From sequence record DRR378314_1793: a DNA stretch of 57,780 nucleotides; one strand, given 5' to 3'. Position 1 is the first letter of the stretch, and each line of letters begins with the position of its first letter. The position numbers were made by a program, and so were the translations under genes. This document shows positions 1 through 57,780 of the stretch, in pieces. The notes beneath the pieces were generated by a model, which had not been told where the DNA came from, made no database searches, and worked only from the letters and a program-made list of their open reading frames with translations.

Positions 1-103
1 TATACTCCATTGTTATCTAAATAATTTAGGTAATTGTGTTAAATCTACCAAATATACTGCCGTTCTCATACTAAAAACGACAGCATGCAGTAAATTTTTA
101 CAT

Positions 104-1387
104 CTATAAAATAAATGAATCGATTTCTGGGCCAAACTCTTTCTTTAATTTGTTCCATTCAACCATTGGCATACGTGTGGTCAACAACCACTGCCCGTGT
201 TCATCAAAATCTTCTTCATGCACAGCGTTTAAACTAAACAATGAAGCGCGCAAGCGCCCATATTGCGGTGCAAGTTTGAGTGTATGCGCGAACATTTTCT
301 TAGCAAGCAGTTCGCTTATCGCCTCTGAAAGCAACTCACAACCTAGACCACTTTGTGCAGACAACCATACTCTTATAGGCATGCCTTCGTCATCACGATC
401 AATTCGTGGAGCAACATCTTCCAGTGCATCAATTTTATTATAAACGAGTAATTGCGGCACTTCATCTGCCTCAATTTCTTTTAAAACCGATTGTACCTGC
501 TCTATATTTTCTTTGCGACGTGCATCAGCCACATCCACAACATGCAACTGTAAGTCAGCTTCACGGGTTTCCGTCAGCGTCGCTTTGAAAGCAGCAACTA
601 AGTCATGAGGTAAATGACGAATAAAACCAACCGTATCGGCAAGAATGACTGAACCTACATCGCCTATTTCAAGTTTACGTAATGTTGGGTCTAGGGTTGC
701 AAACAGCTGATCCGCTGCATAAACATCTGAGTTGGTAATGCGATTGAATAAAGTAGATTTACCCGCATTAGTATAACCAACTAAAGAGACTGTTGGAATT
801 TCATTACGGTTTCTCGCTCTGCGTCCTTGCTCACGTTGCACTGCTACTTTATCTAAGCGTGCACGGATACTTTGAATACGCGCGCGTAATAAACGTCTAT
901 CGGTTTCGAGCTGTGTCTCACCTGGCCCACGTAGACCAATACCGCCTTTTTGGCGCTCAAGGTGGGTCCAGCCTCGTATTAAACGAGTCGACATGTGACG
1001 CAACTGTGCTAACTCAACTTGCAACTTACCTTCATGGGTACGCGCTCGCTGAGCAAAGATATCAAGTATCAGGGTCGTTCTATCAAGCACTCGACATTGA
1101 CAAACAAGCTCTAAATTACGCTCTTGAGAGGGTCTGAGTTGATGATTGAATATGACGACATCTGCATTGTGGATTTTGACAATCTCAGCAATTTCTTCTG
1201 CTTTACCGCTACCGACGAATAGTTTCGGATGTGGTGATTGACGGCTGCCTTGCACAACCGCCAAACTGCTAACACCAGCAGAAGATACTAACATTTCCAG
1301 TTCATGAAGATCTTCGCGATCTCCTTCTTGAGGAAAGTCAATATGAACTAAGACTGCCTGTTCGCCGGCTTTATAACGGTCAAACAA
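104..1387 (-). CDS. hflX: Ribosome rescue GTPase HflX
   Basis: G1 GYTNAGKS, LFATLDPT, DTVGFI, NKID motifs; GPGETQLETDRR; lies directly downstream of hfq. Confidence 0.98.
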   Translation of the reverse strand: MFDRYKAGEQAVLVHIDFPQEGDREDLHELEMLVSSAGVSSLAVVQGSRQSPHPKLFVGSGKAEEIAEIVKIHNADVVIFNHQLRPSQERNLELVCQCRVLDRTTLILDIFAQRARTHEGKLQVELAQLRHMSTRLIRGWTHLERQKGGIGLRGPGETQLETDRRLLRARIQSIRARLDKVAVQREQGRRARNRNEIPTVSLVGYTNAGKSTLFNRITNSDVYAADQLFATLDPTLRKLEIGDVGSVILADTVGFIRHLPHDLVAAFKATLTETREADLQLHVVDVADARRKENIEQVQSVLKEIEADEVPQLLVYNKIDALEDVAPRIDRDDEGMPIRVWLSAQSGLGCELLSEAISELLAKKMFAHTLKLAPQYGRLRASLFSLNAVHEEDFDEHGQWLLTTRMPMVEWNKLKKEFGPEIDSFIL

Positions 1388-1403
1388 GCATTACGCTCCT
1401 AAT

Positions 1404-1670
1404 TTAAAAATTTCCAGGTTCTGGCTGCTCATCACCTTCTTCACTTCCTTGAACACCTTGGAAGTTTACTGCGCGAGCAGGGACTACTGTTGAAATGGCG
1501 TGTTTATACACCATTTGATTTACTGTGTTTTCAAGTAAAATTACAAATTGGTCAAACGACTGAATCTTACCTTGTAGCTTGATGCCATTAACCAAAAAGA
1601 TTGATACTGGAATACGCTCACGACGTAGCGCATTCAAAAATGGGTCTTGTAACGATTGGCCTTTTGCCAT
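1404..1670 (-). CDS. hfq: RNA chaperone Hfq
   Basis: [16 protein letters not shown]...[10 protein letters not shown]; start moved to the ATG at 1670, which follows GAAGGA. Confidence 0.99.
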
Positions 1671-1750
1671 GTTATTATCCTTCGTTCTAGGTGTTATTAT
1701 AATTAAGTGGCTGAACTCATTTAACAAAGCTAAAAAATATTCAACTACTA

Positions 1751-2668
1751 CTAGCTTAGCGAACTTACAACACGTTGCAAGTTTTCTTCATCACCGGTCG
1801 TTAACCAAGTTACCTCGGGCCAGCTTCTCAACCAGGTCAACTGACGTTTAGCAAGTTGTCGAGTGGCTGCAATACCGCGAAACACCATGTCATCATAGTC
1901 TGTCTCGCCAGCAATGTAATCCCACATTTGTCTATACCCTACACAACGAATAGAGGGTAAGTTTGGGTGCAAATCATTACGTTGATATAGGGACGAAACT
2001 TCTTTTTCAAACCCCTCATCAAGCATTATTTTAAACCTTTGTTCTATACGCTCATGTAAATCAGCGCGATCATCAGGCGCAATAGCAAATTGATGAAACG
2101 TATAAGGTAACTTTGGCTGCTTTTGTTTTTGCAGCTGAGTCATTGTTTTACCTGTTAAACGATAAACCTCTAACGCACGATTAATACGCTGAGAATCGTT
2201 TTCACTCATTTTTTCTGCCGCTTGCGGGTCTACCGCAACCAGCTCCTTATAAAGCGCAGGCCAGCCATGCTGTTGTGCTTGTGCTTCAAGTTCAGCTCTA
2301 ATAACAGGGCATGCCTCTGGCAACGGCGACAAACCATCAATGAGTGCTTTAAAATACATCATTGTCCCCCCAACCAATACAGGCACTTTACCCTGTTTAT
2401 GAAATTGGTCAATTTTTTCAATCGCATCACGACGAAAATCGGCCACAGAGTAACTTTGGGCAGGATCTATCATATCAATCAAATGATGTGGTGCTAGCGC
2501 TAACTCTTGCGCGTTTGGCTTAGCTGTACCGATATCCATATCTTTATACACTAAGGCTGAATCAACGCTGATTATTTCGGTTTTTAAATGCTGACAAAGC
2601 TCAATAGCGAGTGCAGTTTTGCCTGCTGCTGTTGGACCCATTAAAAATATGACCGGTAAATTACTCAA
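1751..2668 (-). CDS. miaA: tRNA dimethylallyltransferase
   Basis: GPTAAGKT P-loop, [29 protein letters not shown] start. Confidence 0.98.
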
Positions 2669-2678
2669 CGCGTTAACC

Positions 2679-4520
2679 CTAATCTAGCTGTGTTAAATAG
2701 TGATGTAGGTCTATTTTAACTGCTTTTTCGCGTAAACGTTGAATTGTTTGCGGATTATTTTTCATTTGTTGTAACTCGCCTGCAAATGCTTGGCTTGAAA
2801 AATAGCGTTCAGGCACGTTGCTCTGCAGCCAATTAAGCCAATCTGTTAGGTTATCGAGTTGTTTTTTACTGATTAGCAGCAAAGCGTCAATGGCTTGGCT
2901 TACATCTAGTAAATACAAACTATGAGGCAGCTTTTTCACCATTACAAATTGCTTTTCAATATTGAGCTCAAATCCTAGTAAATTAAACCATGACTGCTGC
3001 TCGGTTAATACTTTTTGGTCGTCAACACTAATGTTGACGCGCACAGGGAGCAGTAATGCTTTACCTTCAAGGCTTGCTTGTTCTGTAATTTGCTGCTGCC
3101 AGTAATCAGCTAAAGCATATTTAAAATGAGAACAATAAAGTTGCTGTTGCTCAGTGAAAACACAGCTACCATCTTGTTGCACTATTAATGAGGTTGTACT
3201 AATACTCTGTGCAGGCGCTAAGACTGGTGTGTGTTGTGTTGTTAAGGTGGCTACACTATCAAAATGTGCGGCATGTTGTTCACTTACCCCTTGGTAAAAT
3301 GCGTTCACATCATGAAGCGACGCTTTACTTTCTCTTTGCCCAGAAGGCCCACTCGCAGCAGAGCCACCGGCACGGGATGAGCCACCCGAATAGCTAACAG
3401 GCTGACTCGGTTGCAAAAACGTTTTTGGGTAATCAAACACGTCAGCTTGCTCAACTGACGTCGCACTTGAGAAGCGCTCACTTGGTTGCGCCTGCGCTAG
3501 TATTTGCGGTGCTACAAAGTCATCCTGCAAAGGCACAACGACTTGTTTTACGGCTTGTAGAATAAAGTCATGCACTAAGCGCCCCTGATGAAAGCGTACT
3601 TCATGTTTTGCCGGGTGCACGTTTACATCAACTTGGCGCGGATCAATATCAATATATATCACAAAGCCGGGTAACTCTTCTTGTCCTGCCACTTCTTCAA
3701 ATGCTTGGCGAATAGCATGCAAAATCAGTTTGTCACGCATCATCCTATTATTTACATAGGTGTATTGCGTGGTATTGCTTGAACCCACAGGTAATACCCA
3801 ACCGTGTAACTGCAAACCTGTATCACCGGACTCAATATACAAACCTTGCTCAGCAAATGCTTTACCAGCAACTTGCGCGACCCGGGTAATTGCTTGGTTA
3901 GGATCTATTTTGGCGCGATATTGGCGTACCACTTTAGCGTTATGCGTTAAGGTAATCGATACATCAAAGCGGCTTAGGGCAATCCGCTTAATGAGCTCAT
4001 CAATGTGGTTAAACTCGGTCTTTTCAGTACGTAAAAACTTACGCCGTGCTGGCGTATTAAAAAATAAGTCTTTTACTTCAATCGTGGTGCCGTCAGGGTG
4101 GGCGGTCGGTTTGACTTGCACTGCCATATCGCGACCCTCAGCACAAGCTTGCCACGCTGCCTCTTGCGCTTTAGTCTTCGAACTTAACGTCAACCTAGAC
4201 ACTGAACTAATTGATGCTAAAGCTTCACCACGAAAGCCCAATGAACAAATATTTTCTAAATCATCCAGGGATTTTAGTTTACTCGTAGCATGACGAGACA
4301 GCGCCAATGTAAGCTCATCTTTATTAATGCCTGAACCATTATCTCTAATTCGAATAAGTTTGTGGCCGCCACGCTCAATATCAATTTGAATACGCGTTGC
4401 ACCTGCGTCTAAGCTATTTTCAACCAACTCTTTAACAACTGACGCTGGCCTTTCAACCACTTCACCTGCTGCAATTTGGTTAGCCAATCGCGCTGGTAAT
4501 ATTTCAATGCTCATACTCAT
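2679..4520 (-). CDS. mutL: DNA mismatch repair protein MutL
   Basis: [50 protein letters not shown]; start may be 4514. Confidence 0.98.
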
Positions 4521-4530
4521 CCTAACGATT

Positions 4531-5883
4531 TTAGCTTTGTGGGATATCGAGCTCTTGGCCGATAAATAAAGTGTTTGATTTGAGTTTATTGGCGCGTTTC
4601 AATTTATTCACACTCACCCCATAGCGATTCGCAAGTAAGCTTAATGACTCTCCTGGACGAACTTTATGTGTGGTCGGGTGTTGCGATTTTAATGATGCAA
4701 ACAACGAATCATCGGGTGGGTTTTTAAGGTAATAATTTTTCAATGAAGTAAAAATTGCTCTCGCCAGCCGCTCTTGATAGTCCGCTGTTTTCAACAAGCG
4801 CTCTTCACGTGGGTTGGAAATAAACCCAGTTTCAACCAGTATTGACGGGATATCTGGAGACTTTAATACCCCAAAGCTTGCCGCTTGCGGACGCTTTTTG
4901 TGCATTTTGGCTACTTTTTTTAGTTCATCCATCACTTCTTCGGCAACGCTAAAGCCCGTTTTCATGGAATGATCCATCGACATATCAAGCAACGCTTGTG
5001 CTAAGTATTTCTCGCTGGCGGTATTTTTTATTACACCTGCTGCACCGCCAAGAAGTTCCGAATGTTTTTCTTTATCCTCAAGCCATTTACCTATTTCAGA
5101 GTTGGCACGGCGCAATGATAAAACCCACACAGACGCACCACTTGGCTGAGGACTAGTAAATGCATCAGCATGAATTGATACAAAAAAGTCTGCTTTTTTT
5201 TCTCGCGCACGATTAGTTCGAGTGTTTAAATTAACAAAGTAATCACCTCGGCGTACCATTCTAGAAATCATACCTTTTTCGGCATCAATCATACGCTCTA
5301 AACGTTTTGCAATTTGCAATGTAATTGTTTTCTCATAGGTGCCTGATGGCCCTATGGAGCCAGGGTCTTCACCACCGTGGCCTGCATCAATAGCAATCAC
5401 AATGTCGCGTTGTTTACTTAATTCACGTTTCTTAACTGCGGTATTGCTACTTTGTGCAACGGGTTTTGCCTGTTCTTTGTTGTAAAGGTCTACCACTAAA
5501 CGATTTTTATATGGCCCAGTTGGAGCCAAAGCAAATAATACCGGTTTAACTGAACCGGTTAGCTCAAAAACAAAACGTACACCTTTACTATTTTTAGCTT
5601 TGGAATAACGCAGTTTACTAACAATTTGATGTTTTTTAGGAATGCTAGGCAGGTTTTTAATTTTATTAGTATGTTCTAAGTCAACCACGAGGCGTAACGG
5701 ATTCTTCAGCATAAAGTAGCTAAAGTCTGGTTTGTCAGTTAAATCAAAAACAACACGAGTGCTATCAGGAGACGGCCACACACGCACACTGTTAATAGTG
5801 TTCTGTGCAAAAACCCCTTGGCTTATTGCAAATAACAAACAAGCACACACCCATTTAATGACTACTCGACCCATCTGATCCAC
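4531..5883 (-). CDS. amiB: N-acetylmuramoyl-L-alanine amidase (AMIN + Amidase_3 + LysM)
   Basis: Signal peptide, AMIN (TRVVFDL), [26 protein letters not shown]-terminal LysM; conserved tsaE-amiB-mutL order. Confidence 0.95.
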
Positions 5884-5904
5884 TACACCTTTAATTATTA
5901 TTTT

Positions 5905-6372
5905 TTAATCTCGAGTTAATTGCTCTACTACTACTTTGCCGCGCTGGCTCACGCTACAAACTTCAATTTCACGGGCCTCACCAACATAGCGCATTGTAAT
6001 ATCTAAGTCAGGAACAGGTATACACTCCCCGCCTTTCTCAGGCCATTCAACAACACAAATTGCATCATTTGAAAAATAATCACGAATACCCATATATTCT
6101 AGCTCTTCAGGGTCACCCAAGCGGTATAAATCAAAGTGGTACACATTGGCTTTTGCTAATTCATAAGGCTCGACTAATGTATAGGTTGGACTCTTAACCT
6201 TACCTTGATGGCCGAACCCTTGCACTATACCCCGTGTTAATGTGGTTTTTCCGGCGCCTAAATCACCATGTAAATAAATAACCACGCCTTGCTCAGTTAA
6301 ACTTGCAAGCTTATTACCCATTGCGACCGTTGCTGCTTCATCAGCAAGTTGAAAACCAACACTCAGGGTCAT
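5905..6372 (-). CDS. tsaE: tRNA t6A biosynthesis ATPase TsaE
   Basis: GDLGAGKTT, SPTYTLV, HFDLYRL, VEWP. Confidence 0.97.
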   Translation of the reverse strand: MTLSVGFQLADEAATVAMGNKLASLTEQGVVIYLHGDLGAGKTTLTRGIVQGFGHQGKVKSPTYTLVEPYELAKANVYHFDLYRLGDPEELEYMGIRDYFSNDAICVVEWPEKGGECIPVPDLDITMRYVGEAREIEVCSVSQRGKVVVEQLTRD

Positions 6373-6465
6373 TATTACCTCATGAAAAACAAATAAGTTA
6401 TTACTGTATTAATCATACCAGATTATTTTTGTATCGCGAATACAGTGCCACTGTTCGTTAGAGCT

Positions 6466-6494
6466 AAAAAAACCGGCAAAGTTGCCGGTTTTTT
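6466..6494 (-). terminator. Bidirectional-type intrinsic terminator after accC
   Basis: AAAAAAACCGGCAA-AG-TTGCCGGTTTTTT hairpin with A/T tracts on both sides. Confidence 0.85.
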
Positions 6495-6516
6495 AAATTA
6501 TTAGTTTTATAAATGC

Positions 6517-7857
6517 TTATAAACCTAATTTCTTCTCAAGATAGTGGATATTGGTTCCACCATTTTGGAAGTTTTCATCTGCTAAGATTTTCTTATGCAG
6601 TGGCGTATTGGTTTTAATACCGTCAATCACTAACTCATTTAATGCATTACGTGCACGGGCAATAGCTACATCACGGTTTTCACCGTAAGTAATGAGCTTA
6701 CCAATCATTGAGTCATAGTGTGGTGGTACTTTATAGTCTGCATAAATATGGCTATCCCAACGAATACCTAGGCCACCCGCAGGATGGAAACGGGTAATTT
6801 TTCCCGGCGAAGGAATAAACGTTTCAGGGTCTTCTGCATTGATACGACATTCAATAGCATGGCCACGAATAACCACGTCATCTTGTGTGAATGACAACGG
6901 CTGACCAGCAGCAATTTTTAACTGTTCTTTAATTAAGTCAACGCCACTAACCATTTCAGTTACAGGATGTTCAACCTGAATACGGGTATTCATTTCGATG
7001 AAATAGAACTCGCCGTTTTCATATAAGAACTCAAACGTACCTGCACCGCGATAACCAATCTCGATACACGCACGTGTACAGCGTTCACCAATGAATTTAC
7101 GTACTTCAGCAGTGATACCCGGCGCTGGCGCTTCTTCAACTACTTTTTGATGACGACGCTGCATTGAACAGTCACGCTCACCTAAGTGAACCGCGTTACC
7201 TTGACCATCAGCAAGTACTTGAATTTCGATATGGCGTGGGTTTTCAAGGAATTTCTCCATGTAAACCATGCTATTACCGAAGAACTGTTTTGCTTCTTGC
7301 TGAGTCAGTGCGATTGAATCTATAAGCTCTGATTCGTTACGTACAACACGCATACCACGACCACCGCCACCACCAGCTGCTTTGATGATTACCGGGTAAC
7401 CGATACGCTTAGCAATTTGCATGTTGCGCTCTTTGTCATCTGATACTGGACCGTCAGAACCTGGAACACACGGCACACCCGCTTTACGCATAGCATTGAT
7501 TGCCGATACTTTATCGCCCATTAGGCGAATGGTATCGCCTTTAGGACCAATAAATACAAAACCGCTTTGCTCAACTTGGTCTGCAAAATCAGCGTTTTCA
7601 GCAAGGAAACCATAACCTGGGTGAATCGCAACCGCATCAGTTACTTCTGCCGCAGCAATAATACGCGGAATGTCTAAGTAACTTTCAGTTGCTGAAGGTC
7701 TACCGATACAGATTGTTTCATCTGCTAACAATACGTGCTTAAGATCGCGATCCGCCGTTGAATGCACAGCAACCGTTTTGATCCCAAGCTCTTTGCAGGC
7801 GCGCAATATACGAAGTGCTATTTCACCTCGATTTGCAATGACTACTTTATCTAACAT
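6517..7857 (-). CDS. accC: Acetyl-CoA carboxylase, biotin carboxylase subunit
   Basis: [34 protein letters not shown]. Confidence 0.99.
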
Positions 7858-7883
7858 GAGAGTTGGCCTCTAAGGTTGCACTA

Positions 7884-8348
7884 TTATTCAATGATGAATA
7901 AAGGTTGATCAAATTCTACTGGCTCACCATTTTCAACTAAAATAGCTTTTACTGTACCGGCTTTGTCTGACTCAATTTGGTTCATCATTTTCATTGCTTC
8001 GATGATACAAAGTGTGTCACCCACATTAACTTTAGAACCCACTTCAACATATGCAGGTGCTTCTGGTGATGCTGCTGCATAAAAAGAACCAACCATTGGT
8101 GATAATACTTGATGACCGGTTGGTGCTGCTGGCGCTGCCGCTTCAGTTGATGCTGCTGGAGCCGCAGGTGCTGGTGCCGCTGCTGGAGCTGGTGCATACT
8201 GAGGAGCATATTGTGGAGCGTAAGCTGGACCTGCGCTCATATTGTTACGGTTTATACGTACTGACTCTTCACCTTCGGTGATTTCTAATTCAGCAATACC
8301 TGATTCTTCTACTAGTTCAATTAGTTTTTTGATCTTGCGAATATCCAT
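7884..8348 (-). CDS. accB: Biotin carboxyl carrier protein
   Basis: [12 protein letters not shown], Ala/Pro linker, EAMKM biotinylation site. Confidence 0.99.
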
Positions 8349-8381
8349 GAACGACCCGCCTTCTAGTTTGTGTGTTTAAAA

Positions 8382-8834
8382 TTAATTTGCGTTTTGCAAC
8401 CGACTAACCGCCGCTTCTAATGCTGCGCGATAACCCATTGCACCTAATCCACATACCACGCCTTGTGCTACATCCGAAAAATACGAATGATGACGAAACG
8501 CCTCCCGCGCATGCACATTAGTTAAGTGCACTTCATAAAACGGGATATCAACACTTAGCAATGCATCACGTAAAGCTACGCTTGTGTGCGTAAATGCTGC
8601 TGGATTGATAATTATGCAATCAATAACTTGCCAAGCACTATGTATATGCTCAATTAAAGCTTGTTCACTATTACTTTGATAATGCGTTAACTCAACATCT
8701 AGACCATGGGCGAGGGTTGTTAGTTCGCTCATAATTTCGCCCAGTGTTTGTGAACCATATTTCTCTGGTTCACGCTTACCAAGCATATTTAAGTTAGGGC
8801 CATTTAGAACAAAAATCTTAAATTTTGCAGCCAT
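8382..8834 (-). CDS. aroQ: Type II 3-dehydroquinate dehydratase
   Basis: [39 protein letters not shown]. Confidence 0.97.
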
Positions 8835-9008
8835 AATACGCGATAATCCTATAAATAATGAGTTAAGCCATTTTTACTATAAAACCCACTAATTAGCTTG
8901 GGGTTAAACATAAAATAACAAGTATTTCTCACGTTAACCACCTATTATAGCCAGTTCGATGTAAATAGCAGCAAAATACTGGTCTAATGACTAGGTATAC
9001 CCAAGAAA

Positions 9009-9036
9009 CAAAAACGCCACTACAGAAAGTGGCGTT
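9009..9036 (-). terminator. Intrinsic terminator after dsbD
   Basis: AACGCCACT-ACAGAA-AGTGGCGTT stem followed by a T-rich run on the minus strand. Confidence 0.7.
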
Positions 9037-9059
9037 GTATTAAATTGTACAAAAAGTAG

Positions 9060-10895
9060 TTATTTAGCATACTCACGAACATTTATAAGCTGTTCAGTAA
9101 AGTCGTCTGCGTCTAAAAAGCCTGTCACACGTTGCGCTGCAAGCTCTTCACCTTGCGTATTAAAGAACAAGATACTTGGTAAACCAAATACCGTATATTC
9201 TTCCATCACTTCAATGGTGGTTTCATCGCTTTCAGTGAGATCAATCTTTAATAACTCAAAGTGAGCAAACTCGGCTTGCACATTTTGTTCAGGGAAGGTG
9301 TATTTTTCAAACTCTTTACACGCAACACACCATTCAGCATACAAATCTACCATTACCAAACGACCTTCATCGTTTGCATCACTAATTGCTTGCTTCAGTT
9401 CAGCTAAATCAGCAACCAATTTAAATTCACGCTTTTGTGATTGCTGTTCAGCAGGAGCTGTCACCACTGGCGTTGGCCAAATGTAATTTTTAGTCAAGCT
9501 GGCACCAGCAATAACTAACAAGGTTGCTGCAAACCACAGTGCAGTTTTGAGCTTGCCTTGGTTTTGAGAACTTTGCCAATGATGTAAATAAAGCGCTGTT
9601 GCCAGTGCTAATAAACCCGCCATTAATAGTATGATGTCAAAATCAACAATACGCTCTAGCAGTATTAACGGCACAACCAACATAATAAAACCAAATAGGG
9701 TTTTAACTTGCTCCATCCAACCGCCTGCTTTAGGCAGTAATTTTCCGCCTGAGGTACCTAACAACAATAATGGTATGCCCATACCAAGGCTTAAAACATA
9801 AAGCGTTAAACCGCCAACTAAGTAATCGCCGCTTTGCGCAACAAATAAGAGAGCTGCTGATAATGGTGCTGTTGTGCAAGGTGATGCTATCAAGCCAGAT
9901 AAAACCCCCATCAAAAATACACCAATATAATTGCCGCCTTTTTGATTATTGCTCACTTGAGTGAGCTTATTCATCATAGAGCTTGGTAACTTTATTTCGT
10001 ACCAGCCAAACATCGACATGGCTAATAAAACAAATAACAAACTAAAGCTGATCAAAACATAGGGGTGCTGTAAGTAGCCCTGCACTTGCCCACCTAACGA
10101 TGCCACCACTAAGCCCAATGCCGCATAAGTCACCGCCATGCCTTGAATGTACACAAACGATAGTGCAAATGCTTTTTTTGTGGAGAGGTTTTGTTGCCCA
10201 GCAATCAAGCTCGACAAGATAGGAAACATAGGAAATACACAAGGAGTAAATGCTAAGCCAATGCCCACTAAAAAGAAAATAGCTAAATTAGTTAGCAAAC
10301 CTTGTGATGCCAGTTTTTCGGTAAAGTTTTGTTCTTTTTCAACGTCATCTTGTTGTACAGCAGCAGTTTCATTTACAGCTGATGGATCACTATTAAGAGC
10401 AGCTAATGCGCTTGATGTGTCTGTCGCGCTATTATTTGAGGGCGGGTTTTCACCTGAAATAACGCTCAGTGGAATGGTAATAATTTCAGGAGGGTAGCAA
10501 AGTCCTGCTTCGGCGCAGCCTTGATAGCGCACTTTCACTACACCTTGTTGCGCTACATTGCTTAATTTACTTACCACGCTAAATGAGTCGAAGAAGACCT
10601 CAGTTTTACCAAAAAACTCATCTTCAATCACCACCCCTTCACCTAGCTCTGGGACCTTGATATCAGCTTCTTTAGCAATGATCTCAAGCTTCTTTTTATA
10701 AAGGTAATATCCAGGGGCAATGTCCCAGCCAATAAATAAAGTACTTCCTTGCTGATCAAAGTCAAAACTAAAGGCTTGATCTACAGGTAAAAACGTTTGC
10801 TCAGCAGGCTGTAGTAAATCACTCAATAAATTATTAGACGCAGCCTGTGCTGGCATAAACCACAGCGTACAAAGCAAGAAAACAAAAAACCGCAT
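9060..10895 (-). CDS. dsbD: Thiol:disulfide interchange protein DsbD
   Basis: QGCAEAGLCYPP, FTPCVFPM, ASPCTTAP, WCVAC thioredoxin motif. Confidence 0.97.
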   Translation of the reverse strand: MRFFVFLLCTLWFMPAQAASNNLLSDLLQPAEQTFLPVDQAFSFDFDQQGSTLFIGWDIAPGYYLYKKKLEIIAKEADIKVPELGEGVVIEDEFFGKTEVFFDSFSVVSKLSNVAQQGVVKVRYQGCAEAGLCYPPEIITIPLSVISGENPPSNNSATDTSSALAALNSDPSAVNETAAVQQDDVEKEQNFTEKLASQGLLTNLAIFFLVGIGLAFTPCVFPMFPILSSLIAGQQNLSTKKAFALSFVYIQGMAVTYAALGLVVASLGGQVQGYLQHPYVLISFSLLFVLLAMSMFGWYEIKLPSSMMNKLTQVSNNQKGGNYIGVFLMGVLSGLIASPCTTAPLSAALLFVAQSGDYLVGGLTLYVLSLGMGIPLLLLGTSGGKLLPKAGGWMEQVKTLFGFIMLVVPLILLERIVDFDIILLMAGLLALATALYLHHWQSSQNQGKLKTALWFAATLLVIAGASLTKNYIWPTPVVTAPAEQQSQKREFKLVADLAELKQAISDANDEGRLVMVDLYAEWCVACKEFEKYTFPEQNVQAEFAHFELLKIDLTESDETTIEVMEEYTVFGLPSILFFNTQGEELAAQRVTGFLDADDFTEQLINVREYAK

Positions 10896-11218
10896 TAATT
10901 AAGTACCTCATCCATCCAATTAAAATAGGCTAAATTGCCCGTTGATACATCAACTACCTGAATTTCAGGAATCTCATAACTATGTAACTGCTTTATAGTT
11001 TGGATAACTTGATTCATTTTTTCAGACTTAGTTTTAATCAGCAGCTTGCATTCTGTAGCCTGCGTTACTTCACCTTCCCACATATAAACTGACTCAACAT
11101 TGGGTAAAATGCTAACGCACGCGGCTAATTTTAGGCTAACCAACTGCTCTGCCATAGCACGCGCCTCAGTAGCGTTTTCACATGTGGTAAAAACTAGTCG
11201 AAAATGAGTTGTCATCAT
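10895..11218 (-). CDS. cutA: Divalent-cation tolerance protein CutA
   Basis: LAACV, SVYMWEG, HSYEIPEI; TAATG overlap with dsbD. Confidence 0.95.
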   Translation of the reverse strand: MMTTHFRLVFTTCENATEARAMAEQLVSLKLAACVSILPNVESVYMWEGEVTQATECKLLIKTKSEKMNQVIQTIKQLHSYEIPEIQVVDVSTGNLAYFNWMDEVLN

Positions 11219-11307
11219 ATTGAACCTTTAGTTGTTAATTCTGCCCAACTCATAGTAGCTGATAGCTAAAGCAAAGTGTAGCGATGTACTTACGCTATAC
11301 GTTTACT

Positions 11308-11334
11308 ATTGAAAAAAGACCTGTAAGCCCATAT
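11308..11334 (+). promoter_or_regulatory. Putative sigma32 promoter of fxsA
   Basis: ATTGAA-13 nt-GCCCATAT resembles the RpoH consensus CTTGAA-N13-15-CCCCATNT; fxsA is a heat-shock gene in E. coli. Confidence 0.65.
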
Positions 11335-11379
11335 TTATATTTCATCACGATGTTACGTGAGCACACTTTAGAGAGCTTT

Positions 11380-11856
11380 ATGTTTAGATTTTTATTTTTG
11401 TTATTTATTCTCGTACCAATTATTGAGATCGCGTTACTCATTCAAGTAGCCGATGTAATTGGTGGCTTTGCCACTATTGCACTAGTGATTTTAACTGCTA
11501 TTTGCGGTGCAAAACTAGTTAGACAGCAAGGCATGGGCGCACTGCAAAATGTGCAAACACAAATGGCCCAAGGGCAAATGCCCGCCAAAGAATTATTTAC
11601 TGGATTATGTGTGATCATTGCCGGTGTTTTATTACTAACCCCAGGCATTATGACCGATGTATTTGGCTTTTTACTACTCACTCCAGCGATTCGCAACAAA
11701 CTAGCCGCAGGACTTGCCAGCCAAGCAACTGTTCGCATGAGTGCAGGAATGCAGCAAGGTCCTTCACCTTTTACGCAACAGACTCAACAAGAGCCTGAAC
11801 CGCGTAAAATGAGTGAGCCAACCACAATTGATGGTGAATACGAGAGAAAAGATTAA
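11380..11856 (+). CDS. fxsA: FxsA family membrane protein
   Basis: PIIEIALLI, AGVLLLTPGIMTD, C-terminal IDGEY; start taken at ATG 11380; upstream of groES. Confidence 0.92.
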   Translation: MFRFLFLLFILVPIIEIALLIQVADVIGGFATIALVILTAICGAKLVRQQGMGALQNVQTQMAQGQMPAKELFTGLCVIIAGVLLLTPGIMTDVFGFLLLTPAIRNKLAAGLASQATVRMSAGMQQGPSPFTQQTQQEPEPRKMSEPTTIDGEYERKD

Positions 11857-11873
11857 AATTTTTATTTTTTTCT

Positions 11874-11901
11874 CTTGGATTTTTCCGCATTACCCCCATT
11901 A
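11874..11901 (+). promoter_or_regulatory. Sigma32 promoter of groESL
   Basis: CTTGGA-14 nt-CCCCATTA upstream of groES. Confidence 0.85.
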
Positions 11902-12007
11902 CTGAGTACAACTAAATCGATGCAGTTAAATACAACTGAGTTAGCTGCACGAGTACACACAAAACTTTTTTCTGTCCTGTTCAGAAACTGTTAGGAGAAC
12001 TAAACAA

Positions 12008-12295
12008 ATGAACATTCGTCCTTTACATGATCGCGTGATCGTTAAGCGTCTAGAAGAAGAAACCAAGTCTGCTGGCGGTATTGTATTAACTGGCTCTGCT
12101 GCTGAGAAATCAACGCGCGGAGAAGTTGTCGCTGTTGGTAATGGCCGTACTCTAGATAACGGTGATGTGAGAGCATTAGAAGTTAAAGTCGGTGACACTG
12201 TGTTATTCGGCTCGTATGTTGAAAAAGCTGAAAAGATCGAAGGTCAAGAGTACCTGATCATGCGTGAAGACAACATTTTAGGCATTGTAGGCTAA
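12008..12295 (+). CDS. groES: Co-chaperonin GroES
   Basis: [27 protein letters not shown]. Confidence 0.99.
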
Positions 12296-12312
12296 ACCTA
12301 CTTTTCGTTTAA

Positions 12313-13992
<1,680 letters not shown>

Positions 13993-14022
13993 TAAACATC
14001 ACCTCCTAAGCACCTCGCTTAT

Positions 14023-14048
14023 AAAAACCCAGCTTCGGCTGGGTTTTT
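14023..14048 (+). terminator. Intrinsic terminator of groESL
   Basis: AAAAACCCAGC-TTCG-GCTGGGTTTTT. Confidence 0.92.
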
Positions 14049-14234
14049 GCCCTTGATTGATCGCTTCTTCACTTCCAAAAATAGATACTTACTTGCTATC
14101 GGGGTCGATTTTAAAAAAATAGCGCTTACTGATTACTCATGCACTTTAGTCTTAAATTTCTATTTAACATACTAGTACCTATGTATATACTGTTCGAAAA
14201 ACATCACATCCACTAAGAAACTTTCAGGATAATA

Positions 14235-14867
14235 ATGGACTCAGCTGTATCAGGCACCACAAAAATAATTAGAGATAGCAGTCATAGTAACATCCATACC
14301 TTTATAAAAAATCGTACAAACTCCCTTCACTCTCAGGTAGAAAAACAGCTAGGAGCTATATTGTTCGATAAGGATATGACGCAACAATCGTATTTAAATA
14401 TTTTAATCGCGATGCGCAATAGCTATTCTATTATGGAACAGGCCATATCATCCTTTAAAGCTACACAGCAACTGCTTGTTGGCCGCAGTAAGCTTGACTG
14501 GTTAGATAAAGATATTGCTTATTTACAAGTATCTCGGCCAACCCTGCCTGCTAATTCGAACAAATGTATTGATCTAAATAAAATCTGCAACGTATCACAA
14601 GCATTCGGAATGATGTATGTAATGGAAGGCGCCACCATGGGTGGAGGTCACATATTTAGAGCGCTTAAAAAACATAATTGGATAAATGAGCTTGAAGGGA
14701 TCCGCTTTTTCTATAGCTATGGCGATCTTAGAGGTGAAAAGTGGGCTCAATATATACATGCATTAAAACAATATCATGACCACAACACCAATTCGGATGA
14801 TGATATTTTGTTGGGAGCGAACGCGGCATTTAGCATAATCTCCCAATCACTTGGAGATATAAATTGA
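14235..14867 (+). CDS. bphO: Biliverdin-producing heme oxygenase (BphO-like)
   Basis: TNSLHSQVE proximal His, MYVMEGATMGG signature, FFYSYG; overlaps the start of the phytochrome gene. Confidence 0.88.
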   Translation: MDSAVSGTTKIIRDSSHSNIHTFIKNRTNSLHSQVEKQLGAILFDKDMTQQSYLNILIAMRNSYSIMEQAISSFKATQQLLVGRSKLDWLDKDIAYLQVSRPTLPANSNKCIDLNKICNVSQAFGMMYVMEGATMGGGHIFRALKKHNWINELEGIRFFYSYGDLRGEKWAQYIHALKQYHDHNTNSDDDILLGANAAFSIISQSLGDIN

Positions 14868-17206
14868 ACAATAAGTTTGAAGTCTCGTTAGATAATTGCC
14901 ACAAAGAACCTATTCATATCCCTGGCTCTATTCAACCCCATGGATACTTGCTTGTTGTTGATCCTCAAACTCTCAAGGTATGCTATTTTAGCGAAAACAT
15001 TTTACCACTTTTAAATATGCAAAAAGAGTGCTTATTAGGCTCACATATAAGTGATATTTTTGAGGCGAATACATTCAGCATCATCCAGAGAAACAAAGCT
15101 GAGCAAGACTTTCATACTATTAACCCCCTTGCCATTGAGATAAAAGGAAAACCGACCGACACCTCGCTTAAAGGCGCTATTTCTCGTAACGATGAATATC
15201 TACTCATTGAACTTGAGTTTAGCAAAAAGAAAGACCACTCAAGTTTTGACCCTATGAATTACCTGATGAAGCAATCACTTCATCTAATTACTGACTCAAA
15301 AGAGCTAAGCTCGTCATACGACACCGCAGTAAAAGAGGTTCGTAACTTAACCGGCTTTGATCGCGTTATGCTCTATCAATTTGACCATGAATATAATGGT
15401 CAAGTCGTGGCTGAAGCCAAAAAAGATGAGTTAAACTCATTCCTTCACCAACATTTTCCTGAGTCAGATATTCCAAAGCAAGCGCGCGCTTTATATTTAC
15501 GTAACCCGATCAGGTTACTTGCCGATGTAAATGCAGAGGTATCGCCTATCTACCCACAAGACAAACCGGTAGATTTAAGCTCTTGTACAATAAGAAGTGT
15601 GTCTCCTATCCATTGCCAATACTTGCGCAATATGGGAGTTAAAGCATCAATGTCCATCAGCATTATTATTGCCGATAAATTATGGGGATTGATTGCTTGC
15701 CACCATTACTCGAGCCATGTTGTTCCCTTTGAAGCACGACAAGTTGCACAATATATGGGGCTGATGCTCTCTTATATTATCTCGCTCAAAACGCAATCAG
15801 CTGAAGCAATTCAAGAAGCCAATGCCACCTCAATCAGTGCAGAAATAGCAGAGCATATGTCTGAAGAGGTGTTTTTCATTGATGGCTTACGCAAACAAGC
15901 CCCTGCCTTACTTAGCATGCTACATGCTGATGGTGTTGCATGGCGGCTGGAAAAAGATATTGAACATTTTGGTAGTGTGCCTAAAAATGAAGATATTGAT
16001 AATTTGTTTGAATGGATAAAAGAGCATCATTTAGAAGATGAGTTACTTTATCATAATCATCATTTATCTAATGAACGGGCTGAATTTGGAAAGTTTGCTA
16101 AGTTGGCAAGCGGCGTACTCGCTATGCCTATTTCTACCCATGAAAACCTATTTATTATGTGGTTTCGTAAAGAGGTTATTGAAACAAAAAATTGGGGCGG
16201 AAAGCCCGAAAAAATAATTGAGTTTCTTGATGATGGTAGCCATCGCCTGATGCCTCGCAGCTCATTTCGTCTATGGCAAGAAAATGTTCGCAATAAATGT
16301 ACTCCTTGGCAAGCCAACGAAATATCTTGCGCCTTAAAGTTTCGCAATCATTTGATTAATCATGTAATTGAAAAATCAGAGCGACTTAAAAAGCTAAATA
16401 ACGTATTAGAAACTAAAGTGAATGAGCGAACCGTCGCTTTAAAAGCGGAAATACTTACCCGACAACAAGCTGAACTTGACCTTGAAATTGCACTTAGAAC
16501 AGCTGAAGAGTCTAACAAAGAGTTAGAACGTTTTGCTTTTGTTGCATCTCATGATTTACAGGAGCCTTTACGTAAAATACAAATGTTCGGCGATCGCCTG
16601 CAAAACTCTAAAGAACCGATTGGAGAAAAAAACGCTTCGTATATCTCACGCATGATGGATTCTGCTGAAAGAATGCAAAAACTCATCAAAGGGGTACTGA
16701 GCTTTTCTAGAATTAACCGAAAAGGTGAAGATTTCCGTCGCTTTTTAGCACAAGATATTTTTGACGAAATTATTGATGATTTGGAGCTAATTATAGCTGA
16801 TAAGTCAGCCAAGTTTCACATAGACGACATCGGTGAAATCTATGGCGATAAGCGGCAAATCCAACGCTTATTTCAAAATTTAATTCTCAATGCACTTAAA
16901 TTCAGCCACTTAAATCAACCACCGGTTATAGAAATTAAGTTAATTGAACGATCGGATGAACATATAGTCGTTGCTGTTATTGATAATGGAATTGGTTTTA
17001 ACAGTGAGTTCAAAGACAGAATATTTAACCTCTTTGAACGTGTTCACTCTAAACATGCCTACGAAGGAACAGGATTAGGCTTAGCAATTTGTAAGAAAAT
17101 AATCGAACGCCACTATGGATCCATTACAGCACAATCAAGCATTAATGAAGGCGCGCAATTTTACGTTACGTTGCCGCTAAGAGAAGTGGAGTTAAATCAG
17201 CTTTAG
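14864..17206 (+). CDS. bphP: Bacteriophytochrome histidine kinase (PAS-GAF-PHY-HisKA-HATPase)
   Basis: N-terminal biliverdin Cys (CHKEPIHIPGSIQPHG), GFDRVMLY, SDIP, SPIHCQY, WGG, PRSSF tongue, H-box SHDLQEPLR, N/G1/G2 boxes; TTG start. Confidence 0.95.
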   Translation: MNNKFEVSLDNCHKEPIHIPGSIQPHGYLLVVDPQTLKVCYFSENILPLLNMQKECLLGSHISDIFEANTFSIIQRNKAEQDFHTINPLAIEIKGKPTDTSLKGAISRNDEYLLIELEFSKKKDHSSFDPMNYLMKQSLHLITDSKELSSSYDTAVKEVRNLTGFDRVMLYQFDHEYNGQVVAEAKKDELNSFLHQHFPESDIPKQARALYLRNPIRLLADVNAEVSPIYPQDKPVDLSSCTIRSVSPIHCQYLRNMGVKASMSISIIIADKLWGLIACHHYSSHVVPFEARQVAQYMGLMLSYIISLKTQSAEAIQEANATSISAEIAEHMSEEVFFIDGLRKQAPALLSMLHADGVAWRLEKDIEHFGSVPKNEDIDNLFEWIKEHHLEDELLYHNHHLSNERAEFGKFAKLASGVLAMPISTHENLFIMWFRKEVIETKNWGGKPEKIIEFLDDGSHRLMPRSSFRLWQENVRNKCTPWQANEISCALKFRNHLINHVIEKSERLKKLNNVLETKVNERTVALKAEILTRQQAELDLEIALRTAEESNKELERFAFVASHDLQEPLRKIQMFGDRLQNSKEPIGEKNASYISRMMDSAERMQKLIKGVLSFSRINRKGEDFRRFLAQDIFDEIIDDLELIIADKSAKFHIDDIGEIYGDKRQIQRLFQNLILNALKFSHLNQPPVIEIKLIERSDEHIVVAVIDNGIGFNSEFKDRIFNLFERVHSKHAYEGTGLGLAICKKIIERHYGSITAQSSINEGAQFYVTLPLREVELNQL

Positions 17207-17216
17207 TATTTTACCG

Positions 17217-17975
17217 CTACGTTTGTGGCGGTAAAACTCTATTAATATGCTCTTTTAATTGTCTAATTTCATCTTCAATAGACTGAAAACGCTGATTTTG
17301 AATATAAGATTCCTGATCAGTTATAGAGCTTATTTTTGCCTTCACGTGCCAAACCTCTAAAATATCATCTGCGTGGATAGTGTAAGTTTTGTATTCCGGG
17401 TTATCACTTTTGAATAAGTAACTGACAGGTGTTGTTTCATGGCGAAAAAGGCGCTTAGCGACAATGCCATCCTTAGTGACAACAACGCAAACAGAACCGT
17501 TTTCTAACTGTATAATGTCTTTAACTTGCTCAGTGATAACCGTTTCTCTGGGGCGAATAGTAGGCAACATGCTGTCGCCTTCTACTTCAAAGAGTCGATA
17601 GTTACCATTTTCAAATCCTGGAATTTTATAGACATCTAAGGTATTTATATAGCCTTCATCGCTGCATTGGTCTATGTAACCTGCATGCGCCTCTTCCTTT
17701 ACAAGTGGAATAAATGAAGACTCTAGGACCTTTTGATAATTCTGAAAATGCGAATCATCATACCCCTCTATTCCCAAAATAAGCCAATTGCAGTCAACAT
17801 TAAACTCTTTGCTTATTTTAGTAATAGTACTGAGAGATAAGGTCGACTTTCCCGATTCTAATTGCGATAAAGCCCCTTGAGTTATGCCTATCTTATCTGC
17901 AAACTCTTGTTGCGATAGGTTCAACTTTTCGCGTAGAGCTGTCACTCTATTTGTACTACTATTATTTGATATCAT
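17217..17975 (-). CDS. XRE HTH + peptidase S24 (LexA/CI-like) transcriptional repressor
   Basis: HTH LSQQEFADKIGITQGALSQLESG; Ala-Gly site (AHAG); catalytic Ser (EGDSM) and Lys (IVAKRL); SDNPEY. Confidence 0.88.
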   Translation of the reverse strand: MISNNSSTNRVTALREKLNLSQQEFADKIGITQGALSQLESGKSTLSLSTITKISKEFNVDCNWLILGIEGYDDSHFQNYQKVLESSFIPLVKEEAHAGYIDQCSDEGYINTLDVYKIPGFENGNYRLFEVEGDSMLPTIRPRETVITEQVKDIIQLENGSVCVVVTKDGIVAKRLFRHETTPVSYLFKSDNPEYKTYTIHADDILEVWHVKAKISSITDQESYIQNQRFQSIEDEIRQLKEHINRVLPPQT

Positions 17976-18145
17976 CGCGTTATTAATAAACTTATGTTTG
18001 TGTTATGGGTATAAGCAAGTTAATATAACACCTGCTTAGCTGAAGTATATACTACTTGAGTAAAAAATTACTTAATTGTTGTTTTTAATGAAAAAGTAGC
18101 TAAATAACAAAGATAAGCCACATTCCATAAACTCAGGGGTTTCCA

Positions 18146-18595
18146 ATGTTTAACGACAAATTATTTACTAAAAAATTACGCTCTGTGAGCTTTATTTTAG
18201 TTGCTGATGATGATCTTGATGATCAAGAGCTTATACGCGATGCCCTTGTTGAAAACAACGTCGACGAAAGTAAAATCCAATTTGTAGATGACGGTATGCA
18301 ATTAATTGAAGCACTTGATAAAAATAAAATTTTACCAAGTCTTATCCTATTAGATTTAAACATGCCAAGAAAGGGTGGGAAAGAAGCATTAGTTGAACTA
18401 AAAAAATCGGAGCGTTACCGTCATATTCCGATTATTATTTTTACTACCTCAGATTCAGAAATTGATATTAAACAATGCTATAGCTTAGGCACGAATGCAT
18501 TCATGACCAAACCATCAAGTTATTTTGATTTAGTTGAATCAATGAAAATGTTAACTCAATATTGGCTTGTTCAAGCTAGAATTGTTTTAGACTAA
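18146..18595 (+). CDS. Single-domain response regulator, Rcp1/phytochrome-cognate type
   Basis: ADDD, LLDLNMP phospho-Asp, IPIIIFTTS, CYSLGTNAFMTKP, C-terminal YW. Confidence 0.88.
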   Translation: MFNDKLFTKKLRSVSFILVADDDLDDQELIRDALVENNVDESKIQFVDDGMQLIEALDKNKILPSLILLDLNMPRKGGKEALVELKKSERYRHIPIIIFTTSDSEIDIKQCYSLGTNAFMTKPSSYFDLVESMKMLTQYWLVQARIVLD

Positions 18596-18614
18596 AGTTT
18601 AAAACCTTTTCTGC

Positions 18615-20126
18615 TCACCCCACAAACTTATCGTTGTTTGCCAATTTTTGCATCAGCTGCCTTACAACGATATACAAATCACTTGGTAACATTCCACGCT
18701 CTCCTTCAGCCTTTGCTAAAACATCGCCCGCTTTAGCATGCAAGGTAACACCAAAACACGCAGCTTGCTCAGCCGTTAACTCTTGTGCAATCAGGCCTGC
18801 AATAATGCCTGTGAGCACATCACCGCTGCCGCCTACGGCTAGTGCGGGGTTGCCATCAGTACATACCCACGCTTTAGTGCCGTCAGTGATAATGCTGCCT
18901 GCCCCTTTGAGTACACAGGTCGTTGAATATGTTTCTGCCAGTTTTTGTGCGCTTTGATAACGGTCTGACTCTATATCATTAATGGTACAATCAAGTAGCC
19001 GTGCGGCTTCGCCTGGGTGCGGGGTGAATACCGTGTTTTTCAGTGTAATTGGCGCTGATTGCTGAGCAATAAGATTTAACGCATCGGCATCAACAACCAT
19101 TGCTTTATTGTGGTCAACACAGTGTTGAATGACCGCCTCAAAAGTGGATTTAGCCCATGAGTCTTGGCCAAGCCCTGGACCAATGGCTATGCATGTAGCC
19201 CACTCGAGTGCTGAAGTTAAATCAGCCGTGGTGACCATCAGCTCAGGTCGACCAATACTCACTGCAAGGACTGACTCTGGATGAGTGTATACTTTTACCA
19301 TACCTGCACCACTGCGCAGCGCGGCCTCACCTGTCAAGCGTATAGCCCCAGCAGTGCCCGCATTACCACCAACACACAGTAACTTGCCATGACTGCCTTT
19401 GTGGCTGTTGTTTTGTCGCTTAGTTAAGCCTTGAATGCCGTCATAATTAATAAGCTCTGCGCTGGGTGTAGCCAACTTGATAAACGCTTGACCAACGCCT
19501 AAGTCTGCAAACTCACATTTACCAGTGTGTGCTCTGCCCTCGCCCGTCACTAAGCCTTGCTTTATGCCAACAAAAGTAACGCTAAACTCAGCTTGAATAG
19601 CAACACCTTGTACAACCCCGGTGTCAGCATTAATACCCGAAGGTAAATCAATCGCAACAATGGGTGCAGGGCTATTGTTGGCCGTTTTTATTAGCTTAGT
19701 AAATGGCTCTCGCACCTCATTTTTAAGGCCTGTTCCCAGTAATCCATCTATAATAATGTCAGCAGTTTTTATCGTTTTTGGGTCATAATTTGATATTTCA
19801 CCGCCAACAGCCAACCACGCTTTTTGCGCTGTTAGTGCATCTCCTGTTAAAGGCTTATCTGGTAATGCAGCAATCACCGTAACCTGTTTACCAGCTTGTT
19901 TTGCTAAGCTTGCAATAATATAGCCATCACCAGCATTGTTGCCAACGCCAGCTAAAATGACATAATTTTGCGCATGTGGGTAATGTTTAATTACCTGCTC
20001 AAACACTGCCTTCCCTGCACGCTCCATCAGCGTATACATAGACACAGCGCTTTGCTCTGCTGCACTAGGCTCGTATCTGCGTACTTGCTCGGCTCTAAAT
20101 ACACATTGGGGTAATTTTGCTGACAT
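18615..20126 (-). CDS. nnr: Bifunctional NAD(P)HX epimerase/dehydratase
   Basis: LMERAG, GNNAGDG, DGLLGTG, DLPSG (YjeF-N); SHKG, GPGLG, DADALN, TPHPGEA, GGSGDVL (YjeF-C); ATG 20126 chosen. Confidence 0.96.
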   Translation of the reverse strand: MSAKLPQCVFRAEQVRRYEPSAAEQSAVSMYTLMERAGKAVFEQVIKHYPHAQNYVILAGVGNNAGDGYIIASLAKQAGKQVTVIAALPDKPLTGDALTAQKAWLAVGGEISNYDPKTIKTADIIIDGLLGTGLKNEVREPFTKLIKTANNSPAPIVAIDLPSGINADTGVVQGVAIQAEFSVTFVGIKQGLVTGEGRAHTGKCEFADLGVGQAFIKLATPSAELINYDGIQGLTKRQNNSHKGSHGKLLCVGGNAGTAGAIRLTGEAALRSGAGMVKVYTHPESVLAVSIGRPELMVTTADLTSALEWATCIAIGPGLGQDSWAKSTFEAVIQHCVDHNKAMVVDADALNLIAQQSAPITLKNTVFTPHPGEAARLLDCTINDIESDRYQSAQKLAETYSTTCVLKGAGSIITDGTKAWVCTDGNPALAVGGSGDVLTGIIAGLIAQELTAEQAACFGVTLHAKAGDVLAKAEGERGMLPSDLYIVVRQLMQKLANNDKFVG

Positions 20127-20311
20127 ATTCAACCTTAATCATGGCTTTTTATCAGCATATAAGCGGTGACAATAGCAGTCAAATGATTGGTAAAATCAAA
20201 GCTTATTGCTGCCACTTTATTGTGCTTTGTCTACACAGCCTTTTGTCCTCTGATGAATTGTTGATATGTGATAAAAAGCCATACACAGTTATTAACCCAT
20301 AAGGTAAGCCA

Positions 20312-20710
20312 ATGCCCAATATCAAACAACACATAGGAAGCGTCGCGTTAGTGGTCGAAAACTACGATGACGCCATCGCATTCTATACTCAAAAACTGGG
20401 GTTCGATTTAATTGAAGATACTAATCTTGGCAATGGCAAACGTTGGGTATTAATCGGTCCACCTAATTCGAATGGCACTAACTTACTGCTGGCACAAGCA
20501 AGTACGCCACAGCAGTTAGACTCTGTAGGCAATCAATCTGGCGGTCGTGTGTTTTTATTTTTACACACCAATGACTTTTGGCGTGATTATAAAATAATGC
20601 AGCAACAGAGCGTTAAATTTAACGAACAACCCCGTGAAGAAGCCTACGGCACGGTTGTGGTGTTTGAGGATTTATACGGTAATAAATGGGACTTGCTGGA
20701 ATTGGCTTAA
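20312..20710 (+). CDS. VOC/glyoxalase family protein
   Basis: YDDAIAFYTQKLGF, KRWV, QSGGRVFLFL, YGTVVVFEDLYGNKWDL. Confidence 0.9.
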   Translation: MPNIKQHIGSVALVVENYDDAIAFYTQKLGFDLIEDTNLGNGKRWVLIGPPNSNGTNLLLAQASTPQQLDSVGNQSGGRVFLFLHTNDFWRDYKIMQQQSVKFNEQPREEAYGTVVVFEDLYGNKWDLLELA

Positions 20711-20816
20711 AGTGATGTTAATTGTCTGAGCTATTTTGAACTAATACAGGCAATCACACTAATACACATAACCGGACGTTCAGTAAGCTCTAACCAGTAC
20801 AAAGAAGTGTAATACT

Positions 20817-22283
20817 CTAATTCATGTCTCTTAATAAGGCTTGCTGATAAATATATTCAAAGCGTTCAGAACTTAAACCAATTGCGAAGCTTCTTATGAT
20901 CTCTTTATATTCGCTAGATTGGATTAGCTTTGACACTACTTTATCAAAATCATGTACAAAACGAGCACTTTCTCCACTTCGTTGGCACATTAAATGGCCT
21001 ACAGTAAATGGAGACTTTAGATTCAAATCAAAAGAATAAATTTCAGCATCTGTTATCTCGTGCCAGTATGTGGCTATATCACTAGGGTATTCGATAGTTA
21101 GATCAAACTTATCCAACATAGCCAGTTGTTGCAATCTAGAAAAGGTATTAAAGGCCGCATTTTTAACTTGTAATTCACTAACGTTTTCAAGTTGGAGTTG
21201 TATGTTGGAAGAAAATATTCTTTCTTTTGATATGCCAAGTCTAAATTTACTTGTCGTTAATAATTCAATTAACGTTGCCGTTTTATCATATTTAGTTAAA
21301 TCATACTTTGAGTAAAGACGAGGAGCTAAATACAAAGAAAAAGGCTTTGACATTAGATATAGATTTTTTCTTTCTATGGTCTGTATTTTATTTGCATAAC
21401 ATTGGCTGGTGCCATATTGTTCTTCATTTTCAGAACCTGATGTTTTGACAAACTCAATCTTATAGTGTGGCAGTTTTTTTAAAATAAGCTTGTAAAGCAG
21501 CGACTCCAAAGACTTTTCTGCACCAAACGTATTATATCGTAATAAAGATTCATCATTAGTACTCAATACTATTTTAGTCTCACCTGGTTCAAAAGTTGCG
21601 AACTTGGTATTCATGTAACCTGACTTGTAAAGTTCTTTTAGTCTCCCTGAAGCTTTTAGGTTTGTCATTCTTTGGTCAAACTTAGTGGCTAATTCTTTTC
21701 CTTTTTCATCATTTGAAAAAGCTAGATAGACTGGTCTAGCTGTCACAAGAGGGAGAGAATTAAGTTTTGATTTGTATTCTTCTGGTATGTTGTAATCATA
21801 ATCAACAAAAGCGTCTATACGTTGATTAAACAATAGCGACATTGCTTTTTCGACAGTCGGTACTGGATAATAACCGTGGTCATATTCAATGTATTTATCG
21901 AAGTCGTAACCGTTAAACCAACTTAATACCTTATTGTTTAAATCAGATAGCTTACTAAGGTTATTGGTCGATTCTAAAAAGTATGCATTAACTGGATGAT
22001 CATAATCTAAATGCCAATGAGGATAATATGCTGAAGGGATGTCTTCCTTAGTAACCCCTACCACAACGTCGTAATTTTTTTGTTCAAATAGCTTAGTCAT
22101 TCTCTTATATGTACTAAAGTCGAACTCTAAATCTTCGTCTATATAAATTTCTTTAAGTAATTCAATATAGATACCCGTTTCGTCTGTATTAGTATAGCCA
22201 ACCCAATGGGCTGCCCCGACTTTTACTTTTGCGAAAGCTGTATTTACGAAAATAAAAATTAGCAGTAGCGAGTATTTAGCCAT
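20817..22283 (-). CDS. Exported protein with two tandem periplasmic-binding-protein (family 3-like) domains
   Basis: Signal peptide; GIYIELLKEIY, LFNQRIDAFV, YLAF, LKASGRLKELY in domain 1; second divergent PBP-like domain; start after GAAGGAG. Confidence 0.6.
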   Translation of the reverse strand: MAKYSLLLIFIFVNTAFAKVKVGAAHWVGYTNTDETGIYIELLKEIYIDEDLEFDFSTYKRMTKLFEQKNYDVVVGVTKEDIPSAYYPHWHLDYDHPVNAYFLESTNNLSKLSDLNNKVLSWFNGYDFDKYIEYDHGYYPVPTVEKAMSLLFNQRIDAFVDYDYNIPEEYKSKLNSLPLVTARPVYLAFSNDEKGKELATKFDQRMTNLKASGRLKELYKSGYMNTKFATFEPGETKIVLSTNDESLLRYNTFGAEKSLESLLYKLILKKLPHYKIEFVKTSGSENEEQYGTSQCYANKIQTIERKNLYLMSKPFSLYLAPRLYSKYDLTKYDKTATLIELLTTSKFRLGISKERIFSSNIQLQLENVSELQVKNAAFNTFSRLQQLAMLDKFDLTIEYPSDIATYWHEITDAEIYSFDLNLKSPFTVGHLMCQRSGESARFVHDFDKVVSKLIQSSEYKEIIRSFAIGLSSERFEYIYQQALLRDMN

Positions 22284-22675
22284 CAGATCTCCTTCGTATC
22301 GCTTATAAAATATAAGCATCATTTACAAGTTTTGCAAAACTCATCATTTTAAAAGAGTAATTTCAATAAAGCCCTTTAAATTAGGAATGAGCTGGCTAAG
22401 GGCCTGCTATAGAATTGAAAAATTGATATTGAAATATGGCGTTCGTTTCTACTCAATCAAAGCTACCCTTAGATTATTAACGTTAATAGGCCTTGGGGGA
22501 AATTAAAGTTAGAAACTGCCTAATGAAAGCTGGGAAGTACAGATCGCGCTTATTCTGGCAGGTTGCATAAAACACTACTGGCAAGCATTACCTTAAACGC
22601 TAAAAACGCTTTATTTAGACTTTCACAGCCGAGAACCTATATGCCTTCACTAGCTTCAGCCTTATTAGCTTACAC

Positions 22676-22710
22676 AAAAAAGGCGCACAACTTTCGTTAT
22701 GCGCCTTTTT
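22676..22710 (-). terminator. Intrinsic terminator after speD
   Basis: AAAAAAGGCGCA...TGCGCCTTTTT. Confidence 0.85.
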
Positions 22711-22726
22711 AAAAATAAAACTGAGC

Positions 22727-23539
22727 TTATTCTGTATCAGGTAAGTTACGACCGTAGAAAATCTCTTGCATCTCACGGGTTAACTTAGAACGAATTTCTT
22801 CTTCTTCGTCATCTGATAAGTCATCTGTAGACACACCAAATAAATAAGTATTTAAATCGGTCTCTTTTAGCATCATCTTAGTGTGGAACAAGTTTTCTTG
22901 ATACACGTTCACATCCATCATTTGATACGCTTCTTTAGTATCTTCAGTCATGTAATTCTGAATCGAATTAATCGCATGATCGATATAATGTTTTACGCCA
23001 TCTACATCACGGGTAAAACCACGTACACGGTAGTCAATTGTCACCACGTCTGAATCCAAGCTGTGAATTAAGAAGTTCAGCGCTTTTAGTGGCGAGATAA
23101 TGCCACACGTAGATACTTCTATATCAGCACGGAAGGTACAAATACCATCATCAGGATGTGCTTCAGGATACGTGTGAACGCAAATATGGCTTTTGTCTAA
23201 ATGCGCAACAACAGTGTCAGGCAATGGCCCTGGTGTTTCGTCAACATCGTAGGTTTGCTGCTGCTCGATTGGCTCCTCAGACACCAATATTGTGACACTG
23301 GCACCTTGCGGATCATAATCTTGGCGAGAAACATTCAGAATGTTTGCGCCGATAATATCAACCACTTCACCTAAAATATCGGTTAGTCGATCAGCATTAT
23401 ACTGTTCGTCGATATATTCAATATATTCTTTACGCTGTTGTTCGGTCTTTGCGTAGCAAATATCGTAAATACTAAAGCTTAAACTTTTGGTTAAGTTATT
23501 AAAGCCATGTAGTTTAATTTTATCGAAGGGTTTGTTCAT
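22727..23539 (-). CDS. speD: S-adenosylmethionine decarboxylase proenzyme (E. coli type)
   Basis: [38 protein letters not shown] cleavage region, STCG. Confidence 0.97.
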
Positions 23540-23626
23540 GATAAACCAACCTATAAACTAGTGAAATCTGCCACTGCAGAATGAAAGTTCGCGGATTTTA
23601 TACGAATTTCACCACGGGAAAAAGCG

Positions 23627-24040
23627 TTATTTTACCTGTTGTTGCACAACTTCGTGACTGTGGGTAATTTCTACTGTTTTATCAAGCATTAATGCAACTG
23701 AACAATACTTTTCAGCAGACAGTTGCACCGCACGTGCAAGGTGCTTTTCAGAGACGTTATCGCCAGTTACAACAAAGTGTAGGTTAATCTTGGTGAATAC
23801 ACGAGGAGCTGACTCAGCACGTTCTGAGCTTAGTTGCACTTGAACGTCAGAGAAGTTTTGTTTAGCTTTTTTAAGAATGCTTACCACATCTACAGATGAA
23901 CAACTGCCAACAGACATTAATACCATTTCCATTGGACTTGGTGCTGCGCTGTCACTGCCGGCATCAAATACTACATTATGACCAGAATTTGAAAGACCAA
24001 TAAACGTATCGCCTTCAACCCATTTTACATTTGCTTGCAT
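23627..24040 (-). CDS. yhfA: OsmC family protein (YhfA-like)
   Basis: SPMEMVL, GSCSSVDVVSILKK, SAEKYCSV. Confidence 0.88.
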   Translation of the reverse strand: MQANVKWVEGDTFIGLSNSGHNVVFDAGSDSAAPSPMEMVLMSVGSCSSVDVVSILKKAKQNFSDVQVQLSSERAESAPRVFTKINLHFVVTGDNVSEKHLARAVQLSAEKYCSVALMLDKTVEITHSHEVVQQQVK

Positions 24041-24118
24041 TTTTCTACTCTAAAAAATTGTTTTCTTGATTGTATGCAAGTCACAAATAGATGCAATAAA
24101 AAGCGATAATCAGTTTAT

Positions 24119-24466
24119 TTAAGCCCCTTCAGCAACAGCATTATCAAATAAATTCTTCACTAATCCGGCAAACTCATCAATAAAGGCATGCTGCTCTATG
24201 GTCACCTGTTTGCTGGTAACACTGCTGAGCACTTCTTGTAAATCATAAACAATGCCATCAACCTCACGCACTATCATGCCGCGTTGCTCTGTTGAAAGCT
24301 CACTGTGTTGCTCGCATAACAACATAACGTTTTCAGCGATATCGTCTTCAATTAACTCCATTATCGTAGGAGCGCCAGGTTTTATTTCGCCGGGCTTCTC
24401 AAATAACGCTAAATTTTGAGTAAGATACATGATGAGATCATCATACCCTTGCCTATCTAAAACCAT
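24119..24466 (-). CDS. Conserved hypothetical protein (DUF3802-like)
   Basis: GYDDLIMYLTQNLALFE and IVREVDGIVYDLQEVL; family assignment recalled, not searched. Confidence 0.6.
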   Translation of the reverse strand: MVLDRQGYDDLIMYLTQNLALFEKPGEIKPGAPTIMELIEDDIAENVMLLCEQHSELSTEQRGMIVREVDGIVYDLQEVLSSVTSKQVTIEQHAFIDEFAGLVKNLFDNAVAEGA

Positions 24467-24555
24467 AATTAAAACACCTGTAATAAAATTATTGGGACTC
24501 TAATGATTTAAGCAGAAAGCGCTTTTAATTGCTACCTTTGCCCAGCAACCAATAC

Positions 24556-24582
24556 AAAAAAAGCAGCCGAAGCTGCTTTTTT
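24556..24582 (-). terminator. Intrinsic terminator after astD
   Basis: AAAAAAAGCAGC-CGAA-GCTGCTTTTTT (UUCG loop on the minus strand). Confidence 0.9.
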
Positions 24583-24612
24583 AATTATTTAGTACCAAAC
24601 TAGAGCACAATA

Positions 24613-26097
<1,485 letters not shown>

Positions 26098-27114
26098 TTA
26101 TAAGCTTGTTGCGGTAACGGTATCGCCCGCTTGTAAATGAAGTGCGTCTGCCATTGCTTGTGGCAATGTAAGCTCTGCACTTGTCGCATCGAAGTTTAAC
26201 TGTGCGACAGTTGCTCTAAAGTCATTTAATTTATCATTCGCTAGCATTACTGGCGTGTCACCGCTGTTTTCACCAATTTTTACGGTAAAGTTTTTGGCAT
26301 TACGAATAGTCGCAATATTACCTACTTTCGCTTCAACAGTCGGGCCCGCATCAAAAATATCAACGTAGCCATTAAAGGTGAAGCCTTCACTTTTTAATAA
26401 CTCAATTGCTGGGCGTGTATTGTTATGGACTTTGCCAATCACTTCTTGTGCACCTTTACTTAACAGGTTCACGTAAATTGGGTATTTAGGCATTAGTTCA
26501 GCAATAAACACTTTTTGGCCAATGCCAGTTAGGTAATCTGCCGTTGGGAAATCCATTGAGAAAAAGTGCTCTTCAAGCCATTGCCAAAATGGGCTATCAC
26601 CATTTTCATTCGATACACCACGCATTTCTGCAATAACTGTTTCAGCGAAACGCTGCTGATGTTGTTTTATAAACATAAAGCGTGCTTTTGACAGCAGTTT
26701 ACCGTTATTATTTTTACGGTAACCATCTTTCAAAAATAACGTGCACAATTCAGTAGCGCCGGTGTAATCGTTACAGAGCGTTAAAATATCAACCGCTTTG
26801 TATACATCAAGCGTACGTGATGAGTGAATCACTTTACTTAAATGATAATGGTAAAATGCATCATCTAAACCTACAGCGGCTTCAATAGCCGAAGTTCCGA
26901 CGACTTCACCTGTTTCGCTATCTTCAAGAACAAACAAGTAACCTTCATCACCCGGGTGAGATGCACTTTTTGCGAATGAGCTTAATGAATGGTCTATTTT
27001 CTTTTGTAATAACGCTTCGTTATTCGGTAAAGACGTAAAGCCATGGCCCGATTCGTGGGCTATTTTCAATAAAGCTGGGTAATCACATTGCTGGATTGGG
27101 CGAAGGATCATCAT
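26098..27114 (-). CDS. astA: Arginine N-succinyltransferase
   Basis: GFTSLP, ELCTLFL, AEMRG, SPFW, ELMPKYPIY, YVDIFDAGP. Confidence 0.96.
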   Translation of the reverse strand: MMILRPIQQCDYPALLKIAHESGHGFTSLPNNEALLQKKIDHSLSSFAKSASHPGDEGYLFVLEDSETGEVVGTSAIEAAVGLDDAFYHYHLSKVIHSSRTLDVYKAVDILTLCNDYTGATELCTLFLKDGYRKNNNGKLLSKARFMFIKQHQQRFAETVIAEMRGVSNENGDSPFWQWLEEHFFSMDFPTADYLTGIGQKVFIAELMPKYPIYVNLLSKGAQEVIGKVHNNTRPAIELLKSEGFTFNGYVDIFDAGPTVEAKVGNIATIRNAKNFTVKIGENSGDTPVMLANDKLNDFRATVAQLNFDATSAELTLPQAMADALHLQAGDTVTATSL

Positions 27115-27200
27115 GAGTCCGCTTGCTCCCTTATATATAACGGTAAATTAGAATGTCAGGGCAAGCTTGCTACTTGCCCTAAATAAGATGAGACGGGTAA

Positions 27201-28454
<1,254 letters not shown>

Positions 28455-28921
28455 TTATAAACTTCACCACATGTTCAATGATGCAAATCAGCATAGCCTA
28501 AATTTAAAAAAAGACTCTCTGGTTCAATTTTCAGGTAACCATTATTTCAGAGTTTAACGCTATTGTCTCTTATAAAACTTTCATGAAACCCTTGTAAATA
28601 AAGGGATTGAGATATTATTTCATAGATAGTGAATAACTATTTGCAGTGAGCGCTTGTTTCTTTTTTAGAGCATCAAGCCGCTCTGTAACTCACTGCAGGA
28701 GTCTGTCACATTGAAATAGTGGAGAAAGAATGGACTGAATGATGAATGAATAGTCGCAAAAAAATTAACAATTATTTTATAATTAGTTGAGTTTTAGTCT
28801 GTAAAAATAAAAATATTGCATGATTACGTTCAGAACTGCTGTAATCATATAGGCACAATTACCGATAGCAGAGCCAAAGTCAGGCTGGCTTTGCATCAAC
28901 GCGGTCAATCGTAGCGTGTGA

Positions 28922-30082
28922 TCAATCTAATTTAATATGGAAGTTCTGTAAATTAACCTTCTCTAAATGCTGCAACTCAGCTTTAGAAAAGTCTATATAC
29001 TCAAACCACCGCTGTGCCTCATCGCTTTCAACCAATTGGTGCTCTGTAAGCGTAACATACTGCGAGTAACAGCGCGCTTTTTGCATTACCGCTGTTAAAG
29101 GCAACAGTGAATCGCCTTTTGCAAGCCCTGTAGTCAATTGCTCCATCACATAGTTAAAAGGCAAATAGCGAAATGCCATTTTTTCAATTACCTTTGCTGT
29201 TATTTTTAATGATTGCTCGCTGAGTAACGTACTCAAAAACAAAGGATCTGGCTTTAATTCTAGCAGTGCTGTATGTAAGTCTTTATGTTGTTCTTCTCTG
29301 GCTAAAGTGACTTTACGACGCCAAACTAATTCAAATGTACGCAAATACAAGCGAACCAATGCTATTTTGCCAACATCTAATAACATCCCGAGCGTAAAGG
29401 CATGAATTTCATTAACGCCATTTAATTTTGCAATTTCTTGTGCGGCAATTGCACATGCCATTGAATTATCACGCAGGCGACGTTTAAGTAATGGGAAAGG
29501 CTCTGTGCTATGCGGCATCCAATGGCGAACAGCAAATGTTGGCACCACAAACTTTAAGTTATCAAGGCCTATGTATCGTAATGCAAGTGAAGGGCTGTCG
29601 ACCTTAACTGAGGTGTGCTTATTACGCTGCTTGCGATAGTAGGGTAAGTTTACAAAAGTGACGAGCTCGCGCCCTAACCAACTCAAATCGTTTACAAGGG
29701 GCTCCAAACGACCGACAGACGCAGACTTAACAGACAAGATATCTAAAATAGCAGGCACATTATCTTCAATACCAATTGTTTCATGTAATACACTGTCTAT
29801 ATCAGCAAGCTGTTTTTTCATTGCAGCTTCAATTGCATTATGTAGCTGCTGACTAGCCTGTGCGCGGTACTTATGGTGTGCTGTGCTCGTCTCTTTACGT
29901 TTCGTATGCGCCGCCATTTCTACTTCAAGTAATGTACGCTGCTTTATCGGCTCACCGTAATTGATCTCAAGCGTATGAATATAACCAATTTGACGTTGCG
30001 CAAAGTTATGACCAAGCAATAAGTCATGTGCTCGCTGCTCTAAAACATTGGCTGTGATCTGTTGGCGCTTGATGTCTGTCAT
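28922..30082 (-). CDS. HDOD domain protein
   Basis: ALRYIGLDNL, ACAIAAQEIA, AFTLGMLLDVGK (HDOD pattern with His replaced by Leu). Confidence 0.75.
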   Translation of the reverse strand: MTDIKRQQITANVLEQRAHDLLLGHNFAQRQIGYIHTLEINYGEPIKQRTLLEVEMAAHTKRKETSTAHHKYRAQASQQLHNAIEAAMKKQLADIDSVLHETIGIEDNVPAILDILSVKSASVGRLEPLVNDLSWLGRELVTFVNLPYYRKQRNKHTSVKVDSPSLALRYIGLDNLKFVVPTFAVRHWMPHSTEPFPLLKRRLRDNSMACAIAAQEIAKLNGVNEIHAFTLGMLLDVGKIALVRLYLRTFELVWRRKVTLAREEQHKDLHTALLELKPDPLFLSTLLSEQSLKITAKVIEKMAFRYLPFNYVMEQLTTGLAKGDSLLPLTAVMQKARCYSQYVTLTEHQLVESDEAQRWFEYIDFSKAELQHLEKVNLQNFHIKLD

Positions 30083-30132
30083 TTAATCTTTTCTTTAATA
30101 AATAAGCGGAGAACGGTAAATTAACCCTAAGC

Positions 30133-30714
30133 CTAGAACCGAGTTAAAAAGTTGGCAAGTAATTCAAGCCCTTGTTCTGTTAATATTGCTTCAGGATGAA
30201 ACTGCACCCCTTCTAAAGCAAGCTCTTTGTGCGCAAGCCCCATTATATACTCAAAGTCACCTGTTTGTGTTTGTGTCCATGCTGTTATATCAAGTTCAGC
30301 GGGTAACCCTTGTGGCTCAACAACCAATGAGTGGTAGCGACATACGGTTAACGGCTGTGCTAAGCCTTTAAAAACACCTTGCTCATGATGATATACCGGT
30401 GATGTTTTACCATGCATAACCTGTTTTGCGCGCACAACATTTGCACCTAATGCTTGGGCAATGGTTTGGTGCCCAAGGCAAATACCTAGCACAGGAAAAA
30501 CACCTTTTAATTGTTTCACCACATCGAGCGATATACCCGCCTCATTCGGCGAACATGGTCCTGGTGAAATAACAACATGCTGCGGCTTTAATTGTTTTAT
30601 CTGCGATATTGTTAACTCATCATTGCGCTTTACCAACACTTCTTGATCTAGGCGTTGAAAGTATTGCACCAAGTTATAAGTGAACGAGTCATAATTATCG
30701 ATCATCAACAGCAT
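30133..30714 (-). CDS. pabA: Aminodeoxychorismate/anthranilate synthase glutamine amidotransferase subunit
   Basis: [32 protein letters not shown]. Confidence 0.9.
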
Positions 30715-30860
30715 GAATTAAGTAACCCAAAAACAACATCAGAATAATGGGATGGCATTCTATCTTAATCACTGACAAGTTGCAGTGTATTGTCTTCTAA
30801 AAACATTCGAGATCTGTAAACAGTACCTGCTTGGAGACTCACGAGCTAAAGGCCTTAAAG

Positions 30861-31259
30861 CTATTCACTCATGACTAAATGCGCTGACAAAGCATCTCTT
30901 TCAGCTTTTGATAGCGCAACAGAACACTTACTTTCAAAGTCATAACGCACCATTACGGTTTTGCCTACAGCACAACATTGCCCTTGTTGATAAGCCTCTT
31001 GGCGAATAACAAAAGAGCTTGAACCAATATGCTCAATTGTGGATTTAACTTCAACGTCGTGACCATAAAAAAGCTCACCGACAAAACTTACTTCTACTTT
31101 AGCTATGATCAATTTCCATTCGTGAGGATTCAGATCTGGTGTAAAAAATTTGAAAATAGGCGCTCGAGCAGCTTCAAACCATACCGGTAGTACGGTATTG
31201 TTGATGTGTCCTAGTACATCGGTTTCGCTAAAGCGCGGTGTAATTTTTTCTACAAACAT
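30861..31259 (-). CDS. 4HBT/hotdog acyl-CoA thioesterase
   Basis: RFSETDVLGHINN, WFEAAR, IGSSSF. Confidence 0.88.
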   Translation of the reverse strand: MFVEKITPRFSETDVLGHINNTVLPVWFEAARAPIFKFFTPDLNPHEWKLIIAKVEVSFVGELFYGHDVEVKSTIEHIGSSSFVIRQEAYQQGQCCAVGKTVMVRYDFESKCSVALSKAERDALSAHLVMSE

Positions 31260-31282
31260 AATAATTCCAATAAAGGCAGCTC

Positions 31283-31987
31283 ATGACGGACTTTATTCGC
31301 GTTTACGATAACGCCCTAAGCAATGAATTTTGTGATAACTTTATCACGCTCTTTGAACAAAGCCCGCATCTAAAACAAGGTATGACTTCAGGCGGTGTAG
31401 ATTTAGCTAAAAAGGACAGCCAAGATCTACATTTATATAATTATCCTGAATATTCAGAGCAACTAAAACACATTCAGCAGACCACTGCAGGCTATGTATT
31501 TAAATACCTTGAAGAACATATTTTCATGATGATTGGTGCATTTGGACTAAAAGTGTATCACCCAAAAACAGGCGTGCCGACCGATTTAACGCAAGCTAAC
31601 TTTGATGAAATTGGCAAACCTCAACTGCCTTTATTAGTGCAGCAGATTTTTCGCCTGGGCAATATTCAAGCGCAAAAATACGAGACAAGCAAAGGCGGCT
31701 ACCCTTATTGGCATAGTGAAGTTTACCCACAGGCTGGGCATAACGAAGCGCTGCACCGAGTGTTACTCTTTATGTTTTACCTGAACGATGTTGAAGAAGG
31801 TGGCGAGACTGAGTTTTACTATCAACAACGTAAAATTTCACCAAAAAAAGGGACCATGGTCATTGCTCCGGGCTATTTTACCCATACTCACCGTGGCAAC
31901 AAGCCCATCTCTAACGATAAGTATATTTTGACTTCATGGGTGATGTTTAACCGTGCAGAGCAAATATACGGGACTCCGCAGAGCTAA
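31283..31987 (+). CDS. 2OG-Fe(II) oxygenase (prolyl-hydroxylase-like)
   Basis: WHSE (H-x-E), FYLNDVEEGGETEF, HTHRG distal His, KYILTSW. Confidence 0.88.
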   Translation: MTDFIRVYDNALSNEFCDNFITLFEQSPHLKQGMTSGGVDLAKKDSQDLHLYNYPEYSEQLKHIQQTTAGYVFKYLEEHIFMMIGAFGLKVYHPKTGVPTDLTQANFDEIGKPQLPLLVQQIFRLGNIQAQKYETSKGGYPYWHSEVYPQAGHNEALHRVLLFMFYLNDVEEGGETEFYYQQRKISPKKGTMVIAPGYFTHTHRGNKPISNDKYILTSWVMFNRAEQIYGTPQS

Positions 31988-32000
31988 ACGAACGGTAAGC

Positions 32001-32041
32001 GGTAAGCCAAAAATCTACTCAATTCAGATTTTTGGCTTACC
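32001..32041. terminator. 16-bp perfect inverted repeat between convergent genes
   Basis: GGTAAGCCAAAAATCT-ACTCAATTC-AGATTTTTGGCTTACC; no flanking U-tract. Confidence 0.55.
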
Positions 32042-32085
32042 AAGCACTCTGGTCGCTTAAAACTTACAGCTTATAACTTATAGCT

Positions 32086-33324
32086 CTAAAATAATTGATC
32101 AAACAAATCAAACAGCTGATCAAGTTCTTCAATAGTGTTGTAATGCATACAACCGATGCGAACTACACCGCCTTTGTCTAAAACACCTAATTGCTCACAC
32201 AAGCCCTGAGCGTAAAAGTTACCATCCCACACACAGATATGCTGTTTACCTAAAAACTCAGACACTTGGCGCGGTTCAAGCCCTTCAAATGTCAGAGCGA
32301 AAGTAGGTGTGCGCTCTGATAAACGTTCTAAATCATCAATACCAAACAGCTTGATTTTAGGATAATTGACCAGACGTGTTAGGAAGTGCTCACTTAGTGC
32401 CATTTCATGTTGTTTAGTCTTAACAAAAGCCGAAGCTAATTTTTCGCGGCGTGAATAACTATCATCAAGCTCACTAATGTCAGCAATATAATCAACCGCA
32501 GCAATTAAACCTGCGAGTGCTTCAAAGCTTTGCGTGCCGGTTTCCCAGCGCCCTGGAATAATATCCTTAGCAGGTTCAACCTTGTAAGGTGTAAACCCCT
32601 CAAGGTGCTCACGCTTACCATAGACCATGCCCAAATGCGGGCCAAAAAACTTATACGCAGAACACGCTAAAAAATCACAATCTAGCGCTTGCACGTCAAC
32701 CAATTCATGCGGTGCATAATGCACAGCGTCAACATAAACCAATGCACCCACTTCATGAGCCATCGCAACAATACGTTGAATATCGTTAATTGACCCAGTG
32801 GTATTTGATGCGTAAGTTACAGCTACAAGCTTGGTGTTGGTATTTAGTAAGCTGGCAAAATGTGCTAAATCTAGGCTGCAATCCGCTTCATTGATACGTG
32901 CTGCATTAACTTTCACGCCTTTATCTTGTGCTGCTTGTTGCCACGACGATACATTTGAAAAGTGGTCAGCATTGGTCACGATGATTTCATCACCCGCTTG
33001 CCATTCACGTGAAATTGCGCGGCTAAAGCTAAATGTTAAACTGGTCATATTCGCGCCAAATACGATTTGATCGCGAGAAGGGGCATTTAATAAATCAGCC
33101 GCTGCTTGGCGCGCATTAGCCATTAGCTCAACGGTTTTATCGCTTGAGAAAAACGCGCCGCCTAAGTTAGAGTTGTAATAACCTAAGTAAGCCGACATTG
33201 CACTAAGCACTGATTGCGGTACTTGCGAACCACCCGGGCCATCTAAAAATATAGGTGACTTACCAGCAACTTGTTGCATTAATGCCGGAAATTGACGGCG
33301 TAGTTTAGTTAAATTCATTGCCAT
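32086..33324 (-). CDS. Class-V PLP enzyme, 'cysteine desulfurase-like' (VC1184-type) family
   Basis: LDGPGGSQVP, DAVHY, CSAYKFFGP (PLP Lys), ETGT; WDGNFYA where SufS has RxGHHCA. Confidence 0.85.
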   Translation of the reverse strand: MAMNLTKLRRQFPALMQQVAGKSPIFLDGPGGSQVPQSVLSAMSAYLGYYNSNLGGAFFSSDKTVELMANARQAAADLLNAPSRDQIVFGANMTSLTFSFSRAISREWQAGDEIIVTNADHFSNVSSWQQAAQDKGVKVNAARINEADCSLDLAHFASLLNTNTKLVAVTYASNTTGSINDIQRIVAMAHEVGALVYVDAVHYAPHELVDVQALDCDFLACSAYKFFGPHLGMVYGKREHLEGFTPYKVEPAKDIIPGRWETGTQSFEALAGLIAAVDYIADISELDDSYSRREKLASAFVKTKQHEMALSEHFLTRLVNYPKIKLFGIDDLERLSERTPTFALTFEGLEPRQVSEFLGKQHICVWDGNFYAQGLCEQLGVLDKGGVVRIGCMHYNTIEELDQLFDLFDQLF

Positions 33325-33327
33325 TCC

Positions 33328-33960
33328 TTAAGCCGTTAATACAAAACAGTCTAGGTAACCGTCTTTACTTGCGTCAATTTTATTCATTGGTGTAGCGTTG
33401 TGCCATACCTCACGGTCATTGATCAGTGCAAACATGCCATCTTTAATTTCCATTTTAAAACACGGCTCAGCCTGTTTATTTTCATAAACAAGTAATTCAC
33501 CGCCCTCTAAATTTTCATGTGATACACCACAAATGCACACGTGATCAAAGCCATCTTGATGAATACCTTCTGGCGCAGGAGGCGTATCGCTTTCAATAGC
33601 AAGCATTCTAAATTGGTGAATTTCAATACCACGCTCTTCGTCTATCCCTGTAATCGCGCGAAACTCATTAACGATACTTTTCATACCGTCACTTTGCAGT
33701 AAGCTCTGCTCTAAGTTCTCATAAGTACGTTCTACATTGCCTTGGAAGGTATTGATTGAATCATCTTGTACAAAGGCTTTCGTAGCTTGTAAAACAAGTT
33801 CATCATTTTGCACTTTAATTACTGAATAACGACGTTTACGAAACGCACCATCGGCATAAGGGTTAGCTGGAAGATTAGCAAATGATGGCTTTACCGCCTC
33901 GATATGAGCTTGGTTTACAAAACGAAGTTGCAATAGGTTCTGGTTGTTTAATGCTGTCAT
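33328..33960 (-). CDS. 2OG-Fe dioxygenase (BsmA/isoleucine-hydroxylase-like family)
   Basis: RKRRYS, IHQFR, PAPEGIHQDG (H-x-D), VWHNATP. Confidence 0.8.
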   Translation of the reverse strand: MTALNNQNLLQLRFVNQAHIEAVKPSFANLPANPYADGAFRKRRYSVIKVQNDELVLQATKAFVQDDSINTFQGNVERTYENLEQSLLQSDGMKSIVNEFRAITGIDEERGIEIHQFRMLAIESDTPPAPEGIHQDGFDHVCICGVSHENLEGGELLVYENKQAEPCFKMEIKDGMFALINDREVWHNATPMNKIDASKDGYLDCFVLTA

Positions 33961-34113
33961 AAAATATCACCTAAAAAATAAGAGACTAACTCATAAATAA
34001 TGAGGGGGATTTTAATGCAAGTAGAGAGGAATTTTTGCGTCTTTATTTAATTAAAGGCGTTTAAAAGTATAAAAGTAAGATCTAAATGTGGGTTTTATTG
34101 AATTTTTAATTTA

Positions 34114-34149
34114 AAAATAAAAACAGCCGCATTATGCGGCTATTTTATT
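34114..34149 (-). terminator. Intrinsic terminator after the giant lipoprotein gene
   Basis: AGCCGCAT-T-ATGCGGCT stem followed by a T-rich run on the minus strand. Confidence 0.7.
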
Positions 34150-34178
34150 AGGTTAGTGTTATAAAGCTCATCTGCTAG

Positions 34179-37100
34179 TTACGGCATAATTGTACTGAGC
34201 TGAATTTTATCTTGCTCTTGACAAGTATTACCCTTTAAGTACTTACAAACAGTAATGCTTTCACGGTCGTTATCAAGCAGCTCAACTAAAGTATCCTGTC
34301 CATTTTCAACAAACGACAGCTTACCATCGACTAGCATCATTTCTATTGCAGGTTGCTCAGCAATTTGAATGGTGTAACTTGTCCTATCTTCAGAGTCGCT
34401 AGAAAGCATCCAAGTACTTCCATCGGGCTTATAGAGTGTCACGGTCGAATTTTGTAAATTATACTCTTCAAATTGCTCAACCTTAGTAGAAGGCGAGAAA
34501 TCATGAACATAAAGGTGTGCATAACTTTTTTCTAACGAGCCAGTCTCGTCATTATGCATACTTGTAATTCTTTCTACATAATAACGGTTATCATCTGCTG
34601 CTATTAATTTATAAACAAACTCATAATAAAGTATGCAGTTTGGTTGAGCTGTATCGCATGCTTCTACTATATTATAGTTTTCATCTAGATATAAAGTACG
34701 TACAAAACGATTATTTACAAAGTCCCCAGTAATAGAACTTTTACTAAATAAGAAAAAAAGTGTCCCATCTTCATAAAGTTGGAAATCAGACCAGTGACTA
34801 TCAACATCATGTCCATCCCGAAATTCATGTCTACCGATGAAGTTACCTGCGTTAACATCCACTTCATTACGACGAACCATCATAATTGAATCAGTATAAG
34901 TACCATCTTGATCGCTGCCTTTTACCGCAGCCTGATAGCCCACATTAATATCTTTTGTCATATAAAGATTATCAACATTGCCATCTTGTGCATTGTTCAA
35001 CACCAAGGTACCTTCTAAAAACTGCCATGAGAATGTTTCGACTTCATCGGTAGCTAAGTTAACCGTTGTACCTGTCATGTCACTATTAAAGGTAACATTT
35101 AATGTACTATCATCATATTCCGTTTTAACTGACCAATCACCAATGATGTCAGATTCAGTAATGGTTAAAAAGTCAGCATTTAAATAAGCATATACATTCG
35201 CACTTTCTGTTGAACTTCTAATCCAAATATCATCTTCGAAATGATCGTAAGTCACTGTCATCCATTGCCAGCCTTTACCCTTTTCAGGCATACCTACCAG
35301 CTTTATTTGACTTATTTCCAGACGGTTTTGTGTTTCGACTTGTTGGCCATCAACATCTTTGAAACCAACAAACTCTCTAACTACAATTGAATCTATCGGG
35401 GCTACCTCAACTCCTTCTGCAGTCTTATACCAGCTTATAGCACTCGCGCCATTGTAGGTAAACAGCCCGGCTCCCCCCTCATCTAATGTTAAGCCATATG
35501 CTTGAGCAAAATACAAATCACTGTTGTTCAACATATAGTCATTTGCACTTAAGGATTGTGGTTTGAAGGTTGCGTTGATCCCACAATCCATATTTCCAGC
35601 AAGTGCAATGTAGTGATTACCCTCAACGTAGCCATCACAACCTTCAATTGCGTCTAAAACGAAACCGTCGCTAGGAATGATTTCAAATCCAACTTTTTGA
35701 TAGAAAAATGACGCTTGTGATGCGGGTGAAATTTCACCATTACCATTTGAGTTAGCAGTAAGGGTAACTTTAGGGCGCTTTGGTAAGTAAGTAATTTGTG
35801 ATGCAGCATTACATGTACCGCCGTCTTTATAGTGGCAAACAACAATGCTATCGGTATCTGATGAAACAAGTTCGAAATGCCACTTTTCACCATTTCGGTC
35901 ATAACTTAACACACCGTCATTAAAGGTTGCGCCAGTATAGGTCTGGCCCTCTAATTCTATAGCGTATGTTACATTACCGTTTTCGTCATATTCAGCGTAT
36001 ACTCTGTCGGTTTGTCCATCAGCTGAATAAAACTCAGTGTAATTCTCTAATAGCTCTTCGGTAAATGCGCTGTAGCTTAAATCTTTGCTATATTCATAAA
36101 CTAATATCGCGCCATCTTGAGAGCTAATCTCACCATTTGGTGAGTAGTAATTAATAGTTCGGTTTATATAAAAAAGGTTATCAACAATACTAATAAACTC
36201 GTGAATCATTTCACTATTAAGATAACAGCTTGCATCAAAGCCTTCACATGATGTAACAACCTCATTGTTATAAATGAAGCGCTTACGTATAAACTGACCA
36301 TCTTCTAAATGCCCTTGCCAGTCAGTAATACCCAAACCAATCATGGTTGTGCCATCGCTATGAATATTTAAATCATACGATTGAGACGTGCCGATAAACC
36401 CATGCCAGCGACCAACTAAATCTTCGTTCGTCGTGGTAACAGCTTGTTTCTTAATTAATAGTCCCGTTAGGGTGTCGCTCGGTTCATCAAAGCTCGTATC
36501 AAGACCAACTAATTGATAACCGCCACTTAATGCTTTTGTAAACCAAAGCTCAAGCTGCCCTGTTTCACCATCTTCATCATAGTTAACAGTTAAGCTGTGG
36601 CTGTTTAGCTGCCAAGTAAATGCTTCGCTGCTGTTACTACCAACATCGCCTGTACCATCAGCATAGAATTGCAGGGTTTCAGGTAGGTCAGGATCGTCAC
36701 TAGTATCGTAATCATTCTCATACGCATGAAATGCCCACTCACCTATAAGCTGCTCAGCTAATAATGAAATGGTTTTATTTTTATATATTAGATTCGTAGT
36801 GTACGTTTCATCTTCTTCGGTCGTCTTTGTGACTGAGCCGGAGTTTCTATCAATTATCATTCGCTCTGTTGAGCGCGTGATCTCGATGGTTCTAAATACA
36901 TCGTTTTCAGCTAATACTAAAAAACTAAGCCCTGTTAAAACTAAAGACTCAGAACTTTCAGCATCTGAATTTTGATAAATCGTAACCTCTTTATCAAACG
37001 CTAATGTATACACACCCTCATTTTCAGACCAAGTGATAGCACTACTGGTATTAGCGCTAAACTCACCGCTACCATCAGCCATTAGGCTTAAGTGAAACGC

Positions 37101-38174
37101 TGTATTGGTATGATAACGAGGTGAGTTAATAATATACTCTCCCTCAAGCGTGCCTTTTGCACCTGTAACTAGATCATCATCTTCTTTAATCTCTTTTTTA
37201 GTTTTTTCGATGATCTCAGGATCTTTCTCTGTTACTTCTTCTTCAAACTGTTTTGCTACCTGCTCGTTTGCAACAAGCTCTAGTGTACTATTAACGCCTT
37301 CTGGTAACGAATAGTCTGGATTATCAACAACAATCTTAATAAGTGTGGCTAACTGTATTTTTTCATCAGCATCAACATTTAATAATGCACTATCAAGCTC
37401 TGCTTCACTTGCAGGCTCTTTGCCATCACGTGTTAAAAGCGCAAACTCAGCAGTGGTAACATTAGTGATGTTTACACCAAAATTATCATTGCTATCGAGG
37501 GTTTTATCATCACCTGCTTGTGCGAGAAGTTTTTCGACTGAGCTCAATTGCGATACAAATTCAACACCTGGATTGAGCGTATCTAAGCCTTTTGCTTTAA
37601 CCCTTACTAGCTCTTGAGCTGATGATTCGTCAATATCTAACACCGCAGTGTAACGACCATTATCACCAGCTTGAACATTAAAAGACTCACTCCCAACCAC
37701 AATTTCAAGCTCAGCATTGGCAATAGGTTCATCTGTTACGATACCAGTAATCGTAACATTTGAAACTTTACGTTTAATGAGGACTTCTTGCGTTGATGAA
37801 GCGGTTGCTCCGTCATCATCTGTCACTGTAACAGTAAATTTGACCGTTACATCTTCTGTAATATCGGGAGAAGTAAATGTTGCTTCAGCAGTGTTTAGGC
37901 CGCTGCTGGTAAACTCAAAACTTGCATCATGGCTCCAACTGTAGGATGCAATGCTACCATCACTGTCAGAAGCTGTAGCGTTTAATGTTAACTCTTCTTG
38001 CTCAAGCGCATCTTCAACCGTAGCTTGGCTAACTGTAGGGCTTGAATTGGTTGCAGGGGGTGGTGTAGGTGTAGTTCCAGAAGAGCCCTCATCACCGCCG
38101 CCGCCACCGCAGCCTGCTAAAAGTAATGCCCCAGTGAATATACCCACACGAAGCTTTTTATTAAATAAATCCAT
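34179..38174 (-). CDS. Giant acidic surface lipoprotein (PKD/Ig-like domain, internal ~460-aa duplication)
   Basis: Lipobox LAGC + GGGG tether; SDSDGSIASYSW...VTVTDDDGA Ig/PKD-like domain; duplicated modules visible in the translation. Confidence 0.8.
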   Translation of the reverse strand: MDLFNKKLRVGIFTGALLLAGCGGGGGDEGSSGTTPTPPPATNSSPTVSQATVEDALEQEELTLNATASDSDGSIASYSWSHDASFEFTSSGLNTAEATFTSPDITEDVTVKFTVTVTDDDGATASSTQEVLIKRKVSNVTITGIVTDEPIANAELEIVVGSESFNVQAGDNGRYTAVLDIDESSAQELVRVKAKGLDTLNPGVEFVSQLSSVEKLLAQAGDDKTLDSNDNFGVNITNVTTAEFALLTRDGKEPASEAELDSALLNVDADEKIQLATLIKIVVDNPDYSLPEGVNSTLELVANEQVAKQFEEEVTEKDPEIIEKTKKEIKEDDDLVTGAKGTLEGEYIINSPRYHTNTAFHLSLMADGSGEFSANTSSAITWSENEGVYTLAFDKEVTIYQNSDAESSESLVLTGLSFLVLAENDVFRTIEITRSTERMIIDRNSGSVTKTTEEDETYTTNLIYKNKTISLLAEQLIGEWAFHAYENDYDTSDDPDLPETLQFYADGTGDVGSNSSEAFTWQLNSHSLTVNYDEDGETGQLELWFTKALSGGYQLVGLDTSFDEPSDTLTGLLIKKQAVTTTNEDLVGRWHGFIGTSQSYDLNIHSDGTTMIGLGITDWQGHLEDGQFIRKRFIYNNEVVTSCEGFDASCYLNSEMIHEFISIVDNLFYINRTINYYSPNGEISSQDGAILVYEYSKDLSYSAFTEELLENYTEFYSADGQTDRVYAEYDENGNVTYAIELEGQTYTGATFNDGVLSYDRNGEKWHFELVSSDTDSIVVCHYKDGGTCNAASQITYLPKRPKVTLTANSNGNGEISPASQASFFYQKVGFEIIPSDGFVLDAIEGCDGYVEGNHYIALAGNMDCGINATFKPQSLSANDYMLNNSDLYFAQAYGLTLDEGGAGLFTYNGASAISWYKTAEGVEVAPIDSIVVREFVGFKDVDGQQVETQNRLEISQIKLVGMPEKGKGWQWMTVTYDHFEDDIWIRSSTESANVYAYLNADFLTITESDIIGDWSVKTEYDDSTLNVTFNSDMTGTTVNLATDEVETFSWQFLEGTLVLNNAQDGNVDNLYMTKDINVGYQAAVKGSDQDGTYTDSIMMVRRNEVDVNAGNFIGRHEFRDGHDVDSHWSDFQLYEDGTLFFLFSKSSITGDFVNNRFVRTLYLDENYNIVEACDTAQPNCILYYEFVYKLIAADDNRYYVERITSMHNDETGSLEKSYAHLYVHDFSPSTKVEQFEEYNLQNSTVTLYKPDGSTWMLSSDSEDRTSYTIQIAEQPAIEMMLVDGKLSFVENGQDTLVELLDNDRESITVCKYLKGNTCQEQDKIQLSTIMP

Positions 38175-38262
38175 TTGTATCCCTCATTATAAAGGGATGC
38201 CTGTGAGCGACATCCCTAAACTTATAAAAGTCGCCCTAAAACGACTTTAGATTAAATATGTA

Positions 38263-39249
38263 TTACAATGCGCCTTTAATCTGCTGTAATTGCTCTGTGA
38301 ATGATAGATGTCTTAAATCTCCCAACCCAACAGCCTCTGTTAATTCAGCTAACTCATACTCAAATTTAAGTAATTTACTTTCAATATCTTTGTCATCTAA
38401 TGCTGTTTTTGTTTTTAAGTATTCATTGAAAAGGCTATTAATTCGTTTTATCTGGTGTGCTACTAAATTCGCTTCAAGCTTAATGTTGTCATAATCTCGG
38501 TAATTACTCTTTGCGTAGCTCTCACCTTGTGCTAATTGAGATTTAATATCGCTATATACAACAGGAAAAACGTCGGGTTTATCAGAATCAGCTAATTGAT
38601 AGATTTTGCGAATATGTTCTGAAAAATAAAACTGCACAACTGCATCTTTTTCAAGTGCTGTAAGTTGCTCTAAAAGTTGAGGAACATACTGTCTTACTTG
38701 TGATTCTTCACCCTCAATGAGTAATTCTTTTAACTCTTCATGTCTTTGCTCTAAGACGGTATAACGTTTTTCAAAATGAATTTTTGCATCAATTTGAGTA
38801 AGCACTGCAAACTCTTCCCTGACTGGTTTTAATACAGCTGTAATACGATCTTTTGAAAGATTAGCTGCAGTTACAAGGCTAATAACTTGCTGACATTGCT
38901 CCATTACTTCATCCGCAACCGTATCGGATGAAAATAATGATGCACTATCAAGCGCACGCTCCGGCGTAAGCCTTAGTTCTTCAAACTCGGCCTCAAGCAC
39001 TTGCCAAATTTTTTGAGCTTCCTCTACTTTTTCAATATCATACTCAGCGAGCGATTCAGATTTTATAAGGTTATAAGCAATTAACGCTTCCCCAAATGCT
39101 TGCTCTGCTTTTTGAAAAGCAGCTTGTTGTTGTTCCGGTGTTGCTTGTTCACCCGCTAAACCAGCAAGATCTTTTTGAACTGACTCAATCGTTTTGCAAC
39201 CACTCAATGTGATTCCCATAAAAATAGTTACGAGTAATAGTTTTCTCAT
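38263..39249 (-). CDS. Helical/coiled-coil lipoprotein, function unknown
   Basis: MRKLLL...LSGC lipobox; E/Q/L/A-rich; TAATG coupling with the upstream gene. Confidence 0.7.
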   Translation of the reverse strand: MRKLLLVTIFMGITLSGCKTIESVQKDLAGLAGEQATPEQQQAAFQKAEQAFGEALIAYNLIKSESLAEYDIEKVEEAQKIWQVLEAEFEELRLTPERALDSASLFSSDTVADEVMEQCQQVISLVTAANLSKDRITAVLKPVREEFAVLTQIDAKIHFEKRYTVLEQRHEELKELLIEGEESQVRQYVPQLLEQLTALEKDAVVQFYFSEHIRKIYQLADSDKPDVFPVVYSDIKSQLAQGESYAKSNYRDYDNIKLEANLVAHQIKRINSLFNEYLKTKTALDDKDIESKLLKFEYELAELTEAVGLGDLRHLSFTEQLQQIKGAL

Positions 39250-40199
39250 TAGTAGCTCCACTGTGCGCCAAGAGTGAATGAAACATTGCTATATTCAACT
39301 TCTGGTACTCTTAAACGTTGGCCATTTTCAAGGTTTTTAGTCACGATATCGCGCGATTTATATTGTGCGTCTATACCAGCAAGAATCGCAATGTGATTCA
39401 TAACCTGATAACGCATACCCGCTCTGGCAAACACTCCCCAACCATTAAAGCTATCGGTCAGTGTTGTTGTTTCAAATTGGGTGTTCTGAATTTCAGAGTA
39501 CATTGGACTACTTACTTCGCCTTCTAAATACCAACTATATTTATTAAAACTGTCTTTGAGGCGGCTGTCATAGCGAGCACCTAGAGTAAGTAAAATACCC
39601 ATTTGATCTTCGGATACAGATATCACTGGACGAAGTTGAGATGTGTAGTTTTGCTGTGAACCTGTTTGCCCGCCTTCCATACCAGGTAAAGTAAAGCGTG
39701 CAGGATTAGTAGGATCATCTGAAATAGCAATTAAGGCCTTATCAAATGAATCAGCACCTGGCTGTACAAAAGAAAAGTTTGAACGTGTAAAGCTGGAAGT
39801 AAAAAACTTTGTACCCACTGTGAATTGTATTGCTTGTGAAAAATTATAAGCACCTTTAAAACCAATCTCATTGGCTTTGAGTTTAAATGCATTTTGCTGA
39901 ACAGCACCAAACTCCCCCATATACCAAGTTTCAGTTGCGATATCAGTCGAGATTGTTGCAGCACTCTCAACATAAAAACCCCAATCATCATCTATACCTG
40001 TGTAAGAAAGCTGACGTATCGCTGGGTTGGTAACATCTATCGATTGGCTAAGCTGACCAAAGCCTGCAACATCGTTTAGGGTTTCACTATAGCCTATTGT
40101 TTCAAGGCCTATACGCACTTCACTAAAAGAAGGGTTCGGTGTTGCATAGACTGATGCGCTAAAAAGGACGGGTATTAATAGAGGTAATTTCATGAACAT
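39249..40199 (-). CDS. Putative outer-membrane beta-barrel protein
   Basis: Signal peptide, alternating amphipathic strands, C-terminal aromatic BAM-type end (LGAQWSY). Confidence 0.65.
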   Translation of the reverse strand: MFMKLPLLIPVLFSASVYATPNPSFSEVRIGLETIGYSETLNDVAGFGQLSQSIDVTNPAIRQLSYTGIDDDWGFYVESAATISTDIATETWYMGEFGAVQQNAFKLKANEIGFKGAYNFSQAIQFTVGTKFFTSSFTRSNFSFVQPGADSFDKALIAISDDPTNPARFTLPGMEGGQTGSQQNYTSQLRPVISVSEDQMGILLTLGARYDSRLKDSFNKYSWYLEGEVSSPMYSEIQNTQFETTTLTDSFNGWGVFARAGMRYQVMNHIAILAGIDAQYKSRDIVTKNLENGQRLRVPEVEYSNVSFTLGAQWSY

Positions 40200-40880
40200 G
40201 CCTTATTCTCTGCTATAAAGTTACCCAAATAGAAGAGAGCAAAGCTCTACGTACCCTCCCTGGTAACAAAAAATAACATTTGTTAAAATGTTTTAAACAC
40301 ACGTAATTTTAGTCCCTTACAATTATGCGTCAAGCAAAAATGAACGCTGACTTAATAAAAAATTCGCAATAAAAGGACTTAAGAAGCTAACTTAACCATA
40401 AATCATTAATTTAAAAGAATTTTTAAATTAATATATTGTAAGTCTTTTTAGTATAATCGAATTTTGATAGAAGCTCAGATAGTTGAGAAGCTCGTTTGGC
40501 TGAGTTGATGTAAATAACTTACTCATATTTGCAGCCTCGATTAGAGCGCGCATTTAGTATGAATTTCTATACTTGCAAGAATACGGTTATAAAATAAAGC
40601 ATTTGCAACATAAAGTTGACCAACATTACTTGGGTCTGTTAAAACTTCACCCATTTTCTGTTCTGCGATACTTAATAGTAGCCGCATATCATCAAAATTA
40701 TTTATCCAAATAAAAACAAAAATAATTTAAGCAGCAAGGGGTTAGAGTACTCTAATGATGAACCCTTGTGCGTTGAGGTAAGAGCAAAATCGGCATAGCA
40801 CAAAGCTTTAGTAAATATTAAAAAGTGAAAGGCCATTTCATGGATATAACATAAATTGATCATCACTGAATAACAGGCAT

Positions 40881-40908
40881 AAAAAAACCCAGCAAAAGCT
40901 GGGTTTTT
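40881..40908 (-). terminator. Intrinsic terminator after ompA
   Basis: AAAAAAACCCAGC-AAAA-GCTGGGTTTTT. Confidence 0.92.
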
Positions 40909-40924
40909 AGAACAGTATTATAAA

Positions 40925-41986
40925 TTAACGCTTAACTTTAACGCGCTCAATTACTGTTACGTGTGCTTCAACACGACGGTTTTCAGCATGTGCTGCTGCC
41001 GTGTTAGCTTCATTTTTAAGACGCTCTTCACCTAAACCAACCGTGATGATGCGCTCTTTTTCAATGCCATCTTCGATAAGGCGAGCTGCAACTGAATCTG
41101 CACGCTTTTTAGATAACCATTTATTGTAGTCTGCTTTACCTACAGCTGAAGTGTGACCTTCTAGAAGCACTTCAGTACCTGGGTGCTCATTTAAGAAAGC
41201 AACAGCTGCATCGATGTCATCTAAGTACTTTTGTGAAACTTTAGCTGTATTGTTAGGGAACGTAATTAGTAAGCTCTTAGTTACTTCACGATCTTCATAT
41301 AGAGTACAGCCAGTGCCGTCTACTGCATCAGTCATCGGTGTGTTAGCACACTGATCATCTGCATCAGGAATATTGTCGTTATCGCTGTCTGTTGGAGCAA
41401 CAGCAACTGGAACAACTGCTGCTACTGGTGCAGCTTCTACTGGTGCAGCAGATGAGCTTTGATTGCCAAACAAGTAGCTTAGACCTAGCTTAGCGCCAAC
41501 ATCAGTGTAACCACGGTCAAGACCTTGGAAGATTGATGTTTCTGCGTTGAACGCGAAGTTATCAGTGAAATAATGTTGGTAACCAGCACCTACGTTAGCA
41601 AATGTAAGGCTTTCCATTGCATCAACGTTTTTAAGACCAACGATACCGTAAAAAGGACCGCCATTGATGTGATAAAGTGCATCAACACCTAAACGATCAC
41701 CTTCTAGGCTTGTTGCTGTCATTGCTGGGTTTGAACTTGAAATGTCAAAGTCCATGTCAGCATACTCTAAACGTGCACTCCAGTAATCGCTAAAGCGATA
41801 ACCTAGTTCAAGACCCCAACCTGTTGAATCATCAACGTTAGTGCCGGCACTACCACGAACATTTTCCCAAGAAGCGTCATAGTAATCACCAAATGCGCCG
41901 ATAAAGAAACCTTCTTTTTCAGCCGCGAAGCTTGAAGCGCTAGTTGCAGCTAGTGCCAAAGCAATAGTAAGAGATTTTAATTTCAT
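40925..41986 (-). CDS. OmpA/OprF family outer membrane protein
   Basis: N-terminal barrel, Ala/Pro hinge, DSDNDNIPDADDQC...GC Ca-binding linker, GHTS, NKWLSKKRA, NRRVE. Confidence 0.93.
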   Translation of the reverse strand: MKLKSLTIALALAATSASSFAAEKEGFFIGAFGDYYDASWENVRGSAGTNVDDSTGWGLELGYRFSDYWSARLEYADMDFDISSSNPAMTATSLEGDRLGVDALYHINGGPFYGIVGLKNVDAMESLTFANVGAGYQHYFTDNFAFNAETSIFQGLDRGYTDVGAKLGLSYLFGNQSSSAAPVEAAPVAAVVPVAVAPTDSDNDNIPDADDQCANTPMTDAVDGTGCTLYEDREVTKSLLITFPNNTAKVSQKYLDDIDAAVAFLNEHPGTEVLLEGHTSAVGKADYNKWLSKKRADSVAARLIEDGIEKERIITVGLGEERLKNEANTAAAHAENRRVEAHVTVIERVKVKR

Positions 41987-42446
41987 TGTTTCCTTCCCAT
42001 TTTCACAATTAAAATTGTAGCTAAGTGACCCTAGCCTAATTAAGTATTACCAGAGTACAGAATCTTTTGTTAATCATTACTTAACGAAAACACATTCATG
42101 GTGTTTTTTTATAAAAGTATTTTTAGAATAAAAACGCTAATCAGTATAGACCAGATAATAAACTTTACCTAACCTACGAAAAAACTGCATTTTAAACTTA
42201 CAATAAACATCTAAATTCAATTATTTAACGTATCGCCACCTATATAAAATTAGCGATACAGATTTTAAAACCCTTATTAGCATTATATTGCTTAATTTTG
42301 AATCAACAAGTAGTAACCGTGTTTATTTCCAATAAATGCCTATAAATAACAGTTAATAATTGCAACTTGGCGCATTGAGCCAGTAATAATTCATTATCTA
42401 AATTTTTATTGATGCTACACAAGCATGTTTTTTGCAGCCCTGCTTA

Positions 42447-43856
42447 TTAAGTACCACAAAAAGTTTGATAATTTTTTTCATCTGAAGCTGCATAATTCCA
42501 TGACTCATTGATGCTTTGAGTATAGGGGTTTTGCAGTGCTTGTAAGTATTCGCTTAGTATGGGACTTTGGTTCGATTCAGCAAAGTCTTTTAGGATTTTT
42601 TCTACCATATAGTTACGCGGGATCAATGTTGGATTAACTTTTCGCATGATTGAGTAACTTTGTTTGTGTGTCCTGTGAGCCCACTTCTCAGACCAAGAGG
42701 ATAATACCGAAGGAAGTGTTACACTTTCTTTCAACGACCTCGTTAAACTGTCAAACGTATTGGTATAGTCAAGAGAGTTATCTTTTAACAATGCTAATAA
42801 CTCAGCCACTAACTCGCTATCTTCAGGTTTGTGCCCATCCAACCCTAGCTTTTGCGCCCACATGTCAGTAAATGCGTGATTAAACTTTTCTGCAAAACTA
42901 TTAATTAGAGGGCTAAGTAAAGCAACGGCTTGTTCATCATCTTCGTTTATTAACGGTATTAAACTCTCAGCTAACCGTGCGCAATTCCAGTTTGCAATAT
43001 TAGGTTGATTGCCGAATGCGTAACGGCCTTGACGGTCAATGGAGCTAAATACTGTATCAAAATCAAAGTTATTCATCATCGCACACGGGCCATAATCAAT
43101 GGTTTCACCGCTGACAAGTGTGTTATCTGTATTCATTACACCGTGAATAAACCCCACCCGCATCCAGCTCACAACTAGTTCTATTTGTTTTTTTATTACC
43201 TCATTCAAGAAGGCTAAATAACGCTCAGGACCCGTGCTTTGTATATGTGGATAATGTCGTGTAATTGCCAAATCAGCTAAGGCTTTTAAACCTACAACAT
43301 CTCCTTGCGTTGCTAAATACTGAAATGACCCTACTCTGATATGACTTGATGCAACTCGAGTCACAATCGCGCCAGGCTGTGGTGGTTGTCTGTAAACGGT
43401 TTCGCCCGTTGCGACCACCGCTAAACATCGAGTTGTCGGCACGCCTAGTGCGTGCATTGCTTCACTCATTATGTATTCACGTACTGCCGGGCCAATAGCG
43501 CAGCGGCCATCACCACCACGAGAAAACGGTGTCGCCCCAGAGCCTTTTAACTGAATGTCCCAAAGCAACCCTTGTTGATCGGCAACAGCCCCAAGTAAAT
43601 GCGCGCGGCCATCTCCTAAGCGAGGTGAAAAGTGACCAAATTGATGGCCAGAATAGCCCAGCGCAACGGGCGCTACAGTTGAGTCTATTTGGTTACCACT
43701 AAGCACTGCGGCTTGCTGTGCTGATGAAACATCAATACTCAATTGTTTAGCCACAGCGTCGTTAAATAACAGCAGCGAGGGCTCGCCAACTGGACTCGGT
43801 CTATCGGCGATAGCAAATTGCTCTGCTATGTCGGTATAGCGTGATACTAATTTCAT
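42447..43856 (-). CDS. selO: Protein adenylyltransferase SelO (YdiU)
   Basis: YSGHQFG, LGDGRA, QLKGSGATPFSRGGDGR, HGVMNTDN, IDYGP, C-terminal TFCGT. Confidence 0.93.
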   Translation of the reverse strand: MKLVSRYTDIAEQFAIADRPSPVGEPSLLLFNDAVAKQLSIDVSSAQQAAVLSGNQIDSTVAPVALGYSGHQFGHFSPRLGDGRAHLLGAVADQQGLLWDIQLKGSGATPFSRGGDGRCAIGPAVREYIMSEAMHALGVPTTRCLAVVATGETVYRQPPQPGAIVTRVASSHIRVGSFQYLATQGDVVGLKALADLAITRHYPHIQSTGPERYLAFLNEVIKKQIELVVSWMRVGFIHGVMNTDNTLVSGETIDYGPCAMMNNFDFDTVFSSIDRQGRYAFGNQPNIANWNCARLAESLIPLINEDDEQAVALLSPLINSFAEKFNHAFTDMWAQKLGLDGHKPEDSELVAELLALLKDNSLDYTNTFDSLTRSLKESVTLPSVLSSWSEKWAHRTHKQSYSIMRKVNPTLIPRNYMVEKILKDFAESNQSPILSEYLQALQNPYTQSINESWNYAASDEKNYQTFCGT

Positions 43857-43873
43857 TAAATTACCTTTCGCCG

Positions 43874-44578
43874 CTACTGCGGTTCAGTTGTTTGAATACC
43901 CACACGGTTATCACCCACGCTATAGGCTACGATTAAGCTTAGCTCTTGTAAACTTAAGCCACTTTGTTGCTGTAATTCATTAAAAAATGCTTGTGCGGCA
44001 GTGAGCGACTTTTTAGTTTGTAAGCCACCATCAATAATTTTATGTGCGCGCAAGTAGCTTTCTACGTCGCGTGAAAGTAAAAACGTATCTTTACCTAGAG
44101 TTCTTAATGCATAAGGCCCAGTGTTACCACCTAAGCGCGCACCGTGTTTTTTTAAATACGCCCATAAGCCAATAATGTCGTCTGTAGGCCAGTTTGCAAT
44201 AAACGCACTAAAACTGCCGTGTTCACTCGCTACTTCATGAATCATATATGCGTTATCAGTAATGGTTTGTACTTTTTTAAAGTTACGCACAATACGCTCA
44301 TCACTGGCTTTTTGTTCTAGCATATCAGGTGGCATCATCAGTAACTTTTCAACACTAAAATCCCAAAATACTTCCCTAAAACCAGCCCACTTACTATTAA
44401 TAACAGACCAATAAAAGCCACTTTGAAACACTTTACGGGTAAATTCCTCAAGCCATGCGTCATCAGGTAAGCTTTTCAGCTGAGACGGTTTTAAGGGCGG
44501 ATGTAATAGCTGCTGAAGCATGGCCTTACCGCCTTTTCTTTGTGCTGCTCGTTTATATATATCCTGAAACTTTTCCAT
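43874..44578 (-). CDS. DNA-3-methyladenine glycosylase I family protein
   Basis: VFQSGFYWSVINSKWAGFREVF, IVRN, RLGGNTG. Confidence 0.8.
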   Translation of the reverse strand: MEKFQDIYKRAAQRKGGKAMLQQLLHPPLKPSQLKSLPDDAWLEEFTRKVFQSGFYWSVINSKWAGFREVFWDFSVEKLLMMPPDMLEQKASDERIVRNFKKVQTITDNAYMIHEVASEHGSFSAFIANWPTDDIIGLWAYLKKHGARLGGNTGPYALRTLGKDTFLLSRDVESYLRAHKIIDGGLQTKKSLTAAQAFFNELQQQSGLSLQELSLIVAYSVGDNRVGIQTTEPQ

Positions 44579-44666
44579 CGTTTTACTACCTTTGCTGTTT
44601 CTGCTTATTAGTGTACGGAAAAATGACCTTATACGTAATACTCTCGAGTAAACGATCGCTTCTACC

Positions 44667-44696
44667 TTGACACCTAGACGGCTAAAATGCTTTAAT
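44667..44696 (+). promoter_or_regulatory. Putative sigma70 promoter of the lysine operon
   Basis: TTGACA-18 nt-TTTAAT with extended -10 TG. Confidence 0.6.
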
Positions 44697-44752
44697 CACC
44701 GCCATTACCCCTATTTAAGGTGTGAGTTTGAACATTTTAAACTCACACTGTG

Positions 44753-44942
44753 GGCTAGAAGAGGTGCGTTATTCAGGTAACGTATGTGAGGAGCACACAC
44801 TCCAGTGATCATACGTGAGGGGAATTAACGCCGAGAAATAACACTTTTTGTGAAGGGTTATTTCGGGCGACTGGGTTGAATCCCAGCGACTGTCACCAAC
44901 AACAGCTGCGCTGTTGATAAGTTTGGTGGAGAGCTTCTGGTC
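44753..44942 (+). ncRNA. Lysine riboswitch (L-box)
   Basis: P1 GGCTAGAAG/CTTCTGGTC, AGAGGTGC, GGGGAAT...CGCCGAG, CTGGG-TTGAAT-CCCAG, ACTGTCACCA...TGGTGGAGAGCT; upstream of dapA. Confidence 0.93.
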
Positions 44943-45079
44943 TTAGCATAATAAGGCCTGCGCGCCCTATTATTTAAGCCCATTCGCTCTTCGAATTTTA
45001 AAGTTCGACTGATGTAAATGCGGCATATCTATATTTCTTCCTCATTTTACTCAGCGAACACCTGATAAGTTCGTTGCAG

Positions 45080-45964
45080 ATGAAAAACAACCTTAATTTA
45101 AACGACTACCCGCTATGGACCGCTCTCGTCACGCCTTTTACTGACCGCGGCGAAGTAGATTATGCGGTACTTGAACAACTTGTTGCACAACAACAAGCTG
45201 CTAATAATGGCATTTTACTACTCGGTAGTACGGGCGAAGGCTTAGCGCTTAGTCTGAAAGAGCAACAAGCCATTGTTGAGCATGTATGTCAGTTAGAACT
45301 CAATGTGCCATTAATGGTTGCCGTTGGCGGTATGAACCTAACCCAACAAATTGCGTGGGTAGAGTACTGTAATCAACTGCCTATTCACGGTTATTTACTG
45401 GGCTCACCGCTGTATGCCAAGCCTGGCGTTGTAGGTCAAACTCATTGGTTTGAAAGCCTACTCAACGCAAGTGATCACCCATGCATGCTCTATAACGTAC
45501 CTGGTCGCAGTGCGGTAGATATTCCACCAGCCGTTGTTAGCACTTTAAAGGATCATAAAAATTTATGGGCACTTAAAGAAGCCAGCGGTGATATTGCTAA
45601 ATTTGAAGGGTTTAGAAAAGCCTCGCCAGAGTTAGCAATATTCAGCGGTGATGATGCCCTTATGCCTTATTTTTCTCAAGCCGGAGCGAAAGGCTTGGTT
45701 TCTGTAGCAGCTAATGCATGGCCAGCACAAACCCATGAGTTTGTTAAGCGCAGCCTTAGCGGTCAGCACCCAAATTTATTTGCTGATTGGTCGCAAGCAA
45801 TCCATAGCTTGTTTGCCGTCGCAAACCCCATTCCCGTAAAAGTTTTGATGCATTTACAAGGGCGACTAAACAGCCCGTATTTGCGTCCACCGTTAACTCA
45901 TCTCGAGCTAACGCAAACAGATTGCATTAACAATGCAAACAACACCATTTTATCTTGGCATTAA
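45080..45964 (+). CDS. dapA: 4-hydroxy-tetrahydrodipicolinate synthase
   Basis: TALVTPF, GSTGE, LYNVPGR, LKEASGD (Schiff-base Lys), SGDD, NPIPVK; ATG 45080 chosen over TTG 45074. Confidence 0.9.
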   Translation: MKNNLNLNDYPLWTALVTPFTDRGEVDYAVLEQLVAQQQAANNGILLLGSTGEGLALSLKEQQAIVEHVCQLELNVPLMVAVGGMNLTQQIAWVEYCNQLPIHGYLLGSPLYAKPGVVGQTHWFESLLNASDHPCMLYNVPGRSAVDIPPAVVSTLKDHKNLWALKEASGDIAKFEGFRKASPELAIFSGDDALMPYFSQAGAKGLVSVAANAWPAQTHEFVKRSLSGQHPNLFADWSQAIHSLFAVANPIPVKVLMHLQGRLNSPYLRPPLTHLELTQTDCINNANNTILSWH

Positions 45965-45979
45965 ACACAGGTTTTTATA

Positions 45980-46720
45980 ATGAGCTGGTTAGAACTATTA
46001 AATAATTTAGAATCAGGCGCCGTTCGCGCTGCAACACAAGACGAAAAAGGCCAATGGCACGCTAATATTGAAGTAAAACAAGGTATTTTAGAAGCGTTTA
46101 AAAACGGTACTAACACCGAGTTTGCCGGTGGTTTTGTTGATAAGCACAACTTGGCACCGCAAGAATTTACCGCCGAAAATGGCGTACGTATGGTACCCGG
46201 TGGTTCAAGTGTTCGCCGTGGTGCACACGTTGCTAAAGGCACAATTATTATGCCACCAGCGTATGTAAATATTGGTGCGTTTATTGACGAAGGCACTATG
46301 GTTGATAGCCACGCTCTTGTTGGTTCGTGTGCACAAGTAGGTAAAAACGTTCATCTAAGTGCTGCTGTGCAACTAGGTGGTGTGCTGGAACCAATTGGCG
46401 CAAGCCCTGTTGTTGTAGAAGACGATGCGTTCATCGGTGCAGGCTGTGTAATCGTTGAAGGGGTCGTTGTTAAAAAAGGTGCGGTACTTGCGCCAGGTGT
46501 GCGTTTATCAGCCACAATCCCAGTTTATGACTGCGTTAACGAGCGTCAACTAGATAAAGGCGAGCCAATCCCTGAGTACGCCATTGTGATCCCTGGCTCA
46601 CGCCCGGCTTCAAATGACTGGGCACGCGAGCAGGGCTTAAGCATGTCATGTGCATTAATCGTAAAATACCGTGATGAACAAAGTGATGCGTCTTTACTAC
46701 TAGAAGAGGTTTTACGTTAA
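45980..46720 (+). CDS. dapD: Tetrahydrodipicolinate N-succinyltransferase
   Basis: YVNIGAFIDEGTMVDSHALVGSCAQVGKNVHLS, GGVLEP, VEDDAFIG hexapeptide repeats. Confidence 0.92.
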   Translation: MSWLELLNNLESGAVRAATQDEKGQWHANIEVKQGILEAFKNGTNTEFAGGFVDKHNLAPQEFTAENGVRMVPGGSSVRRGAHVAKGTIIMPPAYVNIGAFIDEGTMVDSHALVGSCAQVGKNVHLSAAVQLGGVLEPIGASPVVVEDDAFIGAGCVIVEGVVVKKGAVLAPGVRLSATIPVYDCVNERQLDKGEPIPEYAIVIPGSRPASNDWAREQGLSMSCALIVKYRDEQSDASLLLEEVLR

Positions 46721-47925
46721 TGACCTTTTTGAGCACGCCAGTTAAAACCGCCATTGGTGAACTTTCGAGTAACCTCGATACCCCATTTTTTGTCTACGAT
46801 CTCGACTCACTAAATACACATTTAGCGCGTTTAGTGGCGCAAACCGAAGTAAAACTTTGGTACGCAGTTAAAGCCAACCCACTGTCTAAAGTCATACAAA
46901 GTTTAGATAACGCAGGCTTTAACTTTGATGTTGCAAGTAAAGGCGAACTTGAGCAAGTACTTGCTCAAGGTATTAACAGCGAGCGCGTGCTCAACACTGG
47001 GCCTGCAAAGAGCCCTAAACAAATTAAACACTTTATCGAGCGAGGAGTGCGTATATTTGTCGCCGAAAGTCTCAATCAAGTGCGTTGGCTAAATGAGCAA
47101 GCAATTGCAAAACAGTGCCAACTACAGGTGTTATTGCGTGTGCAATTACGTTGGCCTGAAGGTGAAAAAAACCCACTAGGGGGCGACAGCCTTACACCAT
47201 TTGGCTTAGGCTGCGATGAATGGCAAGCACTCAATACGAGTGATTACCCTGCACTTAACTTTGATGGCCTGCATATTTTTCAATGGGGAAATATGCTTAG
47301 TAGCGACAAACTCGCCCAGCTTTGGTCACAAATGGTCGCGCCACTACAGCAGCTAGCAAGCGATTTAGGTATTCATTTAAACGTGCTCGATTTAGGCGGT
47401 GGCTTAGGCATTCCTTACACGCTTGATGCACCAACTTTGAGTTGGGATGCGTTAATCGATGAACTTGCAAAAATTAAGCGTGATTCTGGCGTTGAAGAGT
47501 TATGGATGGAGCTTGGCCGTTATGCTGTCGGCGAATGTGGTCATTACGTAACCCCTGTTGTCGAGCGAAAATTAAATTATGGGCAACAACAAGTCATTTT
47601 AAGCGGTGGCATTAATCACTTATTACGCCCAGCGGTCACTAGCCAAGATTTCCCAGCGCGGTTATTACGTGATTCAACAGCACCAAACCAAGCAATGAGC
47701 TTATACGGCCCGTTATGTACTGCGCTTGACTGCTTAGGTGAGCATCATTTACCGAATGATTTAAATGAAGATGATTGGCTCGCATTTAGTCAATGTGGTG
47801 CTTATGGTTTTACTGAAAGCATGCCCTACTTTTTATGCCATGAACTTGCCGCTGAGTATGTATTACAAAACGGTAAATTATCCTGTATTCGCCAAGCAGA
47901 AGATGCCAGTCACTACTTAAGGTAA
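46720..47925 (+). CDS. Fold-type III PLP decarboxylase (Orn/DAP/Arg family; BtrK/SbnH-like rather than canonical LysA)
   Basis: YAVKAN PLP Lys, DVASKGE, DLGGG, ELGRY, GPLCTALD, GAYG; TAATG coupling to dapD. Confidence 0.85.
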   Translation: MTFLSTPVKTAIGELSSNLDTPFFVYDLDSLNTHLARLVAQTEVKLWYAVKANPLSKVIQSLDNAGFNFDVASKGELEQVLAQGINSERVLNTGPAKSPKQIKHFIERGVRIFVAESLNQVRWLNEQAIAKQCQLQVLLRVQLRWPEGEKNPLGGDSLTPFGLGCDEWQALNTSDYPALNFDGLHIFQWGNMLSSDKLAQLWSQMVAPLQQLASDLGIHLNVLDLGGGLGIPYTLDAPTLSWDALIDELAKIKRDSGVEELWMELGRYAVGECGHYVTPVVERKLNYGQQQVILSGGINHLLRPAVTSQDFPARLLRDSTAPNQAMSLYGPLCTALDCLGEHHLPNDLNEDDWLAFSQCGAYGFTESMPYFLCHELAAEYVLQNGKLSCIRQAEDASHYLR

Positions 47926-47930
47926 TTGAG

Positions 47931-49052
47931 ATGAGTAATACAACCCCAATCAGCCAAGAAAACATTGTCGTGGGTGAGGTTGCCAACGGCTTACCGCTAA
48001 CCATTCCGGTGTATCGTTTAAAAGGCGATGGCAGCGGACCAAGCGTTTATATACAAGCAAATATGCATGGCGCGGAAGTACAAGGCAACGCGGTCATTTA
48101 TCAATTGCTCGAACAGCTAAAGCAATTGAACTTAAAAGGTGATATCACTTTAGTGCCCTACGCGAACCCAATTGGTTGCAATCAAAAGTCAGGGGAATTT
48201 ACTCTTGGTCGCTTTGATCCAATTACGGGCACTAACTGGAACCGTATGTATCATTGCAACAGTCAATTAGCTGTTAACTTTGCAGAGCAATACCGTGATG
48301 CTGATGATAAAACCTTAAAAACAGCGTTTAAATCCGCATTGATAAATGAAATAGAACAACAGTTAGCCGGGCCAGATTATCGTTTAACCACAGGCAAACG
48401 TATTGCACTTAATTTACAAAAGCTCGCACACCAAGCAGATATTGTCCTCGACTTACACACAGGCCCTATTTCTAGCCAGCACCTATATTGCCCTGACTAC
48501 GCAAAGCAAAGCGCCAGCTATTTTAATATCCCCCACGTACTACTTATTCCAAATGATTTTGACGGCGCAATGGACGAAGCCAGCTTTTGTCCTTGGTGGC
48601 AATTAACTGAACAATTAGCAAAGCAAGGCCGTGAATTTAACGTACAAGTCGAAGCGTTTACTGTTGAGCTAGGTAGCCAAGAAAAAATCGATTTAAGCGC
48701 AGCATTGGATGACGCCAACAGTATTTTAAGTTATTTAAATCATAAGCAGGTTTTTGTTGATGCGCCCTTTCAACCAAAACAAATGAAGCGCTATGGCTGT
48801 CTGCTCGCTGACTACTTCGCTTACTACGCGCCCATGGGTGGCATGGTTGAATATATAGCCCCGCTTGGTGGCCATATTAAAGCTGGCGAGCCAATTGCTA
48901 AAGTATTACGAATGGAGCGCTACCTTAGTGAACAGCCATTACAAACCCTCACTCTCGATTGTGATGCCATTGCAATTTTGCACTTTGCCTCAGCAAGTGT
49001 GAATCAAGGCACCGAACTCTACAAATTTTTCACCAACGTATTTGAGCTTTAG
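47931..49052 (+). CDS. M14 succinylglutamate desuccinylase/aspartoacylase family protein
   Basis: HGAE Zn ligands, NP, NWNR, DLH, TVELG catalytic Glu, C-terminal lipoyl-like domain. Confidence 0.85.
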   Translation: MSNTTPISQENIVVGEVANGLPLTIPVYRLKGDGSGPSVYIQANMHGAEVQGNAVIYQLLEQLKQLNLKGDITLVPYANPIGCNQKSGEFTLGRFDPITGTNWNRMYHCNSQLAVNFAEQYRDADDKTLKTAFKSALINEIEQQLAGPDYRLTTGKRIALNLQKLAHQADIVLDLHTGPISSQHLYCPDYAKQSASYFNIPHVLLIPNDFDGAMDEASFCPWWQLTEQLAKQGREFNVQVEAFTVELGSQEKIDLSAALDDANSILSYLNHKQVFVDAPFQPKQMKRYGCLLADYFAYYAPMGGMVEYIAPLGGHIKAGEPIAKVLRMERYLSEQPLQTLTLDCDAIAILHFASASVNQGTELYKFFTNVFEL

Positions 49053-49120
49053 ATTCTTTAGAGCTCACCCCTTCTCATTGCGTGAGAGCACGATTATCCA
49101 AGTGGAAAAAGTGCATGAAC

Positions 49121-49146
49121 GAGCGGCTTCGGCCGCTTTTTCTTTG
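49121..49146 (+). terminator. Intrinsic terminator closing the lysine operon
   Basis: GAGCGGC-TTCG-GCCGCTTTTTCTTT. Confidence 0.88.
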
Positions 49147-49319
49147 TATTTGTAATCAAAAGGCACCAAAATTTATTAAGTTCAGTAACAATTCACAGAT
49201 CTTCTGTTAAAGTTGCTTGTGGACAGATAAACTGAATAAATACTTTCAGCCGCTTAAGCAGTGGCACAAGTCCACCAGCTCCACATAGACTCTCTATTTA
49301 GTTTACCAAAGGAATAATA

Positions 49320-50360
49320 ATGACTTGGCGCAATGGGATTTTACTTACTACGTTGTTATCAACTAGCGTGTTGGCACAACAAGCAGACCCACAAAAGACA
49401 AACGAACAAGACAGTGATATTGAATTAGTAAAACAATGCATCTTAAACGAAGCAATAGCAGGGGACGAAAACCAAACCCTAGCACAGCTTCGAAAAAAAT
49501 GTTCTGCACTAGATGAAACTAAGCAAATAACTGCGCTTGATAAACGCAAAGCACGTGAACAAGTAAGTCAAAAAAATCGCAATGTTATCACGCCCCATAA
49601 GCGTAACTATTTGCTGCCATTATCCTATGTATCAAATCCAAATACTCGCCCTTTTGGCCGACTAAACGAACTATCTGACGAACCCACCGGCGAGCAGCTT
49701 GATAACCTAGAAGTGAAGTACCAACTTTCAATTAAAGTACCGCTCTATAATGATTTTGCAGATGACGATCAAACTGTATTTTTTGGTTTTACCTTGCAGT
49801 CATTTTGGCAGTTTTATAACAACGAAATTTCATCGCCATTTCGCGAAACAAACTATGAGCCTGAAATTTTTTGGATTAACTACCTCGACCCTGAAAACGT
49901 ACTTTGGGGTGATGAAATGGCGATATCTATAGGGATGGTGCATCAATCAAATGGTCGTAGCCAGCCTAACTCTCGTTCATGGAATCGAATTTATGCTGAT
50001 TTCTTATGGGAGAAAGATGGCTTTGTATTTAGTTTCAAGCCTTGGTACCGCATTCCTGAAGATAGAAAAGAAGATCCTATGGAAGCCAAGGGCGACGATA
50101 ACCCAGATATATACAAATATATGGGCTATTTTGAGTTTGGTGGCGCTTATCGCTACGAAGAGCATGAATTTAGTTTTATGACACGCAATAACTTAAATTC
50201 AGATAACCGCGGTGCGATCCAGCTTGACTGGTCATTCCCGCTATGGGGCCGATTAAGAGGTTATGCACAATACTTTAATGGTTATGGTGAAAGCTTAATC
50301 GATTACAACGCGGATATTGAGCGCATAGGTGTGGGTATTTTATTAACTGATTTACTCTAA
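49320..50360 (+). CDS. pldA: Outer membrane phospholipase A
   Basis: KYQLSIK, SSPFRETNYEPE, HQSNG catalytic motif, SRSWNR, GYGESLIDYN. Confidence 0.95.
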   Translation: MTWRNGILLTTLLSTSVLAQQADPQKTNEQDSDIELVKQCILNEAIAGDENQTLAQLRKKCSALDETKQITALDKRKAREQVSQKNRNVITPHKRNYLLPLSYVSNPNTRPFGRLNELSDEPTGEQLDNLEVKYQLSIKVPLYNDFADDDQTVFFGFTLQSFWQFYNNEISSPFRETNYEPEIFWINYLDPENVLWGDEMAISIGMVHQSNGRSQPNSRSWNRIYADFLWEKDGFVFSFKPWYRIPEDRKEDPMEAKGDDNPDIYKYMGYFEFGGAYRYEEHEFSFMTRNNLNSDNRGAIQLDWSFPLWGRLRGYAQYFNGYGESLIDYNADIERIGVGILLTDLL

Positions 50361-50362
50361 AG

Positions 50363-50391
50363 AAAAGGCCAAGCAATCGCTTGGCCTTTTT
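50363..50391. terminator. Bidirectional terminator between pldA and yiiD
   Basis: AAAAGGCCAAGC-AATC-GCTTGGCCTTTTT. Confidence 0.88.
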
Positions 50392-50412
50392 GTTATTAGT
50401 GCTAAATTCAGG

Positions 50413-51306
50413 CTACTGAATGATTTTAAATGTGCCTTCAAACTCGGCTACAAGTAACTCACCGTCGTAAATTTCAACGGGCACTATGTAGCTTGCTTTA
50501 GAATCTGTTTCAAGCTCCACCAGTTTACCTTTACAAGCACTTAAATCGACACAGCCACGAGGATCGTTATTAAGTGGCTTTAAGTATTTAATATTGGCAT
50601 CGGCAAGCACAATATTACCTTCAAGACCGGCTTCTTTAAGCGCTAAATAAGTTGCGCCCCAACCTGTTAACGTCGCTAAGCTATAGATAGAACCTGCAAA
50701 CATCGTATTATGTAGGTTTAGGTTGGCGTTTAAATCAGCGCGTGTGGTAAATTGCCAATCAGTATAGCTTTCAACTTTAATTCCCATCGCATCACTGATT
50801 GGAATCGATTCGCGCCATGTATTTTGTAACACTTGGGTCCAATTAGGGTGACGAAACCAGCCAGGCTCAGACGGTTTTTGCTTGATCATTTTAAAGTGCT
50901 GCACATCATCGTAGGCTAGGTGTGCTTTTTCTTTTAACTCATAGCCATGGCGCTTATAAAACTCTAACGCGCGTTCACGTGCAAATAACACCAACTCATC
51001 AGCATCTTGCGTCCACGCTATTTTTTCAAGCTCGTGCAACAACCGACTACCAATATGCTGATTGCGATTTCCCTCAGCAACCGCCATATAACGTACTTGC
51101 GCTTGTTGCTGATTATTAAAATGTAAACGAGCAACACCAAGCACTTCTCCAGATTTATTTTTTATAAACCGATGTTCAGCGTCCTGTTCCAAGTCATCTT
51201 GTTCAGAGCCGCGCGGCTGCTGCCAAGGTGCACGTAATACCTGCCAGCGTAATTGATAATATGCCTGCCAATCTTCACTGCTTTGTGGCGTAGTTACCTG
51301 AAACAT
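50413..51306 (-). CDS. yiiD: GNAT + hotdog fusion YiiD (FabY/MadA-like)
   Basis: YYQLRWQVLRAPW, QVRYMAV (GNAT); IPISDAMG, NLNLHNTMFAGSIYS (YiiD C-terminal domain); near dtd. Confidence 0.88.
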   Translation of the reverse strand: MFQVTTPQSSEDWQAYYQLRWQVLRAPWQQPRGSEQDDLEQDAEHRFIKNKSGEVLGVARLHFNNQQQAQVRYMAVAEGNRNQHIGSRLLHELEKIAWTQDADELVLFARERALEFYKRHGYELKEKAHLAYDDVQHFKMIKQKPSEPGWFRHPNWTQVLQNTWRESIPISDAMGIKVESYTDWQFTTRADLNANLNLHNTMFAGSIYSLATLTGWGATYLALKEAGLEGNIVLADANIKYLKPLNNDPRGCVDLSACKGKLVELETDSKASYIVPVEIYDGELLVAEFEGTFKIIQ

Positions 51307-51500
51307 ACATTCTCCTGTTGTGCTATTACCGCATTAAACATATCTACCATCGATAAATAATATAAAGCAGCGTTTTTTATTGCGACCTACCATACGCTAT
51401 CTTTTAAAAACTTGGAATACGACTTTGGTGAGCCCTTATTTGAACTGTAAAACAAGCTTAACAGGCTGGCGGTTTATGTTGACTCGTCTAAGATACATAT

Positions 51501-52190
51501 ATGGAAAATTTAATTGTAAGTGCTGGCATTGTAAAGCATAGCTTTATCGAAGATTGCCATCGCATCGGACAGCTTATCTATTGGCACAAACAGGGTGCTG
51601 ATTGCATTCAAGTTCGCCAATACAAGCAGTTTCGCTGGTTACTCATTAACGATATATTACAGTCAGTGGTTGAAAAAAATAATCCAAGCCACCTATTGTT
51701 TCCACACTTACAATCGCTAGCTTGTTTATGGCTGCCTTTGACTAAACCCCAAAAAGTACTTGAGCTGGGCCTTGGAGCTGGCGCTATTCGCAATTATATA
51801 CAACACACTTACCCTGATTGCCAACTCACGTCTATTGAAAAAAACGCCAGTATTATTGATTGTTATAAGCGCTTCTTTGATGGTGTTAATGCCAGTAATT
51901 TAAAGTGTTCTGACGCTCAAGCAGCGCTTAGTCAAAACGCACAATATGATTGGGTTATTCTTGATCTCTTTAGTCAGCTAGATGCACCCGTTTTTTTATA
52001 TAAACACCATTTTTATGAAAAAATACGGGATGCGCTTAGCACTAACGGGCATTTATTTATTAACTTTTTATCAGCGCATCAATCACAACTCAAACAACTT
52101 GAGCAACTGTTAAGCGCCACGTTTGGCAAGCCCCCCAATATTGAAAAAATACCCGACTACACAAATCATATTGTCATGATAAGTAAATAA
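51501..52190 (+). CDS. Class I SAM-dependent methyltransferase, spermidine-synthase-like
   Basis: RWLL, QSV, VLELGLGAGA, YDWVILDLF, GHLFIN. Confidence 0.7.
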   Translation: MENLIVSAGIVKHSFIEDCHRIGQLIYWHKQGADCIQVRQYKQFRWLLINDILQSVVEKNNPSHLLFPHLQSLACLWLPLTKPQKVLELGLGAGAIRNYIQHTYPDCQLTSIEKNASIIDCYKRFFDGVNASNLKCSDAQAALSQNAQYDWVILDLFSQLDAPVFLYKHHFYEKIRDALSTNGHLFINFLSAHQSQLKQLEQLLSATFGKPPNIEKIPDYTNHIVMISK

Positions 52191-52195
52191 ACCTT

Positions 52196-52633
52196 TTAGG
52201 CCTTTAAATTGAATGTCACCGGACCATCGTTACAGAGGCTCACTTGCATATCTGCGGCAAATTCACCCGTTGCGACTTTTATTCCTTGAGACTGTGCCTG
52301 ACTCACAAAGTATTCATATAACTCACGTGCTTGATCTGGCGTTGCTGCAGATGAAAAGCTAGGTCGCATACCCTTTTTGGTATCTGCGGCTAATGTGAAC
52401 TGCGATACAACCAGCAACTCACCTTGAATGTCCTTTAAACTCAAATTCATTTTATCGTTTTCATCTGTAAAAATACGGTAGTTGCTCACTTTATGCAGCA
52501 GTTTATCTGCGACTGCTTTATCGTCGAGCTTTTCAACCCCTAATAACAGTAATATCCCTTGTTGAATTTGACCTATAACACGATTATCTACTTGTACATT
52601 CGCGTGTTTTACGCGCTGAATTAATCCTTGCAT
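52196..52633 (-). CDS. dtd: D-aminoacyl-tRNA deacylase
   Basis: IQRV, VSQFTL, RPSF, GEFAADM, NDGPVT. Confidence 0.97.
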   Translation of the reverse strand: MQGLIQRVKHANVQVDNRVIGQIQQGILLLLGVEKLDDKAVADKLLHKVSNYRIFTDENDKMNLSLKDIQGELLVVSQFTLAADTKKGMRPSFSSAATPDQARELYEYFVSQAQSQGIKVATGEFAADMQVSLCNDGPVTFNLKA

Positions 52634-53574
52634 TTATTCCTCGATAATTTGATAGACATAAGATCGGCAGCACGCCGCACTGCTGACAAATATACCTGAT
52701 TATCAACACCGTGCCCAATTTCATCTAACACAAATAGCTGTGCATTGAGCTGTTTTGCAAACTGTTGTACTACACTGAAACGGCAGACTAAATCATGTCT
52801 ACCGTGAATAAACCACATAGGTAGCTTATGCAATTTATGGCTATTTTTTACAATATAGCTTTCCTCAATAAAACAATTCTCGCTGAAAAAATGCACCATT
52901 AAACGAGCCATAAAAAGCCCTTGCTGAGGGCAGTTTAGCGCCCACTGCGGTGACTGTTTTCCTTGTGACAGAACAGCCTCCCATTGACACCACTGCTTTG
53001 CATAGTGACTGGCATGAATTTGATCATCGCCATATAAGTGTTGCTTATAAGACGCAAAAATACTTTTTACATCACGTTGGCTTTGTGAGAAGTCTTGATA
53101 TAGCTCAGGGTAAAATTGTGCCGCAGCACCACTTGGGCCATATAACCATTCAAAATCAGCGTGAGTCGCTAAAAATGTACCGCGTAGTATAAGTCCTGCA
53201 ACGTGCTTGTGATACTTAATTGCATACAGCAAGCATAGTGTTGCGCCCCATGATGCTCCACAAAGCGATAGCTTATCGATACCCAATGATTGTCTGAGGT
53301 AATTCAAATCCTCAATGAGATGGTCAGAGGTATTTTGACTTACTTGGTGAGGAGTAGACAGGCCACAGCCACGCTGGCTATATAAAATAATACGATAACG
53401 AGTGGGATCAAAAAAACGGCAATTATCGCGATTTAAACCAAGTCCTGGGCCACCATGGCAAATAATTACAGGAAGCCCATTGGGGTTACCATATTCTTGC
53501 ACATGAAGCTGATGACCCTCACCGACACTCAGATGAAAGTCATTATAAGGGGTAATGCTTGGGTATAACTGCAT
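52621..53574 (-). CDS. Proline iminopeptidase-like alpha/beta hydrolase
   Basis: GNPNGLP, HGGPG, QRGCG, GASWG nucleophile, GRHD, GH; start ATG 53574 after AGGAG. Confidence 0.85.
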   Translation of the reverse strand: MQLYPSITPYNDFHLSVGEGHQLHVQEYGNPNGLPVIICHGGPGLGLNRDNCRFFDPTRYRIILYSQRGCGLSTPHQVSQNTSDHLIEDLNYLRQSLGIDKLSLCGASWGATLCLLYAIKYHKHVAGLILRGTFLATHADFEWLYGPSGAAAQFYPELYQDFSQSQRDVKSIFASYKQHLYGDDQIHASHYAKQWCQWEAVLSQGKQSPQWALNCPQQGLFMARLMVHFFSENCFIEESYIVKNSHKLHKLPMWFIHGRHDLVCRFSVVQQFAKQLNAQLFVLDEIGHGVDNQVYLSAVRRAADLMSIKLSRNKCKD

Positions 53575-53605
53575 AACGCTGACTCCTGTATCAGCGGTGC
53601 AAATG

Positions 53606-54499
53606 TTATGTGTGTGGTGAGTCCGTTTCAAGTTGGATCTCGGGTGTATCTTCGATATTTTTAGGGCTAATACACACTGTAAATTCTGCACCTAGCAACA
53701 CGACCGTCCACGAAAGGTATACCCAAACAAACAAAATTGGGATGGTTGCCACTGTCCCATAAATTAACTCATAGGATGGAAAGTGACTAATATACAAAGC
53801 AAACCCTTTTTTGGTTAATTCAAACAAAACCGCAGCAAAAATTGCACCGGGGATCGCCGCCTTAAATGGAACAGGTGTATTTGGAACTAAAGTATAGAGC
53901 AAAATAAAGCCCGCCATAGAAATTATAAAGGGTAAAAGTTTTATTAAAAAGCCACTAAACCCCGGAATTCCTTGATCTGCAAATGAAACTAAAGAAACAA
54001 TATACGAAGAAATACCAATGCTGGCCCCTAATAAAACAGGCCCCAAAGTCAAAATCATCCAATATACAGAGAGTGAAATCATCAAAGGTCGTTTCTTCTT
54101 GATACGCCAGATACGGTTAAGCGTCGCATCAACATTTTTCATTAACAACAACGCTATTGCTGCTAAAAAGCTCACCCCTACCGCTGTCATCTGGTTAGCG
54201 TTACCTGCAAATGAACTCACGTGCTCTCTTATTGCATCTGAAGACGCTGGCACAAAATTAGTGAACAAAAAGTTTTCAATCGCAACTCGCGTATCTTCAA
54301 AACCAGGGAAAGCTGAAAATATTGCCACTGCAACCGCAATTAAAGGCACTAATGAGAGTAATGTTACATACGCTAAATAGCCCGCATTAACTGTGATTTG
54401 GTCATCAATACAGCGGTTTAAATACTGCATCCACCAGCCCGGCTGCTGACGCAGAAATGAGCCTGCTTGATGCTTATAATGTGCTACCCTGTCGTTCAT
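53606..54499 (-). CDS. yihY: YihY/BrkB family membrane protein
   Basis: AGYLAYVTLLSLVP, LNRIW, YWMILTLGP, YELIYG, LLGAE. Confidence 0.92.
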   Translation of the reverse strand: MNDRVAHYKHQAGSFLRQQPGWWMQYLNRCIDDQITVNAGYLAYVTLLSLVPLIAVAVAIFSAFPGFEDTRVAIENFLFTNFVPASSDAIREHVSSFAGNANQMTAVGVSFLAAIALLLMKNVDATLNRIWRIKKKRPLMISLSVYWMILTLGPVLLGASIGISSYIVSLVSFADQGIPGFSGFLIKLLPFIISMAGFILLYTLVPNTPVPFKAAIPGAIFAAVLFELTKKGFALYISHFPSYELIYGTVATIPILFVWVYLSWTVVLLGAEFTVCISPKNIEDTPEIQLETDSPHT

Positions 54500-54585
54500 A
54501 AGTTAACTTTTTGCAAAATAGTTTTGATTATCATAGCAATCCACCACATAATTTAAAAACTAAACGGGAATTAAAAGGGATCTCA

Positions 54586-55242
54586 ATGAAAAAACTTTCA
54601 GTACTCAGCGCACCCTTACTTGCGTTAACAATGACCTTAACAGGTTGCCAATCTGCTTATTATTCTGCCATGGAATCTGTAGGCGTACACAAACGCGACA
54701 TTTTGGTTGACCGCGTTGAAGAAACTAAGGACTCTCAGGAAGAGTCTCAAGAAGAATTTCAATCTGCTTTAGATCGTTTATCTACCCTCATTAACTTTGA
54801 TGGCGGCGACCTAAAAGAAGCCTACGACCAACTTAATAGTGATTACGAGTCAAGCCTCTCAGCTGCCAATGACGTAACCACTAATATAAATAAAGTTGAG
54901 GACGTAGCAGAGGCATTGTTCGACGAATGGGCCGATGAATTAGAGCAATACACAAACGCCTCATTAAAACGCCAAAGCAATAAACAACTTAATTCAACCA
55001 AGCGCGATTTTGAAAAGTTATTACGATCAATGCGTAACGCCGAAAGCAAAATGGAACCTGTATTATCATCACTACGAGATAATGTTTTATACTTAAAACA
55101 TAATCTTAATGCGCAAGCTGTAACAGCAATTCAAGGTGAATTTACTAGCCTCAAACGCGACATAAAAGTGTTAATGGATGACATGAATAAGTCTATCGCT
55201 GATTCTAATAAGTTCATTGAGCAAATGAATAAAGCGGGATAA
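54586..55242 (+). CDS. DUF2959-like lipoprotein
   Basis: LTGC lipobox, YYSAMESVGVHKRDILVDRV, VLYLKHNLNAQA; start after AAGGGA. Confidence 0.8.
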   Translation: MKKLSVLSAPLLALTMTLTGCQSAYYSAMESVGVHKRDILVDRVEETKDSQEESQEEFQSALDRLSTLINFDGGDLKEAYDQLNSDYESSLSAANDVTTNINKVEDVAEALFDEWADELEQYTNASLKRQSNKQLNSTKRDFEKLLRSMRNAESKMEPVLSSLRDNVLYLKHNLNAQAVTAIQGEFTSLKRDIKVLMDDMNKSIADSNKFIEQMNKAG

Positions 55243-55294
55243 ACCAGAGTTCAGGTTATTTAACAAACCGCGAGTTGGTGAGTTAAGAAGTATT

Positions 55295-55320
55295 AAGCCT
55301 GCAATTTTGCAGGCTTTTTT
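55295..55320 (+). terminator. Intrinsic terminator
   Basis: AAGCCTGCA-ATTT-TGCAGGCTTTTTT. Confidence 0.85.
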
Positions 55321-55405
55321 GTTATTTTTTGTTACTTTTTTAATATTTTTTAATCAGCTGTTTTTGGTACACTTTAAGCAATTACAATAATAAACTCAGT
55401 TACCA

Positions 55406-56497
55406 ATGAAAATACGTACCTTTAGTCTGATCATCGTTTCGAGCATACTAGCAGCGTGTAGTGCTGCGAATCATGTGCAGATCATTGCTGGCCCAGATAC
55501 GATTGTACCTCTTCATAAAGATGGTGAACGAGCTGGCCGCTATCATAACCTTTACCCCGGCAAAAAAACTTACCCTGTTAGCTGTAAAAGTGACTGCTAC
55601 CCAAAAAACACTCGCTTAGTATGTGAAACAGAGGCTGAAAACTGTCAGTACCAAGGCGAGCGAATAAATCCTAAACTCAAAACTGGTTTCGTTGTTCGTT
55701 GGCTCGGGCATGCTGGGTTTATGATAAAAACCCCCAACGGGCAACAAGTGGTATTTGATCCAGTTAAAGATCAATTTGATTCTCCTGTTGATTTAGCCTT
55801 TAGACTCGCCTCTGGGTTTTACCGTAAACCTGGCGATTGGCTTACAAAAAGCGAAATAAATAACTTAGACGCTGTGATGTATTCACATATTCATTATGAT
55901 CATTTTAATAAAGCAGATATAGAAGAAATCGGTAATTCACCTCGCTATTTAACACCTCTGGGTATGGCAGATAACTTCCCCACGGGTGGCTTTAATATTA
56001 GCGAAATGGCTTGGTATGCAAAAACCAAGATCGATGATTTAACCCTTCATGCACTGCCTGCACACCATTTTAGTAGTCGTGTTTTAGTGCCGTTTATCTA
56101 CGAAGATAACGATAAAGATCTATGGAGTAGCTGGCTACTTGAACAAAATGGTAAAACACTGTTTTTTGCCGGTGATACAGGTTATTCACAGCATTTTAGC
56201 GATATTGAGCAAAAATACGGTGAAATTGATATTTGTTTAATACCCATAGCCTCTTATTACCATGAAGAAAATGGCGACTGGTATCGTTACGTTCATACCA
56301 CACCAGAGGATGCGCTAAGTGCAGCACAAGACCTTAACTGTAAGGTCATGATCCCATGGGGATATGGAAATTCTAGTTGGAAAATGGGCGATCACAGCAG
56401 CCACTCAGCACTGCTGCGCTTATTACACATGTACAACAAAATGGAGTCGCCAACTCCTCTGTATATTTTAAATGAAGGAGAAAGCGTCGCTTTATAA
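55406..56497 (+). CDS. Metallo-beta-lactamase-fold lipoprotein (NAPE-PLD-like)
   Basis: LAAC lipobox, WLGHA, SHIHYDH, PAHHFS, FAGDTGY. Confidence 0.82.
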   Translation: MKIRTFSLIIVSSILAACSAANHVQIIAGPDTIVPLHKDGERAGRYHNLYPGKKTYPVSCKSDCYPKNTRLVCETEAENCQYQGERINPKLKTGFVVRWLGHAGFMIKTPNGQQVVFDPVKDQFDSPVDLAFRLASGFYRKPGDWLTKSEINNLDAVMYSHIHYDHFNKADIEEIGNSPRYLTPLGMADNFPTGGFNISEMAWYAKTKIDDLTLHALPAHHFSSRVLVPFIYEDNDKDLWSSWLLEQNGKTLFFAGDTGYSQHFSDIEQKYGEIDICLIPIASYYHEENGDWYRYVHTTPEDALSAAQDLNCKVMIPWGYGNSSWKMGDHSSHSALLRLLHMYNKMESPTPLYILNEGESVAL

Positions 56498-56767
56498 AGC
56501 GACGTTTGGATACATATTATCGGGGTCTTCAGTACTGCATTCATTACCACCAAGTGAACGATTGATTGGCCCCAATAGCATCTGTAAGAACCCATTAATC
56601 ACATTCATTTCTTGGTTTGTATCTGTCCTATCCATAGCAAGGTTTTGCGCTTGTCGTTGCTGGCTTTGTGCGCCGCCAACAACAAAATCACAACCCGAGC
56701 TCATCATTTGTGAAGAAGTACAACCTGATAACAACACAACCATAACTAAGGGTAACGCTTTAGCCAC
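56492..56767 (-). CDS. Small hypothetical lipoprotein
   Basis: GTG start after AAGGAA; LLSGC lipobox. Confidence 0.55.
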   Translation of the reverse strand: MAKALPLVMVVLLSGCTSSQMMSSGCDFVVGGAQSQQRQAQNLAMDRTDTNQEMNVINGFLQMLLGPINRSLGGNECSTEDPDNMYPNVAL

Positions 56768-56959
56768 AATAATTCCTTGAATGTGTATTAGTTTAAGCAA
56801 CCCCGTTATTTTACCTATTTTAAACACTAAAAAATGTAAAAATCTGTTCTTATCGTATGCTGGTAACTACAGATGTTATTTAGCAGTCGTCCCTTTTTAC
56901 TTGTTGTTTTCAAACTATGTTTCAGACAATATTACTAAAAATATATATTTGAGAATAAC

Positions 56960-57688
56960 ATGAAAAAATCAGCATTGATTTCAAGCTTATTAGTATGTAA
57001 TGCAGCTTTCGCTATTGATGTAGAACACACATCTACGCCAATTACTATTGATGGTGTTGCTGAAAGCGCTTGGGACAAAGCCACTTGGCAAACCATGCCA
57101 TACCTTATGGATGGCACTCTCCCAGACTCAAGCAAGGACTTTAAAGGTCGCTACAAATTACTGTGGGATGAGGGTTATCTGTACTTGCAAGCTGATATTG
57201 CTGATGATGTACTAATTGATACACACCCAGATCCAACGGTAAAATATTGGGATGATGATGCTCTCGAAATCTTTATTGACAGTGATGCGTCTGGCGGTAA
57301 ACATCAATTTAACCATACAGCATTTGCCTATCATATTGGCCTTGATAACCAAGCCGCCGATTTCGGGCCAGATAAAAAGCCTCACTTATACACAGACCAC
57401 TTAGTCAGTCGCTGGCAGCGTAATACGAACGTTCCCTACAATATCACTTGGGAAGTAGCAATAAAGCTCTACCCAAATGATTACCAAGAAGGCAAGCAAA
57501 ACACCCCGCTTAAATTAACGCCAAAGCAAGTAGTTGGCTTTATGCTCGCCTACTGCGATAACGACGGCAGTAAAGTTCGTGAGCACTTTATGGGCTCACA
57601 CGACGTACAGCCTGTTAACGGCAGTCGTAACCTTGGCTATATAGATGCTGATGTGTTTGGCAAAATCACTTTACTACCGAAAAAGTGA
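56960..57688 (+). CDS. Secreted stand-alone CBM9-like (DOMON-like) sugar-binding protein
   Basis: Signal peptide, PITIDG...W, LLWDEGYLY, DDALEIFID, WEVAI, DND. Confidence 0.8.
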   Translation: MKKSALISSLLVCNAAFAIDVEHTSTPITIDGVAESAWDKATWQTMPYLMDGTLPDSSKDFKGRYKLLWDEGYLYLQADIADDVLIDTHPDPTVKYWDDDALEIFIDSDASGGKHQFNHTAFAYHIGLDNQAADFGPDKKPHLYTDHLVSRWQRNTNVPYNITWEVAIKLYPNDYQEGKQNTPLKLTPKQVVGFMLAYCDNDGSKVREHFMGSHDVQPVNGSRNLGYIDADVFGKITLLPKK

Positions 57689-57701
57689 TATAAGTTAGTA
57701 T

Positions 57702-57728
57702 GTAGGTTGGAAGCGCAGCAAAACCCAA
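57702..57728 (+). repeat. Degenerate GTAG-type REP-like element
   Basis: GTAGGTTGG-AAGCGCAGCAAAA-CCCAA just after the stop codon; resembles GTAG-tetranucleotide REP hairpins; single copy seen in the window. Confidence 0.4.
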
Positions 57729-57780
57729 AAAATAGAGGCTTTAGATTATCAGTTGTTTTAGCTCTTACTCTTTTAGAGCT

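Follow-up and report, generated by a model that had tools for sequence, protein, structure and literature searches.

A lysine riboswitch operon of Pseudoalteromonas carrying a decarboxylase family distinct from LysA and an AstE/AspA-family deacylase

In sequence record DRR378314_1793, a 57,780-nt stretch of Pseudoalteromonas DNA analyzed as a whole (the window), a lysine riboswitch heads four genes encoding a second DapA, a second DapD, a fold-III PLP decarboxylase and an AstE/AspA-family zinc deacylase (hereafter M14). This operon is a trimmed remnant of a widespread cluster, lysC-dapB-dapA-dapD-decarboxylase-M14(-aminotransferase), and clustering with dapD, dapA, lysC, dapB and riboswitches argues that the decarboxylase and M14 both act in lysine synthesis. 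The reading we prefer, at about even confidence, is that M14 desuccinylates succinyl-DAP and the decarboxylase acts on free DAP (meso or LL); on this reading the four genes constitute a second, lysine-repressed version of the DAP pathway's succinylase branch. The lysine/DAP pathway is textbook biochemistry and a target for antibiotics, and every reading still standing leaves at least one enzyme here without an assigned role in it.

Layout of the riboswitch-headed operon

The aptamer (44751-44944, plus strand; RF00168, E 9.7e-26) is the sole Rfam match within the window, covering the whole model (1-182 of 182) at 101 bits against a gathering threshold of 30 bits. The leader between aptamer and first gene (44945-45073, plus strand) is a putative expression platform; the minimum free energy fold of 44751-45095 has a z of -3.4 with no clear platform visible, and we infer from the biosynthetic cargo of the operon that the riboswitch acts as an off-switch. 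All four genes lie on the plus strand: dapA2 (45074-45964, 296 aa, with an ATG at 45080 as a possible alternative start), dapD2 (45980-46720, 246 aa), the decarboxylase gene (46720-47925, 401 aa) and the M14 gene (47931-49052, 373 aa), with a 15-nt gap, a 1-nt overlap and a 5-nt gap between them in that order. A terminator-like hairpin followed by a T-run (49121-49138, plus strand) separates M14 from the gene that follows, which encodes a homologue of phospholipase A. Since the terminator scan returned four sites in the window against a shuffle mean of 5.6, i.e., no excess, the hairpin carries weight because it sits after the last gene and not through the scan statistics. Neither gene calls nor profile searches placed dapB, dapE or dapF within the operon. 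The preliminary description of this locus, made from the DNA alone, had reported a tightly packed, terminator-closed operon behind a lysine riboswitch and lacking these three genes, and both statements were borne out.

This is the same operon as the “dapA-dapD-lysA-hypothetical1-hypothetical2” riboswitch operon already described in Pseudoalteromonas (PLoS One 2017, PMC5584792). There, the decarboxylase is named lysA, M14 is a hypothetical protein and the operon is considered genus-specific; here, the hairpin sets off the gene that follows M14, and the cluster extends to 16 of the 59 genera sampled in the window's own family, to several lineages of Gammaproteobacteria and to Bacteriovoracaceae. 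The module is thus not genus-specific.

The first two products have ready assignments. DapA2 passes the DapA equivalog TIGR00674 (257.9 versus a cut-off of 206.15) and by its sequence is a second 4-hydroxy-tetrahydrodipicolinate synthase, another dapA lying on C28 of the nearest genome (G001). DapD2 passes the N-succinyltransferase model NF008808 (296.7 versus 204) and falls below both the gamma-type TIGR00965 (184.9 versus 375.4) and the acetyl-type TIGR03532 (99.8 versus 231.75), consistent with a short-type tetrahydrodipicolinate N-succinyltransferase whose preference for succinyl-CoA is taken from the model names only. The nearest genome also has a canonical dapD (479.5 bits, on C18) and the rest of the canonical DapA/DapD/DapE/DapF/LysA set. 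Outside the operon, an astC/argD-type transaminase (27201-28406, minus strand) scored 740.4 bits against a cut-off of 522 with NF003468, the “acetylornithine/succinyldiaminopimelate transaminase” model, and may supply the aminotransferase that succinyl-DAP formation requires, as had been suggested.

The window also carries astC, astA and astD with no astE beside them, and the Pfam family of M14 is AstE/AspA. These observations would fit a scheme in which neither enzyme concerns lysine, M14 being the missing AstE of astCAD and its neighbor a polyamine or natural-product decarboxylase. We regard this as very improbable. Both genes stand behind a lysine riboswitch, and a consensus scan of 44945-45073 found no terminator-like site in the leader; genomes of different phyla keep the linkage to dapD, dapA and lysC; no AstE equivalog gave a match to M14 at E<=0.001; and PMC7857480 places the wider clade of the decarboxylase outside polyamine synthesis.

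A decarboxylase family distinct from LysA

The decarboxylase matches both fold-III Pfam domains (PF02784, 106.3; PF00278, 61) and keeps the PLP lysine, the G-G-G phosphate loop, E-x-G-R, the catalytic Cys and G-A-Y. It scored below the lysA equivalog TIGR01048 (195.4 versus 297.9; 168-220 bits for cluster copies in other genomes), the BtrK/exosortase-associated TIGR03099 (204.1 versus 478.45) and the FslC model (47 versus 500), and shares 28% identity (128 bits) with LysA of the nearest genome. Four pocket motifs, HIFQWGN, INHLLRPAV, GPLCTALD and GAYGFTES in the window's protein, differ between this family and ten co-resident LysA sequences: HIGSQ of LysA becomes FQWGN, ND-x-x-RP-x-LY becomes NH-x-x-RPAL(T/I/V), CE(T/S)xD becomes CT(A/S)xD and GAYG-x-x-M becomes GAYGFTES. 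At the catalytic Cys, GPLCTALD aligns with GPVCETSD of Vibrio cholerae LysA and GPLCTPED of BtrK, and all ten co-resident LysA have C-E-(T/S)-x-D, so that the noted contrast with the LysA C-E, and the stated occurrence of C-T-x-x-D in BtrK, were both recovered in the alignments. All ten likewise have L-Y (R-P-x-L-Y) where the window's protein has R-P-A-V-T; the Tyr of this LysA motif is for the distal L-centre.

In a FastTree phylogeny of 80 sequences, from which top-ranked representatives outside 370-470 aa were omitted, LysA (10 sequences) and the cluster decarboxylases (20 sequences plus P0159) formed separate clades with support of 1.0 each. The latter are nested among C-T-type proteins, in a wider clade that has the C-T motif in common with BtrK. 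By score, motifs and tree, the decarboxylase is thus shown, at the level of sequence, to belong to a family distinct from LysA, in agreement with the earlier view that it is not canonical LysA; databases label the family “LysA” or simply “PLP-dependent decarboxylase”. The RPAL, C-T and FTES motifs also occur in a larger sister clade, in which we found no characterized member. Four of ten sister-clade proteins tested exceed the lysA cut-off despite C-T, indicating that this cut-off alone does not define chemistry.

Relative to LysA, the pocket retains the specificity-helix Arg, has lost the acid adjoining the catalytic Cys and has His in place of the helix Asp. According to section 8 of PMC7857480, that Arg binds the distal carboxylate of DAP in DAPDC, the acid beside the catalytic Cys binds the substrate side-chain amine in published structures, and a decarboxylase that acts on an N-acylated substrate has another residue in place of this acid. 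The stated role of the LysA acid in binding the distal amine matches this account. The net change, equivalent to a substrate minus an amine plus a carboxylate, fits N-acylated DAP, as judged from the aligned residues, and argues for the order of steps that had originally been proposed: decarboxylation of N-succinyl-LL-DAP at its free L-centre to N2-succinyl-L-lysine, which M14 would deacylate to L-lysine, without DapE, DapF or LysA. We consider this possible but doubtful. Being shared with the sister clade, the RPAL, C-T and FTES motifs are not specific to the cluster, and the acid for the distal amine may have moved elsewhere rather than vanished, given that the Glu of GAYGFTES is invariant at a position that is Met or otherwise uncharged in LysA.

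The closest solved sequence match is BtrK (E 2.5e-35), by the small margin of 125 versus 115 bits for LysA. An AlphaFold2 model (pLDDT 92.8) gave Foldseek TM scores of 0.82-0.87 to BtrK, LysA and SbnH, and because these tie, inference of the substrate from the fold search was rejected. BtrK, SbnH and FigC/FslC (“clade 2” of PMC7857480) are fold-III enzymes that decarboxylate L-amino acids in acylated or tethered form. The enzyme resembles BtrK in fold (TM 0.85) and in having C-T instead of the LysA C-E; in contrast, identity is about 25%, BtrK lacks the LysA-like L-R-P-A helix found here, and the neighbors are lysine genes, among which neither a carrier protein nor a siderophore synthetase is encoded.

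M14 and the distribution of the two genes

M14 passes the AstE_AspA_cat domain PF24827 (105.6 versus 25) with an intact metal/catalytic pattern (H46-x-x-E49, H176, E246). These residues, together with R94 and N104-R105, do not vary among the 15 sequences compared, R94 and R105 being the only two invariant Arg and D215-E216 an invariant pair; we take the roles of the conserved residues to be those of their aspartoacylase counterparts. AstE (succinylglutamate desuccinylase), aspartoacylase and DoeB, which share the Pfam catalytic domain and H-x-x-E...H...E pattern with M14, hydrolyze N-alpha-acyl-L-amino acids. M14 differs from AstE and DoeB in reaching no equivalog and in its context of lysine synthesis instead of arginine or ectoine breakdown; its sole NCBIfam match is DoeB (N2-acetyl-diaminobutyrate deacetylase) at 33.9 bits, far under the cut-off of 402.7. 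A Pfam search found no M20 domain, so M14 could act like DapE only as an analogue. Two orthologous structures, 3fmc and 3lwu (E about 1e-135), have no assigned function, the Protein Atlas gives family names only, and the AlphaFold2 model has a pLDDT of 88.6.

Of 80 loci in further genomes, 75 have dapD immediately before the decarboxylase gene (three of the remaining five end at a contig edge), with lysC, dapB and dapA upstream of dapD in most. M14 is directly downstream in 48 and a few kb off in 7, and dapF is within the locus in 2; of seven loci scanned for a lysine riboswitch, six have one ahead of the cluster. The order in one gammaproteobacterial genome, G166, is dapB-asd-lysC-dapA-dapD-decarboxylase-M14. 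The near inseparability of dapD and the decarboxylase gene (with their single-base overlap in the window), the dapA-dapD-decarboxylase-M14 order colinear with its steps, and coverage of aspartate to lysine by the full cluster bar dapF are all in favor of decarboxylation before desuccinylation.

The pair is nevertheless separable, which argues against a dedicated decarboxylate-then-desuccinylate couple. Among 221 sampled genomes of the window's family, 138 have M14 and 64 the decarboxylase; comparison of the two tables places M14 beside the decarboxylase in all 64 and leaves 74 genomes with M14 alone (orthologues at 60-65% identity). Conversely, 11 of 30 decarboxylase genomes lack M14 (E<=1e-15), with no conserved gene found after the decarboxylase there. 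Twelve M14-only loci were examined, 11 of them in the riboswitch scan: two of one genus (g322) read riboswitch-dapA-M14 and one lysC-M14, and the other nine have no lysine genes around M14.

These nine loci are one reason for considering that M14 is an N2-acyl-L-lysine deacylase for salvage or repair and that its neighbor is the cluster's DAP decarboxylase. At two loci of genus g372 (L133 and L134) M14 adjoins a 409-410-aa ORF, with a weak match to a DMT-type transporter also present at L133. The faint DoeB match, the small set of invariant Arg and the invariant D215-E216 pair would agree with such a substrate, and astA, an arginine N2-succinyltransferase, might speculatively mis-succinylate lysine in the window. 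Such a role is unlikely: in 48 of the 80 loci M14 closes a biosynthetic cluster, it is present in three gammaproteobacterial genomes without DapE, and the source of acyl-lysine is speculative only.

Canonical enzymes and the order of the two steps

The suggestion that the pair replaces the canonical enzymes was upheld in part. The decarboxylase is the only LysA-like gene (TIGR01048 match) in six genomes (G166, G545, G548, G552, G556 and G559), which points to it as the lysine-forming step there, and no DapE was matched at E<=1e-10 in G166, G205 and G403, all of which have both genes; the G166 gap is that of a single genome, which is alone in representing its family and order. Alternative routes around DapE were not supported in the genomes tested: Ddh had no match at E<=1e-10 in G001, G166, G205, G325 and G403, DapL (TIGR03542) was under the cut-off in the same five and absent at E<=1e-40 from 30 others, and a second DapL model (TIGR03540) matched only two cluster transaminases, weakly. 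DapF was not found in G205 and G403 even with PF01678 at E 0.01; this is not counted as evidence of a DapF bypass. No clear DapE was found in the 11 decarboxylase genomes without M14, so a further desuccinylase must exist, one that G166 and the G205/G403 family could possess as well. Canonical DapE is kept in five of five M14-only genomes tested, indicating that M14 is not simply a DapE replacement.

Co-occurrence with loss of canonical LysA, predicted for the pair, was likewise partial. LysA is missing only alongside M14 (5 of 19 genomes with M14 versus 0 of 11 without; one-sided Fisher p 0.08, weak as the genomes are related), but 25 of 30 decarboxylase genomes keep it.

Two of several possible explanations carry most weight, and they differ in the order of the two steps. 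The occurrence of M14 in 74 genomes without the decarboxylase, including the riboswitch-dapA-M14 loci, indicates that it works alone; succinyl-DAP is then the sole succinylated compound of the lysine pathway whose amino acid end is free, which points to it as the M14 substrate, and the presence of M14 where DapE is missing also counts for a desuccinylase. The 11 genomes without M14 indicate that the decarboxylase in turn works without M14, and its invariant FTES Glu counts for free DAP. Against decarboxylation of free DAP stand the four-motif departure from LysA, the loss of an acid that binds the side-chain amine (PMC7857480, section 8), the slightly better match to BtrK than to LysA, and the retention of LysA in most decarboxylase genomes and in G001, which is odd for a pure isozyme. 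Against decarboxylation of succinyl-DAP, besides the separability of the pair, cell-wall synthesis requires LL-DAP in genomes without DapE too, and there M14 would also have to take succinyl-DAP; and the literature searched (supplements excluded) yielded no succinyl-lysine intermediate, N2-succinyl-lysine in biosynthesis included, no succinyl-DAP decarboxylase, no AstE/AspA enzyme behind a lysine riboswitch and no description of a role for either protein. The order of the steps is thus divided between these explanations: a pocket that fits N-acylated DAP speaks for the order first proposed and the independent occurrence of each gene against it, and we hold that order only tentatively.

Under the preferred reading, low lysine would allow expression of the operon, DapA2 and DapD2 would drive flux toward N-succinyl-LL-DAP with DapB and a transaminase (e.g., ArgD/AstC) supplied from elsewhere, and M14, a zinc hydrolase unrelated to M20 DapE, would strip the succinyl group to give LL-DAP. 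The decarboxylase would then form L-lysine either from meso-DAP after DapF, as a LysA analogue, or from the L-centre of LL-DAP, bypassing DapF; the two are about equally likely. Such a route would share with the canonical succinylase branch (DapD, DapC/ArgD, DapE, DapF, LysA) its DapA/DapD start, succinylated intermediate and end product, and differ in its deacylase, in a decarboxylase that departs from the LysA model and motifs, and in an operon without dapF. Across all readings, the chances are evenly split on whether the decarboxylase uses an L-centre, of N-succinyl-LL-DAP or of LL-DAP after M14, instead of meso-DAP, so that the branch leaves before DapF; within this, succinyl-DAP is a modest possibility and LL-DAP a somewhat slimmer one. 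Decarboxylation at the L-centre of either, if true, would be a new activity in the pathway and a riboswitch-controlled new branch point, with lysine no longer drawn from the cell-wall meso-DAP pool.

Assigning the two enzymes would let genome-scale models close their gaps at DapE and LysA, the cluster being common in marine Alteromonadaceae and predatory Bacteriovoracaceae and the sole visible lysine route in several small genomes. A precedent for replacement of DapE by a different amidohydrolase is the Bacteroidota Echvi_1427 family, found through the gap in DapD-keeping genomes and proven by complementation (PMC13759103, GapMind 2026). That family is akin to metal-dependent dipeptidases and N-acetyl-DAP deacetylase and not to AstE/AspA, to which M14 belongs by sequence.

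The lysine-riboswitch operon and its canonical counterpart

A complete lysine riboswitch aptamer (44751-44944, + strand; 101 bits, E 9.7e-26), the sole Rfam match across the window, is followed on the same strand by four tightly packed genes: dapA (45074-45964; TIGR00674, 257.9 bits, cut-off 206.15), a dapD of the short type (45980-46720; NF008808, 296.7 versus 204), a fold-III PLP decarboxylase, deC (46720-47925; under the cut-off of all curated models, with 195.4 versus 297.9 for lysA and 204.1 versus 478.45 for TIGR03099), and an AstE/AspA-family zinc deacylase, M14 (47931-49052; PF24827, 105.6 versus 25). A terminator-like hairpin with a T-run lies downstream of M14 (49121-49138, +). The Rfam match, the four gene-family assignments and the closing hairpin bear out the riboswitch-headed operon of the preliminary description. 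The operon is already in print: in a 2017 survey (PMC5584792), it appears as ‘dapA-dapD-lysA-hypothetical1-hypothetical2’, taken as Pseudoalteromonas-specific, and its last two enzymes stand there without explanation. A phospholipase A homolog 3′ of the hairpin (49320-50360, +; NF008031, 212.8 bits, below the cut-off of 369) is probably the ‘hypothetical2’ of that survey. Upstream and divergent from the operon lies a homolog of the SelO/YdiU-family protein adenylyltransferases (42447-43856, −; NF000658, 485.8 bits). A literature search conducted without subscription journals or supplements returned no paper on a succinyl-DAP decarboxylase, no succinyl-lysine as an intermediate and no AstE/AspA enzyme behind a lysine riboswitch; the chance that deC catalyzes a reaction so far undescribed is about even.

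The genome nearest to the window (G001, 76% of sampled words in common) encodes a canonical lysA (534.6 bits) adjoining dapF (331.4), together with canonical dapD (479.5), dapE (562) and a further dapA, and the operon is therefore an additional lysine-controlled set. A second DapE-like gene in G001 (C43:136908-138017) scores 374.2 bits versus the dapE_proteo cut-off of 361.8, compared with 562 for the main copy. Within the window, astC/argD (27201-28406), astA (26098-27114) and astD (24613-26082) are consecutive on the minus strand (24613-28406), with neither astB nor astE beside them at an ORF threshold of 180 aa; the next ORF of at least that length is speD (22727-23539).

Divergence of deC from LysA

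Judged by sequence, deC is not LysA. It shares 28% identity with the LysA of G001, and in an 80-sequence tree, the deC family, made up of 20 sequences and protein P0159, forms a clade of its own, separate from that of the 10 canonical LysA proteins. Both clades have support of 1.0, and deC is nested among uncharacterized proteins with the same motifs. Comparison of deC with the LysA copies of genomes that carry both revealed four consistently different pocket segments: HIGSQ in LysA is FQWGN in deC, ND-x-x-RP-x-LY is NH-x-x-RPAL(T/I/V), CE(T/S)xD is CT(A/S)xD, and GAYG-x-x-M is GAYGFTES. The GPLCTALD motif reported earlier for the window decarboxylase is indeed present, as is the C-T of BtrK. 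According to published structures (PMC7857480), the Arg of the segment 2 helix engages the meso-DAP carboxylate at the distal end, and the acid beside the catalytic Cys engages the side-chain amine; an N-citrylornithine decarboxylase carries a different residue in place of that acid. In G166 and in five of 30 further genomes (G545, G548, G552, G556 and G559), deC is the sole LysA-like gene, so that, on gene content, it must make lysine there. Four of 10 proteins tested from the clade around deC (P0147, P0151, P0161 and P0178) exceed the NCBIfam lysA cut-off (301-330 versus 297.9 bits) and carry C-T rather than C-E after the catalytic Cys; these may be proteins named LysA without the LysA substrate site.

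Distribution of the cluster and the missing desuccinylase

The window operon is a trimmed version of a widespread lysine cluster. The naming of near-identical proteins assigns the window to Pseudoalteromonas. M14 was found in 140/140 genomes of this genus, and deC (E ≤ 1e-60) in four of 400 evenly sampled genomes of the class (G001, G166, G205 and G403). All four belong to the top five genomes by M14 match; the other one, G325, has M14 only. G166 (1.5 Mb, 97% complete) carries dapB-asd-lysC-dapA-dapD-deC-M14 consecutively, and G205 and G403 carry transaminase-asd-lysC-dapB-dapA-dapD-deC with M14 elsewhere in the genome. Scanning a single genome from each species placed deC relatives on 364 contigs. 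In the top 80 of these, mainly from Bacteriovoracaceae, dapD sits immediately 5′ of deC at 75 loci (a contig end truncates three of the remaining five), M14 lies immediately 3′ in 48 and a few kb off in seven, no M14 occurs within at least 1.5 kb 3′ in 20, five are too short to tell, and dapF is present at two. The lysine riboswitch precedes lysC in six of seven such loci scanned. Within the family of the window, deC occurs in 64/221 sampled genomes (16/59 genera) and M14 in 138/221 (35/59 genera). That the two proteins are unrelated to lysine is highly improbable. In eight Bacteriovoracaceae loci (L069, L070, L073, L074, L078, L080, L082 and L084), a class-I/II aminotransferase gene lies 3′ of M14, with a divergent asd upstream in all that reach that far, which brings every aspartate-to-lysine step bar dapF to one locus.

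The metal and catalytic pattern of M14 is invariant across 15 sequences. Close orthologs with solved structures (3fmc and 3lwu; E about 1e-135) have no assigned function, and M14 scores above the cut-off of neither an AstE nor a DoeB equivalog model. G166, G205 and G403 have no DapE match (E ≤ 1e-10), no DapL above cut-off and no Ddh; thus, M14 is a candidate succinyl-DAP desuccinylase in these genomes. The alternative DapE of Bacteroidota, as described in PMC13759103, is another kind of amidohydrolase. The 2-Mb genomes G205 and G403 (loci L033, L034 and L116) combine the deC cluster with a lysA match above cut-off. M14 is absent from 11 of 30 deC genomes (G560-G570; loci L090, L093, L094, L097, L098, L100, L102, L104, L106, L109 and L117) despite riboswitch/lysC-dapB-dapA-dapD-deC. 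These 11 yielded no DapE above cut-off, three weak M20 matches, no DapL and no conserved gene 3′ of deC, so some other succinyl-DAP desuccinylase must be present.

Order of decarboxylation and desuccinylation

Gene content is compatible with three reaction orders. In the route of the preliminary description, deC would act on succinyl-DAP and M14 then on succinyl-lysine, which we regard as possible but doubtful. Alternatively, M14 would serve as a DapE analog, followed either by DapF and deC as a LysA analog, or directly by deC acting on an L-center of LL-DAP, with DapF not needed; whether one of these two M14-first orders applies is finely balanced, with neither preferred over the other. The fold comparison gives no help here, since BtrK, LysA and SbnH tie as matches to deC (TM 0.82-0.87). 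The four altered pocket segments, the nearly inseparable dapD-deC pair, a cluster complete without dapF and the persistence of canonical LysA beside deC in 25/30 genomes all favor the deC-first route. However, the two genes are separable: M14 (identity up to 65%) occurs without deC in 74/221 family genomes, with deC absence in M14-only genera judged at E ≤ 1e-70, and is missing from the 11 deC genomes described. Of 12 M14-only loci (11 scanned for riboswitches), two from genus g322 read lysine riboswitch-dapA-M14 and one lysC-M14, and in DapE-less genomes, M14 would need succinyl-DAP activity anyway. This case is tempered by retention of canonical DapE in 5/5 M14-only genomes tested, by the lack of a clear DapE in the M14-less deC genomes as well, and by G205 and G403, in which no DapF-family gene was matched even at E 0.01 (Pfam PF01678). 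Loss of canonical LysA is confined to M14-bearing deC genomes (5/19 versus 0/11), with a one-sided p of 0.08 among related genomes. The Glu of deC GAYGFTES is invariant, with an uncharged residue at the LysA equivalent; it might be a relocated partner for the free distal amine, which would suit either M14-first order.

A role for M14 as an acyl-lysine salvage enzyme is unlikely. In two loci of genus g372 (L133, 4735-8078; L134, 5058-8398), both devoid of a riboswitch, M14 is flanked by a conserved ORF of 409-410 aa, which lacks any NCBIfam match, and by an ORF of 295-298 aa, which in L133 weakly matches a DMT-type ‘carboxylate/amino acid/amine transporter’ model; this neighborhood may be a salvage context.
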